Shown here: piece by piece, positions 1 through 64,000 of the stretch
How positions within the stretch are numbered: position 1 is the stretch's first letter
Layout of the letters: every line of letters starts with the position of its first letter
Origin: Mayamaea pseudoterrestris
Lineage: Eukaryota
NCBI GenBank assembly: GCA_027923505.1
Contig: BROI01000034.1
Span: forward strand, 62,001 to 126,000
DNA: 64,000 nucleotides
Reading direction: 5' to 3'
Program-made: the position numbers and the translations under genes
Notes under the pieces: generated by a model
What the model was told of the DNA's origin: nothing
Databases searched by the model: none
What the model saw: the letters and a program-made list of their open reading frames with translations, nothing else

Positions 1-3000
1 AGGTGTAGAAGCTATTACTATGCCCTGAGACTCCGCACATTTAACAACTGGTTGAATGTGCCAGCCCTGCTCCCTTTTTGGTTGCAGGGATCACCAGCAT
101 TGCCTGCTGAGCCCTCCAATATCTTTCATTTTATGTTTGTTGTCATGATGGGCCAATAAGTTGGTCAGTTGCACCTCAGTATCCATCACCATGGTACGCC
201 ACTGTTACACTGAGCCTACCAACAACTTGTTGGATCTGCCAGAGCTGCCAGCAGTGCTCCTCAAGTGGCAAGTGAGACTTCCAAAATGGCCTCCAGACCC
301 CAAAACACATCAAACATGGACTGTAACAGTGAATGGGACTCATAGACTTGTCCAGTTGGGGTGGAAGCCATCACTATGCCCTGACACTCGGCACATTCAA
401 CAACTGGTAGAATGTGCCAGCCCGGCTCCCTTTTTGGCTGCAGGGATCATCAGCAGTGCCTGCTGATCCCTCCAATTTATTTCAAATTGGTTTGTTGTCA
501 TGATGGGCCATAAGTTGGTCAGTTGCACCTCAGTATCCATAACCGTGTATGCCATGGTGAGACTCAGCTGATCCTACAACTTGTTGGATCTGCCAGCAGT
601 GCACCTCAAGTGGCAAGTGAGACTTTTATAATGGCCTGCAAACCCCATAATACAATGCACATGGACTGTTACAGTGAATGGGACTCAAAGACTTGTCCAT
701 TGGGGTGTGGAAGCCATCACTATGCCCTGAGACTCCGCACATTCAACAACTGGTTGAATGTGCCAGTCCTGCTCCCTTTGTGGCTACAGGGATCTTCAGC
801 ATTCCCTGCTTAACCCTCCAATATGTTTCAAATAGGTTTGTTGTCATTATGGGCCATAAGTTGATCAATTGCACCTCAGTATCCATCGCCATGTATGCAA
901 TGATGATTCTGAGCAGATAACAACTTGTTGGATCTGCCAGCAGTGTACCTCAAGTGGCAAGTGAGACTTCCAAAATGGCCTCCAGACCCCATAATACAAC
1001 GTACATGGACTGTAACAGTGAATGGGACTCAAAGACATGACCAATTGGGTGTGAAAGCCATCACTATGCCCTGAGACTCTGCACATTCAACAACTGGTTA
1101 AATGTGCCAGCCCTGCTCCTTTTGTGGCTGCAAGGATCATCAGCATTGCTCGCTGAGCCCTCCAATATAATTCAAATAGGTTTGTTGTCATGATGGGCCA
1201 TAAGTTGGTCAATTGCACCTCAGTATCCATAACCGTGTATGCCATGGTGAGACTCAGCCGATCCTACAACTTGTTGGATCTGCCAGCAGTGCACCTCAAG
1301 TGGCAAGTGAGACTTTTATAATGGCCTGCAAACCCCATAATACAATGCACATGGACTGTTACAGTGAATGGGACTCAAAGACTTGTCCATTGGGGTGTGG
1401 AAGCCATCACTATGCCCTGAGACTCCGCACATTCAACAACTGGTTGAATGTGCCAGCCATGCTCCCTTTTGGCTGCAGGGATCATCAGCATTGCCTGCTG
1501 AGCCCTCCCAATCCTTTTCATATCATGTTTGTTGTCATGGTGGGCCATAAGTTGGTCAGTTGCACCTCCGTATCCTTCACCATGTATGGTGAGACTGAGC
1601 AAATCCAACAACTTGTTGGATCTGCCAGTGGTGCACTTCAAATGGCAAGTGAGACTTCCAAAATGGCCTGGAGACCCCATAATACAACTCACTTGGACTG
1701 TAACAGTGAATGGGACTCAAAGACATGACCAATTGGGTGCGAAAGCCATCACTATACCCTGAGACTCAACACATTCAACAACTGGTTGAATGTGCCAGCC
1801 CTGCTCCTTTTGTGGCTGCAGGGATCATCAGCATTGCTCGCTGAGCCCTCCAATATAATGCAAATAGGTTTGTTGTCATGATGGGCCATAAGTTGGTCAA
1901 TTGCACCTCAGTATCCATAACCGTGTATGCCATGGTGAGACTCAGCTGATCCTACAACTTGTTGGATCTGCCAGCAGTGCACCTCAAGTGGCAAGTGAGA
2001 CTTCCAAAATGGCCTGCAGACCCCATAATACAACTAACATGGTCTGTTACAGTGAATTGGACTCAAAGACTTGTCCATTGGGGTGTGGAAGCCATCACTA
2101 TGCCCTGAGACTCCGCACATTCAACAACTGGTTGAATGTGCCAGTCCTGCTCCCTTTGTGGCTACAGGGATCATCAGCATTGCCTGCTAAACCCTCCAAT
2201 ATGTTTCAAATAGGTTTGTTGTCATTATGGGCCATAAGTTGGTCAATTGCACCTCAATATCCATCACCGTGTATGCCATGATGATTCTGAGCAGATAACA
2301 ACTTGTTGGATCTGCTAGCGGTGCACCATTAGTGCCAAGGGAGACTTCTAAAATGACCGAACCCAAAAACAACAAAAATGAACGTGAACAGTGAAGGGGA
2401 CTCATAGACTTGTCCTTTGGGGTGTGGAAGCCATCACTTTTATGCCCTGAGACTCCGCACATTCAACAACTGGTTGGATGTGCCAGCCATGCTCTCTTTG
2501 TGGCAGCATGAATCATCAGCATTGCCTGCTGAGCCCTCCAATATCTTTCATATTATGTTTGTTGTCATGATGGGCCAATAAGTTGGTCAGTTGCAACTCA
2601 GTATCCATAATGCCATGATGATTCTGAGCAGATAACAACTTGTTGGATCTGCCAGCAGTGCCCCTCAAGTGGCAAGTGAGACTTCCAAAATGGCCTCCAG
2701 ACCCCATAATACAACGTACATGGACTGTAACAGTGAATGGGACTCAAAGACATGACCAATTGGGTGTGGAAGCCATCACAATGCCCTGAGACGCAGCACA
2801 TTCAACAACTGGTTGAATGTGCCAGCCCTGCTCCTTTGTGGCTGCAGGGATCATCAGCATTGCTCGCTGAGCCATCCAATATAATTCAAATAGGTTTGTT
2901 GTCATGATGGGCCATTAGTTGGTCAATTGCACCTCAGTATCCATAACCATGTATGCCATGGTGAGACTCAGCCGATCCTACAACTTGTTGGATCTGCCAG

Positions 3001-6000
3001 CATTACACCTAAGTGGCAAGTGAGACTTCCAAAATGGCCTGCAGACCCCATAATACAACAAACATGGACTGTAACAGTGAATGGGACTCAAAGACTTGTC
3101 CATTGGGGTGTGGAAGCCATCACTATGCCCTGAGACTCAGCACATTCAACAACTGGTTGAATGTGCCAGCCCTGCTCCCTTTAAGGCTACAGGGATCATC
3201 AGCATTGCCTGCTGAGCCCCCTAATATCTTTCATATTATGTTTGTTGTCATGATGGGCCAATAAGGTGGTCAGTTGCAACTCAGTATCCATCACCATGTA
3301 TGCCATGGTGAGACTGAGCAAATCCAACAACTTGTTGGATCTGCCAGCAGTGCACCTCAAGTGGCAAGTGAGACTTCCAAAATGGCCTCCAGACCCCATA
3401 ATACAACGTACATGGACTGTAACAGTGAATGGGACTCAAAGACATGACCAATTGGGTGTGGAAGCCATCACAATGCCCTGAGACTCAGCACATTCAACAA
3501 CTAGTTGAATGTGCCAGCCCTGCTCCTTTTGTGGCTGCAGGGATCATCAGCATTGCTCGCTGAGCCCTCCAATATAATTCAAATAGGTTTGTTGTCATGA
3601 TGGGCCATAAGTTGGTCAATTGCACCTCAGTATCCATAACCGTGTATGCCATGGTGAGACTCAGCCGATCCTACAACTTGTTGGATCTGCCAGCAGTGCA
3701 CCTAAGTGGCAAGTGAGACTTCTTAAATGGCCTGCAGACCCCATAATACAACAAACATGGACTGTAACAGTGAATGGGACTCAAAGACGTTTTCTCTTAG
3801 GTGCGAAAGCCATCACTATGCACTAAGACTCCGCACATTCAACAACTGGTTAAATGTGCCAGCCCTGCTCCTTTATTTGCTGCAGGGATCATCAGCATTG
3901 CCTGCTGAGCCCTCCCAATCCTTTTCATATCATGTTTGTTGTCATGATGGGCCATAAGATGGTCAGTTGCACCTCAGTATCCATCACCATGTATCCAATG
4001 GTGAGACTGAGCCGACCCCACGACTTGTTGGATCTGCCAGCGGTGCACCTCAAGTGGCAAACGAGACTTAAAAATTGTCTCCAGACCCCATAATACAACG
4101 CACATGGACTGTAACAGTGAATGGGACTCATCAACTTGTTCTTTTGGGTGCGGAAGCCATCACTATGCCCTGAGACTCTGCACATTCAACAACTGGTTGA
4201 AGGTGCCAGCCCTGCCCCCTTTTTCGCTGCAGGGATCATCAGCATTGCCTGCTGAGCCCTCCAATATCTTTCATATCATGTTTGTTGTCATGATGGGCCA
4301 TAAGTTGGTCAGTTGCACCTCAGTATCCATCACCGTGTATGCCATGGTGAGACTCAGCCGACCCTACAACTTATTGGTTCTGCCAGCAGTGCACCTCAAG
4401 TGGCAAGTGAGACTTCCAAAATGGCCTGCAGACCCCATAATACAACAAACATGGACTGTAACAGTGAATGGGACTCATAGACTTGTCCATTGGGGTGTGG
4501 AAGCCATCACTATGCCCTGAGACTCCGCACATTCAACAACTGGTTGAATGTGCCAGCCCTGCTCCCTTTGTGGCTGCAGGGATCATCAGCATTGCCTGCT
4601 GAGCCCTCCAATATATTAAAAATAGGTTGGTTGTCATGATGGGCCATGAGTTGGTCAGTTGCACCTCAGTATCCTTCGCCATGTATGCCACGGTGAGACT
4701 GAGCAGATCCAACAACTTGTTGGATCTGCCAGTGGTGCACCTCAAGTGGCAAGTGAGACTTCCAAAATGGCCTGCAAACCCCATAATACAACAAATATGG
4801 ACTGTAACAGAGAATGGGACTCATAGACTTGTTCTTTTGGGTGTAGTGGCCATCACTATGCCCTGAGACTCCGCACATTCAACAACTAGTTGAATGTGCC
4901 AGCCCTGCTCCCTTTGTGGCTACAGGGATCATCAGCATTGCCTGCTGAGCCCTCCAATATCTTTCATATCATATTTGTTGTCATGACGGGCCATAAGATG
5001 GTCAGTTGCACCTCGGTATCCATCACCATGTATGCCATGGCGAGACTGAGCTGACCCTACAACTTGTTGGATCTGCCAGTGGTGCACCTCAAGTGGCAAG
5101 TGAGACTTCCAAAATGGCCTCCAGACCCCATAATACAACCAACGGGGACTGTAACAGTGAATGGGACTCATAGACTTTTTCTTTTGGGTTTGGAAGCCAT
5201 AACTATGCCCTGAGACTCAGCACATTCAACAACTGGTTAAATGTGCCAGCCCTGCTCCCTTTGTGGCTGCAGGGAGCATCCGCATTGCCTGCTGAGCCCT
5301 CCCATATATTGGAAATAGGCATGTTGTCATGATGGGCCATATGTTGGTCAGTTGCATCTCAGTAACCATCACAATGTATGCCATGGTGAGACTCCGCCAA
5401 CCCTACAACTTGTTGGATCTGCTAGTGGTGCACCTCAAGTGGCAAGCAAGACTTCTAAAATGGCCTGCAAACCCCATAATACAACAAACATGGACTTGAG
5501 CAGTGAATGGGACTCATAGACTTCTCCATTGAGGTGTAGAAGCTATTACTATGCCCTGAGACTCCGCACATTTAACAACTGGTTGAATGTGCCAGCCCTG
5601 CTCCCTTTTTGGTTGCAGGGATCACCAGCATTGCCTGCTGAGCCCTCCAATATCTTTCATTTTATGTTTGTTGTCATGATGGGCCAATAAGTTGGTCAGT
5701 TGCACCTCAGTATCCATCACCATGGTACGCCACTGTTACACTGAGCCTACCAACAACTTGTTGGATCTGCCAGCAGTGCACCTCAAGTGGCAAGTGAGAC
5801 TTCCAAAATGGCCTCCAGACCCCAAAACACATCAAACATGGTTGTAACAGTGAATGGGACTCATCAACTTGTCGAGTTGGGGTGGAAGCCATCACTATGC
5901 CCTGACACTCAGCACAATCAACAACTGGTTGAATGTGCCAGCCCTGCTCCCTTTTTGGCTGCAGGGATCATCAGCAGTGCCTGCTGATCCCTCCAATTTA

Positions 6001-9000
6001 TTTTAAATAGGTTTGTTGTCATGATGGGCCATAAGTTGGTCAGTTGCACCTCAGTATCCATAACCGTGTATGCCATGGTGAGACTCAGCTGATCCTACAA
6101 CTTGTTGGATCTGCCAGCAGTGCACCTCAAGTGGCAAGTGAGACTTTTATAATGGCCTGCAAACCCCATAATACAATGCACATGGACTGTTACAGTGAAT
6201 GGGACTCAAAGACTTGTCCATTGGGGTGTGGAAGCCATCACTATGCCCTGAGACTCCGCACATTCAACAACTGGTTGAATGTGCCAGCCATGCTCCCTTT
6301 GTGGCTACAGGGATCATCAGCATTGCCTGCTAAACCCTCCAATATGTTTCAAATAGGTTTGTTGTCATTATGGGCCATAAGTTGATCAATTGCACCTCAG
6401 TATCCATCGCCATGTATGCAATGATGATTCTGAGCAGATAACAACTTGTTGGATCTGCCAGCAGTGTACCTCAAGTGGCAAGTGAGACTTCCAAAATGGC
6501 CTCCAGACCCCATAATACAACGTACATGGACTGTAACAGTGAATGGGACTCAAAGACATGACCAATTGGGTGTGAAAGCCATCACTATGCCCTGAGACTC
6601 TGCACATTCAACAACTGGTTAAATGTGCCAGCCCTGCTCCTTTTGTGGCTGCAAGGATCATCAGCATTGCTCGCTGAGCCCTCCAATATAATTCAAATAG
6701 GTTTGTTGTCATGATGGGCCATAAGTTGGTCAATTGCACCTCAGTATCCATCACCGTGTATGCCATGGTGAGACTCAGCCGATCCTACAACTTGTTGGAT
6801 CTGCCAGCAGTGCACCTCAAGTGGCAAGTGAGACTTTTATAATGGCCTGCAAACCCCATAATACAATGCACATGGACTGTTACAGTGAATGGGACTCAAA
6901 GACTTGTCCATTGGGGTGTGGAAGCCATCACTATGCCCTGAGACTCCGCACATTCAACAACTGGTTGAATGTGCCAGCCATGCTCCCTTTTGGCTGCAGG
7001 GATCATCAGCATTGCCTGCTGAGCCCTCCCAATCCTTTTCATATCATGTTTGTTGTCATGGTGGGCCATAAGTTGGTCAGTTGCACCTCCGTATCCTTCA
7101 CCATGTATGGTGAGACTGAGCAAATCCAACAACTTGTTGGATCTGCCAGTGGTGCACTTCAAATGGCAAGTGAGACTTCCAAAATGGCCTGGAGACCCCA
7201 TAATACAACTCACTTGGACTGTAACAGTGAATGGGACTCAAAGACATGACCAATTGGGTGCGAAAGCCATCACTATACCCTGAGACTCAACACATTCAAC
7301 AACTGGTTGAATGTGCCAGCCCTGCTCCTTTTGTGGCTGCAGGGATCATCAGCATTGCTCGCTGAGCCCTCCAATATAATGCAAATAGGTTTGTTGTCAT
7401 GATGGGCCATAAGTTGGTCAATTGCACCTCAGTATCCATAACCGTGTATGCCATGGTGAGACTCAGCTGATCCTACAACTTGTTGGATCTGCCAGCAGTG
7501 CACCTCAAGTGGCAAGTGAGACTTCCAAAATGGCCTGCAGACCCCATAATACAACTAACATGGTCTGTTACAGTGAATTGGACTCAAAGACTTGTCCATT
7601 GGGGTGTGGAAGCCATCACTATGCCCTGAGACTCCGCACATTCAACAACTGGTTGAATGTTCCAGCCATGCTCCCTTTGTGGCTACAGGGATCATCAGCA
7701 TTGCCTGCTAAACCCTCCAATATGTTTCAAATAGGTTTGTTGTCATGATGGGCCATAAGTTGGTCAATTGCACCTCAATATCCATCACCGTGTATGCCAT
7801 GATGATTCTGAGCAGATAACAACTTGTTGGATCTGCTAGCGGTGCACCATTAGTGCCAAGGGAGACTTCTAAAATGACCTGCAGACCCCATAATACAACA
7901 AAAATGAACGTGAACAGTGAAGGGGACTCATAGACTTGTCCTTTGGGGTGTGGAAGCCATCACTTTTATGCCCTGAGACTCCGCACATTCAACAACTGGT
8001 TGGATGTGCCAGCCATGCTCTCTTTGTGGCAGCATGAATCATCAGCATTGCCTGCTGAGCCCTCCAATATCTTTCATATTATGTTTGTTGTCATGATGGG
8101 CCAATAAGTTGGTCAGTTGCAACTCAGTATCCATAATGCCATGATGATTCTGAGCAGATAACAACTTGTTGGATCTGCCAGCAGTGCCCCTCAAGTGGCA
8201 AGTGAGACTTCCAAAATGGCCTCCAGACCCCATAATACAACGTACATGGACTGTAACAGTGAATGGGACTCAAAGACATGACCAATTGGGTGTGGAAGCC
8301 ATCACAATGCCCTGAGACGCAGCACATTCAACAACTGGTTGAATGTGCCAGCCCTGCTCCTTTGTGGCTGCAGGGATCATCAGCATTGCTCGCTGAGCCA
8401 TCCAATATAATTCAAATAGGTTTGTTGTCATGATGGGCCATTAGTTGGTCAATTGCACCTCAGTATCCATAACCATGTATGCCATGGTGAGACTCAGCCG
8501 ATCCTACAACTTGTTGGATCTGCCAGCATTACACCTAAGTGGCAAGTGAGACTTCCAAAATGGCCTGCAGACCCCATAATACAACAAACATGGACTGTAA
8601 CAGTGAATGGGACTCAAAGACTTGTCCATTGGGGTGTGGAAGCCATCACTATGCCCTGAGACTCAGCACATTCAACAACTGGTTGAATGTGCCAGCCCTG
8701 CTCCCTTTAAGGCTACAGGGATCATCAGCATTGCCTGCTGAGCCCCCCAATATTTTTCATATTATGTTTGTTGTCATGATGGGCCAATAAGGTGGTCAGT
8801 TGCAACTCAGTATCCATCACCATGTATGCCATGGTGAGACTGAGCAAATCCAACAACTTGTTGGATCTGCCAGCAGTGCACCTCAAGTGGCAAGTGAGAC
8901 TTCCAAAATGGCCTCCAGACCCCATAATACAACGTACATGGACTGTAACAGTGAATGGGACTCAAAGACATGACCAATTGGGTGTGGAAGCCATCACAAT

Positions 9001-9850
9001 GCCCTGAGACTCAGCACATTCAACAACTGGTTGAATGTGCCAGCCCTGCTCCTTTTGTGGCTGCAGGGATCATCAGCATTGCTCGCTGAGCCCTCCAATA
9101 TAATTCAAATAGGTTTGTTGTCATGATGGGCCATAAGTTGGTCAATTGCACCTCAGTATCCATAACCGTGTATGCCATGGTGAGACTCAGCCGATCCTAC
9201 AACTTGTTGGATCTGCCAGCAGTGCACCTAAGTGGCAAGTGAGACTTCTTAAATGGCCTGCAGACCCCATAATACAACAAACATGGACTGTAACAGTGAA
9301 TGGGACTCAAAGACGTTTTCTCTTAGGTGCGAAAGCCATCACTATGCACTAAGACTCCGCACATTCAACAACTGGTTAAATGTGCCAGCCCTGCTCCTTT
9401 ATTTGCTGCAGGGATCATCAGCATTGCCTGCTGAGCCCTCCCAATCCTTTTCATATCATGTTTGTTGTCATGATGGGCCATAAGATGGTCAGTTGCACCT
9501 CAGTATCCATCACCATGTATCCAATGGTGAGACTGAGCCGACCCCACGACTTGTTGGATCTGCCAGCGGTGCACCTCAAGTGGCAAACGAGACTTAAAAA
9601 TTGTCTCCAGACCCCATAATACAACGCACATGGACTGTAACAGTGAATGGGACTCATCAACTTGTTCTTTTGGGTGCGGAAGCCATTACTATGCCCTGAG
9701 ACTCTGCACATTCAACAACTGGTTGAAGGTGCCAGCCCTGCCCCCTTTTTCGCTGCAGGGATCATCAGCATTGCCTGATGAGCCCTCCAATATCTTTCAT
9801 ATCATGTTTGTTGTCATGATGGGCCATAAGTTGGTCAGTTGCACCTCAGT
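1..9850. repeat. 16-monomer higher-order repeat (~5521-5531 bp): copy 1 at 1-5531, partial copy 2 at 5532-~9850
   Basis: AGGTGTAGAAGCTATTACTATGCC at 1 recurs at 5532. Near-identical ORF-track entries recur at +5521 (523/6044, 1213/6734) and +5526 (2516/8042, 4104/9630). Identity to copy 1 breaks down after ~9850. Confidence 0.95.
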
Positions 9851-11650
9851 ATCTATCACCGTGTATGCCATGATGAGACTCAGCCAACCCAACAACTTGT
9901 TGGATCTGCCAGCAGTGCACCTCAAGTGGCAAGTGAGACTTCCAAAATGGCCTCCAGACCCCATATTTCACAAACATGGACTGTAACAGTGAATGGGACT
10001 CAAAGACGTGTCCATTGGGGTGTAGAAGCCATTACTATGCCCTGAGACTCCGCACATTCAACCACTGGTTGAATGTGCCAGCCCTGCTCCTTTTGTGGCT
10101 GCAGGGATCATCAGCATTGCCTGCTGAGCCCTCCAATATAGTGCAAATAGGTTTGTTGTCATGATGGGCCATAAGTTGGTCAGTTGCACCTCAGTATCCT
10201 TCACCCTGTATGCCATGGTGAGACTGAGCAAATCCAACAACTAGTTGGATCTGCCAGATCTGCCAGATCTGCCAGCAGTGCACCTCAAGTGGCAAGTGAG
10301 ACTTTTAAAATGGCCTCTAAACCCCATAATCCAACTAACATGGACTGTAACAGTGAATGGGATTCATAGACTTGTTCATTGGGGTGTGGAAGCCATCACT
10401 ATGTCCTGAGAATCCGCACATTCAACAACTGGTTGAATGTGCCAGCCCTGCTCCCTTTTTGGTTGCAGGGATCATCAGCATTGCCTGCTGAGCCCTCCAA
10501 TATCTTTCATACTATATTTGTTGTCATGATGGGCCATAAGATGGTCAGTTGCACCTTGGTATCCATCACCATGTATGTCATTATGAGACTGAACCAACCC
10601 TACAACTTGTTGGATCTGCCAGCATTGCACCTCAAGTGGCAAGTGAGACTTCCAAAATGGCCTGCGAACCCCATAATACAACAAACATGGACTGTAACAG
10701 TGAATGGGACTCAAAGACATGACCAATTGGGTGTGGAAGCCATTACAATGCCCTGAGACTCAGCACATTCAACAACTGGTTGAATGTGCCAGCCCTGCTC
10801 CTTTTGTGGCTGCAGGGATCATCAGCATTGCTCGCTGAGCCCTCCAATATAATTCAAATAGGTTTGTTGTCATGATGGGCCATAAGTTGGTTAGTTGCAC
10901 CTCAGTATCCATCACCGTGTATGCCATGGTGAGACTCAGCCGACCCTACAACTTGTTGGATCTGCCAGCGGTGCACCTCAAGTGGCAAGTGAGACTTTCA
11001 AAATGGCCTGCAGACCCCATAATACAACAAACATGGACTGTAACAGTGAATTTGACTCAAAGACTTGTTCTTTTAGGTGTGAAAGCCATCACTATGCCCT
11101 AAGACTCCACACATTCAACAACTGGTTGAATGTGCCAGCCCTGCTCCCTTGTGGCTGCAGGGATCATCAGCATTGCCTGCTGAGCCCTCCCAATCCTTTT
11201 CATATCATGTTTGTTGTCATGATGGGCCATAGTTGGTCAGTTGCACCTCAGTATCCATCACCATGTACGCCATGGTGAGACTGAGCAGATCCAACAACTT
11301 GTTGGATCTGCCAGCAGTGCACCTCAAGTGGCAAGTGAGACTTCCAAAATGGCCTGCAGACCCCATAATACAATGCACATGGACTGTAACAGTGAATGGG
11401 ACTCAAAAACTTGTCCATTGGGGTGTGGAAGCCATCATCATGCTTTAAGACTCCGCACATTCAACAACTGGTTGAATGTGCTTTCCCTGCTCCCTTTGTG
11501 GTGCAGGGATCATCAGCACTGCTTGCTGAGCCATCCCAATCCGTTTCATATCATGTTTGTTGTCATGATGGGCCATAAGTTGGTCAGTAGCACCTCAGTA
11601 TCCATCACCATGATGTATGCCACAGTGACGAGCAGATCCAACAACTTGGA
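1..11650. repeat. Tandem satellite array, ~345-346 bp monomer, ~34 copies, open at the left window edge
   Basis: The landmark GGCCATAAGTTGGTCAGTTGCACCTCAGTATCC recurs about every 345 bp (e.g. ~506, 852, 1196, 1543, 1885 ... 11571). Frequent 1-bp indels between copies indicate non-coding DNA. Confidence 0.98.
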
Positions 11651-11719
11651 ACTTTAAGAGGTCTCACCAATGGTATTGCAGCATCATGAGGCACCAGCCA
11701 GGCCAACCTTCTTGTAGAG

Positions 11720-11825
11720 CAGTACGACGTACAAGGAGTACATACGGGACTGTACTCTTTACGTCGCATACTCGTACATACATGAAAGGTATGTGAGTAC
11801 CTGTACGATTCGTTTTTTGGTACCG
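11720..11825. promoter_or_regulatory. GTAC-rich, hairpin-forming segment between the satellite and the first gene
   Basis: Eight GTAC tetramers in ~105 bp. Inverted repeats CGACGTA..GAGTACA/TGTACTC..TACGTCG and TCGTACA..TGTACGA. Function is inferred. Confidence 0.35.
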
Positions 11826-11960
11826 GTAAGAGGTGGAGAAGACTTCACCTGTTAACTCGTGATCGATGCGATCGATGCCTCGGCGACCCAAGCACACAAT
11901 GACCATGAGATTGTTTCGCCGACTGCATAGTTTGCGACGCCTTTTCTTAAGTAGTTCGCC

Positions 11961-13076
11961 ATGTATTTCTTCAACTCTCTTTTTTGCTTTCCACACATGA
12001 TCTTCTTCTTTCTAAGTTGGATCGCCTCGAGTCTCTTCAAGCCTTTGCTTGTCGTCAGCCTCATTGGTGTATTGACATCGTCACCAAGTTCTGCCTTAAA
12101 GAAGGGACAAATGCTAGTCTCGACCATCCAGTACCTTCTCTTTTGCAAGGAAAAGAAATGGAAGAAACCAAAGGAGGATCCAGACTCATTTTTCGAAACC
12201 GTACCCACTGGCAAGCAGCCCAAGATTCAACGAAAGACAATCATTTTTGTTCGACATGGCGAAAGTACTTGGAATGACACTTTTAACAAAGGAGATCGAC
12301 CCGTAGTCAGCTTTATTCTCAATTTTATTCCCAACTTGGTCAAGGCTATCTTTATGGAATGGTTTTTCTTTGTGACCGGTGAATCCAATGAGAGTTGGTT
12401 CTACGACTCGGCACTCTCCGAAAAGGGCATCAAGCAAGCTCTCGGAATCCAAGGATTTCTCAAAACAAACCCCAAATTTGCCACTCCCAAAGAACAAAAG
12501 ATGCTTCGTCTATTGGTTGGTGACAAGAGTGTACCGGCCCAGCTTGTCTCGTCGAACTTACGGCGAGCCATTTCAACTATGCTCATTGGATTTTCCGATC
12601 GGCTTCAGCACAACTATTCGCGTGACAATGTTTTGCTACTAGCGGAACTGCAGGAAATTAGCTTTAACCCAGATGCCTTGTCTATTACGGCTCCACGCGA
12701 GCAGGTGATTCCTCCATGGACCGATCCAAAGTCAATTCATCCATTCTACGAAAAGGGTCGCGTTGATCCTGGCATGAACACTGGCAATAAGCGAGTCGAT
12801 GGAAACGGACTTGAGCGACTGCAAGCTTTCTGTAAAACTGCGTTTGACGATATCGGCAAGGACAATATAATTGCGGCAGGACACTCACTCTGGTTCAAGG
12901 CCTTTTTCCAAACGTATTTGCCACACACGACTGACCATGTGGCCAAGAAGAAGAAGCTTGTAAACGGAGGCATGTGTGGATTCACATTGGAGCGAATATT
13001 GGTTGATGAAGCAACTAAACAATGGGCGTATCGGATTGACCCGACCAGTTTGGTCGTATTTCATGGTGGGTTTTAG
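11961..13076 (+). CDS. Histidine phosphatase (phosphoglycerate mutase-like) family protein with a hydrophobic N-terminus
   Basis: FVRHGESTWN (RHG motif), SSNLRRAIST, LQEIS and AAGHS catalytic motifs; hydrophobic first ~40 aa. Confidence 0.85.
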   Translation: MYFFNSLFCFPHMIFFFLSWIASSLFKPLLVVSLIGVLTSSPSSALKKGQMLVSTIQYLLFCKEKKWKKPKEDPDSFFETVPTGKQPKIQRKTIIFVRHGESTWNDTFNKGDRPVVSFILNFIPNLVKAIFMEWFFFVTGESNESWFYDSALSEKGIKQALGIQGFLKTNPKFATPKEQKMLRLLVGDKSVPAQLVSSNLRRAISTMLIGFSDRLQHNYSRDNVLLLAELQEISFNPDALSITAPREQVIPPWTDPKSIHPFYEKGRVDPGMNTGNKRVDGNGLERLQAFCKTAFDDIGKDNIIAAGHSLWFKAFFQTYLPHTTDHVAKKKKLVNGGMCGFTLERILVDEATKQWAYRIDPTSLVVFHGGF

Positions 13077-13327
13077 TATGCTGCCGTGTGTTATAAAGCC
13101 TCACTAGGAACTATTTGACAATGTCTTTATAGCAATAGGAAGCTCGTCGTTTTGCATACACATATACCTCAATTGCATCCAGTGCAAGAATGTGGTGATG
13201 TGATACTCTACGACGTACGGTATGTAGTACTTGGTAGCTAGCCCATGCGTCTACACATAAGGTTTAGGGCTACAAGCGCCAGCACCCACACCGCGCCGCA
13301 GCGCTCATTTTTTTCTTCAATTTGACC

Positions 13328-14911
13328 ATGAGCGCCCCTTCGTCAAACTGGAAGCACCCTTCCGCTCAGCAAAAGCAGAAATATGGTCTTGTAGACCTTC
13401 CTGATGACTTTGAGCCGACCGCAGAAGAAACGGTGTTATTGGACATGTACAAGACGGTTCAAACATACGAGCGACATGCTGCAAAATTGAAGGAAGAAGC
13501 GGCGCGCGCTAGACTAGCTGCTGCCGAAGAAGAGTTTAATAAGCGAATGAAGCCAAAGAAAACTATGCGGGCTCCAAGCGAGATGAAGCAGAAGTCAGAT
13601 GGAGTTCATTCGTCGGCGGAACAGGACGAGTATGGAAATGAAATCCCTGCTTTCCGTGACGACGATCGCATGGAAGAGGTCGATCAAACCACCATGCGCG
13701 AACGTCGAGAGGCTAAACTTGAGGCTCTTCGCATTGAAGTTGAAGAAGCAAAGCAACAGAAGCAGTCGGACGAAGACGCTCTCCGTCAACAGTTGCTGCA
13801 GGAGCAAGAACCTATACTTGATGGGCCTGTTATGAAACGCAAGCGAATCGACGAGACTAATGATCAAGCAACCAAGTCGCTTATCGCAAACATTACTGCG
13901 GCATCTACTCCTCCGCATGAATTTTCAAAGGCGCTTAACTTATCGGTGACTCAGGGTCGTCTACTCTTTCCCACGTCGTCCGAGCAGGACCAAAGGTGGT
14001 CACCGCCCGCCTCCGCCATCGGTCCGAATGATGGTGCCCTCAAGATTCGCCTCGCGGGATTTGATATATCCAAAGCACAAGTCGGCCAAGGCAATAATAC
14101 GATTGTCATTAAATTCATGGCTCCAGCCCAGTCGAAGCGATTCAGTATGAACATAACGACTCCCGAATACGAAGACAATCTCGACAGTGTCTTGTTTCAC
14201 TTTAACCCTCGTCATTTTGAACGCGGCGGACAAGTTGTTTTAAACAACAAGCTAGATGGTAACTGGGAGCAGCATATTGCCTTGCCATTAAGTCAATTGC
14301 CGCTACTCTTTGGTGAAGCGTCGTGTACCTTGGTCATTCAAATTACAGGTGACGGCTTTGACGTCTTTATGCGCGCCGCCGATTATACAGCTGTTTCAGA
14401 TGGCCTAGTCCATATTGCCAGATGGGAACATCGGAAGGAGTTGCCGGCGAGCGATTTGGTGCTTCAGTTTCCAAGCACAGATGATTATGGCAATATTGAA
14501 AATTGGATCTTGTACAAGGTGTGGTGGGGCCACCAAGATGTTCGCGCTAAGCCGGATGCTCAAGTACCTGGTGTGAATGCATATGATGCAGACCACCCGA
14601 GGAAACTATTTGTTTCCAACCTGGCCAAGCTTTTTACAGAGGCGGACATGGATGTGCGCAAGGCAGAACTGGAGCGAGCCTTTCGCAAATATGGTGGAGA
14701 TCGCGGTGTTTCGGTCATTGCGCCCATGAATGCAACCTATGCTTTTATTGAAATGGAGAATGAACGACAAGCCGACATAGCCTTGACGGAAATGGCGACT
14801 CAGTACAAGTTGAAGCGAGCTCGTCGGTCGAGACACGAGGCACTTCAAGAAAAACGTGCGGCTGCTGCGGCTGGTGGAATTACAACAGGCGCAGGAACTA
14901 CTTGGGATTAG
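13328..14911 (+). CDS. Coiled-coil + galectin-like domain + C-terminal RRM protein
   Basis: KRFSMNI..LFHFNPR..VVLNN..GNW is the galectin signature. KLFVSNL (RNP2) and YAFIEM (RNP1) mark an RRM. First ATG at 13328. Confidence 0.8.
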   Translation: MSAPSSNWKHPSAQQKQKYGLVDLPDDFEPTAEETVLLDMYKTVQTYERHAAKLKEEAARARLAAAEEEFNKRMKPKKTMRAPSEMKQKSDGVHSSAEQDEYGNEIPAFRDDDRMEEVDQTTMRERREAKLEALRIEVEEAKQQKQSDEDALRQQLLQEQEPILDGPVMKRKRIDETNDQATKSLIANITAASTPPHEFSKALNLSVTQGRLLFPTSSEQDQRWSPPASAIGPNDGALKIRLAGFDISKAQVGQGNNTIVIKFMAPAQSKRFSMNITTPEYEDNLDSVLFHFNPRHFERGGQVVLNNKLDGNWEQHIALPLSQLPLLFGEASCTLVIQITGDGFDVFMRAADYTAVSDGLVHIARWEHRKELPASDLVLQFPSTDDYGNIENWILYKVWWGHQDVRAKPDAQVPGVNAYDADHPRKLFVSNLAKLFTEADMDVRKAELERAFRKYGGDRGVSVIAPMNATYAFIEMENERQADIALTEMATQYKLKRARRSRHEALQEKRAAAAAGGITTGAGTTWD

Positions 14912-15236
14912 TTTTATACCTTCGTGCTTATTTAGACCTACTTTAGGAGTATGCTGCTTTCTTCGGAGGTGGTGCTACGAATTCAATTGCTAAGTAGTAG
15001 TCTTCAGGAAGTCGTACGTAGCCAAGAAGCGTACCGGTACTTGATTGATTGGCTTGATGAGTCTTGGTGCGACACGCGTTAGATTAGAATTGACGACGGC
15101 ATCATTCATCTCAGATTCAGACAAGGCATCTCAGCAACAGTTAATATTGAGCAGTGAAGAGCAGGTATATCGCTAAGTCGTCATTCATGTAAACATTGAA
15201 GACGTTTGCTATTGCACGCAAAAAGGATAATCAATC

Positions 15237-18200
15237 ATGGGTCAGTCGCCGTCAGCGCTTGCCTCAGCGACCGGCAGCGAAAGTGAAACCCCGACTACAA
15301 GTCGCCTGCGGCATAGCTTTGCTCTCGGCCAGCGACGCTCTACTCCAGACACTGACGGTGTTCGACGAGATTCTCGTCGATCGAGTGATCGAGATTTATC
15401 AAGTCCTCAGCGTCGCAGTTTTGGATCATTCTTGACGCGACGTACACCACCAAGCAGCAATTCTCTTGACGACGTCCCTTCCGAGGCTTCCGGCAATAAT
15501 GCTGCGGCAGAAAATATACGACTTGGTCAGCCGCGACAGCCAAATCTTGATGATCCGCCATCATTGCTTAGCATGGAGGAGCCAAATGATAGCTCATGTC
15601 ACTTGACATTAGAGGAGGTGAAGAATCTGTCGTCCAGTGACTTGACAGTGGGTCAATCAAATCGCGATGTTCCTGCAGGAGCGAATCGGCGACTTCAACG
15701 CAGACAATCTTCGGATCGCAGTTTGGATGATTTTTCTCCTCCTCCTCGTCATGGTGCTGATCATTGCGCAAGTCCAACTATAACATATGCCCGAGATGAA
15801 GCCTCGTTTCATACGCCAGAAGCAACCAGCAGGGATACATACTCGAACGAAGACAGTTACATGGGACAGTCCAATGCAGCAGTGACTCTTGATGCCAGTG
15901 CTCCCGATGACTCCATGTTTCGTTACTTTCGTCGGGCGTCGGCTGGTTCCATGGCGTCGGGAACGTCAGTGTCGGATGAATACTCGGACGGTGATCATGT
16001 AAGAGCATTCAACAATGCTGACTTTTATCCACAAGCTGACACGCAGTGGATGGGTCGATCTATTGAAACTCTATTGCTTGGATATGCTTCATCTGCGCCC
16101 ATATTAACTGTTGTCGAACCTGGTGGCCCAGATCCGTATTTTATGGAAGATGGATTCGAGGAGGGCGAGTTTACGGCGCTCCGCCGACGCAGTACGGCTA
16201 GTACGTTTGGAGGATACGGGCGAAGACGAAGCTCGCAGGGAAGCTTTCCAGGTGGGCGTCGCGGCAGTCTGAGTTTGTCGGGTGGTCAGGGACATGGAGG
16301 GACTTTGGCAAGCTACTATCGAAGGCGGGGACCGTCGACCCCAAATGAGTTTGATCGGCAAGGCCGTCGCGGAAGTACGACACATGTTCGAGCATTTCGT
16401 CGACGCAGCAGTATGGCTGCGGGAGGAGGCAGCGATGATGGGACTGGTGCTACTTTGGCAGCTACTCGTAAGAAGGGTGGTCCAAATGCGTGCCTTTCAA
16501 TGATGGCAAGGGAAAGTTCTGGAAAGTCATTATTTCTGCGTGGAACCCCTGTTACTCAGAGCTTGCGATTGGTCGGTGGACATGCTCTTTTCAACCGCAT
16601 CGATAAGCCAGCGGCAGGCATTGCAAATGAAGTTGCCTTCTTGGCCGCAGCGATCGATTCGGGCGATTGGTCAGAAACGCAATCCATCGTTACAAGGCTT
16701 GGCCCCAGACTCATTGGTGATCCAATGGGATCCAACAATGGTGCGATGGATCCGAACCTTCCTCCGACAGCTCCCCGCTTCTATGCCGGAGGAGGTCGCG
16801 TTGGTCTAGAACGAGATGCCTTTGTTTTGGCTGATGGGGTTAACGTCCTGGTCAAAGTATTTAGCGAAAAGTCTTTTGTTGGTCAGGAAATGGCGTTGTC
16901 ATTAGACGCCCGCGATCTTAGCACGGAGATTGTGGCAACACGTCTTGCTCCTTGTTGGAATGAAGCGTTGGCTGCTCTTCGCGAGCTCGTATTCGCTATT
17001 CCAGCTCTTGTCTCAAGCAGAAGCATTGACGACGGCTACTTTGTTCCGTTTCTGTTTACGCTTCTATCGCATGATTCGACATTTGATGCTGCTGCGGCCT
17101 TGATTGAGGAGATCTTGGCAATTCTCTCCCAGTATCCACAACATCCTGCCGCCAGTGAAAGTGGCGACATGGCGTTTCAACCAGCTGGACGGGTGGCAGA
17201 ACCGAAGACTTTTTTCCTTGGAAATGTGCCTCAGTTGTACGAATTATGGAATGGCTTTAATTGCCGCCAGCTTGCTCACTTCTGCAGGATTCTAGCGCTT
17301 TTAGTTTTTGAACCTGAGGATCGACAACTGTTGGAAAGTCCTGCTGTTCTGAAATCGGTGGAATTACTCCGACTGCGACGAAGCCGGGCCATCCGAGCGG
17401 GACGCGACGCGACGGTTGATCTTAATCAAAGTATCCTTCTTGGTGACGAGGAATTGATGACTAGACTTTTGCAACTTTTAAAAGTGATGAATTATGCACC
17501 GGGTCTTCACAACGTCAAACCATTTCATGTTATGTCGCAATATCCTTTCATCGCGGACACATTGGTTATACTTGGGCTTGGTGAAATGGACAGCTGGATC
17601 GACATAGATCGACAAGACCAACTAGCTCGGACGATGCAGCGCGAAGGTGAAGGTGATATTAGAGCTCCAATAAGTGAACTTGGGTCGGTCGCTACCATGC
17701 TCGTGAATCTCGGTGACACACTTGCGGAGCCTTCGAACCAGATGGGTTCTGTCATCCAAGTGATCAGCGCAGCTCAACAAGCTGGTGTGATTGTCAGCCG
17801 CAATTCAGAGGCAGCAGATGCAGGTGAGCCTCATTCTGTCGAAGATCAAGGGACTGCGGTGGCGCGTCTTTTAGGTGGGATGATTGTCGACTCCGCAATT
17901 CAGGGCTTTGCTTCTGTTGCAGGCATACTGTCGGAACAGATGTTGGGTCGTAGGCTTAACTCTGACGATGATATGGCGGCTCGCCACACTATATATACAC
18001 CAGAAGACGCGGCGAACTCTCTTCAGTTTAATGGCATTATACTGAGCGCGTATCAAGTCGAAGTCCTGTTTGTATTGTGTACGCTTCTTGGCGGTCGACG
18101 CAAGTTGGATACACAGCGGAGTGCCCGTCTTGTAATACCTATATTGGAGGACATGTTTCAGCGGCTACCATTTTCGCAAAATCATGTAGATCGTGATCGA

Positions 18201-19553
18201 ACAAATGATGACAATGTCCGCGAAGAAGGTGTACATGGAGCCGGCTGCGACTGCACTCCTGAATCTGCTCTCTGTGTCCAATTTCTTCGACTTGTCCACA
18301 ATTTTTGCGACAGAGATGTCGACAACTACGCTGGCCGTCGTCTTCTCTTGTCGCCCACCGAAATTGAAACGATTTTTGATTCGCATTCTCATCAAAATGA
18401 GTTGCTTCCTGAGCCAGGTTTACTTTCCAAGCTCATCGGAGCCTTTATGCGAGAATTAGACGAATCTCCTTATCGATTTTGGCTTGCTAGTTGCATCGAG
18501 TCTTTCCTTCGAGGGTCCTCTCCAGATGAACAGCTTTTCGTGGTAAACAGTGGTCTCATGAAGCACTTGCTGAATGAAATAACCTCGTCTAAGCTGCATT
18601 GTGCGGGAAGTCTGCAGACCTCTTTCGACATTCTTGGTGAGCTTGCTAAAGGCAATCCGCACGTTGTCAAGCTAATGATGAATGATCTGGACGAAGACAG
18701 GTTCCACAAAGTATTTAGCGTAGCAACTGAGAATCTAATTGATTCAAACGTGTTCATTCGCTCTTTGATATTAACCGTGGAGCGACTTGCGGCCGAGCAT
18801 AATGGAGATTGGTGTATTCTGAGCGAAAGCAGCGCGTACTTGACGCATTCATGGCTAGACGTAGCGGCTCTGGAGAGCAAAGAACATCAGCGAGATGTTT
18901 GGATACGCCATGATCAGTCGGTGTCTTCTGATTGGTTCTCCCCTCAGTCCGTTCCTTCATCGTCCCGTGTGGGTGACGATTTTAATCATTCTCGCGTCGG
19001 CTGGGTCTTTACGCCTTTGGATGACGAGAACGCAATGTTGCTTACTTCAAACACTGTTCAACGACTGGCATGGTTCTTGGAAAAAAATAAGGCGACACTT
19101 TTGCGCAATCTCATGCAGGTAGTGAGCTTACAAAACATCAACCACGAGAACATTTGCTGCCTGAACACGGCCATCGTGGTTGTAATGTTTGCGCATCGTC
19201 GACGACAATTGCAGCGTCTTTTGCAGGCACTTCGTCAGGATCCCAACGAAGACATTGTCAGTCGATTCGCTGTGATGAATATTCAGGAAGATCAGTTGGA
19301 TACGTTGAAATGCTTTCGCGAAGTGTTGTGGTTTTGGAAGGAGTACTACACACACCGCGGCCGTGATCGCCTTTCGTTGGAATTTTCGTCGCACGTTCGC
19401 TTTCAGGAGTGGAATCACATCGTTTCGCTCTTGACGGCTGACGATGGATCCCCTACTGCGCTTGTATCAAGCCCCATTTGCCTCCCTCGTTCTCCTTATC
19501 AACGAGCTGCTCGTGGCGTTGCAGCCGATGAGGGATACTTACGTGGAGCCTAA
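15237..19553 (+). CDS. TRPC4AP: TRPC4-associated protein (TRUSS/DUF3689) homolog with a long disordered N-terminus
   Basis: HGAGCDCTPESALCVQFLRLVHNFCD, YRFWLASCIESFLRG, NHENICCLNTA and FWKEYYTHRGRDRLSLEFSS match the conserved C-terminal region of the family. Confidence 0.8.
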   Translation: MGQSPSALASATGSESETPTTSRLRHSFALGQRRSTPDTDGVRRDSRRSSDRDLSSPQRRSFGSFLTRRTPPSSNSLDDVPSEASGNNAAAENIRLGQPRQPNLDDPPSLLSMEEPNDSSCHLTLEEVKNLSSSDLTVGQSNRDVPAGANRRLQRRQSSDRSLDDFSPPPRHGADHCASPTITYARDEASFHTPEATSRDTYSNEDSYMGQSNAAVTLDASAPDDSMFRYFRRASAGSMASGTSVSDEYSDGDHVRAFNNADFYPQADTQWMGRSIETLLLGYASSAPILTVVEPGGPDPYFMEDGFEEGEFTALRRRSTASTFGGYGRRRSSQGSFPGGRRGSLSLSGGQGHGGTLASYYRRRGPSTPNEFDRQGRRGSTTHVRAFRRRSSMAAGGGSDDGTGATLAATRKKGGPNACLSMMARESSGKSLFLRGTPVTQSLRLVGGHALFNRIDKPAAGIANEVAFLAAAIDSGDWSETQSIVTRLGPRLIGDPMGSNNGAMDPNLPPTAPRFYAGGGRVGLERDAFVLADGVNVLVKVFSEKSFVGQEMALSLDARDLSTEIVATRLAPCWNEALAALRELVFAIPALVSSRSIDDGYFVPFLFTLLSHDSTFDAAAALIEEILAILSQYPQHPAASESGDMAFQPAGRVAEPKTFFLGNVPQLYELWNGFNCRQLAHFCRILALLVFEPEDRQLLESPAVLKSVELLRLRRSRAIRAGRDATVDLNQSILLGDEELMTRLLQLLKVMNYAPGLHNVKPFHVMSQYPFIADTLVILGLGEMDSWIDIDRQDQLARTMQREGEGDIRAPISELGSVATMLVNLGDTLAEPSNQMGSVIQVISAAQQAGVIVSRNSEAADAGEPHSVEDQGTAVARLLGGMIVDSAIQGFASVAGILSEQMLGRRLNSDDDMAARHTIYTPEDAANSLQFNGIILSAYQVEVLFVLCTLLGGRRKLDTQRSARLVIPILEDMFQRLPFSQNHVDRDRTNDDNVREEGVHGAGCDCTPESALCVQFLRLVHNFCDRDVDNYAGRRLLLSPTEIETIFDSHSHQNELLPEPGLLSKLIGAFMRELDESPYRFWLASCIESFLRGSSPDEQLFVVNSGLMKHLLNEITSSKLHCAGSLQTSFDILGELAKGNPHVVKLMMNDLDEDRFHKVFSVATENLIDSNVFIRSLILTVERLAAEHNGDWCILSESSAYLTHSWLDVAALESKEHQRDVWIRHDQSVSSDWFSPQSVPSSSRVGDDFNHSRVGWVFTPLDDENAMLLTSNTVQRLAWFLEKNKATLLRNLMQVVSLQNINHENICCLNTAIVVVMFAHRRRQLQRLLQALRQDPNEDIVSRFAVMNIQEDQLDTLKCFREVLWFWKEYYTHRGRDRLSLEFSSHVRFQEWNHIVSLLTADDGSPTALVSSPICLPRSPYQRAARGVAADEGYLRGA

Positions 19554-19765
19554 GTTTATCTTTGTCATTGCCGCTACTTGGCACATTTTCGCTTGTCTTT
19601 CTCCACTAGATATTGATTTGTGTAGCATCTAGCCATGTCATTTGAAGCCCACAATTTGCATTTACCGTGTATACTTGGAACTACAGTAGGCTCTGTGGTT
19701 TTAGCGATTGGAACCAGGCATGTGTCGCACCGTAACTCTTTAGATCGTCCATTCATTATTATTTC

Positions 19766-21616
19766 ATGTTTCATTTCTATGGGACCATGACGAATCTTCT
19801 ATCATGCTATTGTTGCCAGCAACGACTCGAACGCAAGCTTTTATGCTCTCAGTGTCGGATAGCAATCTATTGCTCTGTCGACTGCCAGAAGAAGCATCGA
19901 AAAACTCATCGGCTACCGTGCCGCGCGGCGCAAGCGCAACGCGAGCTTGCAAGGCTCCTTGAAGAATGTGACATGCACGACGCCGAAAAAGACTTTCATC
20001 TGGCCAGCACTCGTGTTACGCAGCTAAAGGATGAACATTCAAAAGAGACACTGGATCTGAAGCCCTCTAAAAGGCAATTGTCCTCGACAGTCGCTGTCGA
20101 GACGGAAGAGGAAGCTTCGCAATCAACTTCTGAGACTCCGTCGCGACCAGTTATAAAGCCCGTCGTCACACAGCAGCCAGTACTTGACACGAGAATTAAC
20201 CATGGCGTACAACAGAGAAAACGACAATTTGCTAGCGCTGAATCGGAATGCTGCAGCTACACGATACAAGACATGTCAAACTTGTCATGCTACAATGTAC
20301 GACTCACAAATTCTTCGTCACGCACATACGAGTGTCCGCAAATCCAGTTGATGCACTCACCAGCAAACGAAGCGACTGCCGTATCAATTAAGTTTGATGA
20401 AGGTGACATATTGCGCATTTCATTCCCCGGTCACATTGCTGAAGTTTCTTCGCAGCCTATCATCGGCGACTCGGGCATTACATTGCGATGTAGCTACCGA
20501 CCGAATTCGCGGCCTCCATTCGACGATTTATCCGCCCACCATCGACTGACTGCAGAGGCAGCCGAGACATTGACATGTAGATATTGCGACCACAGTCTCA
20601 TCGTCGGCAGCAACAACGATGGCACTTATGACGACAAGCAGGGACTCGCGCCCATTATTCACTCGGTTGGCCCACTCCCATCCAGTCGCTGGGATGACAT
20701 GATGGACTATTTGACATGCTATCCCGGCCAATCAGCGGTGGACTTTAATACAGCCATGATCTGCGGACAAGCGGGCCGAATCCTGGAAGATGAGACTGCT
20801 CTAGTTGCTCATGCTCCGCAAGTGCAAGCTTCCGTCCTGCATGGTATGCCTGGCTACGGCCAGGCTGCTTCACAAGCCTCGCCGGTAGACGCACTGACTA
20901 GCTTGGACGGCGACGCTTCGCTTCGTGGTGTACGACCCTGGAGAGACTCTGTTGTTGGTCCGGTCGTTGCTTGCAACTATTGCGCTTCAATCCTTGGCTC
21001 TTGCCCATCGCCCGAGACGGTGCGGCTGCTGAAACATCGGCTACAAGTGACAGCAACTGGGGAAGTGGACGTGAAAGTGACGCAACTATCAACCATTGCC
21101 ATCTTTATGGCGCAGGAAATGATTCGTTACGCGGAAACCAAGGCAATCTTTGCCTTTCGTGTCCGACAAGCCAGTCGTCACACTAAGACTTGTTTGGTAC
21201 TTCGTCTCATTAGCTGGGACAATTTTGTGGCGACCAACAAGGATGCTACTCTCTTGGACGACGATATACACTCTTTGCATTGGAAACGAATGGTACAAGT
21301 TGTGTATGAAGAGACTATGGATATTGATCCTTTCGACGAAAGTAATACGAAGAATTTGTGGATGTGGAGCACGGATTGGTGTTGCGAACCGATTGCGGTG
21401 CAGCATCACGGCGATGACAAGGATGAGAAGAAGACTAGTAGCACTAACTCGCCAGTATCAGCTGTGAACCTTACACTTGAAGCGGATGAATGGAAGGAGC
21501 TATCGAATGAGATAAAGTCGGGATCTGCCTTCTTTCCGGCAGCCGTTGCTGCGGCGACGGTAATGGCAAAGACTGGATCTGAAAGAGCGAGCTTGTCTGC
21601 CATCTTTTTACCATAA
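19766..21616 (+). CDS. MYND zinc finger + UBE3D/HECT_2-like E3 ubiquitin ligase
   Basis: CYCC..CSQC..YCSVDCQKKH..H..C is a MYND finger. CRYC..PLPSSRWDDMMDYLTC..CNYCASILG..RLLKHRL..LRLISWD follows the UBE3D pattern. The start could instead be ATG 19787. Confidence 0.7.
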   Translation: MFHFYGTMTNLLSCYCCQQRLERKLLCSQCRIAIYCSVDCQKKHRKTHRLPCRAAQAQRELARLLEECDMHDAEKDFHLASTRVTQLKDEHSKETLDLKPSKRQLSSTVAVETEEEASQSTSETPSRPVIKPVVTQQPVLDTRINHGVQQRKRQFASAESECCSYTIQDMSNLSCYNVRLTNSSSRTYECPQIQLMHSPANEATAVSIKFDEGDILRISFPGHIAEVSSQPIIGDSGITLRCSYRPNSRPPFDDLSAHHRLTAEAAETLTCRYCDHSLIVGSNNDGTYDDKQGLAPIIHSVGPLPSSRWDDMMDYLTCYPGQSAVDFNTAMICGQAGRILEDETALVAHAPQVQASVLHGMPGYGQAASQASPVDALTSLDGDASLRGVRPWRDSVVGPVVACNYCASILGSCPSPETVRLLKHRLQVTATGEVDVKVTQLSTIAIFMAQEMIRYAETKAIFAFRVRQASRHTKTCLVLRLISWDNFVATNKDATLLDDDIHSLHWKRMVQVVYEETMDIDPFDESNTKNLWMWSTDWCCEPIAVQHHGDDKDEKKTSSTNSPVSAVNLTLEADEWKELSNEIKSGSAFFPAAVAAATVMAKTGSERASLSAIFLP

Positions 21617-21675
21617 TAAAACATTATGATTGATTAGATATAAGATGCTATTCCAATATCTGCACTAATTTTGGC

Positions 21676-22221
21676 TCACTCTTCTGCGTTAACGTTCAGT
21701 AATTCCTTGAGCTCCCCGGATTCATGCATGGATGTGATGATATCGCAACCGCCTACAAACTCGGCATCCACGTAAAGCTGCGGAATGGTAGGCCAATCGG
21801 AATATTTCTTCACGCCCTCCCGAACTGTTGGATAGTCAAGCACATTGACGCTTGCAAAATCAACTCCTTCCGTTTGTAGAATTTGCACCACCTTGGCCGA
21901 AAAGCCGCACATTGGCATGGATGGGTTTCCTTTCATGTAGAGCATGACACGATTGCTTTTGACGTGCTCCTCAATCATTTTGACAGCTTCATCAACGTCA
22001 CCTACAGATTTGCGCTTGGGAGCAAAGTCATCGTGCGAGTCGTCGGAGAATGAACGACTCGATCGAGTAACGACACTGTTTAGGTTTAGGCTGCGTGATC
22101 TCGCCAATACTGCCGTTGATAGCGCGGCTTGTAGATGGAACTGTCTCGGTATACTCTTCCATTGTTGGTTGACAGGTCCGCGGGCCGCCAAGCGGAGTGC
22201 GCTGGTGGCAAGAACCTTCAT
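21676..22221 (-). CDS. GRX5: Monothiol CGFS glutaredoxin, mitochondrial
   Basis: LYMKG.P..PMCGFS, REGVKKYSDWPTIPQLYV..EFVGGCDI; Arg/Ser-rich presequence starting at ATG 22221. Confidence 0.93.
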   Translation of the reverse strand: MKVLATSALRLAARGPVNQQWKSIPRQFHLQAALSTAVLARSRSLNLNSVVTRSSRSFSDDSHDDFAPKRKSVGDVDEAVKMIEEHVKSNRVMLYMKGNPSMPMCGFSAKVVQILQTEGVDFASVNVLDYPTVREGVKKYSDWPTIPQLYVDAEFVGGCDIITSMHESGELKELLNVNAEE

Positions 22222-22332
22222 GGTCTTGCTTGGATTTGTGTGAAGTTGTGGCAGTCGACCGCCTTGGTGAGTAACGTTGCGATTCTTTAGTACCGCACCG
22301 ACAGCGTGACATTTCCCGCGCCGCGCTTGACC

Positions 22333-23835
22333 ATGAACTCGATGCCGTCGAGATTGCTTTCCATCGCTCCGTTCCAAATCAACGCTACCATGATGAGCTT
22401 GCGCGCACTTCTGCCAAGGCATCAGATAGGGTATCTTCAAAATGCTCTGTCTCCAATCGCCTTGAATGATTCGGTATTTTCATCTTATTCACCACAACCT
22501 TGTCATCGTCAGCAACAGCGTCGACGGATCGAAATTCTAATTGATCCCAAGAAGCAGCAACAAAAACAATCAAAAGGAAATAAGCAAAGTTCCAGGTCCA
22601 ATAAATTGTCACACATTTTCATTGATCGCACACGCGTTCGCGTCCGCGGCGGAGAGGGTGGCAAGGGTAGCCTATCGAGTAAACAGGTGTTTCGAGGTGC
22701 CTACAAGCTCAAGCCAGATGGCGGACATGGCGGAAGTGGAGGAAGCGTCATTATAGTTGCAGATCCCAAAGAGCAGTCACTAGGGAGATGGAGCCAGTTT
22801 CCACATGTGCAAGGTACGAAAGGGACGAATGGTGGGTCTCAGGATATGCAGGGGCGGACTGGCAAGAATTTGATATTGAGAGTACCTTGTGGAGTCGTTG
22901 TCAAGAGAGTACTGGACTACGATGAAGTTTGGGATGATGAGAAGCAGAGGGTTGTGGTACCCGAGAACGAGTATATCGAACGATTGGATCCAGAGCACGA
23001 GCCTCCGTTTGAGTGGTACGAAGAGCGCGACAACAAGGAAAGGACGGAGCGACAGACTGTCGTGCTTGCGGACCTCGACGAGCCGGGATCGCATGTGCTC
23101 GTGGCCAAAGGTGGCCGTGGTGGGAGCGGAACGTCGCTGTATGCTAGTCTACATGGTCCTAGACCTGACGACAGAGAGCTCATTGCAAATGCTCAGCCAC
23201 AACCTGGCGAGGAAGTATTCCTAGAACTTGAATTGAAAATGATTGCAGACTTGGGCCTGGTCGGCTTTCCAAATGCCGGAAAGAGTAGTCTTCTTCGAGC
23301 CATGAGTCGAGCAACACCAGAGGTAGCTCCGTATCCTTTCACGACGCTTCATCCGCTCATGGGCGTCATCGAATACAGTGATGGCTTCCGCGTCCGAGCT
23401 GCAGATATACCTGGTCTCGTAGCAGGAGCTTCGGTTGGGAAAGGCAAGGGGCATGATTTTTTGCGCCACATTGAACGAACCAAGGCACTCCTATATATCG
23501 TCGACGTGGCTGGAACGGACTATAGAGATCCACGAGAGGATTTAGCGGTATTGGTAAACGAATTGTCTTCGTACGGAGATGGCAGTCTCATGGAGCGGCG
23601 CACAATCGTGGTGGCGAATAAGGTTGACCTGCTTGCACAAGAAGATGTATTAATCGTCTTAAAAGACCTTGAAAAGGTTGCCAGAGATGCTGGTATTCTT
23701 GGGGATGATCAACCAATCTTTGCAATAAGTGCTGGTGTTACTGGAGAAGGTTTGGCCGACCTATCGCGAGCCATACGGAACGTCGTTGAAAGTGCAGACG
23801 ACGATAGGAGCATTGCCTTTGAAGCTACTTTATAA
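22333..23835 (+). CDS. Obg-family GTPase (organellar, MTG2/ObgE-like)
   Basis: Gly-rich Obg fold (FIDRTRVRVRGGEGGKG, PDGGHGGSGG), G1 GFPNAGKSS, G2 YPFTT, G3 DIPG, G4 NKVD. Start ATG is uncertain (22333-22393). Confidence 0.92.
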   Translation: MNSMPSRLLSIAPFQINATMMSLRALLPRHQIGYLQNALSPIALNDSVFSSYSPQPCHRQQQRRRIEILIDPKKQQQKQSKGNKQSSRSNKLSHIFIDRTRVRVRGGEGGKGSLSSKQVFRGAYKLKPDGGHGGSGGSVIIVADPKEQSLGRWSQFPHVQGTKGTNGGSQDMQGRTGKNLILRVPCGVVVKRVLDYDEVWDDEKQRVVVPENEYIERLDPEHEPPFEWYEERDNKERTERQTVVLADLDEPGSHVLVAKGGRGGSGTSLYASLHGPRPDDRELIANAQPQPGEEVFLELELKMIADLGLVGFPNAGKSSLLRAMSRATPEVAPYPFTTLHPLMGVIEYSDGFRVRAADIPGLVAGASVGKGKGHDFLRHIERTKALLYIVDVAGTDYRDPREDLAVLVNELSSYGDGSLMERRTIVVANKVDLLAQEDVLIVLKDLEKVARDAGILGDDQPIFAISAGVTGEGLADLSRAIRNVVESADDDRSIAFEATL

Positions 23836-23858
23836 ATTAACGCTTAAGCTGTTATTTT

Positions 23859-26800
23859 TTATCCGGCCGTATCGGTGCTTGCTTCAGTGGGATAGTCCAA
23901 CACTTGTTGGCGATTTTTTAGACGGCAAAGCGCGGGTTTCATGGCCTTGCTTCCATGGAAGATGGTCGAGAACGATCCTACCATAATCAACTTGCATTTC
24001 GCTCTGGTTACTGCGACGTTCAGGCGCCGAAAGTCTTCTAATAAACGACCCACCTTCTTTTTCTCATTGCTGCGGACAAAAGAAATGATGATCACTGCCT
24101 TGTCCCGGCCTTGATAGCGATCGATGGTGCTGACTTCAAGACCTTTTGTCTTTGCCGTCGCAATCGAGGGGCACTTGCTGATGAAGTGAACCTGCAGTAT
24201 GTGGCTGTAAGAATGATGCTGTTTATTTATTACATGATTGGGTCGCTTTGCTTTGCTGCTTACCTGGGCCCGGAACGGACTAATGACGCCAACAGTGTCG
24301 GCTTGGACCCCGCAATCTACTAAACTGCCGACGATATTCCGGACAATTGTCGACTCTGTAGCGTTAACAGTTTTACCGGCACGCGTGTGTTCAAGAGGCG
24401 TAAAACTTTCTTCTATTGCGGAGTCAGTATTGATGAAAACGACAGGCATGGCGGGATTTAGGGTATCGCGCAGCCAACCTTGCGCCACGTTCTCAGGGTA
24501 ACCTGTTAGCACCAGCATCTGATTGCGAACATTATCATTCGCGCATTTGAGAGCGCCATTGTAAATTAAATCGTTACTCATCTGACAGATGTCTGCGTTC
24601 ATGCGATATTGAAAGCTTAATTTAGCGACCACGTCCGGATGGGCATCAGCGAGGAGCTTTAACATGGAAACACCGTAGCCTGGAGGACAAAATGCACGGA
24701 ATGTAAGAAGCGACGAATCTCATGCTTTAGCTATCCGCACACTCAGGCAAAAGCACTCACCTCCTTTCTCGGCAAGTTCACTGCTGACCAGCGGCGGAAG
24801 CTGCATGTGATCTCCCACAAGAACAAAAGTATCAGCAGACATTAGCGCTCCAATTATTGCTGGTTGACTTATTTGCCCAGCTTCGTCGACGATAACGACA
24901 TCGAATTGTTGACCCAAGAGCTGAGGCGACCGGGGAGCTGTCAAAACAGTGACTGCGACAATTTTAGCCGAATCAATGGTGCGTCGCACGAAAGTCGCCA
25001 GCTCCATACCATCGCCTTGTGTTAGGGCATTCTTTTCGATGTCTTCTGCTATGGTAGATGTCATCACTGGTAAGATTCCTTCGTGACAGTCTCCGGGACG
25101 ACCGACCCGAACCAACGGAGGCAATGGATGGCCAGAGTTTGTGGTGGCAACGCCCTTATCCATCAATTTCAACACAACATTGTCCACCGCCGCATTCGTA
25201 TATGATGTGACAAGAATTCGTTTGTCATGGGCCGCAAGCAGCCTGATCAGGAAAGTGATTGTACTTGTTTTGCCTGTGCGTGAAAACGTATAAAATTAAT
25301 GAAACTATAAAATATGTGTTAACATGGGAGTTACTCCGAGAAAACTTACCTGAACCTGGAAACCCTTGAATTAACGTATAGTCTGTGGCTGTGAACGCGG
25401 CTGTAATAGCCAACTGCTGGTCTGGATTCATTTCCGCATACTCTAATGCGAGATCCAAGAAGTCGCACCCAGGTACCAGCGGAGTGTCCGGCGGAGGCGT
25501 AAACAAGTCTTGCTGCAATTTATCATTGAAGCTAGGACGTCGAAGCCGAACGATTGCATCCCGGAGACGCTGCAGACGATTGCCAGCAGTATAATGGGAA
25601 GTTGTATCAGCGCTGAACAAATTAACAATGTTTTGACGCAAGGTTGATATTCCAGTGGCCACATGATCCTTGTCTATTCGGAAGCGAGTATCAGATTGTA
25701 CAGAAACAAGTTTATCCATCCTTTCCAAGTCAGCGACAGATCCCCGAACTGCTATACGGCTAGCGGAGATTGACTGTATTATGCCTCGAACAAGATGCAT
25801 TGGGTAACGGCGTGCCTTAAAATCCATTTTCCTGTCTTCGCCTGCGGATGTTGCTGTATCGCAACTTACAATCACGAGCGCACCAGGCTCAAGTCCGAAA
25901 TCTGTGAGTGGGACGTCCTGGCCTAGTGCAGACTTCCGGACGAATGAAACTGACACAGCACTCCGACCTTCGGGGTTTGTTGGTGGTATAGATAGTGAAA
26001 CGTGGGGATCATAATGAAGGTTTGCCAGGCAATTTGAAGTGCTTTGCCTTTCTGTCGAGTCGACAAGCCACGCTTGTGTGATAAGTGCGTGTTCGGCGTC
26101 TGCCTCCAGGTCTATGAGACGGTCAAAATGTTGGAAGTAAGCCAAATCGTCAGATTGCAGATGCCCAGTAAAAGCTTGCAGTAAATCTTTGTGAACACTA
26201 GGGCTGTCAAGTGGACCCAATTTTGTCGCGGCGGCCGCGTACAGCATGCATTCACGATTCATGTAGCACTTTTGACACTTGTGAGCATCAATCGGCAACT
26301 CTGGTAACGCAGCCACTGATGATCCCAGGAGCTCCACGCTATTTAAGAAGTTAAAGGTTAGAGACAAGTACAATTTTCAATTTCAAGTTGCATACATTCA
26401 ATTTGATGGAGGACACTTACTTCGCTCCGTTTGACGTATCAGGAGCATTTTGGAATGATATAGCATCTCCGCGTGGCCGAGCAGCACGGAGCGTTTCAAT
26501 AGCGACTTGGTTTCGCTGTCCCAACAGTGATTTTAAAACCGATAAACTCGGATTGGAAGACACAACACGAGCAGCATCATTGTTCATGTACAAGAGCATA
26601 CCATTTTCGCCGGCACTTTCAAATGACGTTGAGCTCGAGCAGTCGGCAACGAACCGCGAACGACGCATAATCATGTACAGCACCAATTGAGCCACATGTG
26701 CATCATTAGTCCGTTGTATGTGACCTGTCTTCAGTTCGACGCACATGGTGGAGACATCCGGACGTGAATTGGTTATATTTACGCTTTCAGTCGACGCCTT

Positions 26801-28633
26801 GACCAGCATATCGATGTTCCCCTTCAGACCAAGCTCTGGCGATACGACGGGCTCCTCAACCGCTTCTACTTCTAAGACCCGACATCGGATAGGAGCACTC
26901 AATCCGCAAGGCTCCAAAGCGGTAAGCTGAGCTGACTTTGACGATATCTGATTACCGAGGCATGTATATTGAGACGCGAACGCTTGTAGCTGCGGAACAA
27001 ATTTGATTAACTCCATTGCCGCCTCGCGAGGCGTAACTTTGCACGCCAGCAGTCCGTCTGCGTTTTCGCGAATGATACGCGAGATATGCCTTCTCGCAGA
27101 ATCAATGGCAAAATTGTTTTCCCTCATGCTGGCTTCGAATAACTCATGGCGCATGGTTCCGTACAGTGGGGCGATGGAGGTGAGTCCGGTTGATCCGAGC
27201 CTATTTTTGAGCACAGCGCGCCGCACGCAAGAAATACCCTCCGTGATAACTGTCGGAGTAAGGAGCATGTCGGGATGCACAATCAGTAAGTAATCGTCTT
27301 CAACAGTTCCAGGGCGCGAAATGGTGCGGAGAGTCAGCGGAAGCGCGTCGGCATCCGTCCCTAGCTGCCCCGATAGGGAGCAAATATGAATGTAGTCACC
27401 TTGCTCGATCGGAGTGAGATACCACTCGCCGCACAGATGAACGAGACCATCTGCCGCCCAACTCCGATCTTTTAAAGACTCGTAACGTCTTGCAAAGTCA
27501 TCCGCCTTGTGCATGGACTTATTGAGGGCGACTTCCTCAAGCATTTCTGTTCGCCATGCAGCGACTGTAAGCGTCTTTGTAAATGTGTGCTTGTCGTCAT
27601 GCACCCATAACACCCTGTATCTCGAATAAGTTAGGCATCCATCAACAGCATCAACTGACTGGCGAGCTTGATTTTGTTGGGTAGCTGGCAATATACCATC
27701 ACTTTGAGCGGCATGGACATTTTGTTGAGAAATTTGCTGTGTGATTGAATCGTCGAACGCAGCAAAATCAATATCATTTGGAAAGTCGCCAAACTCATCA
27801 TCGGTATGATTGACAACTTGTTTAGAGACTTTTTGGATAGCTGCAGGTGACTGACATTGTCCGAAGGAGGGTAGATTATGAATCGTTTCCGTTTGATTGA
27901 CTGCGTTTTCTTTCTGTGTCGCCTGCACCAAAGCGTCCAACGCGGCAAAATCATCCATACTTAAGTCAAGGTCGTCAAACTCATCGCTGATTGTCATCTT
28001 TTGTGCTACATGTGAATTGTCTCGTACGAGAGGGGATTTTGTTTCGACGGACGTGCGATCCGAGGAACTGACTTCTGCTGCTGCAGCTGCATTCGTATTC
28101 GAACCATCGTCTGGCGGAGTCTTCACCTGCTGCAGTAATGATGCAAACTCATTGTTTCGCGACTGAGGAGTCTTTGTTAAAGGCATTGGAGAAAGTTTTC
28201 TGTTGTTATCCAAAGGTTTTGCAGTTGCAGAATTGGTACTTTTTTCACCCACGACCATCTCTTGCAAAGCGCACTGTCGTCTCCGACGCTTTCTGCTAAT
28301 CAAATTATTGTTACTTTTCTTGTTTGCACCTGTCTGGTTGGTTTCATGAGCCGCAATAATGCGCGTGACTTCGGAGAGTGACGGTCGAGGTTTTCTCGTT
28401 GCAGCTCGTCGCTTGACAGTTTCGCCGCTACTGCTCGCCGATGACGTATTCGATGGTCCACTGGATGGAGTTTCGCGCGCTGCACCTGGCGTTCGAAAAG
28501 TGGGCGAGGCGAGTCTTCGAAGATCAACGCCGCAGCCTTCGTTCCAAACGACGCACTCGTCCTGCGAAAGCTGCGTTTCGCCGTTGAGGTTTTCGGGGTA
28601 TTCGTCTTGGTCACCAGTCGCATCAAAGTTCAT
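23859..28633 (-). CDS. DNA2: DNA2 nuclease/helicase, 5 exons (introns ~26339-26420, 25274-25349, 24680-24760, 24192-24263)
   Basis: CVRR..GTMRHELF..GLKGNID..ELKTG nuclease, KCQKCYMNREC Fe-S cysteines, spliced GFPGSG|KTS P-loop, VDEAGQ, VGDHMQLPP, QYRM, STIDRYQGRDK, RRLNVAVTRAK. GT..AG introns restore the frame. Confidence 0.93.
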
Positions 28634-28895
28634 AGTTCGTGTGAACGAATCGCAGTCAATGGAAGCGTTTCTTTTGACCGCGTACTGGGATGTAATGAAG
28701 CAATAGGGTTGACCAGCAGCATCGGCATCAGTTGATCGGCGGATGGTCCATGGTTGGCGAGAGGATCGGATCCGGATTTTGCGCAAGTCGTCTCGTTACT
28801 CAAATTGTGTCGTACTTGACGCCACTATGGGCGAAAGTGTGGGTGATGGAATGACCTTCATTCGTCGCGTTCATCGCACAATAACCAAAGTAACC

Positions 28896-31629
28896 ATGGT
28901 GGTTCCAATGGCGCCCAAGCGCAAGCAGGCAAGCCATGACGCAGCTGCCTCGGATCTAAAGGCTCGCATATTCCTTGGCGTCGCTTGTTTCTGGCCTTTT
29001 CTCATCTTGGCGCTCTTCGCCGCGTCGGCTCCACGAGTGGAAACGGAGCAATCCTTGGCCGCGCTATCGTCCGACGCCAAACAATTAAAGAGTAGCTTGC
29101 GCAATGTACTGGATCGAGTCGATGTATTAGGATACGGACCGACGCATCCGCGTGTGGCAGTCGTTGTGGTAGGCGATGATACGAATCAACTACTAAAGAC
29201 GGTTGAAAATGTCTTTTTGCACACTGATATGAATCGGATCTTTGTCGTCTGCGTTGTGGTGGAAGGAGCGGCGGAGAGTCCTCAATTAGTCAATCAATTC
29301 AGAAAGATAGATCAAGGTAGTACTCCGCATTGGCATGGTCTACGTCCGGATATTCACTCGGAGGAGCACGCGAACAAGAAGGAAGATTTAGACGACGATC
29401 CTCACGGATACAAGATGAAACTATTCTTTCACCCAGAAAAGCAAGGACTTGCGGAGAGCAGAAGTGAGGCAGTTCAGTTTGTTTCTATACTCAATAAACA
29501 TCACGAAAACGCTGGACTCAAGTCACCAAATGAGGACATTATCTTATTACTCTTGCAACAAGGAGTTCAAATCGAATCTACAAAGTGGATTGCACCCGTC
29601 ACGTCAGCACTCATTGTTCCTCCACCTTTACTAGGAGAAGCGGATGCAGAAGTGGCAATCAAAATGGCAAATGCTGTTGCGTTTAACACAGAGGGACCAG
29701 GAAGACGAACGTCGTTTGACACGACCTTTACACCACTCTTATCATCGCCGTCGACGGAGGAGCTCAATGCGTCTAACGGAGATTCATACCCGGCACCTGC
29801 CTTTAGCGGAGCTGCCATTGCCATGCGTCTTGATACTTTTGTCAATCTCCCGTCGCATGACACCTCACTGACGGAGGAATGGCCTGCCAATTTGGAGCTC
29901 ACCCTTAATTTGTGGCTTTGCGGCGATGGCATTGATGTCTTGAAAGATGTAAAGGCCACTACCGCTAGCCAAGTCATGTCAGCAGCACTTCCTCCGCAAT
30001 CAGCAGCTCGGTTCGCCGCCGCGTGGATGGATGGGGCCACGCAGAAACGGTTCTTTCATGCGTATCGTATTTCCTACCCAGAACTTACCTACTTGGAATG
30101 GGAAACACTTATGGGCAAGGCCAAACAAGCAGCGACATTTACCAAGGATTTGCCTAAAAAATGCCGAAGCTTTAAGTGGTTTGCAGAAACGATCAATCCC
30201 GACATTCGGGCCATCCTCGCAGAGTCTGAGGATGCCGAAAGCGAGGAGCGTTCGATGAAGGAAGAAGACGACGAACGAGAGGAGGAGGAGCAGGACTTGA
30301 GCGACGCTAAATCGGTAGACGAAAAAGCGGCAGGCAAAGAAGCATCGATGAACGATAAGGGTGATGATGAATTTAGCATTCCGGAACGAAAGGACGACGG
30401 GAAAAAGCCGTCCGAGCCGCTTTGTCCGAAATGTCTCGAGATTGTGCAAAAGGCAAAACCCATTGATATAAGTTTTGTTGATGTGTCTAACGGTCATAAG
30501 GAGCATCCTCATAAGGGTGCAACCGACGAGCATGGAAAGCTTGGATATATTCACGATGAAACGGCTCTTCGAAAGAACCCTCCGGCTCTAAATTACCCCG
30601 AGGCCAGCCTTCGCGAAGCGTGCCTAAAACGTGACAACAACTATAAAATGTTGAATGAAAGGGTGTATGTCGACCTCGAATATGACAAGAAGATGCAGGC
30701 ATCTGGCAAGCCGCGGCCTAAGATCTTTTGTTTTGTTTACACGATTGATTCAGGTCACTCAAAGATTCCGAATATTCGTGAAACTTGGGGGTGAGTGATG
30801 ATTTGGCATGGTTATGCTTTTATCGGGAAAGAGCGACGTTGACCAACATTATTCTTTTTCATTCTTTTCTTGCAGACCAAAGTGTGATGGCTTCATGGTT
30901 GCTTCCAATCTGACAGATCCTACGATTGGTGCTGTCAACATTGTCCACGACGGTCCCGAAACATACAATAACATTTGGCAGAAGGTTCGGAGCATGTGGA
31001 GCTACATTTATGATAATTACTACACATCATACGATTTTTTCCACATTGGAGGCGATGATTTGATGCTCATTGTGGAGAACTTACGCTACTACTTGGAGAG
31101 CGAGGAGATCCAGACGGCACAGAACGGAGGAATCTTTCTGCCAGACGGAACGGAGACGACCCAAGTTCCGCTCTTCCTCGGACGCCGATTCGCGTACCTT
31201 GGAGATCAGAACGATATATTCAATTCCGGAGGATCAGGTTACACTTTGAATAAAGCCGCTCTGAAAACACTTGTGGTGAACGGATTTCCCGAGTACTTTC
31301 CTCACGCAGTAACATTTTCAGAGGATACCATGGTAGCTCGAGTATACCGCCACTTTGGCGTCTACCCCTACGAGACGAAGGACAAGGACGGAGGCGAACG
31401 ATACATGCCATTCCTTCCTGGGCATCACTATGGCTATCGAATCCCCAAAAACACGAATGAAGACTGGTACGCCAAGTACTCAATCGATATCAAGGAAGGA
31501 CCAGAGCATTGTTCACCAAGAAGTATTGCGTTCCACTACGTGAAAGATAACGGCATGAAGAGGCTCTTTGCGCTGCTGTATCACCTTTGCCCACCAGACA
31601 CTCTGGATCCTCCCGCCAGTAAATCGTAA
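28896..31629 (+). CDS. Type II membrane glycosyltransferase: degenerate ppGalNAc-T (GT27)-like domain fused to a core-1 beta-1,3-galactosyltransferase (C1GALT1-like, GT31) domain; intron 30791-30875
   Basis: N-terminal TM helix. GT27-like motifs PAPAFSGAAIAM..NLELTLNLWLCG..RFAAAWMD..CRSFKWF. GT31 motifs KIFCFVYT..TWG|PKCD..NIWQKVR..GGDD..VENLRYYL..SGGSGY..ED..CS..IAFHYV. Confidence 0.85.
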
Positions 31630-33147
31630 TTGGGCGCAGGTAAATTACGACAAAGTCAACTTGGGTTATAATAGCTTTTACATGCTGCTGTTTTTTAAGT
31701 GACTGATACGTTACGTAGCTTGTCCAATTAAAGAGCGCAACACTCAGCTTCCCTTCAGAGATTCCGGATCGCTTCAAAGATGAGCACTTTTCCGCAGAGA
31801 AAGTTTTCGACGACTACAGTATAGGCTTCTGTGCGCAGGAGCCCCACTCCACCATTTGTTCCTTCCCTGACTTTCATTTTAATCTACTTCTTATCTTTGT
31901 CGTTCCATGTCGTCTTTTAGCGCCTGCCACATCGCGATTGTCCCAAGCGCCAAGTCGCTGCATGTAGTGCACCTCTTCGGTTTAATCGGGCTGCTTTTAC
32001 CTTTTCGCAAACATGAAAGGCTATAAATGTGAAGCCTTACCTTTCTCCGAGTCCGTCTGAAAGATTGAAGGCTCCGCGAAACAAATGATGGACCTTAAAG
32101 AACGTACTTAATCATCTTGATTTTCCTCTTGCTCCTTACTCCAAAGCTTGCGATACTGCTCGGGAGTATCTCCATCAAACACATATATCACTGTTCAATA
32201 GAAACAGTGCATAGAGGGTTAGACAAAATGTGGATCGTATCGTCACATTAGCGCCGAAAAACTAATACACGCATTGCCCGCACATCGACGCAAGTTGCAG
32301 CGCTTACTTTGCAAGACCGATACGCGAGCGAGCTCATTGACATCAATGCCATAGTTCCTTGGAGTAGAACACTAGCGATACATATATAGTTGTCTCGCTT
32401 GAGGAGATTAATGAGTACGGTAACTAAAATGTCGCAATTGACGCTGCGCTATTCGAACCGATCAGGGATGTCTTTCATCGCACCGCGACTAATCTGTCAC
32501 AGTGGTCGAATTTGGACCACGTACGTCGTAAGAGAGGAGAAAATGCGAACACGTCGCGGACACGAATTTCGGAAAGTGCGTATCTACCATTGCCCTTATC
32601 TTCCGACTTACGTAGCTGGCGCAGACTTCAAGCTGCTCTCTTATGTCCTGATGTACTCCTTGCCAATTGCTTCGCCAATTGATACGGAAGATCATCATGC
32701 TCCAGCTGTCAACGCTTGGAGTGTCACGCACTATCAGTGAAACTGTCATTTGGATATTGCCCCGTGTTGAGCCACGACAGCGATGTTTTAGTATCCCATA
32801 AAAAGTACTAATTTTTGCCGGCTGTCAAATTACCGCAACCGGGAGACGCCAGAATGACCTTCTCGGACATTTACCAGCCGCTGGCACCCCGCGATCCGTG
32901 GAGACTCCGTTTAGTCGACGACCAAGAATTCGGTATTCACTATTCTTCACGGTTCGCCGGTAAAGGGGCATATCACCGCGGAAGGGGTCGGAAGGGAAAA
33001 CGTCGGGCAGCGCGAATGCCGTCCAATGTCACCGTCCGGGTGGTCAGTACGCAAGGCAAACCGCACCTCCCGGGCGGCGCTAGTGCAAAACCACTTTCAC
33101 TTTCCTTGACGCTCTGTAGACTTTAATTGCATTAATTTGAATTGAAA

Positions 33148-35427
33148 ATGAATCAATCTAGAATAAGGTCACTAGAAGACTCGCAGAGGGATGATCGCAG
33201 TGTCAACCCGAGCAAGAGGATGCGCCTAGCGTCTCCTTGCGGGTCCGCTGCTGTAGCAAGCTGTTCCAGTTCAGCATGTTCTAATTCGCCTGATGAAATT
33301 GCTAATTTGAACGCCACTGGCATGAACATTCTACATTGCGACCCGTCCGAGGCAGAGCGCTGTTTCTCTCAAGCCTTGAGCCTTGGAAATAACAAATTTT
33401 CCGCCAAGCCTGCAGCGTCCAAAATGGGTGCTGCACCAGCGCTTGCACCAGCGGCTGCGAGCTCGCCACGACTCTCGTTTTGCGCCAAGAGCCCGGTCAA
33501 TACGCATAACGACAAGACGAAACTGCTTTATATTTACCAAAGACAAGAATACGATGAAGGAATGTACGCATACAGTGAAGCTCTTCCCATTGAAGAACAT
33601 CTAACCGATTCGGTGAGGTCTGCCACGCTCATGTACAATGTGGGTCAGACTCATGTTCGCCGCGCCAAGTACTTTGAAGCGAGAAAGTGGTTTGAACTTG
33701 CATTGGTTCGTCTCAAGCTTGATCCGACGAAGAACATGGCGATAACCAACATGTACTATGTCCGCGTCTTTCACAATCTCGGCCATTGCCTCTACCGGCT
33801 TGGAAAGAATGAGGATGCCATGCGGTGTTACCAAAAGGCACTCGCACAAGTGCAGCAAGCAAAGCTTGGTAGCTATCACGAAGCAGTCGCCAACAACTGC
33901 CTCGCCGTCTTGCTTTTTCACAACAATATTGACTCGGCCAAGGCGCTCGATCTCTTTCGTGAGGCGCTTGTTGAGTATCGCAAGCACCTTGGTAGTGATA
34001 GTCGCGAAGTCGCAACAGTCTTGAATAACATTGGACGGGTGCACTACTTAAAGTCCAACTACGATGAAGCTCTTGAAGTGTACGAGGAAGGACTCGCGAT
34101 TCGTCGCAAGATTCTAGGAACGGAGAGTATTGGTATGTGTTTCAACAGCATGGAGTGTCTTTGATCATTTTCTATCGTCGGTATGTGTCTCACCTTTGTA
34201 CGCTTGCTATCTCGTTTACTAGATGTCGCTGCAACTATTTGCAACACTGGACAATCCTACCACCAGCGGGGAGATCTATCTAAGGCAATGGAGATGTACA
34301 AGGAGTTTCTCGAGCTTGCTTCCACACTATTAGGCCCGAATCATCGTGACATTGCCGTCATTTACAAGTGCATGGCTGAAATTCACCATTCGCAGTCAGA
34401 GACAGAACTCGCCAAGACAATGTTTGAGAAGGCACTGGCCGCTGGTCAACAAGCTTTAGGGGCCTTCCATCCCGAACTCGCCTCGACTTTGAACAAGCTT
34501 GGGAATTTGCATTATGAAATGAACGACATGGACACCGCCCTCAAGTACTACATCGAAGGACTTCACGTTGAGCAAATGGTGCTAAGCCCTGATCATCCAC
34601 ACATCATAATAACGCTGTTAAACATTGCCCAGATTCACCGGCATCAAGGCAAGTACGCGGCAGCCTTGCTGAGATACGGCGAAGTCCGTGAACTACAACT
34701 CAAGTCCTTTGGTCCCAACAGCATTGCTGTTGCTACGACGCTGTCGAGCATGGGCTTGATGGAGTACCAGCTGAAGGCATACTCGGCTGCGTTTGATCTC
34801 TACCAACAAGCACTCCGCATCCAGCGAGATCATTATGGCAATGATGATCACTTGGATGTGGCTGCGTCGTTGAATTCGATCGGTTTGGTCCTGTTCAATC
34901 AGAGCGAGTACACGCTTGCCAAGCAGTGCTTCACTGACAGCCTACGCATTCGCCGAGAACAGCTCGGATCGAACCACCGTGACGTTGCCATCCTTTGGTA
35001 CAACATTGCTACCATCTATCTTGAAACCGGTGAAGATGATGTGGCAGTCAAGCTTTACAAGGAGACACTTCGCGTGGAGCGTCTTTCTCTTGGTGCCAAG
35101 CATCATGATGTTATACTTACGCTGCAGCACCTGGGTCTTGTCCATCAGCAACGAGGGGAGTTGGATGAAGCTCGTACCTACTTTTGCGAAGCTCTGGAGA
35201 TTGAACGAACCAAGAAGGACGAGTCGCGACTTGCGATCGGCAAGCTGCTGAATCTGATTGGCAACATTCATCTTCAACGAGCCAATGTGAAGGAAATGAT
35301 GGAATGTTACATTGAAGCATCCCGCATTTATGAAGCGATTTCAGATCAGGCGGAGAGCCTTGTCATTGCTGGCTACAACTTTTACGGCCTCAGCACTTTG
35401 CATCCACCTACTGCCGCAAGCGCTTAG
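33148..35427 (+). CDS. TPR-repeat protein (kinesin-light-chain-like 42-aa TPRs); intron 34133-34222
   Basis: Repeated ..LG..H.DVA..LN.IG..H...G....A...Y..AL.I units. The GTATGT..TAG intron joins ESI|DVA in frame. Confidence 0.88.
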
Positions 35428-35429
35428 GT

Positions 35430-35711
35430 TTAGCTTTAAAATTAATAGAAATACATTTACAAAACATGTACTGGAAAGTTGTACAATTGAATCGTCAAAA
35501 GCTAAGCGACTTTGACCGGTGGTCGCCGCCCATCGATCAGCCCGGCATCGTTATATTCATCCATCTTAGCTTTAAAATTAATAGAAACACATTTACAAAA
35601 CATGTACTGGAAAGCTGTACCTTTTATCGTCAAAAGCAAAGCGACTTTGGCTCAGCAGACCGGTGGTCACCGCCCATCGATCAGCCCGGCATCGTTATAT
35701 TCATCCATCTT
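35430..35711. repeat. Tandem duplication of a ~136-145 bp unit covering the shared 3' region of two convergent genes
   Basis: TTAGCTTTAAAATTAATAGAAA...CATCGTTATATTCATCCATCTT starts at 35430 and again at 35566, with a few substitutions and a small indel. Confidence 0.92.
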
Positions 35712-36939
35712 CAATAAAGCTTAATAACTCCTCTCGACGAAGCGCCTTCAACTCGGGGAGGAAGGTGCTTACCAATCCATCGTCTCCGGCTCCATTCAAC
35801 AGCGCTTCAATTCCAAACCGCGTCGCTTTGCTACGATGGTCCGAGACTCTGTCCTGTGGATAGTTGTACGTCCGAATGCGCTCACTCCGATCGCCACCGC
35901 CCATTAAACTACTCTTGAGGTTGCCTCGCTCTCGTTCTCGCTCCATCCGCTGCAGGTCACGCACCCTTGCCGTAATAAGCTTTAACGCCTTTTCCTTGTT
36001 CTTGTGCTGTGAGCGCTCGTCCTGGATGGACGCTTGGATTCCAGTTGGAATATGTGTGATGCGGACCGCACTGTCCGTGGTATTAATATGCTGTCCACCC
36101 GCTCCCGATGCCCGCATAGTTTCAAACTTGAGTTCCGACGGCGGAATGGCATTCTTGTCGTCAATGAGTTTCAAGGCAGGCAACACGCCGACGCTACAGG
36201 CTGAGGTATGAATTCGACTATCGTTGACCGGGACTCGTTGAACTCGGTGTACGCCACTTTCAAACTTGAAGGCTCCGAATGGACCAGTGACATGGTCGTC
36301 TAATATCGGCTTTGGCGTGCCCATGATGGACAGTGCAGCCTCCCGAATGCCTCCAATGTCCGTCTTGCTCTCACTCAGCATTTCCGTATTCCATCTCAAT
36401 GCCTTGGCAGTCTTGATGTAGCATTCGAGTATTTGAGCGGCAAAAAGCGAAGCTTCGTCTCCCCCTGTCCCGGCTCGAATTTCAATAATGGCGTCACTCT
36501 GAGTATCATCGTCATCGGATGGCAATATTGCATCAATCAATTTCTTGTCCAAGTCGTCTATTCGGCAAATAATTTCGTCTATTTCGCGCTTGCATTCTGC
36601 GAGCAGGTCGTTATCGTTTGCTTCAATGGCTTCCTTGGACAAATCCTGCATGGACGTTTCTTCCTCCACCAGCGCTTGTTTCTCTTGAACAAGTGACGCG
36701 ACTTGGGACAAGGAAGACAGTTCCTTGCCCAAAGCTTGTGACGATTTGTTGGAACTCTTTAGTTCTGCCATGACTACTGTGTGCCGTTCCATGATTTCAT
36801 TGACGCGTTGTTGGACAGCCTTTGACAAGAATGTCCGCCGACGAGACGACCACGCAATATCGTGCTGGATTGACACACATGTTGGCGTCAAAAATCGAGG
36901 TCTAGCCCTCAGAGCAACACGTTGACATTGGCCAAGCAT
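35701..36939 (-). CDS. Bacterial-type peptide chain release factor 1, organellar (probably mitochondrial)
   Basis: EIRAGTGGDEASLFA, KFESGVHRVQRVP, RASGAGGQHINTTDSAVR (GGQ), DRSERIRTYNYPQDRVSDHR; Arg-rich presequence from ATG 36939. Confidence 0.92.
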   Translation of the reverse strand: MLGQCQRVALRARPRFLTPTCVSIQHDIAWSSRRRTFLSKAVQQRVNEIMERHTVVMAELKSSNKSSQALGKELSSLSQVASLVQEKQALVEEETSMQDLSKEAIEANDNDLLAECKREIDEIICRIDDLDKKLIDAILPSDDDDTQSDAIIEIRAGTGGDEASLFAAQILECYIKTAKALRWNTEMLSESKTDIGGIREAALSIMGTPKPILDDHVTGPFGAFKFESGVHRVQRVPVNDSRIHTSACSVGVLPALKLIDDKNAIPPSELKFETMRASGAGGQHINTTDSAVRITHIPTGIQASIQDERSQHKNKEKALKLITARVRDLQRMERERERGNLKSSLMGGGDRSERIRTYNYPQDRVSDHRSKATRFGIEALLNGAGDDGLVSTFLPELKALRREELLSFIEDG

Positions 36940-37180
36940 GCTTAAACTATTTAAGCTGTATACAAGCTTGACTTTAAGCAATGGTTTGTTTAGAAGCAAT
37001 GATCAAGGACGCAATTGTTGGCCTTGCGCGAAGAAAAGATGAGGCACAAGTCGCATCGTTAATAGAACCCGTCGCATCGTTAATGACATGACCAAAACAC
37101 ACACGTCCGCATCATCCGCATCATTTTCTTTGTCCAAGAGACTCGACCGCAGCTTTACGACCGTGAAAATCATTCCAGCC

Positions 37181-37930
37181 ATGCAGCTGTTGTCACTCTT
37201 TATGTCTCTGCTAATAGTTTTGCCGACCATCAGCTTCACTTGGCAATGTTTTTCACAGCCGGCGCGGCCTCGGCCACTGTTGCTCCGACGAGATGTTTCG
37301 AATGACGACAATGCTGAAATGATGAAACAACAAGCTGAACAACTTTGAAAGGAAATATCTGACTTTGAACTAAACAAGTCTGTAGCTGAGCAAGAAAAGC
37401 AGCGAAATCATGATGAAGCGATGCAAGAACAACAAGCGATGCGAGAACTTCACTCGGCGACGCTTCCCATTTTGAAACCCGACGGAAGGACGGTGGACGA
37501 ACAAATACAATTTCCACCCTACTTCACAGACGAATCATCCTTTATTATAACCCGCCAAGCCTCATTGCCTTTAGGTCTCGTCCTTGGCGAAAGCGAACGG
37601 TTTGCCGGCGCAGTTGTCGTCGATCAAGTCGACCCTGAAAGTCACGGGGCCAACGCTGACATTCAAGCTGGTGACATTGTCAGAGCGTTCACAGCTTGCA
37701 GAATGCAAATGGACCAACCCATGTGGCAACTAATGGCGGGAGGTATCGGCCGTCCGAAAATGTATCGATATATACATGCAGTGGGCGTGGACAGGCGTGT
37801 TTCCTTTGACAATCATTTGGAAGCACTACTTTCTAACCGGCTGGACTCTGAGCAACGACCGGTATTGTTAGTGTTGGAACGACGGAACTATATAGCTCCG
37901 TCAATACTACAAGAAACAATGCCTTCATAG
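37181..37930 (+). pseudogene. Putative plastid-targeted PDZ-like protein interrupted by an in-frame TGA at 37346-37348
   Basis: Signal peptide followed by F (TIS-FTW). The frame continues across the stop (AEQL*KEISDFE) into LPLGLVLGE..VDQV..GA.A.IQAGDIVRA, which is PDZ-like. Confidence 0.6.
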
Positions 37931-38408
37931 GCAAGCTTGATGCAAGGTAATAGAAACTGTCACCACAATGGTGCCTTTCCTTCCTTCGAACATTGATTCC
38001 ATCAAATTTTAGCCAAATTCGACTTACAAGGTTGCGCACATTCATGTAGCGATTAGTGTTTACCTCTAATGTGCGCTGGTATTTTGTAGACTAAACGATG
38101 TGGAATAACACCAATTTGACTTATTTGTCGATGTCCAATCAGCGTCGCCATGGTGCCATGCAGGAGAGTGGGTGTAAACCATATGTACGCAAAGCAAGCT
38201 GACCATAGCACAATGGCACTAGCAGCCGGCTGCACACCCAGACAACTGGATTGGCCGGCAAGTTGAGGAACATCAACATTTCGACAACATCTTCTCACTA
38301 ATGTCTACCGGTGCAGCATCAACAATTTACTGCAAACACAATTATGCGCTGTGCAATGATATGAAGTGACATGATATACAACGATTATATATGGATTAAT
38401 AATTTGTC

Positions 38409-40532
38409 TTACACAGCATTAGTTGAAAAGCCACGTTTGAAATCATTCCTGCTGGGTGTTGGCGGCATTGTCCGATAGTACGACGCAGATAATATTTGCT
38501 CCTGCCACAGACGCAAGCCTCCAAACATATTTTGGGCGCTATGAATATCTTCCTTGATCTCGCCATGACCCAGCCTTCCAGATTTCTTTCCGTAGGAGAG
38601 AACGTGACCGGATTGGGTTACCAAGACAGATGAATCAAAGCCAGCGCACGCTTGCACTATGAAAGCACCCACTTGCTCGTCTTTCTTTTCTTCGTCGGCG
38701 TCGAAGTCACTGACGTAAAGCCGCTGCGGAGTCCAGTCAACGTCCATGGCTGCTAGCGAATCCTCACTGCTGACATGGTCGACAAGATCACTGCCATGGG
38801 ATGGAATTCGTCGTCCAAACATGTAGACATTGCCGCTGTTGGTCAACGCCAAGACGTGAGTTGCTCCGGCGCTTACTGATTCAATGCGAACACCTAGAGG
38901 AAACTTCACTTCCTTTGGAGAATCTGCTTCCAGCGTAGAGTGTCCATGTCCCAGCATGCCGTCGAGACTCGTCCCAAATGAAAAGCAGCGTCCATGGGAC
39001 GTTACCACCAGAGAACAAGTCTTCCCGAGCGATAGGTCGACAGGATACTCTCCCGCCTCCAAAAGTGATGCGCAAGCATCTTGTTTGGCTATTTTCGATA
39101 GACATTCAACAACTGTAGGAACTGGCACCACTCGTGGAACAAGACGCTCGTCGCCAGGTCCAATATTGTTTGTAGTATCAATTCCAAGAGCTCCCTGCAA
39201 AGCTCTTCCCCACATGAAAAGCTCCACGTCACCAGAAGCTCTCCGAACTAGCGCAGCCGAATGCGTTTGAGATGCCTCAAGTGCAAATACGCCCTTGCTG
39301 GATTCGTTAGTGTCGGTGGGAGGTCGAACTTTGCACCGCAACGCCACCCTCTTTGGTAGACAGACGCAGTTGTCATCGTCAACAGGAGGCTTTTTGGGGC
39401 TGACTAACCCAATCTTCATAAAGTTGTTACGACCAAATCCATAAACTTGGTGATACATGACCGTTTCCGTGTGCGAATTGCCGTTTTGTAGAACCTTGTC
39501 CAGATGATCATGGCTCGACGACGAGTTCGTCTTGACCAGTCTTCGCTCCTCCGTCATGACAAGCACAAGCGAATGATCCACTCCAGCGGCAGCTCGTATT
39601 GCCTTTCCACCGTTCTCTAATAGTGGTGTCACAATGGTGGGCGTCATCATGTATCCTTTCCTAACATCCTTGACTTGCGTCTTGACTCCAATTCCTAACT
39701 GGCCATGATCATTTAAGCCGTACGAAAAGAGTATTCCAGCCGCCGATATAAGCAAGACATGCGATCCGAGTGGATGGGCTGATACTTGAGTAATTTTAAC
39801 ATTGACAAACGAAGACAAAAACGTGGGAACGCCGTGAATGAGCGAGTTTGCTTGCATCGCTAGCTGAACCTTGTCTGGTTCACGGTTGCTAGAATTAACA
39901 GCCTGTCGTGCTTGCTCTGACTGCTTCCTGCGCTCTATTGACTCTGGAAGCATGTCATTTCCACCTTCGGCAAAATGCGAGTAGTCGAAGGATTTTATTG
40001 GTACAATGCTTGCATCGTCAGATTCAACGGCTTCTCGCGAAGTCGTCACTCGAAACGCCCGGTCCTTGTTTCTCGCAAAAGCTTCCGCTGACGCCTTGGA
40101 CCTCGGAGGAGTTTCCATCATTTGAATTGGCGTCAGTGGAGCAACTTCTGCAGGCGAGCCGCCTAGTAGACCCGTCGGAACACTCAGAATGCTTCGCCGT
40201 GACGACGCCTTGGGTTGGCCATTGATTGTTTTTGACGGTCCAAAATGTCCACAAAATGCAGATTCTTGCAAATGCGTGGACAAATCGTCATATTCGCCCT
40301 TGCAGCAAAGTGCAGCAAGTTCAGAACCCCAGTCGTAGCCGCTCCAGCGATCCTGCGATAGTGCACTGCGCAGCGCCGAGTCTCGACATCGGCAAGTAAG
40401 AACGTCGCCAGCTGACGAAAGTAGAATCGTTTCATCCTTGGAAATGGCTATAAATGACGATACACTGGGATCTGCGCGAGGCGGCGAGGAGTCCCAAAGT
40501 CTCCGTCGAGTAGGAGATGCATTGCTATCCAT
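38409..40532 (-). CDS. RCC1/BLIP-II repeat protein
   Basis: FSYGLNDHGQLG, AAAGVDHSL, VYGFGRN, MWGR..GALG, VSAGATHVLAL and CAGFDSS..G..GRLGHG repeats; first ATG at 40532. Confidence 0.85.
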   Translation of the reverse strand: MDSNASPTRRRLWDSSPPRADPSVSSFIAISKDETILLSSAGDVLTCRCRDSALRSALSQDRWSGYDWGSELAALCCKGEYDDLSTHLQESAFCGHFGPSKTINGQPKASSRRSILSVPTGLLGGSPAEVAPLTPIQMMETPPRSKASAEAFARNKDRAFRVTTSREAVESDDASIVPIKSFDYSHFAEGGNDMLPESIERRKQSEQARQAVNSSNREPDKVQLAMQANSLIHGVPTFLSSFVNVKITQVSAHPLGSHVLLISAAGILFSYGLNDHGQLGIGVKTQVKDVRKGYMMTPTIVTPLLENGGKAIRAAAGVDHSLVLVMTEERRLVKTNSSSSHDHLDKVLQNGNSHTETVMYHQVYGFGRNNFMKIGLVSPKKPPVDDDNCVCLPKRVALRCKVRPPTDTNESSKGVFALEASQTHSAALVRRASGDVELFMWGRALQGALGIDTTNNIGPGDERLVPRVVPVPTVVECLSKIAKQDACASLLEAGEYPVDLSLGKTCSLVVTSHGRCFSFGTSLDGMLGHGHSTLEADSPKEVKFPLGVRIESVSAGATHVLALTNSGNVYMFGRRIPSHGSDLVDHVSSEDSLAAMDVDWTPQRLYVSDFDADEEKKDEQVGAFIVQACAGFDSSVLVTQSGHVLSYGKKSGRLGHGEIKEDIHSAQNMFGGLRLWQEQILSASYYRTMPPTPSRNDFKRGFSTNAV

Positions 40533-40908
40533 GGCTACTTGTCGAATGGGTATGCGCAATGAACCAGTGGCTGCTAAAAGCGCGGCGTAGCTGTGCAATC
40601 TATTCCGAAGCAAAGCTCGCCTATGCTCTTGCGCAAAGTGAAACGGTGACGATTGCACAATCTATTCAGTGAGCTACAATTGGCCGAAGGTGGTGAACAC
40701 AGCCCGTGGTAAGGGACAGCTGCGTATCAGCGGTCGATAACTGCTCGTCGACGCCATGGCAAAACGTTCCAGTAACGACAGGCGAGCCGGCAGGTGTCAG
40801 GGCATAGCTAAACGAGTACCAGTACGATTTTTCCTTGGCAACCACGAACGCGTGCAAGATTCGACTCGCATTGATCTCACAAAGCGACAATCATTATTTC
40901 GATCCGAC

Positions 40909-43900
40909 ATGACCAAGCGCCGACGAAGCAGCTCTGCTGATAGCAAGAAGAATGATGAGAAGAAACATTTTATCGAGGTGAATCCATTTTTGCCTGACGA
41001 AAATGAAGGAGACGCGAGCAGCGAGTCGTGGACGAAGCGGTCGGCCATTTTGGATCATGCGATTGCCTTTGACGAGCAATCCAAATCCAAGAAATTATCA
41101 GTAGAATGTCTTCACCATGCAAAGACGTTGATTGAATTCTTGAAACATCCGTCTAATGAGTTAGCGTTAGCTTCCTTGGTCGCTGACGTTGCCCTGTTGC
41201 TTTTGCAGTGGTCCATTCACTGCCTCTTGTCAAGCTCTGTAATTGACGACGGTACGAAGCTACTCTGCTGGAAAGCTTTATCTGTCTCTTTAGAATGCTT
41301 TTCTGAGTTGACAGACTCTTCTGTTGAGCAGAAATTGTCCCATTCCTCATTTTCGCAGAGTAATCTTCACAAACTGGTCCCTCGCGCTACCGAAATGGCC
41401 ATCAGTAGAGGTCGACGTACAACCTCAGATGATGATGGTGATGCGGTCGCGTTACTAGCTGCAAAGTCTTTGCAACTGCTACTGCCAAGATACCGGCCAT
41501 CAATTGAAAATGCGTGTCAAACTGTCTTGTCGTTGGTTGTCGAAAGCGGAGCAAACGGCGACGCAATTGCATTAATGATTATTGAATGGATCGCATCAAT
41601 GATGCCAGCAGCGAATCCCAAGACAGTGTTCCAGATATTCTCGAGCCAATCAATATTACTGATTCTTTCCAAGGTTTATTTTGGGAAGAAACAGCAATCG
41701 AAAGCACTCCAAACTCGGACAGTCAATTCCAACTCTGCAACTGAAACGCCGGTGCAACTCGCAATGCATCAACTCTTCGCGGTGGGCCTGTTCGATCTAA
41801 AACATCACATGGAAGGCTTGTGCTCGTTAATGTCAACAGTCAACATCGATGCAAAGAAAATAGACAAGGCGGATAATTCTTTTCATTGCTATCAGCAAAA
41901 TCTGCTGACGACCATTGAATGCATTTCGCATGTCGACCCAGCTGACATTCCATATCTTGCCATGATTTGTCCTGTGTTGCTTGGAGCATTTTTTCGCGCA
42001 TCGAAGGCCTGGGCTGACGTCAAGGCGATCAAAAGTACGAAAAAAATATCCTCTACCGAGAGATTGGCTCGCGTGCAATATAAACTGTTTCGTCACACGG
42101 TCACTACCCTTGAGCAGCTCATTGTCTCGCCTGAAACCCTTGCAATGGGGGCCGGCGTCAATGCCATTCGCAAGTGTCTTGCAGTTTTGCTTGAATACGA
42201 AGTATACTTGCCCTCGCAGGATGATAAAGATGCCTCACAATTTCGGTTTCTAGAAGAAATCCTGCGACAGTTCCTTCGGCTTGGTCCGACCACAGTGAAA
42301 ATTTTGGTAGATGCTCTTGCCGGGCTTCGTACGCTCGTTTTACTTGACCATCGACTTGTCAGTGACCGTCTTTCAGAGCTATTTGTGTTTTGTCTCCAAA
42401 GTAGCGACGGCAAGCTTTCAGAACAAGCTTTAAACGTGTTAGCTGCGACTGTCGATATCTACCGGCAACTGAGGCAGCAAGGGTCCTTTTTTGAGTCGTT
42501 GACAGAATTTATTGGCAACAGTCAGGAATGTCTATCGGAAAGTAACATACTTTTGAATCATATGCTCAATCAGAACTTGCTCGTGGAAGCGATTGCTGCT
42601 GCAGTGGAGACTTGCCCATTTATCCAGATTGAGCAATTACTTGCTAACATGAGCAAACAATTTCAGCGCTTACTGCAACAAACAATAAAAGATGATAGCG
42701 GACTAGAGGTTTTGGTGACTTTCGCGGTCCTCGTCATGAGAAACATTGGCGTGGAACGTGAATATGCTTCGACTATTAGCGTCTTCTGTCATGGGTTCGT
42801 CCAGTCACTTACATCCGAATCACCGGACATGAGTGATGTTGGGATTAAACAAAAGGCAATGTTTTCGCTTTGTGCTTGGTCAATAGCGTTGAACACGCGC
42901 GCTGCATTTTGGATGGGGCGTGCATCTGAGGTTCGGGTACCCAAATCTCTTTTAATGAAGGGTCAAGACGACAATGTCAGTGGGGAGCTCTTGTTGTTAC
43001 TGGGACACCGTCTGCGGGAGCTTCATGGTTTAGTTTACGAGAGCGAGCGCATAGAAACTTACGAAAATGGTTCGCAGGAAGATGTGAACGCTTCGCTGGT
43101 CCGTGAAGCAAGGCAAACAGCGGAAAGAATTGCTGAGCTATCAGAGCAATGCTGCGATGAAGAACATCGCAACGCACGGTGGAGTATTGTCGCTAGTCAC
43201 TGCCTGTCGTCGTGGATATGTTATGCGTCGAACGATTCTATTGATAGCATGTTGCGTTGGTTATTTGTCCATGCTTTGTCTACTGGGAAAGATGAAGTCG
43301 GCGTTACCAACATTCTTTTGGATGCGACCTTTTATGAGCATCCGAACATAATGTCTCGATTTGCAAGTACTGCTCTACTCGTCGCTGACCAGTGGGTTGC
43401 ACATGCCCGCTCTGTCAGCAGCGAGGTGAATACAGTCGTTCAGAACCTAAGAAAAGCTGCCTCGCTTGTCAACGTGCTTAATGGAATCTTATGCAAAAAC
43501 AGCGGGTATGTCACTTCTATGTATTGTCCGAAAACTGTAATTCAAGCTATGAAACTGGACAAGCAGGTCCTGCTCATCGCTGGTGCACACCAGAGTGCAA
43601 GTCGAGACATCGCCCTATTATGCAATTCACTCAGACATCTTGTTGCAAATATGGCAGAGCCACTAACTGCACTCGATGCCCGACTTCTTCTTCAGAATGT
43701 CATCCTTGACCAAGAAATTCCTCGGTTAGTAAAATCCGTGCTCTCCCTCCCCGATTCTCAACCTTCTCTTGTTGGTGGCTCAGGAAGACTCGTTGGTCAG
43801 TTGATACATATAATCGCGAAGGCGGGCAACAACGGATCATCGCTACGAACAACAATTTACAGCACCTTTCACCAGTCCAAAAGTTGTGTTGCTTTGGCTG

Positions 43901-45123
43901 CCATAAGCAGGTATATCATCTCTGAATTTTCCAGTCAACGTCTACATGATCATACTTTCGCAGGGTTTGCCTTTGAAACTACATGGCGCGTCATTATCGA
44001 ACAAAGCGTCGTGAATAAGGAAATTTCCGCTAAGTTCGACGATGCTTCGGAACTATACTTCTTGTTTGGTGATCTCCTTTGTTTTTCAAAGTCGCAAGGG
44101 CTTGATGACTGTTGGCCGCGACCTGACGTGAAAGAATATTTCGAAGAGAAGTGCATAGCTAGCTTCTCATCAACTCCTGCTGCTTGTGCACAGTACGTCG
44201 TTGCTTGCCTTGCTATGACGGAGCCGCTTCCTGTTTTGGCTCGCCGCATAGCCAAAGAGATCACCATATCAAGGCATTCCGTCGCTTTGCTTGACGCCGC
44301 ATTCACTCAGATCGTGCGACAAATGGAGGCCGATGACGTGCGGTCAACTCTTGAGAGGCTTCTTAAACTCGCGAATAATTCTTCGGAGCGTACAACAAAT
44401 CAAATTCAATTGATCGGAATATGTTTACGAAGCGCAGATGAAACAGTGGGTAGTTCGGTTTTGTCCCAGAAAGCGAACGCGATATTTTCGATGTCATTGT
44501 CGTATCTTGCACAGCGGCCAGTCCCCGTTGACACGGCGCTTGTTTCATGCACCGTGCTCGAAGAGCTTTTGTGCAGCAGGCGCATAGTGACATTTCGCGA
44601 CGTCGACCTCACTCGTTTGTTATTCCATATCAGTGCGGCCGTTGGTTACAGTGAACCTGGCAACGAAATGACTGTATTGCCGACGCAACTTTACATTGCT
44701 TGCGTAAAGTTGTATGTGACAGTGTTTAAAAGGTACTTTAAGTATCTCTACGCTTGTGCTCCACTGGTTGTACTGGTTGTCCAAGCCTTCCTCGCTCGCG
44801 TGCTATACGAGCAAGATCTGACGGATGATGTCATTGTTGACAGAGCTCAGCGATACTCTCGAGTGTGCGAGCTGTTTGTCGACCATAAGGAAATCTACAA
44901 AAAGCATGTCATTGGTCTGATACTCGAGTATGTCCAAGCTATAAAAGAGGGACTGAGTTTAGTGCGCAAGGCGAGCCTTCTTCCGGCTATCCACCTTTTG
45001 CTCGACACGCTATCAACGCACGAACTGAAGCAGCTTAACGTGTTGATGGACCCCAGCGCAACGATAATATTCAAAGGCATCTATCAGAAGTACCAGAAGT
45101 TTCACACGTACAAGGGGAAGTGA
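40909..45123 (+). CDS. URB2: URB2/Npa2-like nucleolar pre-ribosomal protein
   Basis: Large helical protein whose C-terminus KKHVIGLILEYV..LLPAIHLLLD..FKGIYQKYQKFHTYKGK fits the Urb2 domain. Likely ATG 40909. Confidence 0.7.
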   Translation: MTKRRRSSSADSKKNDEKKHFIEVNPFLPDENEGDASSESWTKRSAILDHAIAFDEQSKSKKLSVECLHHAKTLIEFLKHPSNELALASLVADVALLLLQWSIHCLLSSSVIDDGTKLLCWKALSVSLECFSELTDSSVEQKLSHSSFSQSNLHKLVPRATEMAISRGRRTTSDDDGDAVALLAAKSLQLLLPRYRPSIENACQTVLSLVVESGANGDAIALMIIEWIASMMPAANPKTVFQIFSSQSILLILSKVYFGKKQQSKALQTRTVNSNSATETPVQLAMHQLFAVGLFDLKHHMEGLCSLMSTVNIDAKKIDKADNSFHCYQQNLLTTIECISHVDPADIPYLAMICPVLLGAFFRASKAWADVKAIKSTKKISSTERLARVQYKLFRHTVTTLEQLIVSPETLAMGAGVNAIRKCLAVLLEYEVYLPSQDDKDASQFRFLEEILRQFLRLGPTTVKILVDALAGLRTLVLLDHRLVSDRLSELFVFCLQSSDGKLSEQALNVLAATVDIYRQLRQQGSFFESLTEFIGNSQECLSESNILLNHMLNQNLLVEAIAAAVETCPFIQIEQLLANMSKQFQRLLQQTIKDDSGLEVLVTFAVLVMRNIGVEREYASTISVFCHGFVQSLTSESPDMSDVGIKQKAMFSLCAWSIALNTRAAFWMGRASEVRVPKSLLMKGQDDNVSGELLLLLGHRLRELHGLVYESERIETYENGSQEDVNASLVREARQTAERIAELSEQCCDEEHRNARWSIVASHCLSSWICYASNDSIDSMLRWLFVHALSTGKDEVGVTNILLDATFYEHPNIMSRFASTALLVADQWVAHARSVSSEVNTVVQNLRKAASLVNVLNGILCKNSGYVTSMYCPKTVIQAMKLDKQVLLIAGAHQSASRDIALLCNSLRHLVANMAEPLTALDARLLLQNVILDQEIPRLVKSVLSLPDSQPSLVGGSGRLVGQLIHIIAKAGNNGSSLRTTIYSTFHQSKSCVALAAISRYIISEFSSQRLHDHTFAGFAFETTWRVIIEQSVVNKEISAKFDDASELYFLFGDLLCFSKSQGLDDCWPRPDVKEYFEEKCIASFSSTPAACAQYVVACLAMTEPLPVLARRIAKEITISRHSVALLDAAFTQIVRQMEADDVRSTLERLLKLANNSSERTTNQIQLIGICLRSADETVGSSVLSQKANAIFSMSLSYLAQRPVPVDTALVSCTVLEELLCSRRIVTFRDVDLTRLLFHISAAVGYSEPGNEMTVLPTQLYIACVKLYVTVFKRYFKYLYACAPLVVLVVQAFLARVLYEQDLTDDVIVDRAQRYSRVCELFVDHKEIYKKHVIGLILEYVQAIKEGLSLVRKASLLPAIHLLLDTLSTHELKQLNVLMDPSATIIFKGIYQKYQKFHTYKGK

Positions 45124-45151
45124 TTAAATCTGTAAGGATGTTAACACAAAT

Positions 45152-46257
45152 TTAAATGGTAGAACTAAAGTTAATTTTGTTCAACTTGACTAGTTTAGCG
45201 AGGCAATCCTCCACGTCCAAGTCTTCGAGCGCATCGAAAACACTGCCCTGGGTGCCATCAAGCTGAATGATCCGTGGATCTACAGACCAATCCTTGATAG
45301 TCTTGACGGATAAGCCGCTATCCAAAAGAGCCTTGCCAAATGATAGCTCGTCAATCGACTTGCCCAGCCAGTTCATTTGTTCGGCACAGCCTTCGAACGG
45401 ACTCGCACTCGCATGGACGCCATTGTCTCCCTTGTTGGGAGGTGAAACTAGTCCCAAACTCTTGTACTGATCAAAAATTGTTCTTCTTAAAGACCCAACA
45501 GGCCCATCAGCTGGGTCTGTCGGTCCAAGGACAAGATTGCGAAAGTCGCTCCACGGGAGCTGCTTGGGGTCCCATTCAACGACAAAGTATCGGATTGTGC
45601 AGCCAGGCGCGACGAACTTAGATCGCATGGTCATGAAAAATGCATTGAAAACATACAGTTCCTTGTCGTTCATGGATACAAGGCCACAATAAAAGCCGCC
45701 GCCAAACTTGACCACCTTGGGCGCCTTCTGCCAGGCAGCATCGAGCTCTTTGCTGTCGCATCCAAAGGCTTTGCATGCTTCCATGGCGTTGCAAGCTCTT
45801 TGTTCCTCGAGCACAACGTCCCAAGACTCTCCAAATTCTTCCTGAAACTTGTCCTTGGGGACAGGAATGTCCTTGGCCGGCAGTATCGTCGCCTTGGATG
45901 CTGTTGACAAAATGTACAGCGAATGTTGGAACGAGCCGATGCGACGAATCGATGCAAACATTATCAAAACGACGCAATCACATTCCACGTACCAATCGCA
46001 TAGTAATGTTGATCAATAAGCTTCTTCTCGTCAATCGTTGCTCCGTCAATGTCTCCTTCAGCTGTCACCGATAGTCCCACCTCCAAGAGCCGATTCTTGA
46101 CGAGAGCCTGCGTGGCCGGTAGATTGGCGTGCGGTTTGATAAAGACAAAGGCGCTGTTCTTCAAAGTATTGCACGTATTCGTGTATGAAGGAGATGCATC
46201 AGTCTTTTTCTGCAGGGTCACCAGAGTCGCCGTAACGGCAAACAAGAGATAGTCCAT
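45152..46257 (-). CDS. Nucleoside diphosphate kinase-like protein; intron 45901-45992
   Basis: NSAFVFIKPHA, IDQHYYAI|ASKA, FRNLVLGPTDP..GSLR and DNGVHASAS (catalytic His). Confidence 0.82.
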
Positions 46258-46364
46258 GGTTGTAAATGAGATGAAAGAGAGACTGCGCTGCGATGATGGG
46301 TTCTGTCGGTGGACGGTGGGAAATGGCCTTGTCGGACCGAAACTCAGTGAGTACTCTTTGAACG

Positions 46365-46498
46365 ACAGTGCCAATAACTATGATTTATTTCACAGTTATT
46401 GGCACTACATTATGGACCACAGTGTCAAAAATTTTGATTTTCAAAGTTCTTGGCGCTACACTTTGGCTCACAGTGCCAAAAACTTTGATTTTCAAAGT
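46365..46498. repeat. About 2.5 copies of a 51-54 bp palindromic unit upstream of the NDK-like gene
   Basis: Units begin AGTGCCAA/AGTGTCAA at 46367, 46421 and 46472. Unit 1 has a perfect 13-bp stem AGTGCCAATAACT/AGTTATTGGCACT. Confidence 0.85.
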
Positions 46499-47053
46499 AC
46501 AGTTCGACTCACAGTAGTTAATCGAGTCAATTAGCGCTGCGCTTGGGCACGACCAGAACCTCACCCACGGACACTTGATCATGCAGCATTTACACCGTAC
46601 TCCTACTATTGATGATCACTAATAAGGGGCCAAATTAAATTCAATCAAGCTTGTTTGCAATACCAAAGAAAGGAAAACGAAACGGGAAAGTTTAACGCGG
46701 TCTTTGCGGCGATCAAAGATACACCTCCTCGGTCCTCGGTGCGGTTCTGTGTGTCGTTTGCGGACGGTTGCCGATTACGTTTGTTTCTTCGATTGGCTGC
46801 TATCTGCTATACTCGCACCTTGCCTTGCAAATTTTTGCAAGTCCGAGTCAGTTGCCGCTTCAGCACTGCAGCTTGCGCAAGAACTTGCAAGCAAGCTGAG
46901 TAAACGCAGTAAACGCTGCAGTCTCCATTTTCGATCAAGTCTACACGTACGCATTGTCGCCGAATTGAAGTCGAAATATCGACGTAGTGACGACGTTCTC
47001 TTTTGATAAAGCTACGCTACTGCACAACGTTCAAGAGAAAAGAACACGTTTTC

Positions 47054-47425
47054 ATGGATCTCGACCACGGCTCGCTTGTCGTGCTGCTGCGGCTTGGCTG
47101 GTTTATAACGACTGTTGCAATACTTTTCAAAGTTGCAATCATATTGAGCCGGTGGTGGGCTTTCTATCTTGACGACGATGAGTTGACGCAAGCAATTCAA
47201 GGTTTTAAAACACTCATGCTCCGTGGTCGCAAAGAGGCAGAGTTGCTTTTAAGTGGCGACTACGGGCGACGCGTCGCAATGGGCTATGTGTTTCAAGACC
47301 TCTCTCGCTTTTCCGAAGGGCAATCCTATCTTAACGTTTACTTTCGGCGTCGAGCCAAAGCTGCGTCGGAACGAGCCATGGCGGAGTGGGAGGATCGACG
47401 CCCGACAAAGCGGGCGGCATCATGA
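47054..47425 (+). CDS. Small hypothetical protein with an N-terminal hydrophobic helix
   Basis: 123-aa ORF with a TM-like segment and a charged C-terminus; no family recognised. Confidence 0.45.
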   Translation: MDLDHGSLVVLLRLGWFITTVAILFKVAIILSRWWAFYLDDDELTQAIQGFKTLMLRGRKEAELLLSGDYGRRVAMGYVFQDLSRFSEGQSYLNVYFRRRAKAASERAMAEWEDRRPTKRAAS

Positions 47426-47713
47426 TTTGCATCCACCGAAATCGCTGCATATATATAGACTGCCTTTTGTTATAGACTGCCTTTTGTTGCATGTACTAAT
47501 AGCGTAGCTTATCGTACAAGGACCTAGAGTACAGTACCATACCGGTCACTCGTTCTGCACAGACTATAACAAGTGGAAGTCTTACCGTTACTTACACGAC
47601 ATGAAACTTCAGCCGCACGATTCATCACAAGTAAGCGCACCAATTGCAGCCATTTTTCGGCTCACCTCTGACCTCCATATCCCCATCAAAGGAGATCAAA
47701 ATTGTGTTGACGA

Positions 47714-48190
47714 ATGTTCTCAGCTTTCATATCTAGAATTTCTGGCGCCCGGTCGATTAGACTGCCAACAACAACCTTACGTCCTGCGGCAGCGTGCTCG
47801 CTCACGTTGTTGCCGACATCAGTAGAGGTCCCAAGCGCTTTAAGTTGTCAGGTGCGGTACCGTAGTAACCGCTCACGAAGAGGTTTGTATGACGGCAAAG
47901 ATATTAGAACGGGCAACAATGTGTCTTTCAGTATGAAGTCGACGAGGCGTACCTTCAAGCCCAACTCCTTCAAGAAACGCGTCTACTCGGAAATTCTCGA
48001 TGCAATGATCCCATTCCACCTCACGGCATCAACACTTCGCTCAATTGACAAAGCCGGAGGACTGGATAATTACTTGTTGAACAACAAAACAATTACTGAA
48101 GGAGAAGGGTTAGTGATTCGGCAGAAGATCAATAAAAGATTGAAGAACCAGGAAAAGCTTGCGAAGAAAGCTGCTTCCATTGCGGCATAA
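47714..48190 (+). CDS. Mitochondrial ribosomal protein bL28m
   Basis: RSNRSRRGLYDGKDIRTGNNVSFS..TRRTFKPN..LRSIDKAGGLDNYLL after a presequence. Confidence 0.9.
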   Translation: MFSAFISRISGARSIRLPTTTLRPAAACSLTLLPTSVEVPSALSCQVRYRSNRSRRGLYDGKDIRTGNNVSFSMKSTRRTFKPNSFKKRVYSEILDAMIPFHLTASTLRSIDKAGGLDNYLLNNKTITEGEGLVIRQKINKRLKNQEKLAKKAASIAA

Positions 48191-48291
48191 GTCAGAACCG
48201 ATAGCTACAGATTTAAATAGTGAAGTGATAAATTTACATACCGGTATTAGTTGTAAACCGCCATCTATGTGCGAAATCATTGTTCCAGTCA

Positions 48292-51200
48292 TTACAAGTA
48301 CAAAGAACTACAGAATACAATGTCTCGCTTCAGCAACTCCTCGCCCTTTTCGAACTTGGCTTCCAACTCGTGGTTACCGAGCGCCTTTGCGGCCGCTGTC
48401 ATTTGCCGGACAAGCTCTGCCAAGCGGCGTAACGTTCGGATAGTCGTGCCTTCGTACGAGTGAGTGAGCTTTTGAATGTCGATAAATTTGGCACCCTTGC
48501 ACCACGCGTAGACAACCTCCATCCTGGAAAAATAACCGAAAAGTGCATGAGATAGAGGCAAACAATAAAGTATAACAAGCAGTGATAGGGATTGAAAGGC
48601 TCAGAGAGTATGGTCGCTTATTGTTCCTCATTTACTAGGGTCTCCCTGCTTCGAAAGACAAACTCCAAGCGCAGAACGCTCGCGGCTCAAATCAAACGAA
48701 AGGTAGACAAAAATCTTATAATCACAGCCTTTTCGCGTGTTATTACGAAACAGGAACCAATGCAAACAGTTTAACTTACATGCCGGGATTGAAGTGATTC
48801 ACAAATTCGTCCTCGTCAACTTGTATGCCACAGGCAAGCTCGACGCGCACAACCGTTCGCGCAATCTCTTGTAGTTTTCGAAATGGAGTGACAAGGAAAT
48901 TTCGCATGCCACTACAAGGGTCGTCTTCGTCCTTGTTTCGCTCATCGTACGTCATGGCTGAAAGCAGTGCAACGCACTGTTCAACCGATGATTCGTTAAA
49001 GACACCAGCAAAAATCATTTCGACGACAACTAGTTCATCGGCTGTGCTAATCTCGCACGCAGTGCGTCCTTTCGTTTCAATAACTCCCTCGCTGTTCACG
49101 TGACCAAGCTTTCTCAGAACACGTTTCATGTTTTTGAGCTGGCCTCTCATGGCCATCGTCTGACAAGAAGTAGCCTCTGCACGAAGAACCTTAGCCTTCT
49201 CAAGAGCAAGTGTCTTCCTTTCGTAACTGGCAAGAAGGGCAGACCGACCTTCCCTGCTAAAATCAGTGGCGAGCTTGTGCAATTCCAGGCGCTCTGTCAA
49301 CATATTGGCACGCTTCAATAAAGTCATAAAGTCCTCGCTTTGGATATGTAGATCAGTAACAGGATCTAAAAGAGGAACAGCCGATGGATCCTCCTTCATC
49401 CGACGCACTATCTCCGACACGATATGTTGTACTTTCCGCCGAACCGCCACAGTAGTATATGCAGGAGGGAGATGGCATTTGCCAGCTGAGATTCTGTCAA
49501 TGCAATCCAATCCAAGCGAAAATATTCGCATAGAAGCATTCGACTTATCTGCTTCTTCCTGTCGAAGCGGTCGACAATCAACACTTGACCCTTTCCAGGA
49601 GCGAACGGAAGATTCTTCTTCATCCTCTGCCTTTCCTGTCTCGGCAAAGCCATCTTTGACACAATTGAGGAGTACGTCCATGGTGTACTGAGGTCCACCA
49701 GCAAGCTCTGCAAGCCGCCCATGTTCGCCACCTGAGCCCGTGCCAGGCTTTTTCTTGCACGACACAAGAAGCCCCCATCCGAACGACCTGCCATCAATGC
49801 TCACATCAATCAAACGACCAGGGACAAGAAATCTGAGACAGTGTTCTGGTTTCTGAATCACGTTGGATATCCGGCGCCGAGTTGCAATAAGTTGCTGATC
49901 CATTCCATAATACTGGCCAACCAAATCATGTACTTCGGGCGAGGGAAACTCATCTTTGACCGTCTCTGCCTCCTTTTGAAAATCGTCTGCCTGTGCGATA
50001 AGTGCAGGCGCTTCCTCCTCTCGTTGAAACTGGTGGAATGACGCACGGAGTAGGTACTCTGGATCCACATCCTCGACACGCATCAAATTTAGCAACATGT
50101 TATATGAAATTCGGTAGCTACTGTTCAATGGGTCCGGATTTCCGTACAGAATATCCTTACAGACTGCAGGGTCCATCTTCTCATCGAGCATTTGTATCAC
50201 GATACCGCGGTCATCCTTGCCACGACGACCAGCTCGCCCACTCATTTGAATGTACTGGCGGAAAGAAGAAAATGATGAATTAGTATCGTTGTCATTCCTA
50301 ATCAGCTCATGAAAAAAGAATAGCAATGCGCGATACGCACGGTTTTCCCCCCGGGATGCGCATACAGCAAAAGCTTACCTCTCCTGATGTGACCCAGCGA
50401 AAGTCTTTCCCATCCCATTTTCGAGTGTTGGTAAAGACGACAGTACGGGCCGGCATGTTCAGTCCAATGGAAAACGTTTCTGTCGCAAAAAGAGTTTTAA
50501 TCAGGCCTTCCGCGAACAGAATCTCGACAATCTCCTTCAAGATTGGCAGCAACCCGCCATGATGTATACCGATACCCCTCTTCAATAGTGGCAGCAGTGC
50601 TTCGACTTGCGGTAGCTTCCGGTCATCTTCACCGAGTGCTTCTATAGCATTATAGTACACTTGAGAAACAAGATCTTTCTCAACGTCATCCGTGTAATCC
50701 TCTTTGTGTAAAGCCAAAGCAAATCTCTCACAATCTTTCTTCGAGAAAGAAAAGACAATAACCGGGTTCAAATTCCGATCCATGATAAGCTTCACGATGC
50801 GATGCAAGTCGGCAAATTGCCCTCCCTTTTTCTTAGCGTTAGACCCCTTTGTATTCCCTTTCTTTCCATTTCCCGAGCTGAGCACTGATTCCCCAATAGC
50901 AATGTCAACATTTCCGGACTGCAAGGTTGCCATTGCCTTTTGAAAGTTTTTCTCTCGAAATGAACCCTTCTCGTCAACAACAAGATGCAGTCCCTCACCG
51001 CCCTGAGGAAAGATGTAATGCTGCAAAGGAACCGGTCGATAATTCGTGTAGACGACATGACAAGGCTGGTGATGAATTTTGACAATCCAATCAACAAATT
51101 GCTTCGAGTTTGGAATAGTGGCGCTCAGAAAGACGAACCGAACCTGGTGAGGCAATAAAATAATCGATTCCTCCCAAACGACACCTCGCTGAAAAAAACG

Positions 51201-52050
51201 TTCATGGAGCAGGCGTGAGTATGTGGGAACAAAGTCAGCGCGCACGCAAACCTTTGAACCCTTCATTTCGTACCTCTAAATCGCGCATGTAGTGAACTTC
51301 GTCATAAATCACCCATGCGACTTCTCGCATAATCTCACTTCCTCGATAAAGCATTGACCGCAGAATCTCCGTCGTCATGACAAGAGCCGTCGCATTTGGA
51401 TTGATCGTATTATCTCCCGTCATCAGGCCAACATTGTCGGCACCAAATTCCTCCTGCAAATCGCGAAACTTTTGGTTACTCAGCGCCTTGATGGGAGACG
51501 TGTAGACGACACGTTGACCTTCCTTGAGCGACTTGGCCACAGCGTACTCGGCCACAGCAGTCTTTCCTGCTGAGGTATGCGCTGCGACCAGCACCGATTC
51601 ATTTCGGTCAACATAGCCGACTGCTTGCTTTTGAAAAGGATCCAATTCAAATGCATAAGTTTTGGCTGGCTCGGTTGTTGCTGGAGCTTCTTGAGCGACG
51701 TAGTTCGGCGGGTATGCAGAGTAGCTCCGGACTGACTTGTCCAAAGTTCCAGTCGCGATCTCCCGTTCGGCTTCAGTGGCTTTTGCCTTGTCTTCTACCT
51801 TGAATGCTTCTTTACCTATATCTGTTGCTCCGGTTTTCTGTCGTTTATCTTCAACGCCATCTGCTCTTTCGTCAGAATTGGATGCGTCTTTGTCTGGCTC
51901 GACGTTGTCCAGTTTCGCAGGTTCTATGGCGCGTTGCGCAATACGAGCGCGTTTCTTCTCAGGTCCACCTTCTGGTACAGGCAGTTCATTGGGAGTTTCA
52001 TCAATAATATCGCCATCAAGCGCCCCGAATAGAGCGTCAAGGTCCGCCAT
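48292..52050 (-). CDS. MTR4: MTR4 (Ski2-like) exosome RNA helicase, 4 exons (introns 51189-51273, 50255-50378, 48524-48779)
   Basis: [62 protein letters not shown], arch/KOW insert and C-terminal [12 protein letters not shown]. Confidence 0.96.
48595..48732 (-). ncRNA. Intronic box C/D snoRNA with an 18S rRNA antisense element
   Basis: Minus strand: terminal stem AAAGGC..GCCTTT, box C GTGATTA, C' ATGAGGA, box D CTGA, and guide GCGACCATACTC complementary to the conserved SSU sequence GAGTATGGTCGC. It lies in the longest MTR4 intron. Confidence 0.8.
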
Positions 52051-52464
52051 GGTCGAATCGAATTTCTGTGAGAGATTTTAATGGTTGTCGCGGCGAAAAA
52101 ATGATGTCACGGTACGACTAAAATTGAGTCGTATTGGTTCTCATAGCTATGTCGATGGTGTTATTCCGCCCAGCTCCTGCCTCATGTCTAAAGAGCTGAA
52201 ATGCGGAGGCGCTAGCAAACAGATAGATTCGTGAACCATTAATTATACTTGCTTTAAAAGAACTCCTGTAATATAGCTGTTTGTAAGGATTCTGTCTTCA
52301 GCACACTGGTGGAAAATTACTTGTTTATTTTATGAGTTGGTCGCCTTGGTGCGGTCTCACGATTCGATATTGTAATGAGTGCTTCGCGTATCGTGACTTG
52401 TTATGAATTATAGCCTGCCAATTTATGGCTTTTTCTGCTTGGGAAATGGAAGTGAATTCTCGAA

Positions 52465-53898
52465 TTAGCTTCTCCAGTCTAGATCATGAGAGTCGTTGAA
52501 AATGTCCAACATCTCAAATTCAAGAGATTGATCTGGATCTGGTTTAGGATTGCCGTCAGTCATGAAACTGCTGGTCCTGTTTGTAGCGGATGTTATTAGT
52601 TGAAGATGCTTTTCACTCGCTGGCTTTTGAAAATTGTCCCGTGGCTCGGCTGTCGACTGGCGCATCTCGAGCAGTGCATCCACCGAATGACGCCGCTGCA
52701 AACCTGTATCATACGATTTCCCTAAATTGACAGTCTGGTGCAATTGAAAAAGTGGAGGAGGCAGGGCAGCGGTAAAGGAATGGAGCCTTTGAGCTGCCAC
52801 CGGTGGCGCAACCTGCAACTTCGTGGTAGATTGAACATTGCGTTCAAAGCGCCCATCTAAAAAATACGACCGAGAAAGTCCAAGAGGTTGTGGATCCGAC
52901 AGTGGGGTCTGATCGTTGGAAGTAAGCGGCAAAGAAGCGGATCGGTGTAGACGGATAGGCTTTTCTGATATCGCATGCTTCTCGTTGGGATAAGAAATTG
53001 GCTCGTATTTTTGACTTTCGAAACTGTCAGTGACTCGCCCGACTGTAAGCGGAGAATATTCAGAAACCATGTCAAAGTCATATGTTGAGCTGTCCAGAGT
53101 GGTTGATGTTTGTTCCCAAGGGCATGGCTCCGCATACGACCCATAACTGGCAACTTCTTGATCCAAATCACCGGGACGCCCAAAATGACGTTGGCTTAAA
53201 AAGTTGATCCGGCAAGTCAGCTGACTGTAAGGAAAGGTTTAATTTTTGATATGTGGTTCGCCTCATCTCGGGCGAGTCATTCCTTGTAGTGTTGGTGAAA
53301 TTAGGTGTATTGGTACGTTCCAATGTCGGCGGCAAATCCTTGCCGATCATGTTAAATGGTGTGCTGGATGAATCCGTTTGGGGTAGCAATTGGTCGTCCT
53401 GCTTCTTGTTTTTTGCTCGCCACTCTGCGACAGCGGAATCATACCTCTGCTTGTCAACAGCAGCTAGCGTATCAAACTCGACACGGTCGTTGGCACCTAA
53501 ATTTCGCCACTTGGCTGCAACGGTTTTGGCTAAAGAAGAGAAGGATAACTTGTTGTCGTTACTCGAAAACCACGTCACGGACTTGTCATTGTCTTGAGTG
53601 GCAATCTTGACGACGTCGCCGCATGAATTGTAGCTTGATTCATTGACAGAATTCTCTACTTTAGACGCTAATAGTCGACGTCTTTCCGATTGGAAGAACA
53701 AGTTGTATGCGGAAAGTGGCCGCTTCGGCATGTCTTTTGGTTTCTTCCAAGGTACCGCTGGTGACTTTCGCTTTTTCTTGGGCGTTTCGATTTCGGCAGT
53801 TGAATTGTCACATTCTGCCTCCCCCTTCACAACTCACAACTCACAACCCCAACCCGTGGCTCCTCCGTTATTATTTGTCTGCTCACACCTTCGTCCAT
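52465..53898 (-). CDS. HMG-box transcription factor, apparently frame-disrupted (unresolved introns, pseudogene or sequence error)
   Basis: KKPKDMPKRPLSAYNLFFQSERRRL..SFSSLAKTVAAKWRNL..DKQRY is an HMG box. The upstream ATG at 53898 is out of frame, and the C-terminal part (52465-53166) is in another frame. Confidence 0.65.
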
Positions 53899-54236
53899 CC
53901 TTCCAAGAAGACCCCAAGCCCTGGGCTTCTCACCAGCCCTTTACTTGCCACGAAAGGCTGTAATGTACAATCGACACTTGTCCGATACGGAGTAAGCGTT
54001 TTATCCAAATATTTCGAAATTTCGGCCATCTCGTTGATCACACAGTGAAAAGCGCCGCTTGTTACTCCAGATTTACAGTCAGCTGTTCTATGTGCTCACA
54101 ATTGACATTTCCCACAAATTTTTCGAACATTCTGGATGGTGAGCGAGTCAGCAGATGTTCATGGACCATGCAATCAATCACCTGCATGGAGGCACTAAGT
54201 TTTTCCCAACTACTTACAATACAGTCGTTCTCCATA

Positions 54237-54569
54237 ATGCCGCGGCCCAGACTGTCTGGAGTGCAACAAGAAGTTCTGGCATTATATCGGGCCACTCTGC
54301 GACAAGCATTGCGGAAAGACCGTGATGTGCTGAACTATAGCCACAGTCAAGCTTCTGCTCCATTCTTTGCCGCACTCCTTTCAAACCAGACAACCATTAA
54401 TGAACATGGATCCTCATCGACATTTTACGCCGCTCAAGAATTTAGACGGCAAGCCAGCTCTGTGAAGCGGTCAGACTTCAAACGAGTAGAATACATGATT
54501 CGCAAAGGACAGAAACAGATCAAGTTGATGCAAATGCCTGGCGTGCAGTCCGTTCATGGAGTGGCATAG
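54237..54569 (+). CDS. SDHAF1: LYR-motif protein, SDHAF1-like (succinate dehydrogenase assembly factor 1)
   Basis: RLSGVQQEVLALYR..EFRR..KRSDFKRVEYMIRKGQKQI. Confidence 0.8.
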   Translation: MPRPRLSGVQQEVLALYRATLRQALRKDRDVLNYSHSQASAPFFAALLSNQTTINEHGSSSTFYAAQEFRRQASSVKRSDFKRVEYMIRKGQKQIKLMQMPGVQSVHGVA

Positions 54570-54795
54570 AAAGGCTTCATACATAAGGCATGCATCGCGC
54601 ACGATCAGCCGATATTTTTTGTTTTGTTCGTGATAATTGATATATCTGCATGCACCAAGGCAAACCTGCAATTTCCGACCCAACCACAAACTCCTCGTTT
54701 TTGTAAGAATCATAGATTTAGAGCTGATTACTTCTTGCTTCCGACTAAATATATGTCGATGTACAAAGTGAAATAATGTATTTAACTATCAGAAT

Positions 54796-55770
54796 TTAGG
54801 GCTTCTTCGTGAGAAAATCCGAGTGGACCAAATACTCGAGCAACTGTATCGTCAAACACCTTTCGCGTCTCACATCATTGGCAAGTAATTTGCCAAGCAA
54901 CGTGTCCTTTGTCCTGTCCTTTGGTACCATGGGTGCTTTGCGATTAGTCTGACTGCTGGTAGCCCCAATTTCGTGAGAAAATGCGCAATGGTCGCCGTTT
55001 CGACATGTTTGATTCCTGGCAAAAAAGCGACAAACGCCACGTTTCGGTTTCAAATCATCCTTAAAAATCTCTGCTTCATCTGGGGGTAAAGCAGGATCAC
55101 GATTGGCGCGACATACTATCGTCTGTGCTGCTTCATCATTGTCCGATGCATCCGACGAAGAATACCCAGCCAGCAAGGAAGCCACACCACTTGTCTCAAC
55201 TGCCGCCATCTTTGGCGGCGGCGCAACGATATTCTCAACAGCTTCCGCAGCTTTCTGCCGCCTTGGAAACCGTCGCTTGCGCTCCTCAATCCATTCCTTG
55301 ACATCATCGGGGTGATTACCCACGCAAATGCGGAACCGCTGTGTTGGACAACCAGGAACAGCGACAGTGATGGACTTGAAACCGCCTCCGGCAAACCTGC
55401 CATGTGACGACTCGTAGTGAGCCTTTACGAGCTTAGGGGCCGCTGTATAGCCGCATTGCGAGCATGTCGTGTGGCTGGCGAGGTGTGCCTGCAGGGCCGC
55501 GTTGGAATCCAAGGAAATGTCGCACGATTCGCACCGAAACTGCTCGTCTCGTGGCCGTTTTCTCGACTGATCGGAAGCATTTGGAACTGTTGGTTGTTCA
55601 ACGTGTCTTACTCCGTGAAATAAAGGTCCGATATGTTGTGAATGACTGTAATTGTATGGAATGGCTGCCATTTCCGTGCTCCCGGCGATAGGAGCAGGTG
55701 GCGGAGGAGGAGGAGGAGGAGCTGCAAAGAACCCAGACGGTAAGGTAGATTGCTGATCCGGTAATACCAT
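54796..55770 (-). CDS. NUFIP1: NUFIP1/Rsa1-like snoRNP assembly factor with C2H2 and CCCH zinc fingers
   Basis: Two C2H2 fingers, PDDVKEWIEERKRRFP (NUFIP1 motif), a CCCH finger and C-terminal LLGKLLANDVRRE..IQLLEYLV. Confidence 0.8.
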   Translation of the reverse strand: MVLPDQQSTLPSGFFAAPPPPPPPPAPIAGSTEMAAIPYNYSHSQHIGPLFHGVRHVEQPTVPNASDQSRKRPRDEQFRCESCDISLDSNAALQAHLASHTTCSQCGYTAAPKLVKAHYESSHGRFAGGGFKSITVAVPGCPTQRFRICVGNHPDDVKEWIEERKRRFPRRQKAAEAVENIVAPPPKMAAVETSGVASLLAGYSSSDASDNDEAAQTIVCRANRDPALPPDEAEIFKDDLKPKRGVCRFFARNQTCRNGDHCAFSHEIGATSSQTNRKAPMVPKDRTKDTLLGKLLANDVRRERCLTIQLLEYLVHSDFLTKKP

Positions 55771-56019
55771 CTCGAACTAAACTTTCAGTGCTCCTGTTTG
55801 TGACTTGAATGAGGATCAACGTCCGTTGCAGCAGAATGAATGGATGCGCGGCGCTGTGAGCGCGTTGGAACAATCAACCTGCCGCCATGGTCGACCCGAG
55901 CACGTGTCATATCGGTACTGAACACGTTTCGTGGTCATTTCGGATTTCGGAACGTCGAGAAAGCCGCCGATCAGCTGATGCATCAAAGCAAATCGAGCCG
56001 AGCAATCACAGCATCAGCC

Positions 56020-56477
56020 ATGGCATCCATACAGCGTGCAACTGCTACATCGGATGTTCATGTACAGGGGCACGAGGTAAGATATCATGAGGAGACTGAG
56101 GAAGACTTGATAGAAGTTTTGAGTTGTCGACGTCGAAAGCGTTCGTTCCAACATTACGTTTCAATTGTCACGCTGTCCTCATATTGTTGCTTTTACTCTT
56201 TTACTCTTAGCAACGCATAGAAGAAGAAGTCAAGCAGTTGCTTCTTGATATTCGTCGCATTGGAGCAGATGGTCCAAGCTGCACTTTTGGACAGCTTTTT
56301 GATGATGAGCAGGCGGAGCAATATTACGAGGCGATCGTTGGTACTCTGAAATGTGCCAAGAAGCGCGGACTCATTGATTTTAAAGGACAAATGCTTTTGA
56401 AAGGTGTACACGATAAGGTTGATATCTCAATCACTGATTTGGGCCAGAAGGAAAAGGCAGTGTCGTCCGCGGAATAG
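56020..56477 (+). CDS. Costars-domain protein (ABRACL-like); intron 56077-56210
   Basis: Spliced GHE|QRIEEEVKQLLLDIRRIG..TFGQLFDDE..YEAIVGTLKCAKKRGLIDFKGQMLLKGVHD. Confidence 0.88.
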
Positions 56478-56723
56478 AAGCGCATGCGGAAGTCCACTGG
56501 TGAGCGAATAGGTCCCTTGACAGCGCAATACGACTGGTTCAATTCTTATTAATTTGGAATACAACAGACAGTATCTTACATTATATCATCACCCTGGCAT
56601 TAAAGTTACTACATACTGTTAATGCACACTGGATGCGCAGTGCATGCGATGCGCCTGATGTAAGACTTCGCCGCCAACGTTTCCAGCTGGATACGGCCAT
56701 CATTACTTATACTGATACTGTCA

Positions 56724-57386
56724 CTACGACGCATCCATGCGTTTTGGATGTTCGCCTTCAATAGAAATAATCCCAGCCGACTCATGCACCTTGAGAACCT
56801 TGAAGCGGATTCGATCGTCAACCGACAATGCCAAAGATTCATCATCATCAGTCTTCCATTGTTCGTCCTCGAGATCAAACGTAAATCCCTGCTCTCGCAA
56901 TGCGTCCGCTGAAACGCTAGCGTTGAAGTAATTGTAAACAACCAATGACAAGTGCGAGTGGAACGATTCGCGGACCACTCCAGTCAATCTTTGGCCTTGC
57001 TTTGGCGCAAAGACCACAGCGTCGCATGCCACCGAGTAGTGAATATGAGGAAGCTCATTGAGAATGTTTCCGCTGCCATTCTTGAGAATCTTGACACTGT
57101 TGAACGCTAAGGGAACTCCCTTCATGCCACTCGAATATTTCAGTAAAAAGTGTTGCAACGATTCTTGGACGGTCTTGCTGACATCTTCTAGACCAGATGG
57201 AAGTATGGAAACCGTCAGCTCAAACTGTATTTTTCGAAAAGCGGAGTGCTTGGATGAAGCTTTCGTAGCTTTTGCGTCGATCGCATCCTTGGCTGTAGTA
57301 GCGTCGTCGTCAGCGTGAGCCTTCTTTGAATGTTTAGTTCGGCGATCATCGGTTCCTTCGTGGCTACTGTGTCGTCGCTTTCCCAT
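56724..57386 (-). CDS. RPA43: RNA polymerase I subunit RPA43
   Basis: LLKYS..GVPLAF..ELPHIH..VVFAPKQGQRLTGVV..SHLSLVVYNYFNASV. Confidence 0.85.
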   Translation of the reverse strand: MGKRRHSSHEGTDDRRTKHSKKAHADDDATTAKDAIDAKATKASSKHSAFRKIQFELTVSILPSGLEDVSKTVQESLQHFLLKYSSGMKGVPLAFNSVKILKNGSGNILNELPHIHYSVACDAVVFAPKQGQRLTGVVRESFHSHLSLVVYNYFNASVSADALREQGFTFDLEDEQWKTDDDESLALSVDDRIRFKVLKVHESAGIISIEGEHPKRMDAS

Positions 57387-57485
57387 GATGTACGTTATGT
57401 CTTTTCAAGCTTTATAATAACTCCAGGGGATGTTACTTGGCCGGTCAGTCTGTTTGTATTTGCTAGGCAAGAAAGTCTCGCAGTC

Positions 57486-58598
57486 ATGGTCGCCGACGGA
57501 AGACGGAAACGGATGGCTGCGCAGGAAGAAGTCTTACCGGTACTGTCAGCATCGCATCGACGCGAGAGCATTCATATCCGCTCCACAAGAAACCCAACGC
57601 AAGAGCGTCCGGAGTCGCAGATTTTCTCTCCAATGAATATGGAATCGGCATTTGTAAATGCGCAAACTGCACTTTTGGATCAAACATGGACGATTCATCG
57701 CGCAAGTCCATTGATAACGCCGCTGTCGCTTGCTGCCATTCAAGCATCCTTGTCGAGGACCAAAGATATGGATGCTCAGTGGCTCGTAATCGATAACGAG
57801 CACGACGACGATTCAAATACTCTCTGCGAGTCGTCTTTTGCGGGCGAAGCGACAGTTGCCGATAACGTAGCAGGACAACAGAACCCGATCAAACGACAGC
57901 GAATCGACAAGAGCGACGACGTTCCAAAGATCACATCGAACATGCAGCATTTGAGACTACGTCATCATGCCGACAGCAAAATCTCGGCCACTGTCGTCTT
58001 TTGTTTTGCGAAATGGACGAATGACGAGATATCCAAAGATCCAGCAGCTATTCAACGCTTTGAATTCTGCGTCGTGCGAGGCGCCAAGAGTTGCTACGAA
58101 AGCATCTTTTGCTGGATGGAGCAGATATCTGGTAACCACATGAACCGGCGACCCGTTTCGCTTCCACCGAGTTTCCTGGCGAACATGTTGTATGATTGGC
58201 TCGTTCAGATGCAGGAACAAACGGATCGGTCATTGTCGTCCGTGGAATTCAAGTTTGCACCTCCTGCAAGTGTCCAAGGAAAGAACGTCACCGACGTATT
58301 GTGCGCCTTTACCCCAACAGACTTGTATGCGCTGTGTCAACTTCAGATGGAACAAGAAGCCAAGGATGAAAATGCTGGCAAGATAGCTGCACTAGAGCAA
58401 CAACCGTTGTTGCTCCGAGCGGTGTATTTACATGCACGCGCCACCATGTGTATACGTTTGCAATACTTTATGCTTACACAAGTGACTTGGGAGGCCGCAG
58501 CGTTGGGCTCGGGTGGTCACGTGAAACCTAAGTGTGGCAAAAGTCTGGCGTCCTTACTGAAAGCGATAGGATCGTTTGTGGCTGGTGACAAGGAGTAG
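57486..58598 (+). CDS. Divergent CENP-L/Fta1-like kinetochore (CCAN) protein candidate
   Basis: Motif order resembles CENP-L: LLDQTWTIHRASPL; VVRGAKS..IFCW..PVSLPPSFLANMLYDW; VEFKF..P; AVYLH..IRL..LTQV..A..G..GHVK. The start may be 57486, 57513 or 57633. Confidence 0.6.
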   Translation: MVADGRRKRMAAQEEVLPVLSASHRRESIHIRSTRNPTQERPESQIFSPMNMESAFVNAQTALLDQTWTIHRASPLITPLSLAAIQASLSRTKDMDAQWLVIDNEHDDDSNTLCESSFAGEATVADNVAGQQNPIKRQRIDKSDDVPKITSNMQHLRLRHHADSKISATVVFCFAKWTNDEISKDPAAIQRFEFCVVRGAKSCYESIFCWMEQISGNHMNRRPVSLPPSFLANMLYDWLVQMQEQTDRSLSSVEFKFAPPASVQGKNVTDVLCAFTPTDLYALCQLQMEQEAKDENAGKIAALEQQPLLLRAVYLHARATMCIRLQYFMLTQVTWEAAALGSGGHVKPKCGKSLASLLKAIGSFVAGDKE

Positions 58599-59281
58599 TG
58601 GAATCGCCTAGGCAGATACAATAAAGTGATTGAGATATGTGAGATACAATTGTCACTTCAGCCACCTAAACTGAATCAATCTTTCAATCGTTTACTAGTA
58701 CGCTCAATCACCCCCACTTTTATAAGAATCACAGGTAGTATAGGTGTAACACCTTGCGATGCTGTGTTTGCATGAACTACCTACCAAGTCACATCAACTC
58801 GTGTCATCAGAGTGTGATGCTTCCTTTCTGTTCAAACCACAATCATGTACCAAATCAACACCAACAATGTATTGGCTAAAGGACAATCCTCTGGAGCTAC
58901 CGGTATCATACCGGTACATACCATGGTCATCAATACAATGTTTCCACAATGCCATTGACATTTCGATTGTGACTTCACGAATTCCGAAGAACACACGATC
59001 ATCGACCACACGATTTTCGAACTCGCAATTCACAATCGTCAGCGGCATCAGAACATCCGACGATGGTGGGTCACACTCGTGGTGGAGAGCAAAGATAATC
59101 TCTGGGACCTCCCACTTCATGAAACAACAAACCGGCTCACTTGGTGTTTATTACAAAGTGTGCTTGAACGAAGGTGACTGACAGCAAGCTACAGAGGTGC
59201 TTCCATAAAAGTAGCCGACCAGAGTCGAGTGATCCATCTGGAGCCGCAAGCAAAGTACTTTTTTTGTGGCTACCTTTCATC

Positions 59282-60599
59282 ATGCCGACCCCTAACTGGC
59301 TCACAGCGTGGGTCAAAATTAATGCCAAGCATGGAGTGCATCCCGACTTTGCCGAAAAGATATCAGATTACAAGGCGTCGTCCTCAAAGGCTTCGACGGC
59401 ACGAATTTCCGAAGATTCGTCAACTGCGTCGTCTTCTGGGGCAATCAAGCAACGTTCCATTAGCAAACGAAGCCGAGGAAAGGGTTTACAGAGAACATTG
59501 TCCGCATCGGACCTCATTCGAGAGGCAGCCGCGACGTCGAGCTCGGGGTCGTTCAGCAAGAGAGACTTGTTGAGCGATGCCAACAGAGGTCAAACAATGG
59601 CATCATCGCGTCATGATCAGGACGCTGATACATTGTCAACTGCGAAGTCTTCAATAGACATGCTTCTTCCCGACTCATCGCATGGAGCGACGTTTCTGGA
59701 TGAGATTAGTTTCACGCCAAAGCCGGATCAGAAGCATGTTCTACAAGGTCGCAGTGCAATTTCTGTCAATAGCAAAACGATGCTGGAGCCTAGGCCAACG
59801 TTGACTAGGCAATCATACGCGCCTCCACCTGCACCACAGACTCTTCCCATGACCGCTTTTGCTGGTATGTTGCTTCCTCATCCATTCTTTGCGAATCAGC
59901 AAGTCTGCCATCAATGCAGCTCCTACAGTTCGCAACTGGAACGATTGCATGACGACTTGGAGTACATGCGCAAGCTGACACTCCAGCGCGAAGCAGAGGA
60001 GCGTGTTGCGGTTGCGAGGAAACACGTGCCATCGCACCAGCAAATCATGCCTTCCGTGGCGTCAAAGCAACTAGCCGAGGTCACAATGAGGCAAAGGAAA
60101 CAGGTCGAGCAACTCATGAAAGAACGTGTAAGTCTTCTTGGTTTATGTGCAATGTTACAATATCCAGTTAAAGATTCTCACACTTCCTCTTTCGCAATAG
60201 TTTCGCTGGCAGCAAGACATGCACTTCAAGTTGAGCAAGTTTGCAAATTTGTGCAAGGACCTCAATGAGGAATCTGCCGCTCGCAAATCAGAAGCTTTAT
60301 CGTTGAAGAAAGAGCTTCATACCGTCACGGAGGAGCGCAACGCCATGTCGGAAGACTTGTTTCGCCTTCGAGCAGTGGAGCAGTTGTATGTTCAGCAGCA
60401 GCTTGAGTTGGAGGAGATGAGAAAGCGAGTCGTCGCGTACGAGTCTACAGCAATGACGGAACATGCCAGAGCCATTCAATCTCGCGACAAAACAATCGAT
60501 GACTTGACTTGCAAGTTAGATCGAGTATTGTCGGAGCTCGAGTCGAGCCGATTGCAGGCTACTCAGAGGCGCGTTATTTTCCCTGATGCGAGACGATAG
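59282..60599 (+). CDS. Hypothetical coiled-coil protein; intron 60128-60200
   Basis: Ser-rich N-terminus and heptad-rich C-terminus. The GTAAGT..TAG intron joins KER|FRWQQDMHFKL in frame. Confidence 0.7.
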
Positions 60600-60709
60600 G
60601 GCCATAGGCTGAAACGTCTAGTACATTCGTGTATTTTGTTTATTATGTGTTGGTGTAGTTTCTAAAGCATCCGTCGGACATGCAACCATGGCTATGAGCG
60701 GTGGTGGGT

Positions 60710-62830
60710 TTAACGAATGACCGATCCAATCGTTTGAGGAAAGAGCAAGCCCCCTGTGCCTTCCTTTCCACTCGATTGCGGACCTGGAAACACTTGCCAA
60801 AATCGTAGCGTCTCATCTCCTGCTCCGGTAACAATGGTCGAACCGTCGGGCGAGATAGCAAGGTAGAGGACGCGGTAAGTGTGACCCGTCAGTGTCGCAA
60901 CCTTGCTCATGCTTGGGTAGCGCCATACCACAATCTGATTTAGACTATATCCGTGCGTGCTGACAATCTCATTCACATTATTCGACCATGCAAGGTTGCA
61001 AACTTGACTGCCCGTGTCAATCTTGTTCAAACTGGCACCACTAAGTGTGTTGAAAAAGCGAATGCAACGATCGGCTGTACCACCGCCACTAGCGAGAAGG
61101 CCATGTTGATGCGGCGACCAAGCAATCGCCTTAACGGCCGCTGTATGTTCAGTAAACTGGTGAAGGGGAAGTTGCGGGTTCCGACTATCAATGACGTGAA
61201 GGTGGTTGTCATTACCACCCGACGCAAGAAATGCAGGTTCGTCGTACGACCACTTCAACCCACAAACTTCCTGCTTGTGATTAGTAAGCTGATGAGTAAA
61301 TGCGTGCTGCGAACGAACGTCGCGAAGGTAAATTAGGCGATCGCGACTTCCACTGGCAAGCATTGGTCCTGTCCAAGCCAAAGCCCCAATGCGAGCCGTG
61401 TGTCCTGGCATGGTTCGTATTCGCTTGCACTTTACCGTATCCCAAAGATGTACTTCTCCGCGATTAGTACCAACTGCCAAGTGTGTTCCTCGTTGTGCCC
61501 ATGATACTGATGTCACAAGATCTTCCGACTCTGCCAAATCACAAAGCTTGGTCACCTTGGAAGTAGAAGCACTCCAAAGGTAGACGCACGAGCCAAGGCC
61601 AACGGCGAGAACATTTAGCGACGACCAATCAACCAAGTTCAGATAAAAATCATCTTGCAAAGCAGGCGCATCCAGCACCTTGAATGGAACTTTAGAAATG
61701 CGTCGCTTGCGTTTACAGGGAACGGCTAACAACCTCTGGCTGGCCGCACTCGCCGCTGGCATCAAGCTAAACGCATTGACTACAGCAGTCGGCCCGAGAG
61801 CCTCTGGAAATATGTTTTCTTGATAGAGTTGTCGCGGGCTCTGGAAACGAAAGCTGTTTCCAGCATTTCCGCGAGCCATGAGACCATTCTGTTGAAATGA
61901 AGAGTGCGACAGCGACGATGAAACTTCATTTTCTCGCAGTAGCTCCGACCGAAGTAGATTGTTTAACAGCAGTTGCTGCGACGGGGCACCAGTCGTGGTT
62001 GGGTTTGACGCTGAATCTTCCGCATCGTCTTGATCGTCGGCAGGGGAAGCATTGTCATTCGATGTGTTTCCTGATGTTGTACTATCTGTTCCTGAACTGC
62101 TCGACGTCCGACTCCACAGGTTGAAATTAAAGGAAGAGGTTGCTCTCGACGGAATAAATCGGTCTGACGCACCATAGTCCATGCTGCTCATGCTCATGCT
62201 TGACGACGGTGAACTGTTCACTCGTGAAGCACCAGCAACATGGCTATCCAAACTATCCGATCTCGCAAAAGGTAATGTCGGAGCAAAGAATTTTGAGTAT
62301 TGAGGCGGAGCATCAGTCTTGACTGGAGATTGCTGATGTTCCAAGGACAGATCCATCGGTGAACATTGTCCGTCGTCGTCGCAGCTAACAATCGAAGTAG
62401 GCCGGAAGATGGAAGAATCTCGATCGCGAGTAATTCCTGGAGGCAGTAGTAATTCCGACTCGGAAGCTCTAGTTGAAAACATCATGCTTCGCGTCCCTGC
62501 TGCCAAACGAGCCGCATAGCGGGGATCAAGCCTTGGTCGACGAGGCGAAGGAGGAGGAACTCGAATCAAAATGGGTTGTGCGTTGCGTTCCTTTGAGACG
62601 GATGCTTCCATCGGACTGCTCACCGACATGGACGAGCTGAGCGCTGATGATATTGTAGCCGGCGTAGTTTGCATCTTCATTAAAGGCAGTCGGGTCCGCA
62701 TGGGAGAAAGCGATTCTTTATGTAGATCAAAATTATCCTCATCGTCATAATCCTCATCTGCTTCCGGCGATACTGGAGCAACCAAAGGCAGATTGGCGCT
62801 GTCGTTGGTGAGGACCACCGCATCCAACAT
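60710..62830 (-). CDS. FZR1: APC/C co-activator CDH1/Fizzy-related
   Basis: C-box DRFIPSR, KVPFKVLDAPALQDDFYLNLVDWS, WD40 repeats and C-terminal IR tail. Confidence 0.93.
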   Translation of the reverse strand: MLDAVVLTNDSANLPLVAPVSPEADEDYDDEDNFDLHKESLSPMRTRLPLMKMQTTPATISSALSSSMSVSSPMEASVSKERNAQPILIRVPPPSPRRPRLDPRYAARLAAGTRSMMFSTRASESELLLPPGITRDRDSSIFRPTSIVSCDDDGQCSPMDLSLEHQQSPVKTDAPPQYSKFFAPTLPFARSDSLDSHVAGASRVNSSPSSSMSMSSMDYGASDRFIPSRATSSFNFNLWSRTSSSSGTDSTTSGNTSNDNASPADDQDDAEDSASNPTTTGAPSQQLLLNNLLRSELLRENEVSSSLSHSSFQQNGLMARGNAGNSFRFQSPRQLYQENIFPEALGPTAVVNAFSLMPAASAASQRLLAVPCKRKRRISKVPFKVLDAPALQDDFYLNLVDWSSLNVLAVGLGSCVYLWSASTSKVTKLCDLAESEDLVTSVSWAQRGTHLAVGTNRGEVHLWDTVKCKRIRTMPGHTARIGALAWTGPMLASGSRDRLIYLRDVRSQHAFTHQLTNHKQEVCGLKWSYDEPAFLASGGNDNHLHVIDSRNPQLPLHQFTEHTAAVKAIAWSPHQHGLLASGGGTADRCIRFFNTLSGASLNKIDTGSQVCNLAWSNNVNEIVSTHGYSLNQIVVWRYPSMSKVATLTGHTYRVLYLAISPDGSTIVTGAGDETLRFWQVFPGPQSSGKEGTGGLLFPQTIGSVIR

Positions 62831-63490
62831 GGTTGACTGTGATCGATAAATTAGTTTGTGTCGCCGAGTCAATCACAAGGAGAACCGTTTTTTAGCCTTG
62901 GCGATTGCCGCGTTTCTTTAGCAATATCTGTGCGACGCACTCGTGCCGACGATCAGTTCGCACCCCGAATAGTAGTCGACTATCGAGTCGCACACGCCAC
63001 CACACACAAGTAGATCAACAGAATAGCAAGCCTCTTGCAAGAATGCAGAGCATTTAAGATATAGCAATGGCCTTTCCTCTGTACAAATGAATGAGAAACC
63101 CAAATAAACACCAACTGCTCGGAGCTGGTGTTGGTTCCTCGTCAAAATTGTGTTAGCCGCGAGTGATTGCGCGTTGAATCGATGTGACTGCCGCCAACCG
63201 GTCTAAATAAATGAGAGCAAGCGGCATTGAATTCTCGCTGGCCCCATTGAATATTCGGTTAGTTAGCAGGCATTTTGAAACGGACGATTATGTCGTGCTT
63301 GACAAACTTTGCAAGTCTCGGAGTACCTATAACGTCATGCATCAATCTGAGAGTGTATGGAGTCGGCACATTGGTTCACGCGGGACCTTGAAACGAATTG
63401 TCGAGGGATAGGATGTACATGGCAAGCGGATTCGCGTAATCACAGCCTATTTATTTGATACTGGTAGCAAAAACATAAGAAGCCACAACT

Positions 63491-63940
63491 CTACTCCTTC
63501 TTTTCTTCATCTATAGCTAAAGGTGTGTCGTCGTCAATAGGTGCATCGTCGCCGACAGCAACATCCTTTGAAGACATGGGCTCTGGTGCTGGCGACGATC
63601 TTGGCAAATCTGGCGGCAAAGGCGACGGAGCTGAATTCAAGTTTGGATCAGTCAGATCATCGTCCAACGGCAACGGCGTAGATCCCGTGACATGCGGCTG
63701 ATGTTGGGAAGCATACATCGACATAACAGCGTCATTTGACGGTAACGCGGGAGCAATTGGCTGTAAATGATCGACGCCAGATGACATAGAGTGGCGCAAC
63801 ATACCGTCTGGATACATTGATGATGGACCATGATGAGCAGGTTCGCCAACTACCATACAAGTTTCGTTTGAAAAGGGTTCGACTGCGTAGGACGCTGGTA
63901 AACCTTGGATTTTTAAGTTGAGTCGTCGCAAGGTCATGAA
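63491..63940 (-). CDS. Last exon of an unidentified gene that begins beyond the right edge
   Basis: Acceptor-like TTTCTCCGTTGCAG precedes FMTLRRLNLKIQG...; low-complexity Pro/Ser/Asp tail ending EEKKE*. Confidence 0.55.
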   Translation of the reverse strand, partial: FMTLRRLNLKIQGLPASYAVEPFSNETCMVVGEPAHHGPSSMYPDGMLRHSMSSGVDHLQPIAPALPSNDAVMSMYASQHQPHVTGSTPLPLDDDLTDPNLNSAPSPLPPDLPRSSPAPEPMSSKDVAVGDDAPIDDDTPLAIDEEKKE

Positions 63941-64000
63941 CTGCAACGGAGAAATTCAATTTTGAGATAATGTTTTGGATTGGAAGCAAAGCGAATGACG

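Follow-up and report, generated by a model that had tools for sequence, protein, structure and literature searches.

The stretch of Mayamaea pseudoterrestris DNA analyzed here (the window; 64,000 nucleotides, G000:C34:62001-126000 of a 30.6-Mb assembly in 41 contigs) begins within a tandem array whose repeat unit carries two long palindromes. Whether dyads in satellite DNA have a function or are by-products is debated, usually from folding scores, and the locus raises the question of whether these two are kept for something that they do or merely reflect the way in which such repeats are copied. A sequence-only reading of the window had proposed that structure was maintained, either as a cruciform or protein-binding box present once per nucleosome length or as a structured repeat RNA.

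The array, its monomer and the two palindromes

The 346-bp satellite filled window positions 1..11648 (+ strand, 33.7 units; the whole array, G000:C34:61730-73648, has 34.4 units), and the window beyond base 11648 consisted of dense eukaryotic genes. The nearest Atlas cluster of the first of these genes was eukaryotic, with Bacillariophyta as its commonest members. The array end was abrupt (11630..11648, +) and lay three bases beyond the centre of a copy of palindrome B, described below. Units were head to tail and non-coding, with subfamilies and higher-order repeats, as is characteristic of a satellite; protein coding by the repeat was ruled out because unit lengths of 346-357 shift the frame, and the longest ORFs in the window were 174 aa. 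The GC content of the array (47-49%) equaled that of the genes and was average for the genome. CpG observed/expected was 0.14-0.18 vs about 1.0-1.2 in the adjoining genes, a deficit which we infer to be a scar of methylation. A higher-order duplication spanned 367..10027 (+), repeating every 16 monomers (about 5.5 kb), and since its two blocks were 98.8% identical over 4.5 kb the copies in the window are not independent. Small tandem repeats were also present between the window genes (51 bp x 2.6 at 46365-46498 and 136 bp x 2 at 35430-35711), as was a lone palindrome with 10-bp arms near window position 58395 (offset 46395 in 12001-64000).

The monomer at 4503..4848 (+) was dimeric: its homologous halves, about 170 and 177 bp long, were 64% identical in the family consensus. 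When the halves were aligned, 105 of 165 columns were identical, including 65 of the 114 downstream of the palindrome box, and the score of this tail alignment was reached by 1 of 300 shuffles; the earlier caveat that the halves align poorly outside the box was therefore overly cautious. At the level of sequence these alignments show the unit to be an old dimer of ~173 bp with one palindrome per half.

Palindrome A (4527..4553) had 11-bp arms in this monomer and 13-bp arms around a 1-nt centre in other subfamilies. Palindrome B (4703..4729) was a perfect copy, with a second perfect B at 11285..11311. All seven quoted strings were found where they had been placed, and the reported 176/170 spacing was reproduced, with A starting at 4527, B at 4703 and the next A at 4873, and in terms of layout the claim of one site for each nucleosome-length half-unit holds. 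Both hairpins are real: dyads with arms of at least 10 bp numbered 2 per monomer vs 0.01 in 200 dinucleotide shuffles. The stems of A and B had been said to differ by two compensatory pairs; the differences were indeed all compensated, but at three pairs (4, 7 and 12). Family-wide, the consensus palindromes have arms of 13 bp (A) and 14 bp (B) around one base, and A took on the appearance of an 11-bp stem with a 5-nt loop because the window subfamily is mismatched at A pair 12. That B is disrupted in many copies was borne out, since it was perfect in only 2 of 33 full window monomers (A in 16 of 33). The description of the monomer as packed with dyads did not hold once A and B were removed, when arms of at least 6 bp numbered 4 vs 2.1 in shuffles (p=0.18) and arms of at least 8 bp 1 vs 0.13 (p=0.13). 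The 8-bp dyad at 3291..3311, found in the second half-unit only, is real and by this measure does not exceed the shuffle level.

A structured repeat RNA, either retrozyme-like or a precursor of hairpin small RNAs, would be selected for its fold. RNA folding of the monomer at 4503-4848 gave z scores of -4.2 (+ strand) and -3.5 (- strand), mirrored changes occurred in the stems, and the word CTGATGA was present on the minus strand of half one. Retrozymes have a hammerhead core in the unit and abundant monomer-length RNA. Inspection by eye around CTGATGA gave no hammerhead layout, with no GAAA after the following stem, and the word was not kept in half two; Rfam returned no matches at gathering score in the window, and four chance-level matches on 10739-11700 (best E 0.91). 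The folding z dropped to -1.9 (DNA energies) without A and B. No RNA run was among the sequencing runs listed as carrying the repeat, which says nothing either way about transcription. Neither consensus arm of A or B contained G-U, and changes that keep G-U pairing showed no strand bias (observed/expected 44/74 and 76/82 for A, 72/74 and 78/82 for B). Perfect Watson-Crick arms lacking both G-U and strand bias point to the DNA level, and we regard selection on an RNA fold as highly improbable.

Change in the palindrome arms within and between lineages

The satellite formed short arrays at more than 40 places in the genome. The main alignment contained 424 full monomers (402 distinct) taken from BLAST hits of at least 320 nt in 33 arrays on 14 contigs, and was extended with 123 monomers from 10 held-out arrays (eight found without a palindrome probe and two with an A probe) and then with 50 from 4 more. 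The sample is non-random: a single window monomer seeded the first hits, and an exact-B probe brought in two of the subfamilies, which biases the four-subfamily test described below in favor of B. Exact A sites numbered 414 + 148 genome-wide, the 148 belonging to a fifth lineage found with the A probe, and exact B sites numbered 249.

Decay was common in single copies. Perfect 11-bp stems were present in 229 of 402 monomers for A and in 148 of 402 for B. Among 554 stem changes in the 402 monomers there were 9 same-branch doubles, of which 3 were mirrored, and no covariation above chance was found among these individual copies. On the tree of 402 monomers B accumulated 14.2 changes per site (rank 175/347); its right arm was slow (7.8 changes per site) and its left arm was not (17.8 vs about 15 elsewhere, tip ratio 1.19), and a test for depletion of B changes in clades spanning three arrays failed (p=0.39). 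In one lineage (C12:214.5k), which had grown to at least 8-9 copies, B was broken and A was down to 10 bp. Palindrome A was the slowest-changing part of the monomer, its 11-bp stems showing 7.9 changes per site vs 15.4 elsewhere (rank 5/347). Changes in A numbered 183 at tips and 2 in clades spanning at least 3 arrays, compared with 3118 and 255 for the rest of the monomer (p=2e-4), and the depletion was deeper in clades of 2-14 (about 0.1-0.3) than at tips (0.66). At the A centre 16 of 23 changes were A<->T, as a flip of the site would give.

Between lineages the arms were nearly frozen. When four subfamily consensuses, 5-19% apart, were compared, variation was seen in 2 of 52 arm columns vs 94 of 295 elsewhere (Fisher 6e-6), the arm mask being the best of 347 shifted masks, and against flanks within 20-40 nt the difference was still seen (Fisher 0.0005-0.005). 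For A alone, which had not been used to find those arrays, 1 of 26 columns varied vs 93 of 293 others (p=0.001). In the held-out array consensuses 3 of 26 columns varied in A, 10 of 26 in B and 162 of 293 elsewhere (ranks 13 for A and 9 for B of 347 positions), with 7 of the B differences falling within one array. One held-out array revealed the fifth lineage, which is 27-33% diverged and differs at 80-98 of about 293 other columns. B had not been used to find this lineage, and its fifth-lineage form differed at 1 of 26 columns in three arrays and at 2 in the fourth. Here A pair 12 was A-T instead of C-G, a compensated change, and B pair 14 was G-C instead of A-T. Pooled over 575 monomers, A pair 12 read C-G in 278 and A-T in 56, and was mismatched (A-G) in 156, the mismatch being fixed in the subfamilies that contain these. 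In sum, arms slower than their flanks, a free centre and mirrored fixed changes were found for A and for an unrelated 169-bp family, and in part for B. The proposal that structure has been maintained is therefore supported over long times, with arms near-frozen between lineages, the A centre free and fixed differences compensated; it does not extend to covariation among copies or to the left arm of B in single copies.

Homogenization of the sites between subfamilies by conversion tracts was considered unlikely because the A centre and the bases beside the arms differ between subfamilies. In a separate array region (L071, G000:C22:113000-122999) most monomers were of the 348 type, and 8 of 13 carried the A core of the fifth lineage, which suggests exchange between lineages. 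Contigs from 4 sequencing runs of 2 studies carried the same repeat when aligned to one monomer; among the 36 positions listed in this comparison, two fell at A pair 12 and the A centre and none in the A 11-bp arms or B, a result to which we gave little weight as these 36 are not all of the positions and the low-depth runs may not be independent. A merged A/B pattern gave no matches in metagenome and viral contigs, a collection from which the organism's own genome may have been left out.

A neutral origin would have arm-to-arm template switching make and keep the symmetry, in a low-mutation phase of a nucleosome-phased repeat, with amplification by chance. Perfect stems can arise through template switching, as can compensations in one step (PMC8794818). 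The A<->T flips at the A centre and the many broken copies are in keeping with this account, as is the divergence of A from B, which affects 3 of 13 pairs and is compatible with the background (p=0.12). Outside the palindromes the rate profile had a weak 173-bp period with a trough at the right arms (p=0.04), and equally slow stretches occurred in palindrome-free satellites, where 27-nt windows reached 0.22-0.66 of the mean rate (the minimum for the 346-bp satellite, S1, was 0.53), so that part of the slowness may be positional. However, under unbiased copying one half of new changes would be erased and the other half mirrored, and pairs should thus change at about the background rate. Between the four subfamilies about 6-8 of 26 pairs would then be expected to have changed, while 0 mirrored and 2 single changes were seen (p=0.004 globally, 0.03-0.07 vs local flanks), and mirrored events were only 3 among the 554. 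The deepening depletion of A changes from tips to clades, the near-unchanged B in a strongly diverged lineage not found through B, and the recurrence of a palindrome as the slowest footprint of a second family also argue against neutral copying. We consider it distinctly unlikely as a full account, and leave it some room because positional slowness and sampling may contribute. The sequence data favor constraint over neutral arm copying, and sites that are near-unchanged in an otherwise drifting repeat suggest that they matter for repeat spread.

Satellite islands, neighboring elements and array ends

Arrays spanned 1-39 units, with abrupt ends that start and stop at many phases, and their flanks had no module in common on either side. 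They lay in islands, several per contig on C1 (at least six), C2, C6, C11, C12, C17, C18 and C19, together with about nine other unrelated satellites and pieces of Copia LTR elements. Island flanks were 93-96% identical between G000:C12:945800-968950 and C19:699800-714600 and between C15:715000 and C32:46500; these are allelic contigs or segmental duplications, and some arrays are hence not independent. Just left of the window a Copia-type reverse transcriptase ORF (L011:7078-9537) belonged to an element cut off by the array. The same 4 bases occur on both sides of the window array, and a target-site duplication was considered and rejected, as a further copy of the left-hand Copia continues unlike the right flank. 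The Copia LTR of about 330 bp recurred beside several arrays at differing phases; its 94 exact starts lay at many places genome-wide, a minority of them in retrieved sequences, and confinement to satellite islands was not shown. A further insertion of about 1.06 kb in the satellite (G000:C2:618502-619565, L033) was MITE-like, bearing terminal inverted repeats and what looks like a 3-bp target duplication.

Mosaic islands such as C34:49925-58835, C1:1235495-1245537 and C12:802777-816434 contained about ten unrelated, mostly CpG-poor families, meeting at abrupt junctions, whose units were 158-202 bp long or, as dimers, 346-371 bp. Common ancestry of the families was rejected, local alignment giving z of no more than 3.4 over 54 between-family pairs vs 9.4 for the two halves of the 346-bp unit, and on these sequences the families appear to be a case of convergence on nucleosome length. 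In the unrelated 169-bp satellite a palindrome with 9-bp arms was the slowest footprint (rank 1/169; 1.56 vs 3.54 changes per site), with 10 changes at its centre and one compensated variant in 4 of 73 monomers; among three subfamilies, none of 18 arm columns varied vs 48 of 150 others. The 169-bp arrays at G000:C2:464721 and C1:723937 ended at the centre of their own palindrome, the C2 junction entering a B-like half.

These observations bear on a binding box or cruciform read once per nucleosome, like a CENP-B box or a signal for CENP-A loading, the arrays being kept for a chromosomal or chromatin function. One site per ~173 bp and the same conservation of the arms would fit such a box, as would the mixing of satellites with Copia LTR elements in the islands. 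A 9-bp core, ACAA-N-TTGT, was common to B and the 169-bp satellite and was present in 8 copies of a third family. In Meloidogyne, mosaic clusters of divergent repeats with Helitrons nearby likewise have a short conserved element across families, a 19-bp box which is described as fully conserved in all CenH3-bound repeats (PMC8097292, PMC13404089), whereas the core found here occurs in two families and a variant of a third, of about ten. Dyad-symmetric centromeric satellites resemble the present one in their nucleosome length and in dyads able to form hairpins or cruciforms (PMC5889037); the dyads covered by that survey, which also sets out the dyad model, are under 10 bp and lie in CENP-A-bound arrays, while here the arms are 13-14 bp and the arrays are short with many per contig.

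Most satellite families in the islands (about ten families) lacked the 9-bp core. With several islands per contig there was no single main array per chromosome of the kind expected of a centromeric satellite, although contigs may not equal chromosomes. In another diatom, Phaeodactylum tricornutum, the mapped centromeres are described as low-GC and repeat-free (10.1101/096016), whereas the arrays here are tandem and of genome-average GC and so do not look like centromeres of that type. A dimer that reads sequence should moreover have no need of mirrored changes at three inner pairs. On balance a host box or centromere function is unlikely.

Non-autonomous Helentrons (HINE) provide another route by which such arrays could spread, as their cargo, with the palindromes as relics of subterminal repeats bound by RepHel. 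The genome contained autonomous partners in the form of four RepHel-type loci, one with its gene 1.2 kb from an array, and a HINE-like family with 66 exact end motifs genome-wide, pieces of which abutted or lay near 4 retrieved islands. The arm of B matched the subterminal repeat of this family at 10 of 12 positions, but this was a post hoc comparison, and 129 of 5000 shuffled monomers also reached 10/12 somewhere. Only 1 of the 66 exact end motifs adjoined a retrieved island of the 346-bp satellite. The Cg_HINE elements of Crassostrea gigas are similar in their short dispersed arrays of mostly 140-180-bp units and in the Helentron family in the genome; their arrays are bounded on the left and right by fixed flank modules that carry subterminal repeats (PMC7492417), whereas the arrays here, with ends at many phases, have none. 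HINE cargo was rejected on these flanks, and the Helentron explanation is very unlikely.

Two Helentron-type loci were noted in their own right. At G000:C25:~84146-92796 (L063, L064) an apparently whole element of low CpG had 11-bp subterminal inverted repeats and a RepHel ORF that spans 2373 codons and includes PIF1 and Ulp1-type domains. Behind the element lay about six non-autonomous copies in tandem, each about 370 bp long. The RepHel-type ORF at G000:C12:207854-213322 (L065, L066) had 1823 codons and low CpG, and is the one with an array 1.2 kb away; B is broken in that array.

Rearrangement breakpoints were collected by a profile walk through the arrays, giving 177 raw events and 97 after edge calls, poorly aligned flanks and duplicates were dropped. 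Sixteen of the 97 were within 5 nt of a palindrome centre vs 7.8 expected, an enrichment of about twofold (rank 3/347 shifts), and the other 81 were away from palindrome centres. Because the junction list itself gave rise to this test, we treat the result as support and not as decisive. Short duplications were also seen beside B, namely recurrent 9-nt duplications directly after its right arm in several arrays (recorded with window:1-11648) and 14-15-nt duplications of the right arm on C2.

Proposed mechanism and comparison with described repeats

The explanation to which we give roughly an even chance is that the palindromes are symmetric DNA sites kept because intact units seed new arrays, that is, by purifying selection on repeat spread. 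Under this explanation the satellite would be an ordinary, methylation-scarred repeat of nucleosome length with a symmetric DNA site in each half-unit. The sites may extrude as a hairpin or cruciform or be bound as a dyad, and would be nicked or cut by an enzyme; units with intact sites, mainly A, would then more often seed new arrays by forming circles or by strand invasion, whereas unequal exchange could expand an array locally with no need for B. Some of the mirrored changes may come from template switching between arms. Counting against this explanation, seven other satellite families had reached the same islands without a long palindrome. Frozen arms, a free A centre, mirrored fixations and decaying copies together fit selection on founder units and not on every copy.

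The nearest described case is phBglII400 of clams. It too has a two-half monomer with palindromes, abrupt junctions and breakpoints tied to the palindromes (PMC5139131), the tie being complete there, with 16 of 16 breakpoints in 12- and 10-bp palindromes (PMC5139131), whereas here 16 of 97 were near the centres of 27-29-bp palindromes. The present work also measured mirrored substitutions and constraint between lineages. A search of a partial literature library found no published account of this diatom satellite.

The repeat offers satellite dyads whose sequences give unusually good evidence for constraint, in a satellite that is otherwise ordinary. It provides a rare natural test of dyad function: its five lineages have diverged by up to a third, the two sites are paralogous, and there is a second, unrelated family. 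The intermediates of compensatory change are still present, the genome is small and nearly fully assembled, and assays for extrusion, binding and cutting are easy to set up on a site of 27 bp. A more far-reaching proposal, which we hold to be doubtful, is that the palindromes may be either a cis-acting origin of satellite spreading or a CENP-B-box-like signal of a repeat-based, multi-site centromere. The origin would be an odd palindrome, its core ACAA/ACCA-N-TTGT/TGGT, that unrelated nucleosome-length satellites have reused and that a resident rolling-circle (RepHel) or structure-specific nuclease cuts. If true, a mobilization origin or centromere signal of this kind would be new for diatoms; otherwise the palindromes would stand as a well-documented conserved motif.

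Follow-up and report, generated by a model that had tools for sequence, protein, structure and literature searches.

Gene structure and transcript evidence

Positions 28896 to 31629 of the window, by which the whole 64,000-nucleotide stretch of Mayamaea pseudoterrestris DNA analysed is meant, hold a gene of two exons separated by one 85-nt GT..AG intron, on the forward (+) strand like all the features given below. Exon 1 (28896..30790) provides residues 1-632, of whose last codon it holds the first two bases, and was derived from the open frame and its translation, identity with the NCBI protein P0003 and spliced contigs; exon 2 (30876..31629), also covered by spliced contigs, provides residues 632-882 and the stop codon at 31627-31629. 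The spliced product, with ETWG joined to PKCDGF at the junction, has 882 amino acids and equals P0003 in every letter. In all four public runs, contigs were found which lack exactly the 85 nt of the intron (30791..30875, GTGAGT...TTGCAG), the gap ends being GT..AG; these runs belong to one study whose library kind is not on record, and the intron-less contigs were taken as spliced copies. On these grounds, the coordinates and the splice proposed in the original prediction were correct.

The N-terminal domain, the linker and the start of the GT31 domain lie in a single unbroken frame in the window. In run X2, record 9 (2,669 nt) covers 28898-30789 and 30875-31651, that is, the whole reading frame, and since one intron-less contig carries this frame from end to end, both halves belong to one spliced molecule. 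The contigs start at 28898, two bases past the annotated ATG. Both halves are also present in complete MMETSP transcripts of relatives, as established by sequence for P0085 and P0265 and judged by length and annotation for P0052 and P0069. Within the coding sequence, 17 of the 22 contig variants are synonymous. No functional link to the fusion gene was found among its neighbours, which encode a Dna2 helicase-nuclease, an Obg GTPase, TPR proteins and an organellar-type release factor.

A signal-anchor or transmembrane helix lies at about residues 25-44 (28968..29027), visible as the hydrophobic run IFLGVACFWPFLILALFAASA and as a helix over residues 16-44 in both structure models. The fusion protein would have a type II membrane topology and is presumably located in the Golgi.

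The N-terminal domain

Residues ~83-445 (29142..30230) form a GT27-type, i.e. ppGalNAc-transferase-like, GT-A domain without the canonical catalytic residues, according to the structure model (pLDDT mostly >90), hhalign, Foldseek and VIA-align. When the N-terminal half was compared with the PDB by phmmer, 16 of the 18 sequences at E<=1 were ppGalNAc-transferases (best 6.3e-4), and the family profile matched 14 ppGalNAc-transferases at 2.5e-6 to 9.4e-3. The hhalign comparison of the domain profile with 17 GT27-type proteins gave a probability of 99.7% (E 2.5e-25, 301 columns), all 30 Foldseek matches listed among ranks 1-50 were ppGalNAc-transferases (E 7.7e-16 to 5e-12), and VIA-align, run over 48,161 chains, yielded Z scores of 25.0 for GalNAc-T1 (rmsd 3.0, 284 aligned, model residues 80-442) and 22.6 for TgGalNAc-T3, the next GT-A fold standing at 15.3. 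The likeness to GT27 is far beyond chance. Moreover, the motifs follow the GT27 order (strand, DxH site and W, then FD, TP..GG, W..NLE, W.C.G, R.A..WMD and C..F.W), and the invariant cysteines C342 and C423 align with two invariant cysteines of the GT27 set, which in that family form a disulfide. The motifs of the nucleotide side are partly retained (R189, the V-x-D/E-G strand, FD and R372/W377/M378). A family-specific His-rich insertion at residues ~137-172 (29304..29411), with invariant H145, H147, H154 and H170, has no counterpart in the GT27 profile aligned by hhalign and shows a lower pLDDT than the rest of the domain; in the same alignment, the helix preceding the DxH strand is longer than in GT27.

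Neither Glycos_transf_2 nor Glyco_transf_7C was matched by the Pfam scan of the fusion protein and, in scans of the exon products, the full protein and three orthologues, neither half was recognised, DUF5523, S_100 and Borrelia_P83 appearing below threshold only. The domain profile matches lectin-bearing and lectin-less GT27-type relatives equally well, and the sequence comparison, which held no GT60 reference sequence or structure, points to an ancestry in the GT27/GT60 clade of polypeptide HexNAc-transferases. A homologue search with P0224, a lectin-less GT27-type protist protein, gave 8 matches.

The metal-binding site is where the domain departs from its relatives. The GT27 D-x-H position is occupied by Q221-Q222-G223 (29556..29564), at the end of strand 215-221, the hhalign columns setting TFLDSH on LLLLQQG and D-S-H on Q-Q-G, just as had been claimed. 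WGGENLE is replaced by W329-P-A-N-L-E334 (29880..29897), one residue shorter than the Gal/GalNAc-T motif WGGENxE, the GT27 glutamate aligning with Ala331 in both the family profile and hhalign, and the third metal ligand, the His of C-S-x-V-G-H, aligns with Thr in the His-free stretch K-D-V-K-A-T-T. Read from these alignments, neither the WGGENLE glutamate nor any of the three Mn ligands has been kept; with the catalytic machinery of the first step gone, the domain is therefore no longer a canonical transferase. Furthermore, Ricin_B_lectin was absent from P0001 and P0003 in the Pfam scans and present in 17 of 22 remote GT27-type matches: on the C-terminal side, where GT27 has its ricin B-type lectin domain, the linker, the pre-domain and the GT31 domain follow.

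In 18 of 18 aligned N-terminal domains, the old D-x-H site consists of two variable residues (Q/E/A/R/H/K and Q/G/S/A/P) and a Gly, and no D-x-H was found either in these or in 26 further family representatives. Many of the latter carry R/K-x-D at this position (e.g. TFLRPDS and FLRCDA), the cluster of Thalassiosira oceanica THAOC_36759 being among them. This R/K-x-D of many non-pennate members, together with the conserved His-rich insertion, may leave room for a non-canonical active site.

The description of the first half as a degenerate domain of GT27 type, devoid of metal ligands and ricin lectin, was thus borne out by hhalign, VIA-align and Pfam, and every motif that had been quoted for the two halves (LLLLQQG, WPANLE, NLWLCGDG, AAWMD, CRSFKWF, GGDD, SGGSGY, SED and FHY) was found. 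It had been conceded that this half might prove unlike GT27, or that the halves might be transcribed separately; instead, it is GT27-like by profile and by structure, and both halves lie on one spliced transcript unit. The idea of two consecutive glycosylation steps in one chain holds with regard to ancestry but not to catalysis, that of the first step appearing lost in every member examined.

Linker and pre-domain

The N-terminal domain is followed by an acidic, unconserved linker of variable length, residues 446-499 (30231..30392), which is predicted to be disordered (pLDDT 31-49) and shows 0-23% identity between orthologues. Next comes a conserved pre-domain, residues 500-608 (30393..30719), delimited by a local HMM and by pLDDT, which belongs to no recognised family and always precedes the GT31 domain. 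Its pLDDT is 55-80 when modelled without the GT31 domain and 80-92 when modelled with it, and in the models it appears to pack on that domain. The full-length model (pTM 0.46) gives the two domains no confident mutual placement, and a complex prediction of residues 83-445 against residues 500-882, run without controls or family alignments, scored 0.00, a value that speaks neither for nor against contact.

The C-terminal GT31 domain

Residues 609-878 (30720..31614, with the intron 30791-30875 inside) form a C1GalT1-like GT31 domain, in agreement with the original prediction. In fact, phmmer matched this half to the Drosophila C1GalT1 structure 7Q4I with an E value of 8.4e-31, Foldseek retrieved 7q4i_B (E 1.3e-13, TM 0.76 on the target, 27% identity) and, with the family profile, C1GalT1 was the closest solved GT31 (E 6.9e-32, versus 8.9e-4 for B3GLCT).

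Individual residues were read from the phmmer alignment with the Drosophila enzyme (DmC1GalT1), in which D181 and D183 bind Mn2+, D255 is the base, H324 is a metal ligand, E150, K158 and D182 contact UDP, R152 contacts peptide and pyrophosphate, Y218 is hydrogen-bonded to the axial OH4 of GalNAc and S220 contacts the acetamide (PMC9065035). Both the base, D782 in the xED motif S780-E781-D782 (31318..31326), and the Mn-binding C-terminal His, H852 in F851-H852-Y853 (31531..31539), are shared, as are the UDP contacts (E660, K668 and D692 for E150, K158 and D182) and D693 (D183), and the acceptor contacts S220, W300, Y304 and Y325 have identical equivalents in S749, W829, Y833 and Y853. In contrast, the DxD motif (Asp181-x-Asp183) has become G-D-D (G690-G691-D692-D693, 31048..31059), its first Asp being replaced by G691 and the second and third Asp kept; R152 is changed to Y662, Y218 to F747 with loss of the hydroxyl, and the vicinal Cys-Cys to His-Cys. 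DmC1GalT1 Y213 aligns with L740, a Tyr lying one residue before. H-x-G-G-D-D occurs in all 57 stored proteins matching the pattern, the G-D-D variant being invariant in the family, and FSED/FAED and FHY are found in 48 and 47 stored proteins, respectively. As judged by these alignments, the GT31 domain is largely intact but not fully canonical: of the intact-looking enzyme announced beforehand, the base, the C-terminal His and most GalNAc contacts are there, but the first Asp of the DxD motif is Gly.

Conservation and distribution of the family

With the local HMM, the pre-domain was detected after the N-terminal domain in 28 of 34 family representatives of at least 450 amino acids, and the GT31 domain as well in 26. 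Six have neither pre-domain nor GT31 domain; two of them end inside the N-terminal domain and four (P0152, P0157, P0158 and P0161) 19-35 residues past it, the latter being either independent proteins or gene calls truncated at an intron. The three-module architecture is conserved in pennate and centric diatoms, Thalassiosira oceanica being the sole named organism outside the pennates in the ten family clusters looked up. Identity to relatives amounts to 24-51% in the N-terminal domain, 0-23% in the linker and 43-78% in the GT31 domain. The N-terminal domain has about 40 invariant columns, mostly positions of core motifs derived from GT27, with no obvious new surface patch. Because of this identity compared with that of the linker, the invariant columns and the 17 synonymous variants out of 22, the domain can be regarded as still constrained and, from sequence comparison, is under purifying selection.

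In the databases, family entries are named 'hypothetical protein' or 'C1GALT1', and the N-terminal domain is unannotated in all the entries examined. In the literature searched, neither this diatom family nor any fusion of GT27-like and GT31 domains was found described, the sole passing mention being, in the available text of one article, a 'C1GALT1' differentially expressed in Fragilaria crotonensis (PMC9732472); a match for Asterionellopsis dealt with MGDG synthase and has no bearing on the family.

Comparison with known systems

In the mucin-type pathway, best known in animals, GT27 enzymes make GalNAc-O-Ser/Thr, which C1GALT1 extends. With GT27 members (GalNAc-T1/T2 and Toxoplasma GalNAc-T3), the diatom protein shares a GT-A fold of ~360 residues, the motif order and the type II anchor, whereas it has Q-Q-G for D-x-H, Ala for the Glu of WGxE, no VGH His, no ricin B lectin, a His-rich insertion of ~35 residues and a fused GT31 domain. 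Compared with C1GalT1, it adds upstream a pre-domain of ~110 amino acids and the dead GT27-like domain.

In B3GLCT, the nearest analogue, an extra GT-A domain is, according to the available text of one study, inactive and no longer able to bind metal or nucleotide, but indispensable for binding of the acceptor substrate (PMC13597200). In both proteins, one chain combines a GT31 domain with a retained GT-A domain on its N-terminal side which is devoid of metal and nucleotide ligands. Nevertheless, the extra domain of B3GLCT is a duplicate of its own GT31 domain, tightly packed and forming a cleft, while that of the diatom protein comes from a different family (the GT27/GT60 clade, of the preceding pathway step) and is held on a disordered acidic linker. 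Since the models give no confident placement and the disordered linker is variable, a fixed cleft like that of B3GLCT is not indicated.

Cosmc, a dead glycosyltransferase without DxD which is dedicated to core 1 synthase and required by vertebrate C1GalT1, shows that a C1GalT1 paralogue lacking DxD can be non-catalytic; invertebrate C1GalT1 requires no chaperone (PMC9065035). Unlike the diatom domain, Cosmc is a separate ER chaperone of GT31 descent, restricted to higher animals, and neither fused nor GT27-like.

As for protists, the available text of a review states that they, diatoms included, use lectin-less GT60 pp-alpha-GlcNAc-transferases instead of GT27, which among protists is confined to apicomplexans, and that GlcNAc is usually the first sugar of their mucin-type glycans (PMC8724618). 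These GT60 enzymes are GT27 relatives reported in diatom genomes, and the diatom N-terminal domain is likewise lectin-less, GT60 being a plausible source of it. With diatoms using GT60 according to that text, the ancestral pathway may therefore have begun with GlcNAc and not with GalNAc.

Proposed explanation and alternatives

The preferred explanation, to which a probability of about 0.6 is given, is that the protein is a working beta-1,3-galactosyltransferase in which the relic of an initiating enzyme has been put to new use for recognition or as a scaffold. One gene would encode a membrane protein of type II, presumably resident in the Golgi, whose luminal part has three conserved modules: a descendant of a polypeptide HexNAc-transferase (GT27/GT60) which would have kept its fold and core motifs and lost catalysis; the pre-domain of ~110 residues, apparently packed on the GT31 domain; and the C1GalT1-type GT31 domain, expected to be the sole active site, an inverting beta-1,3-galactosyltransferase with HexNAc-alpha-O-Ser/Thr as its probable acceptor. 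The dead domain would serve the active one through the flexible acidic tether, in acceptor recognition, in positioning or as a scaffold, most likely much as the extra domain of B3GLCT does, by analogy. The earlier suggestion of adhesive or mucin-like proteins as targets is conjectural.

That the whole results from a gene-model artefact, two adjacent genes being wrongly merged, has a negligible probability: a low-complexity linker does separate two halves to which Pfam is blind, but the single frame, the one spliced contig spanning both and the same module order in many diatoms contradict it. It is very unlikely, too, that the N-terminal domain has remained enzymatically active, working through a non-canonical, metal-independent or differently liganded site, so that the protein would be truly bifunctional and make a disaccharide O-glycan. 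Many non-pennate members have their R/K-x-D exactly at the D-x-H position, and some metal-independent GT-A enzymes work with a basic side chain where the metal would sit; the conserved histidines of the insertion and the remaining nucleotide-side motifs also speak for it. However, the pennate site (Q/E/A/K/H/R-x-G), variable in its first two positions, looks relaxed and not re-tuned, the WGxE glutamate is Ala and the VGH His absent throughout, and the GT31 domain has evolved markedly more slowly. A related proposal, speculative and quite improbable, is that an 'initiate-and-extend' O-glycan synthase, with a HexNAc-transferase and a core-1-type galactosyltransferase in a single chain, was passed down to the diatoms, and that some of its first domains (those of centrics with R/K-x-D, and relatives) may still work, Mn2+-free or with other ligands, the pennate domain having become a reader of (glyco)peptides by which the galactosyltransferase is directed to certain secreted or cell-wall proteins.

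It is unlikely, although less so, that the N-terminal domain has no contact with the substrate and acts within the molecule in folding, stability, oligomerisation or Golgi retention of the GT31 domain, as a built-in counterpart of Cosmc. The dependence of vertebrate C1GalT1 on such a dead glycosyltransferase (PMC9065035), the long flexible linker and the conservation mostly of inherited core motifs, not of an obvious new surface patch, agree with this role; the separate ER location and GT31 descent of Cosmc, the chaperone-free activity of invertebrate C1GalT1 (PMC9065035) and the ~40 residues invariant from centrics to pennates, hardly to be expected of a mere spacer, argue against it. A more serious, if still doubtful, possibility is that the GT31 domain has a function other than core-1 (Gal-beta1,3-GalNAc) synthesis and uses another acceptor, such as GlcNAc-alpha-O-Ser/Thr made by GT60 or a polysaccharide, or another donor; this concerns the product only and is compatible with the preferred explanation. 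The protist pattern given in the available text of the review, with GlcNAc-initiated glycans, GT60 genes in diatoms and GT27 in apicomplexans alone (PMC8724618), favours it, as do the Phe in place of the Y218 which binds the axial OH4 of GalNAc, the Tyr in place of R152 and the mere 27% identity to DmC1GalT1 in the Foldseek alignment. On the other side, equivalents of S220, D255, W300, Y304 and Y325 are all retained, and among solved GT31 structures none is nearly as close as C1GalT1.

Significance

To our knowledge, hardly anything has been charted of protein O-glycosylation in diatoms, although heavy glycosylation is a feature of their adhesives, mucilage and silica-associated proteins. The fusion family offers a concrete, conserved entry point, a C1GalT1-type enzyme found from centric to pennate diatoms. 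As the preferred explanation has it, this is a natural case of pathway fusion in which one catalytic domain would have decayed into a non-catalytic module, extending the B3GLCT principle to a heterologous pair of glycosyltransferase families. The fossil initiating-enzyme domain within the fusion argues for an initiate-and-extend pathway of the mucin kind in the diatom ancestor and, should an inherited initiate-and-extend synthase prove true, a pathway resembling the mucin type, with a fused enzyme that has no precedent, would exist in a major non-animal lineage.

Results

One gene with two exons occupies 28896-31629 on the forward strand: exon 1 (28896-30790) reads open from end to end in one frame, an 85-nt intron follows (30791-30875, with GTGAGT at its start and TTGCAG at its end), and exon 2 (30876-31629) carries the frame on across the junction ...IRETWG/PKCDGF..., all on the same strand. 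Splicing yields an 882-aa protein with the same sequence as P0003, a pennate diatom protein in the database. The splice, for which the original prediction had sought confirmation, was found in assembled contigs from four public runs of a single study (library kind not on record), since in all four a contig leaves out precisely this 85-base stretch, which has GT..AG ends. Moreover, the whole reading frame lies on one 2,669-nt contig from run X2 (28898-30789 joined to 30875-31651), and therefore separate transcription of the two halves is contradicted, within the reach of assembled contigs. The annotated start codon at 28896 and the transcript start are provisional: contigs of three runs start at 28898, two bases past the annotated ATG, run contigs give no cover upstream in the bin 28734-28850, and in the same frame Met next occurs at residue 5 (28908); contigs cannot show ends. 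Short contigs of runs X1 and X3 come in pairs over 30009-30287; the two members of a pair differ at 6-7 sites that lie close together and are mostly synonymous, a pattern more in keeping with two alleles or strains than with errors. Exon 1 is uninterrupted, unlike the N-domain of several relatives, which in tblastn falls into two parts that lie 87-300 nt from each other and in different frames (metagenome loci L011-L013, L018, L019, L022, L024 and L025); intron positions therefore differ among diatom lineages.

As regards the surroundings, a Dna2-type nuclease-helicase gene in several ORFs (23859-28795, reverse strand; Dna2 domain 26417-28795 and AAA_12 helicase domain 23859-24719, both reverse) is transcribed divergently from the glycosyltransferase gene. 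An Obg-family GTPase (22291-23835, forward), two adjacent TPR-repeat ORFs (33136-35427, forward) and a bacterial-type peptide chain release factor with PCRF and RF-1 domains (35701-37002, reverse), presumably organelle-targeted, were also found.

A short N-terminal tail precedes a hydrophobic helix at about residues 25-44 (16-44 in both models). Residues ~83-445, with pLDDT mostly above 90 in a model built with 79 relatives, have the fold of a ppGalNAc-T catalytic domain, and the GT27-like N-terminal half originally proposed is identified by five independent comparisons (phmmer, family profile, Foldseek, VIA-align and profile-profile). In the single-sequence phmmer search of PDB sequences, the 18 matches with E<=1 comprised 16 ppGalNAc-Ts (best 6.3e-4) and two hits to a ribosomal protein (E 0.47), and the family profile matched 14 ppGalNAc-Ts (2.5e-6 to 9.4e-3). 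Among the Foldseek matches listed (30 rows, ranks 1-50), all were ppGalNAc-Ts, with E-values of 7.7e-16 to 5e-12 over about 370-400 columns at 14-18% identity. Against 48,161 representative chains, VIA-align placed mouse GalNAc-T1 (Z 25.0, rmsd 3.0 Å, 284 residues, model residues 80-442) and Toxoplasma GalNAc-T3 (Z 22.6) ahead of the next fold, GlfT2 (15.3). In a search of 1.84 billion representatives, a profile made from 18 N-domains of the window and of metagenome loci (A2) retrieved, outside its own family, proteins with Pfam Glycos_transf_2 and Glyco_transf_7C, additionally with Ricin_B_lectin in 17 of the 22 Pfam-scanned remote matches; those bearing names were animal GALNTs. Compared profile to profile with an alignment of 17 of these remote GT27-type matches (A4), A2 gave a probability of 99.7% and E 2.5e-25, the 301 columns covering almost all of the domain.

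The catalytic residues of this fold have been lost. The hhalign columns bear out the earlier reading of LLLLQQG at the expected metal site, since GT27 T-F-L-D-S-H aligns with L-L-L-L-Q-Q-G, so that D-x-H corresponds to Q221-Q222-G223. Likewise, WPANLE stands in place of WGGENLE, the motif being one residue shorter and the WGxENxE Glu aligning with Ala331, while the C-S-x-V-G-H stretch aligns with K-D-V-K-A-T-T, without His. In GalNAc-T2, the D-x-H, the VGH His and the WGxENxE Glu supply the three Mn2+ ligands and a donor-sugar contact. As also predicted, no lectin domain was found in Pfam scans of the protein. Over the 18 aligned N-domains, the old DxH varies freely at its first two positions (Q/E/A/R/H/K, then Q/G/S/A/P) and ends in Gly in all, and D-x-H is absent from 26 further, more distant family representatives too; its loss is therefore old and family-wide. 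Many of these 26, including the cluster of Thalassiosira oceanica THAOC_36759 and complete 966-aa MMETSP transcripts, have R/K-x-D there (TFLRPDS, FLRCDA), and the pennates hold the more degenerate state of the old metal site.

The GT27 core is kept, namely R189, W231, F274-D275, P301/G305, N338-L-W-L-C342, R372/W377/M378 and C423-R-x-F-x-W428, and there are two family-specific additions. The first is a His-rich insertion without GT27 counterpart (P-H-W-H-G...H...H, residues ~137-172, window 29304-29411), with H145, H147, H154 and H170 invariant in pennates and a likewise His-rich equivalent in the Thalassiosira-type transcript P0265; this insertion might bind metal or serve as an interaction loop. 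The second, L-D-R-V-D-x-x-G-Y-G-P-T-H-P-R, is highly conserved just before the first strand; its D-R-V-D-x-x-G-Y-G-P-T-H-P-R part (residues 73-86, window 29112-29153) is (nearly) invariant across the family, has pLDDT <50 in both models and is a candidate interaction motif.

A linker (residues 446-499; acidic, disordered with pLDDT 31-49, unconserved) leads to a conserved pre-domain (residues 500-608) that matches no recognised family, with P505, P508, P538, H539, D544, G547, Y551, C576 and D580 among its invariant residues. The pLDDT of the pre-domain is about 55-80 when GT31 is left out of the model but about 80-92 when the full length is modelled, which suggests that the pre-domain packs on the GT31 domain; the full-length model (pTM 0.46) gives no confident domain arrangement.

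For residues 609-878, the E-value to Drosophila C1GalT1 (7Q4I) is 8.4e-31, and the full-length model matches C1GalT1 in Foldseek (E 1.3e-13, TM 0.76 on target, 27% identity), the next solved GT31, B3GLCT, reaching only 8.9e-4 with the family profile. When the residue roles given for C1GalT1 in PMC9065035 are read onto the alignment with 7Q4I (C1GalT1 = P0003 numbering), the uridine and ribose residues (E150=E660, K158=K668, D182=D692), the Mn2+ residues (D183=D693, H324=H852), the catalytic base of the xED motif (D255=D782) and the GalNAc and peptide contacts S220=S749, W300=W829, Y304=Y833 and Y325=Y853 are kept. In the same alignment, D181 is replaced by G691, so that DxD becomes G-D-D, R152 by Y662 and Y218 by F747, and Y213 lies opposite L740. 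The pattern H-x-G-G-D-D occurs in 57 of the 57 stored proteins that it matched (FSED/FAED in 48, FHY in 47), so that G-D-D is fixed throughout the family and does not reflect the decay of one gene. In many GT-A enzymes the metal is held by one acid of DxD. The domain is probably active, and the description "intact-looking" holds for the base, the C-terminal His and most GalNAc contacts, with a caveat for the DxD.

Identity to 14 full-length relatives is 24-51% for the N-domain, 0-23% for the linker, 29-64% for the pre-domain and 43-78% for the GT31 domain. Between window and run contigs, 17 of 22 single-base differences in the CDS are synonymous (9 synonymous against 3 non-synonymous for residues 85-445). 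The N-domain is under constraint, less so than the catalytic GT31 domain, and this fits a binding or structural role.

The full architecture occurs in Mayamaea, Nitzschia inconspicua, Seminavis robusta, Epithemia clementina, Cylindrotheca fusiformis, Nitzschia sp. Nitz4, Bacillariaceae MAGs, the JGI 'Psemu1' model and MMETSP transcripts marked complete, to which a cluster look-up added Thalassiosira oceanica. The pre-domain follows the N-domain in 28 of 34 family representatives of at least 450 aa (26 of the 34 also having the GT31 start or whole), two end within the N-domain, and four ORFs of 608-675 aa (P0152, P0157, P0158 and P0161) stop 19-35 residues past it, without a GT31 part. These four are divergent: they have an N-terminal anchor, their N-domain contains long low-complexity insertions, and T-F-L-R-P-D-S occupies the former DxH position. 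They are possibly stand-alone proteins, or else gene calls that stopped at an intron. Among metagenome entries, many of 620-700 aa consist of exon 1 alone, called as far as the intron.

Discussion

Each half comes from a known superfamily, and databases already contain the protein and its relatives, labelled 'hypothetical protein' or 'glycoprotein-N-acetylgalactosamine 3-beta-galactosyltransferase', with the N-domain named in none. In the open-access literature, no description was found of the N-domain identity, of its catalytic decay or of the fusion of a GT27/GT60-type fossil with a C1GalT1-type domain, a fusion conserved across diatoms. We class the protein among the two-domain GT-A enzymes of which one domain is inactive.

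The closest precedent for a retained inactive extra GT-A domain is B3GLCT, whose extra domain binds neither UDP nor Mn2+ and yet is essential to bind the acceptor (PMC13597200). There, however, the extra domain is a GT31 duplicate forming a rigid cleft, whereas that of the diatom protein stems from the family type responsible for the step before and hangs on a flexible linker. Regarding the acceptor sugar, a review (PMC8724618) states that protists including diatoms start mucin-type glycans with GlcNAc, via lectin-less GT60 enzymes, GT27 being missing from protists other than apicomplexans; the diatom N-domain likewise has no lectin domain. According to PMC9065035, Y218 of C1GalT1 touches the axial OH4 of GalNAc, and we speculate that its change to Phe might be compatible with a GlcNAc acceptor.

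Most likely, this is a Golgi type II protein whose GT31 domain would be the only active site, adding beta1,3-Gal to HexNAc-alpha-O-Ser/Thr, while the fossil initiating-enzyme domain, on its flexible acidic tether, would help in locating, holding or presenting the acceptor protein or, alternatively, would stabilise or organise the enzyme.
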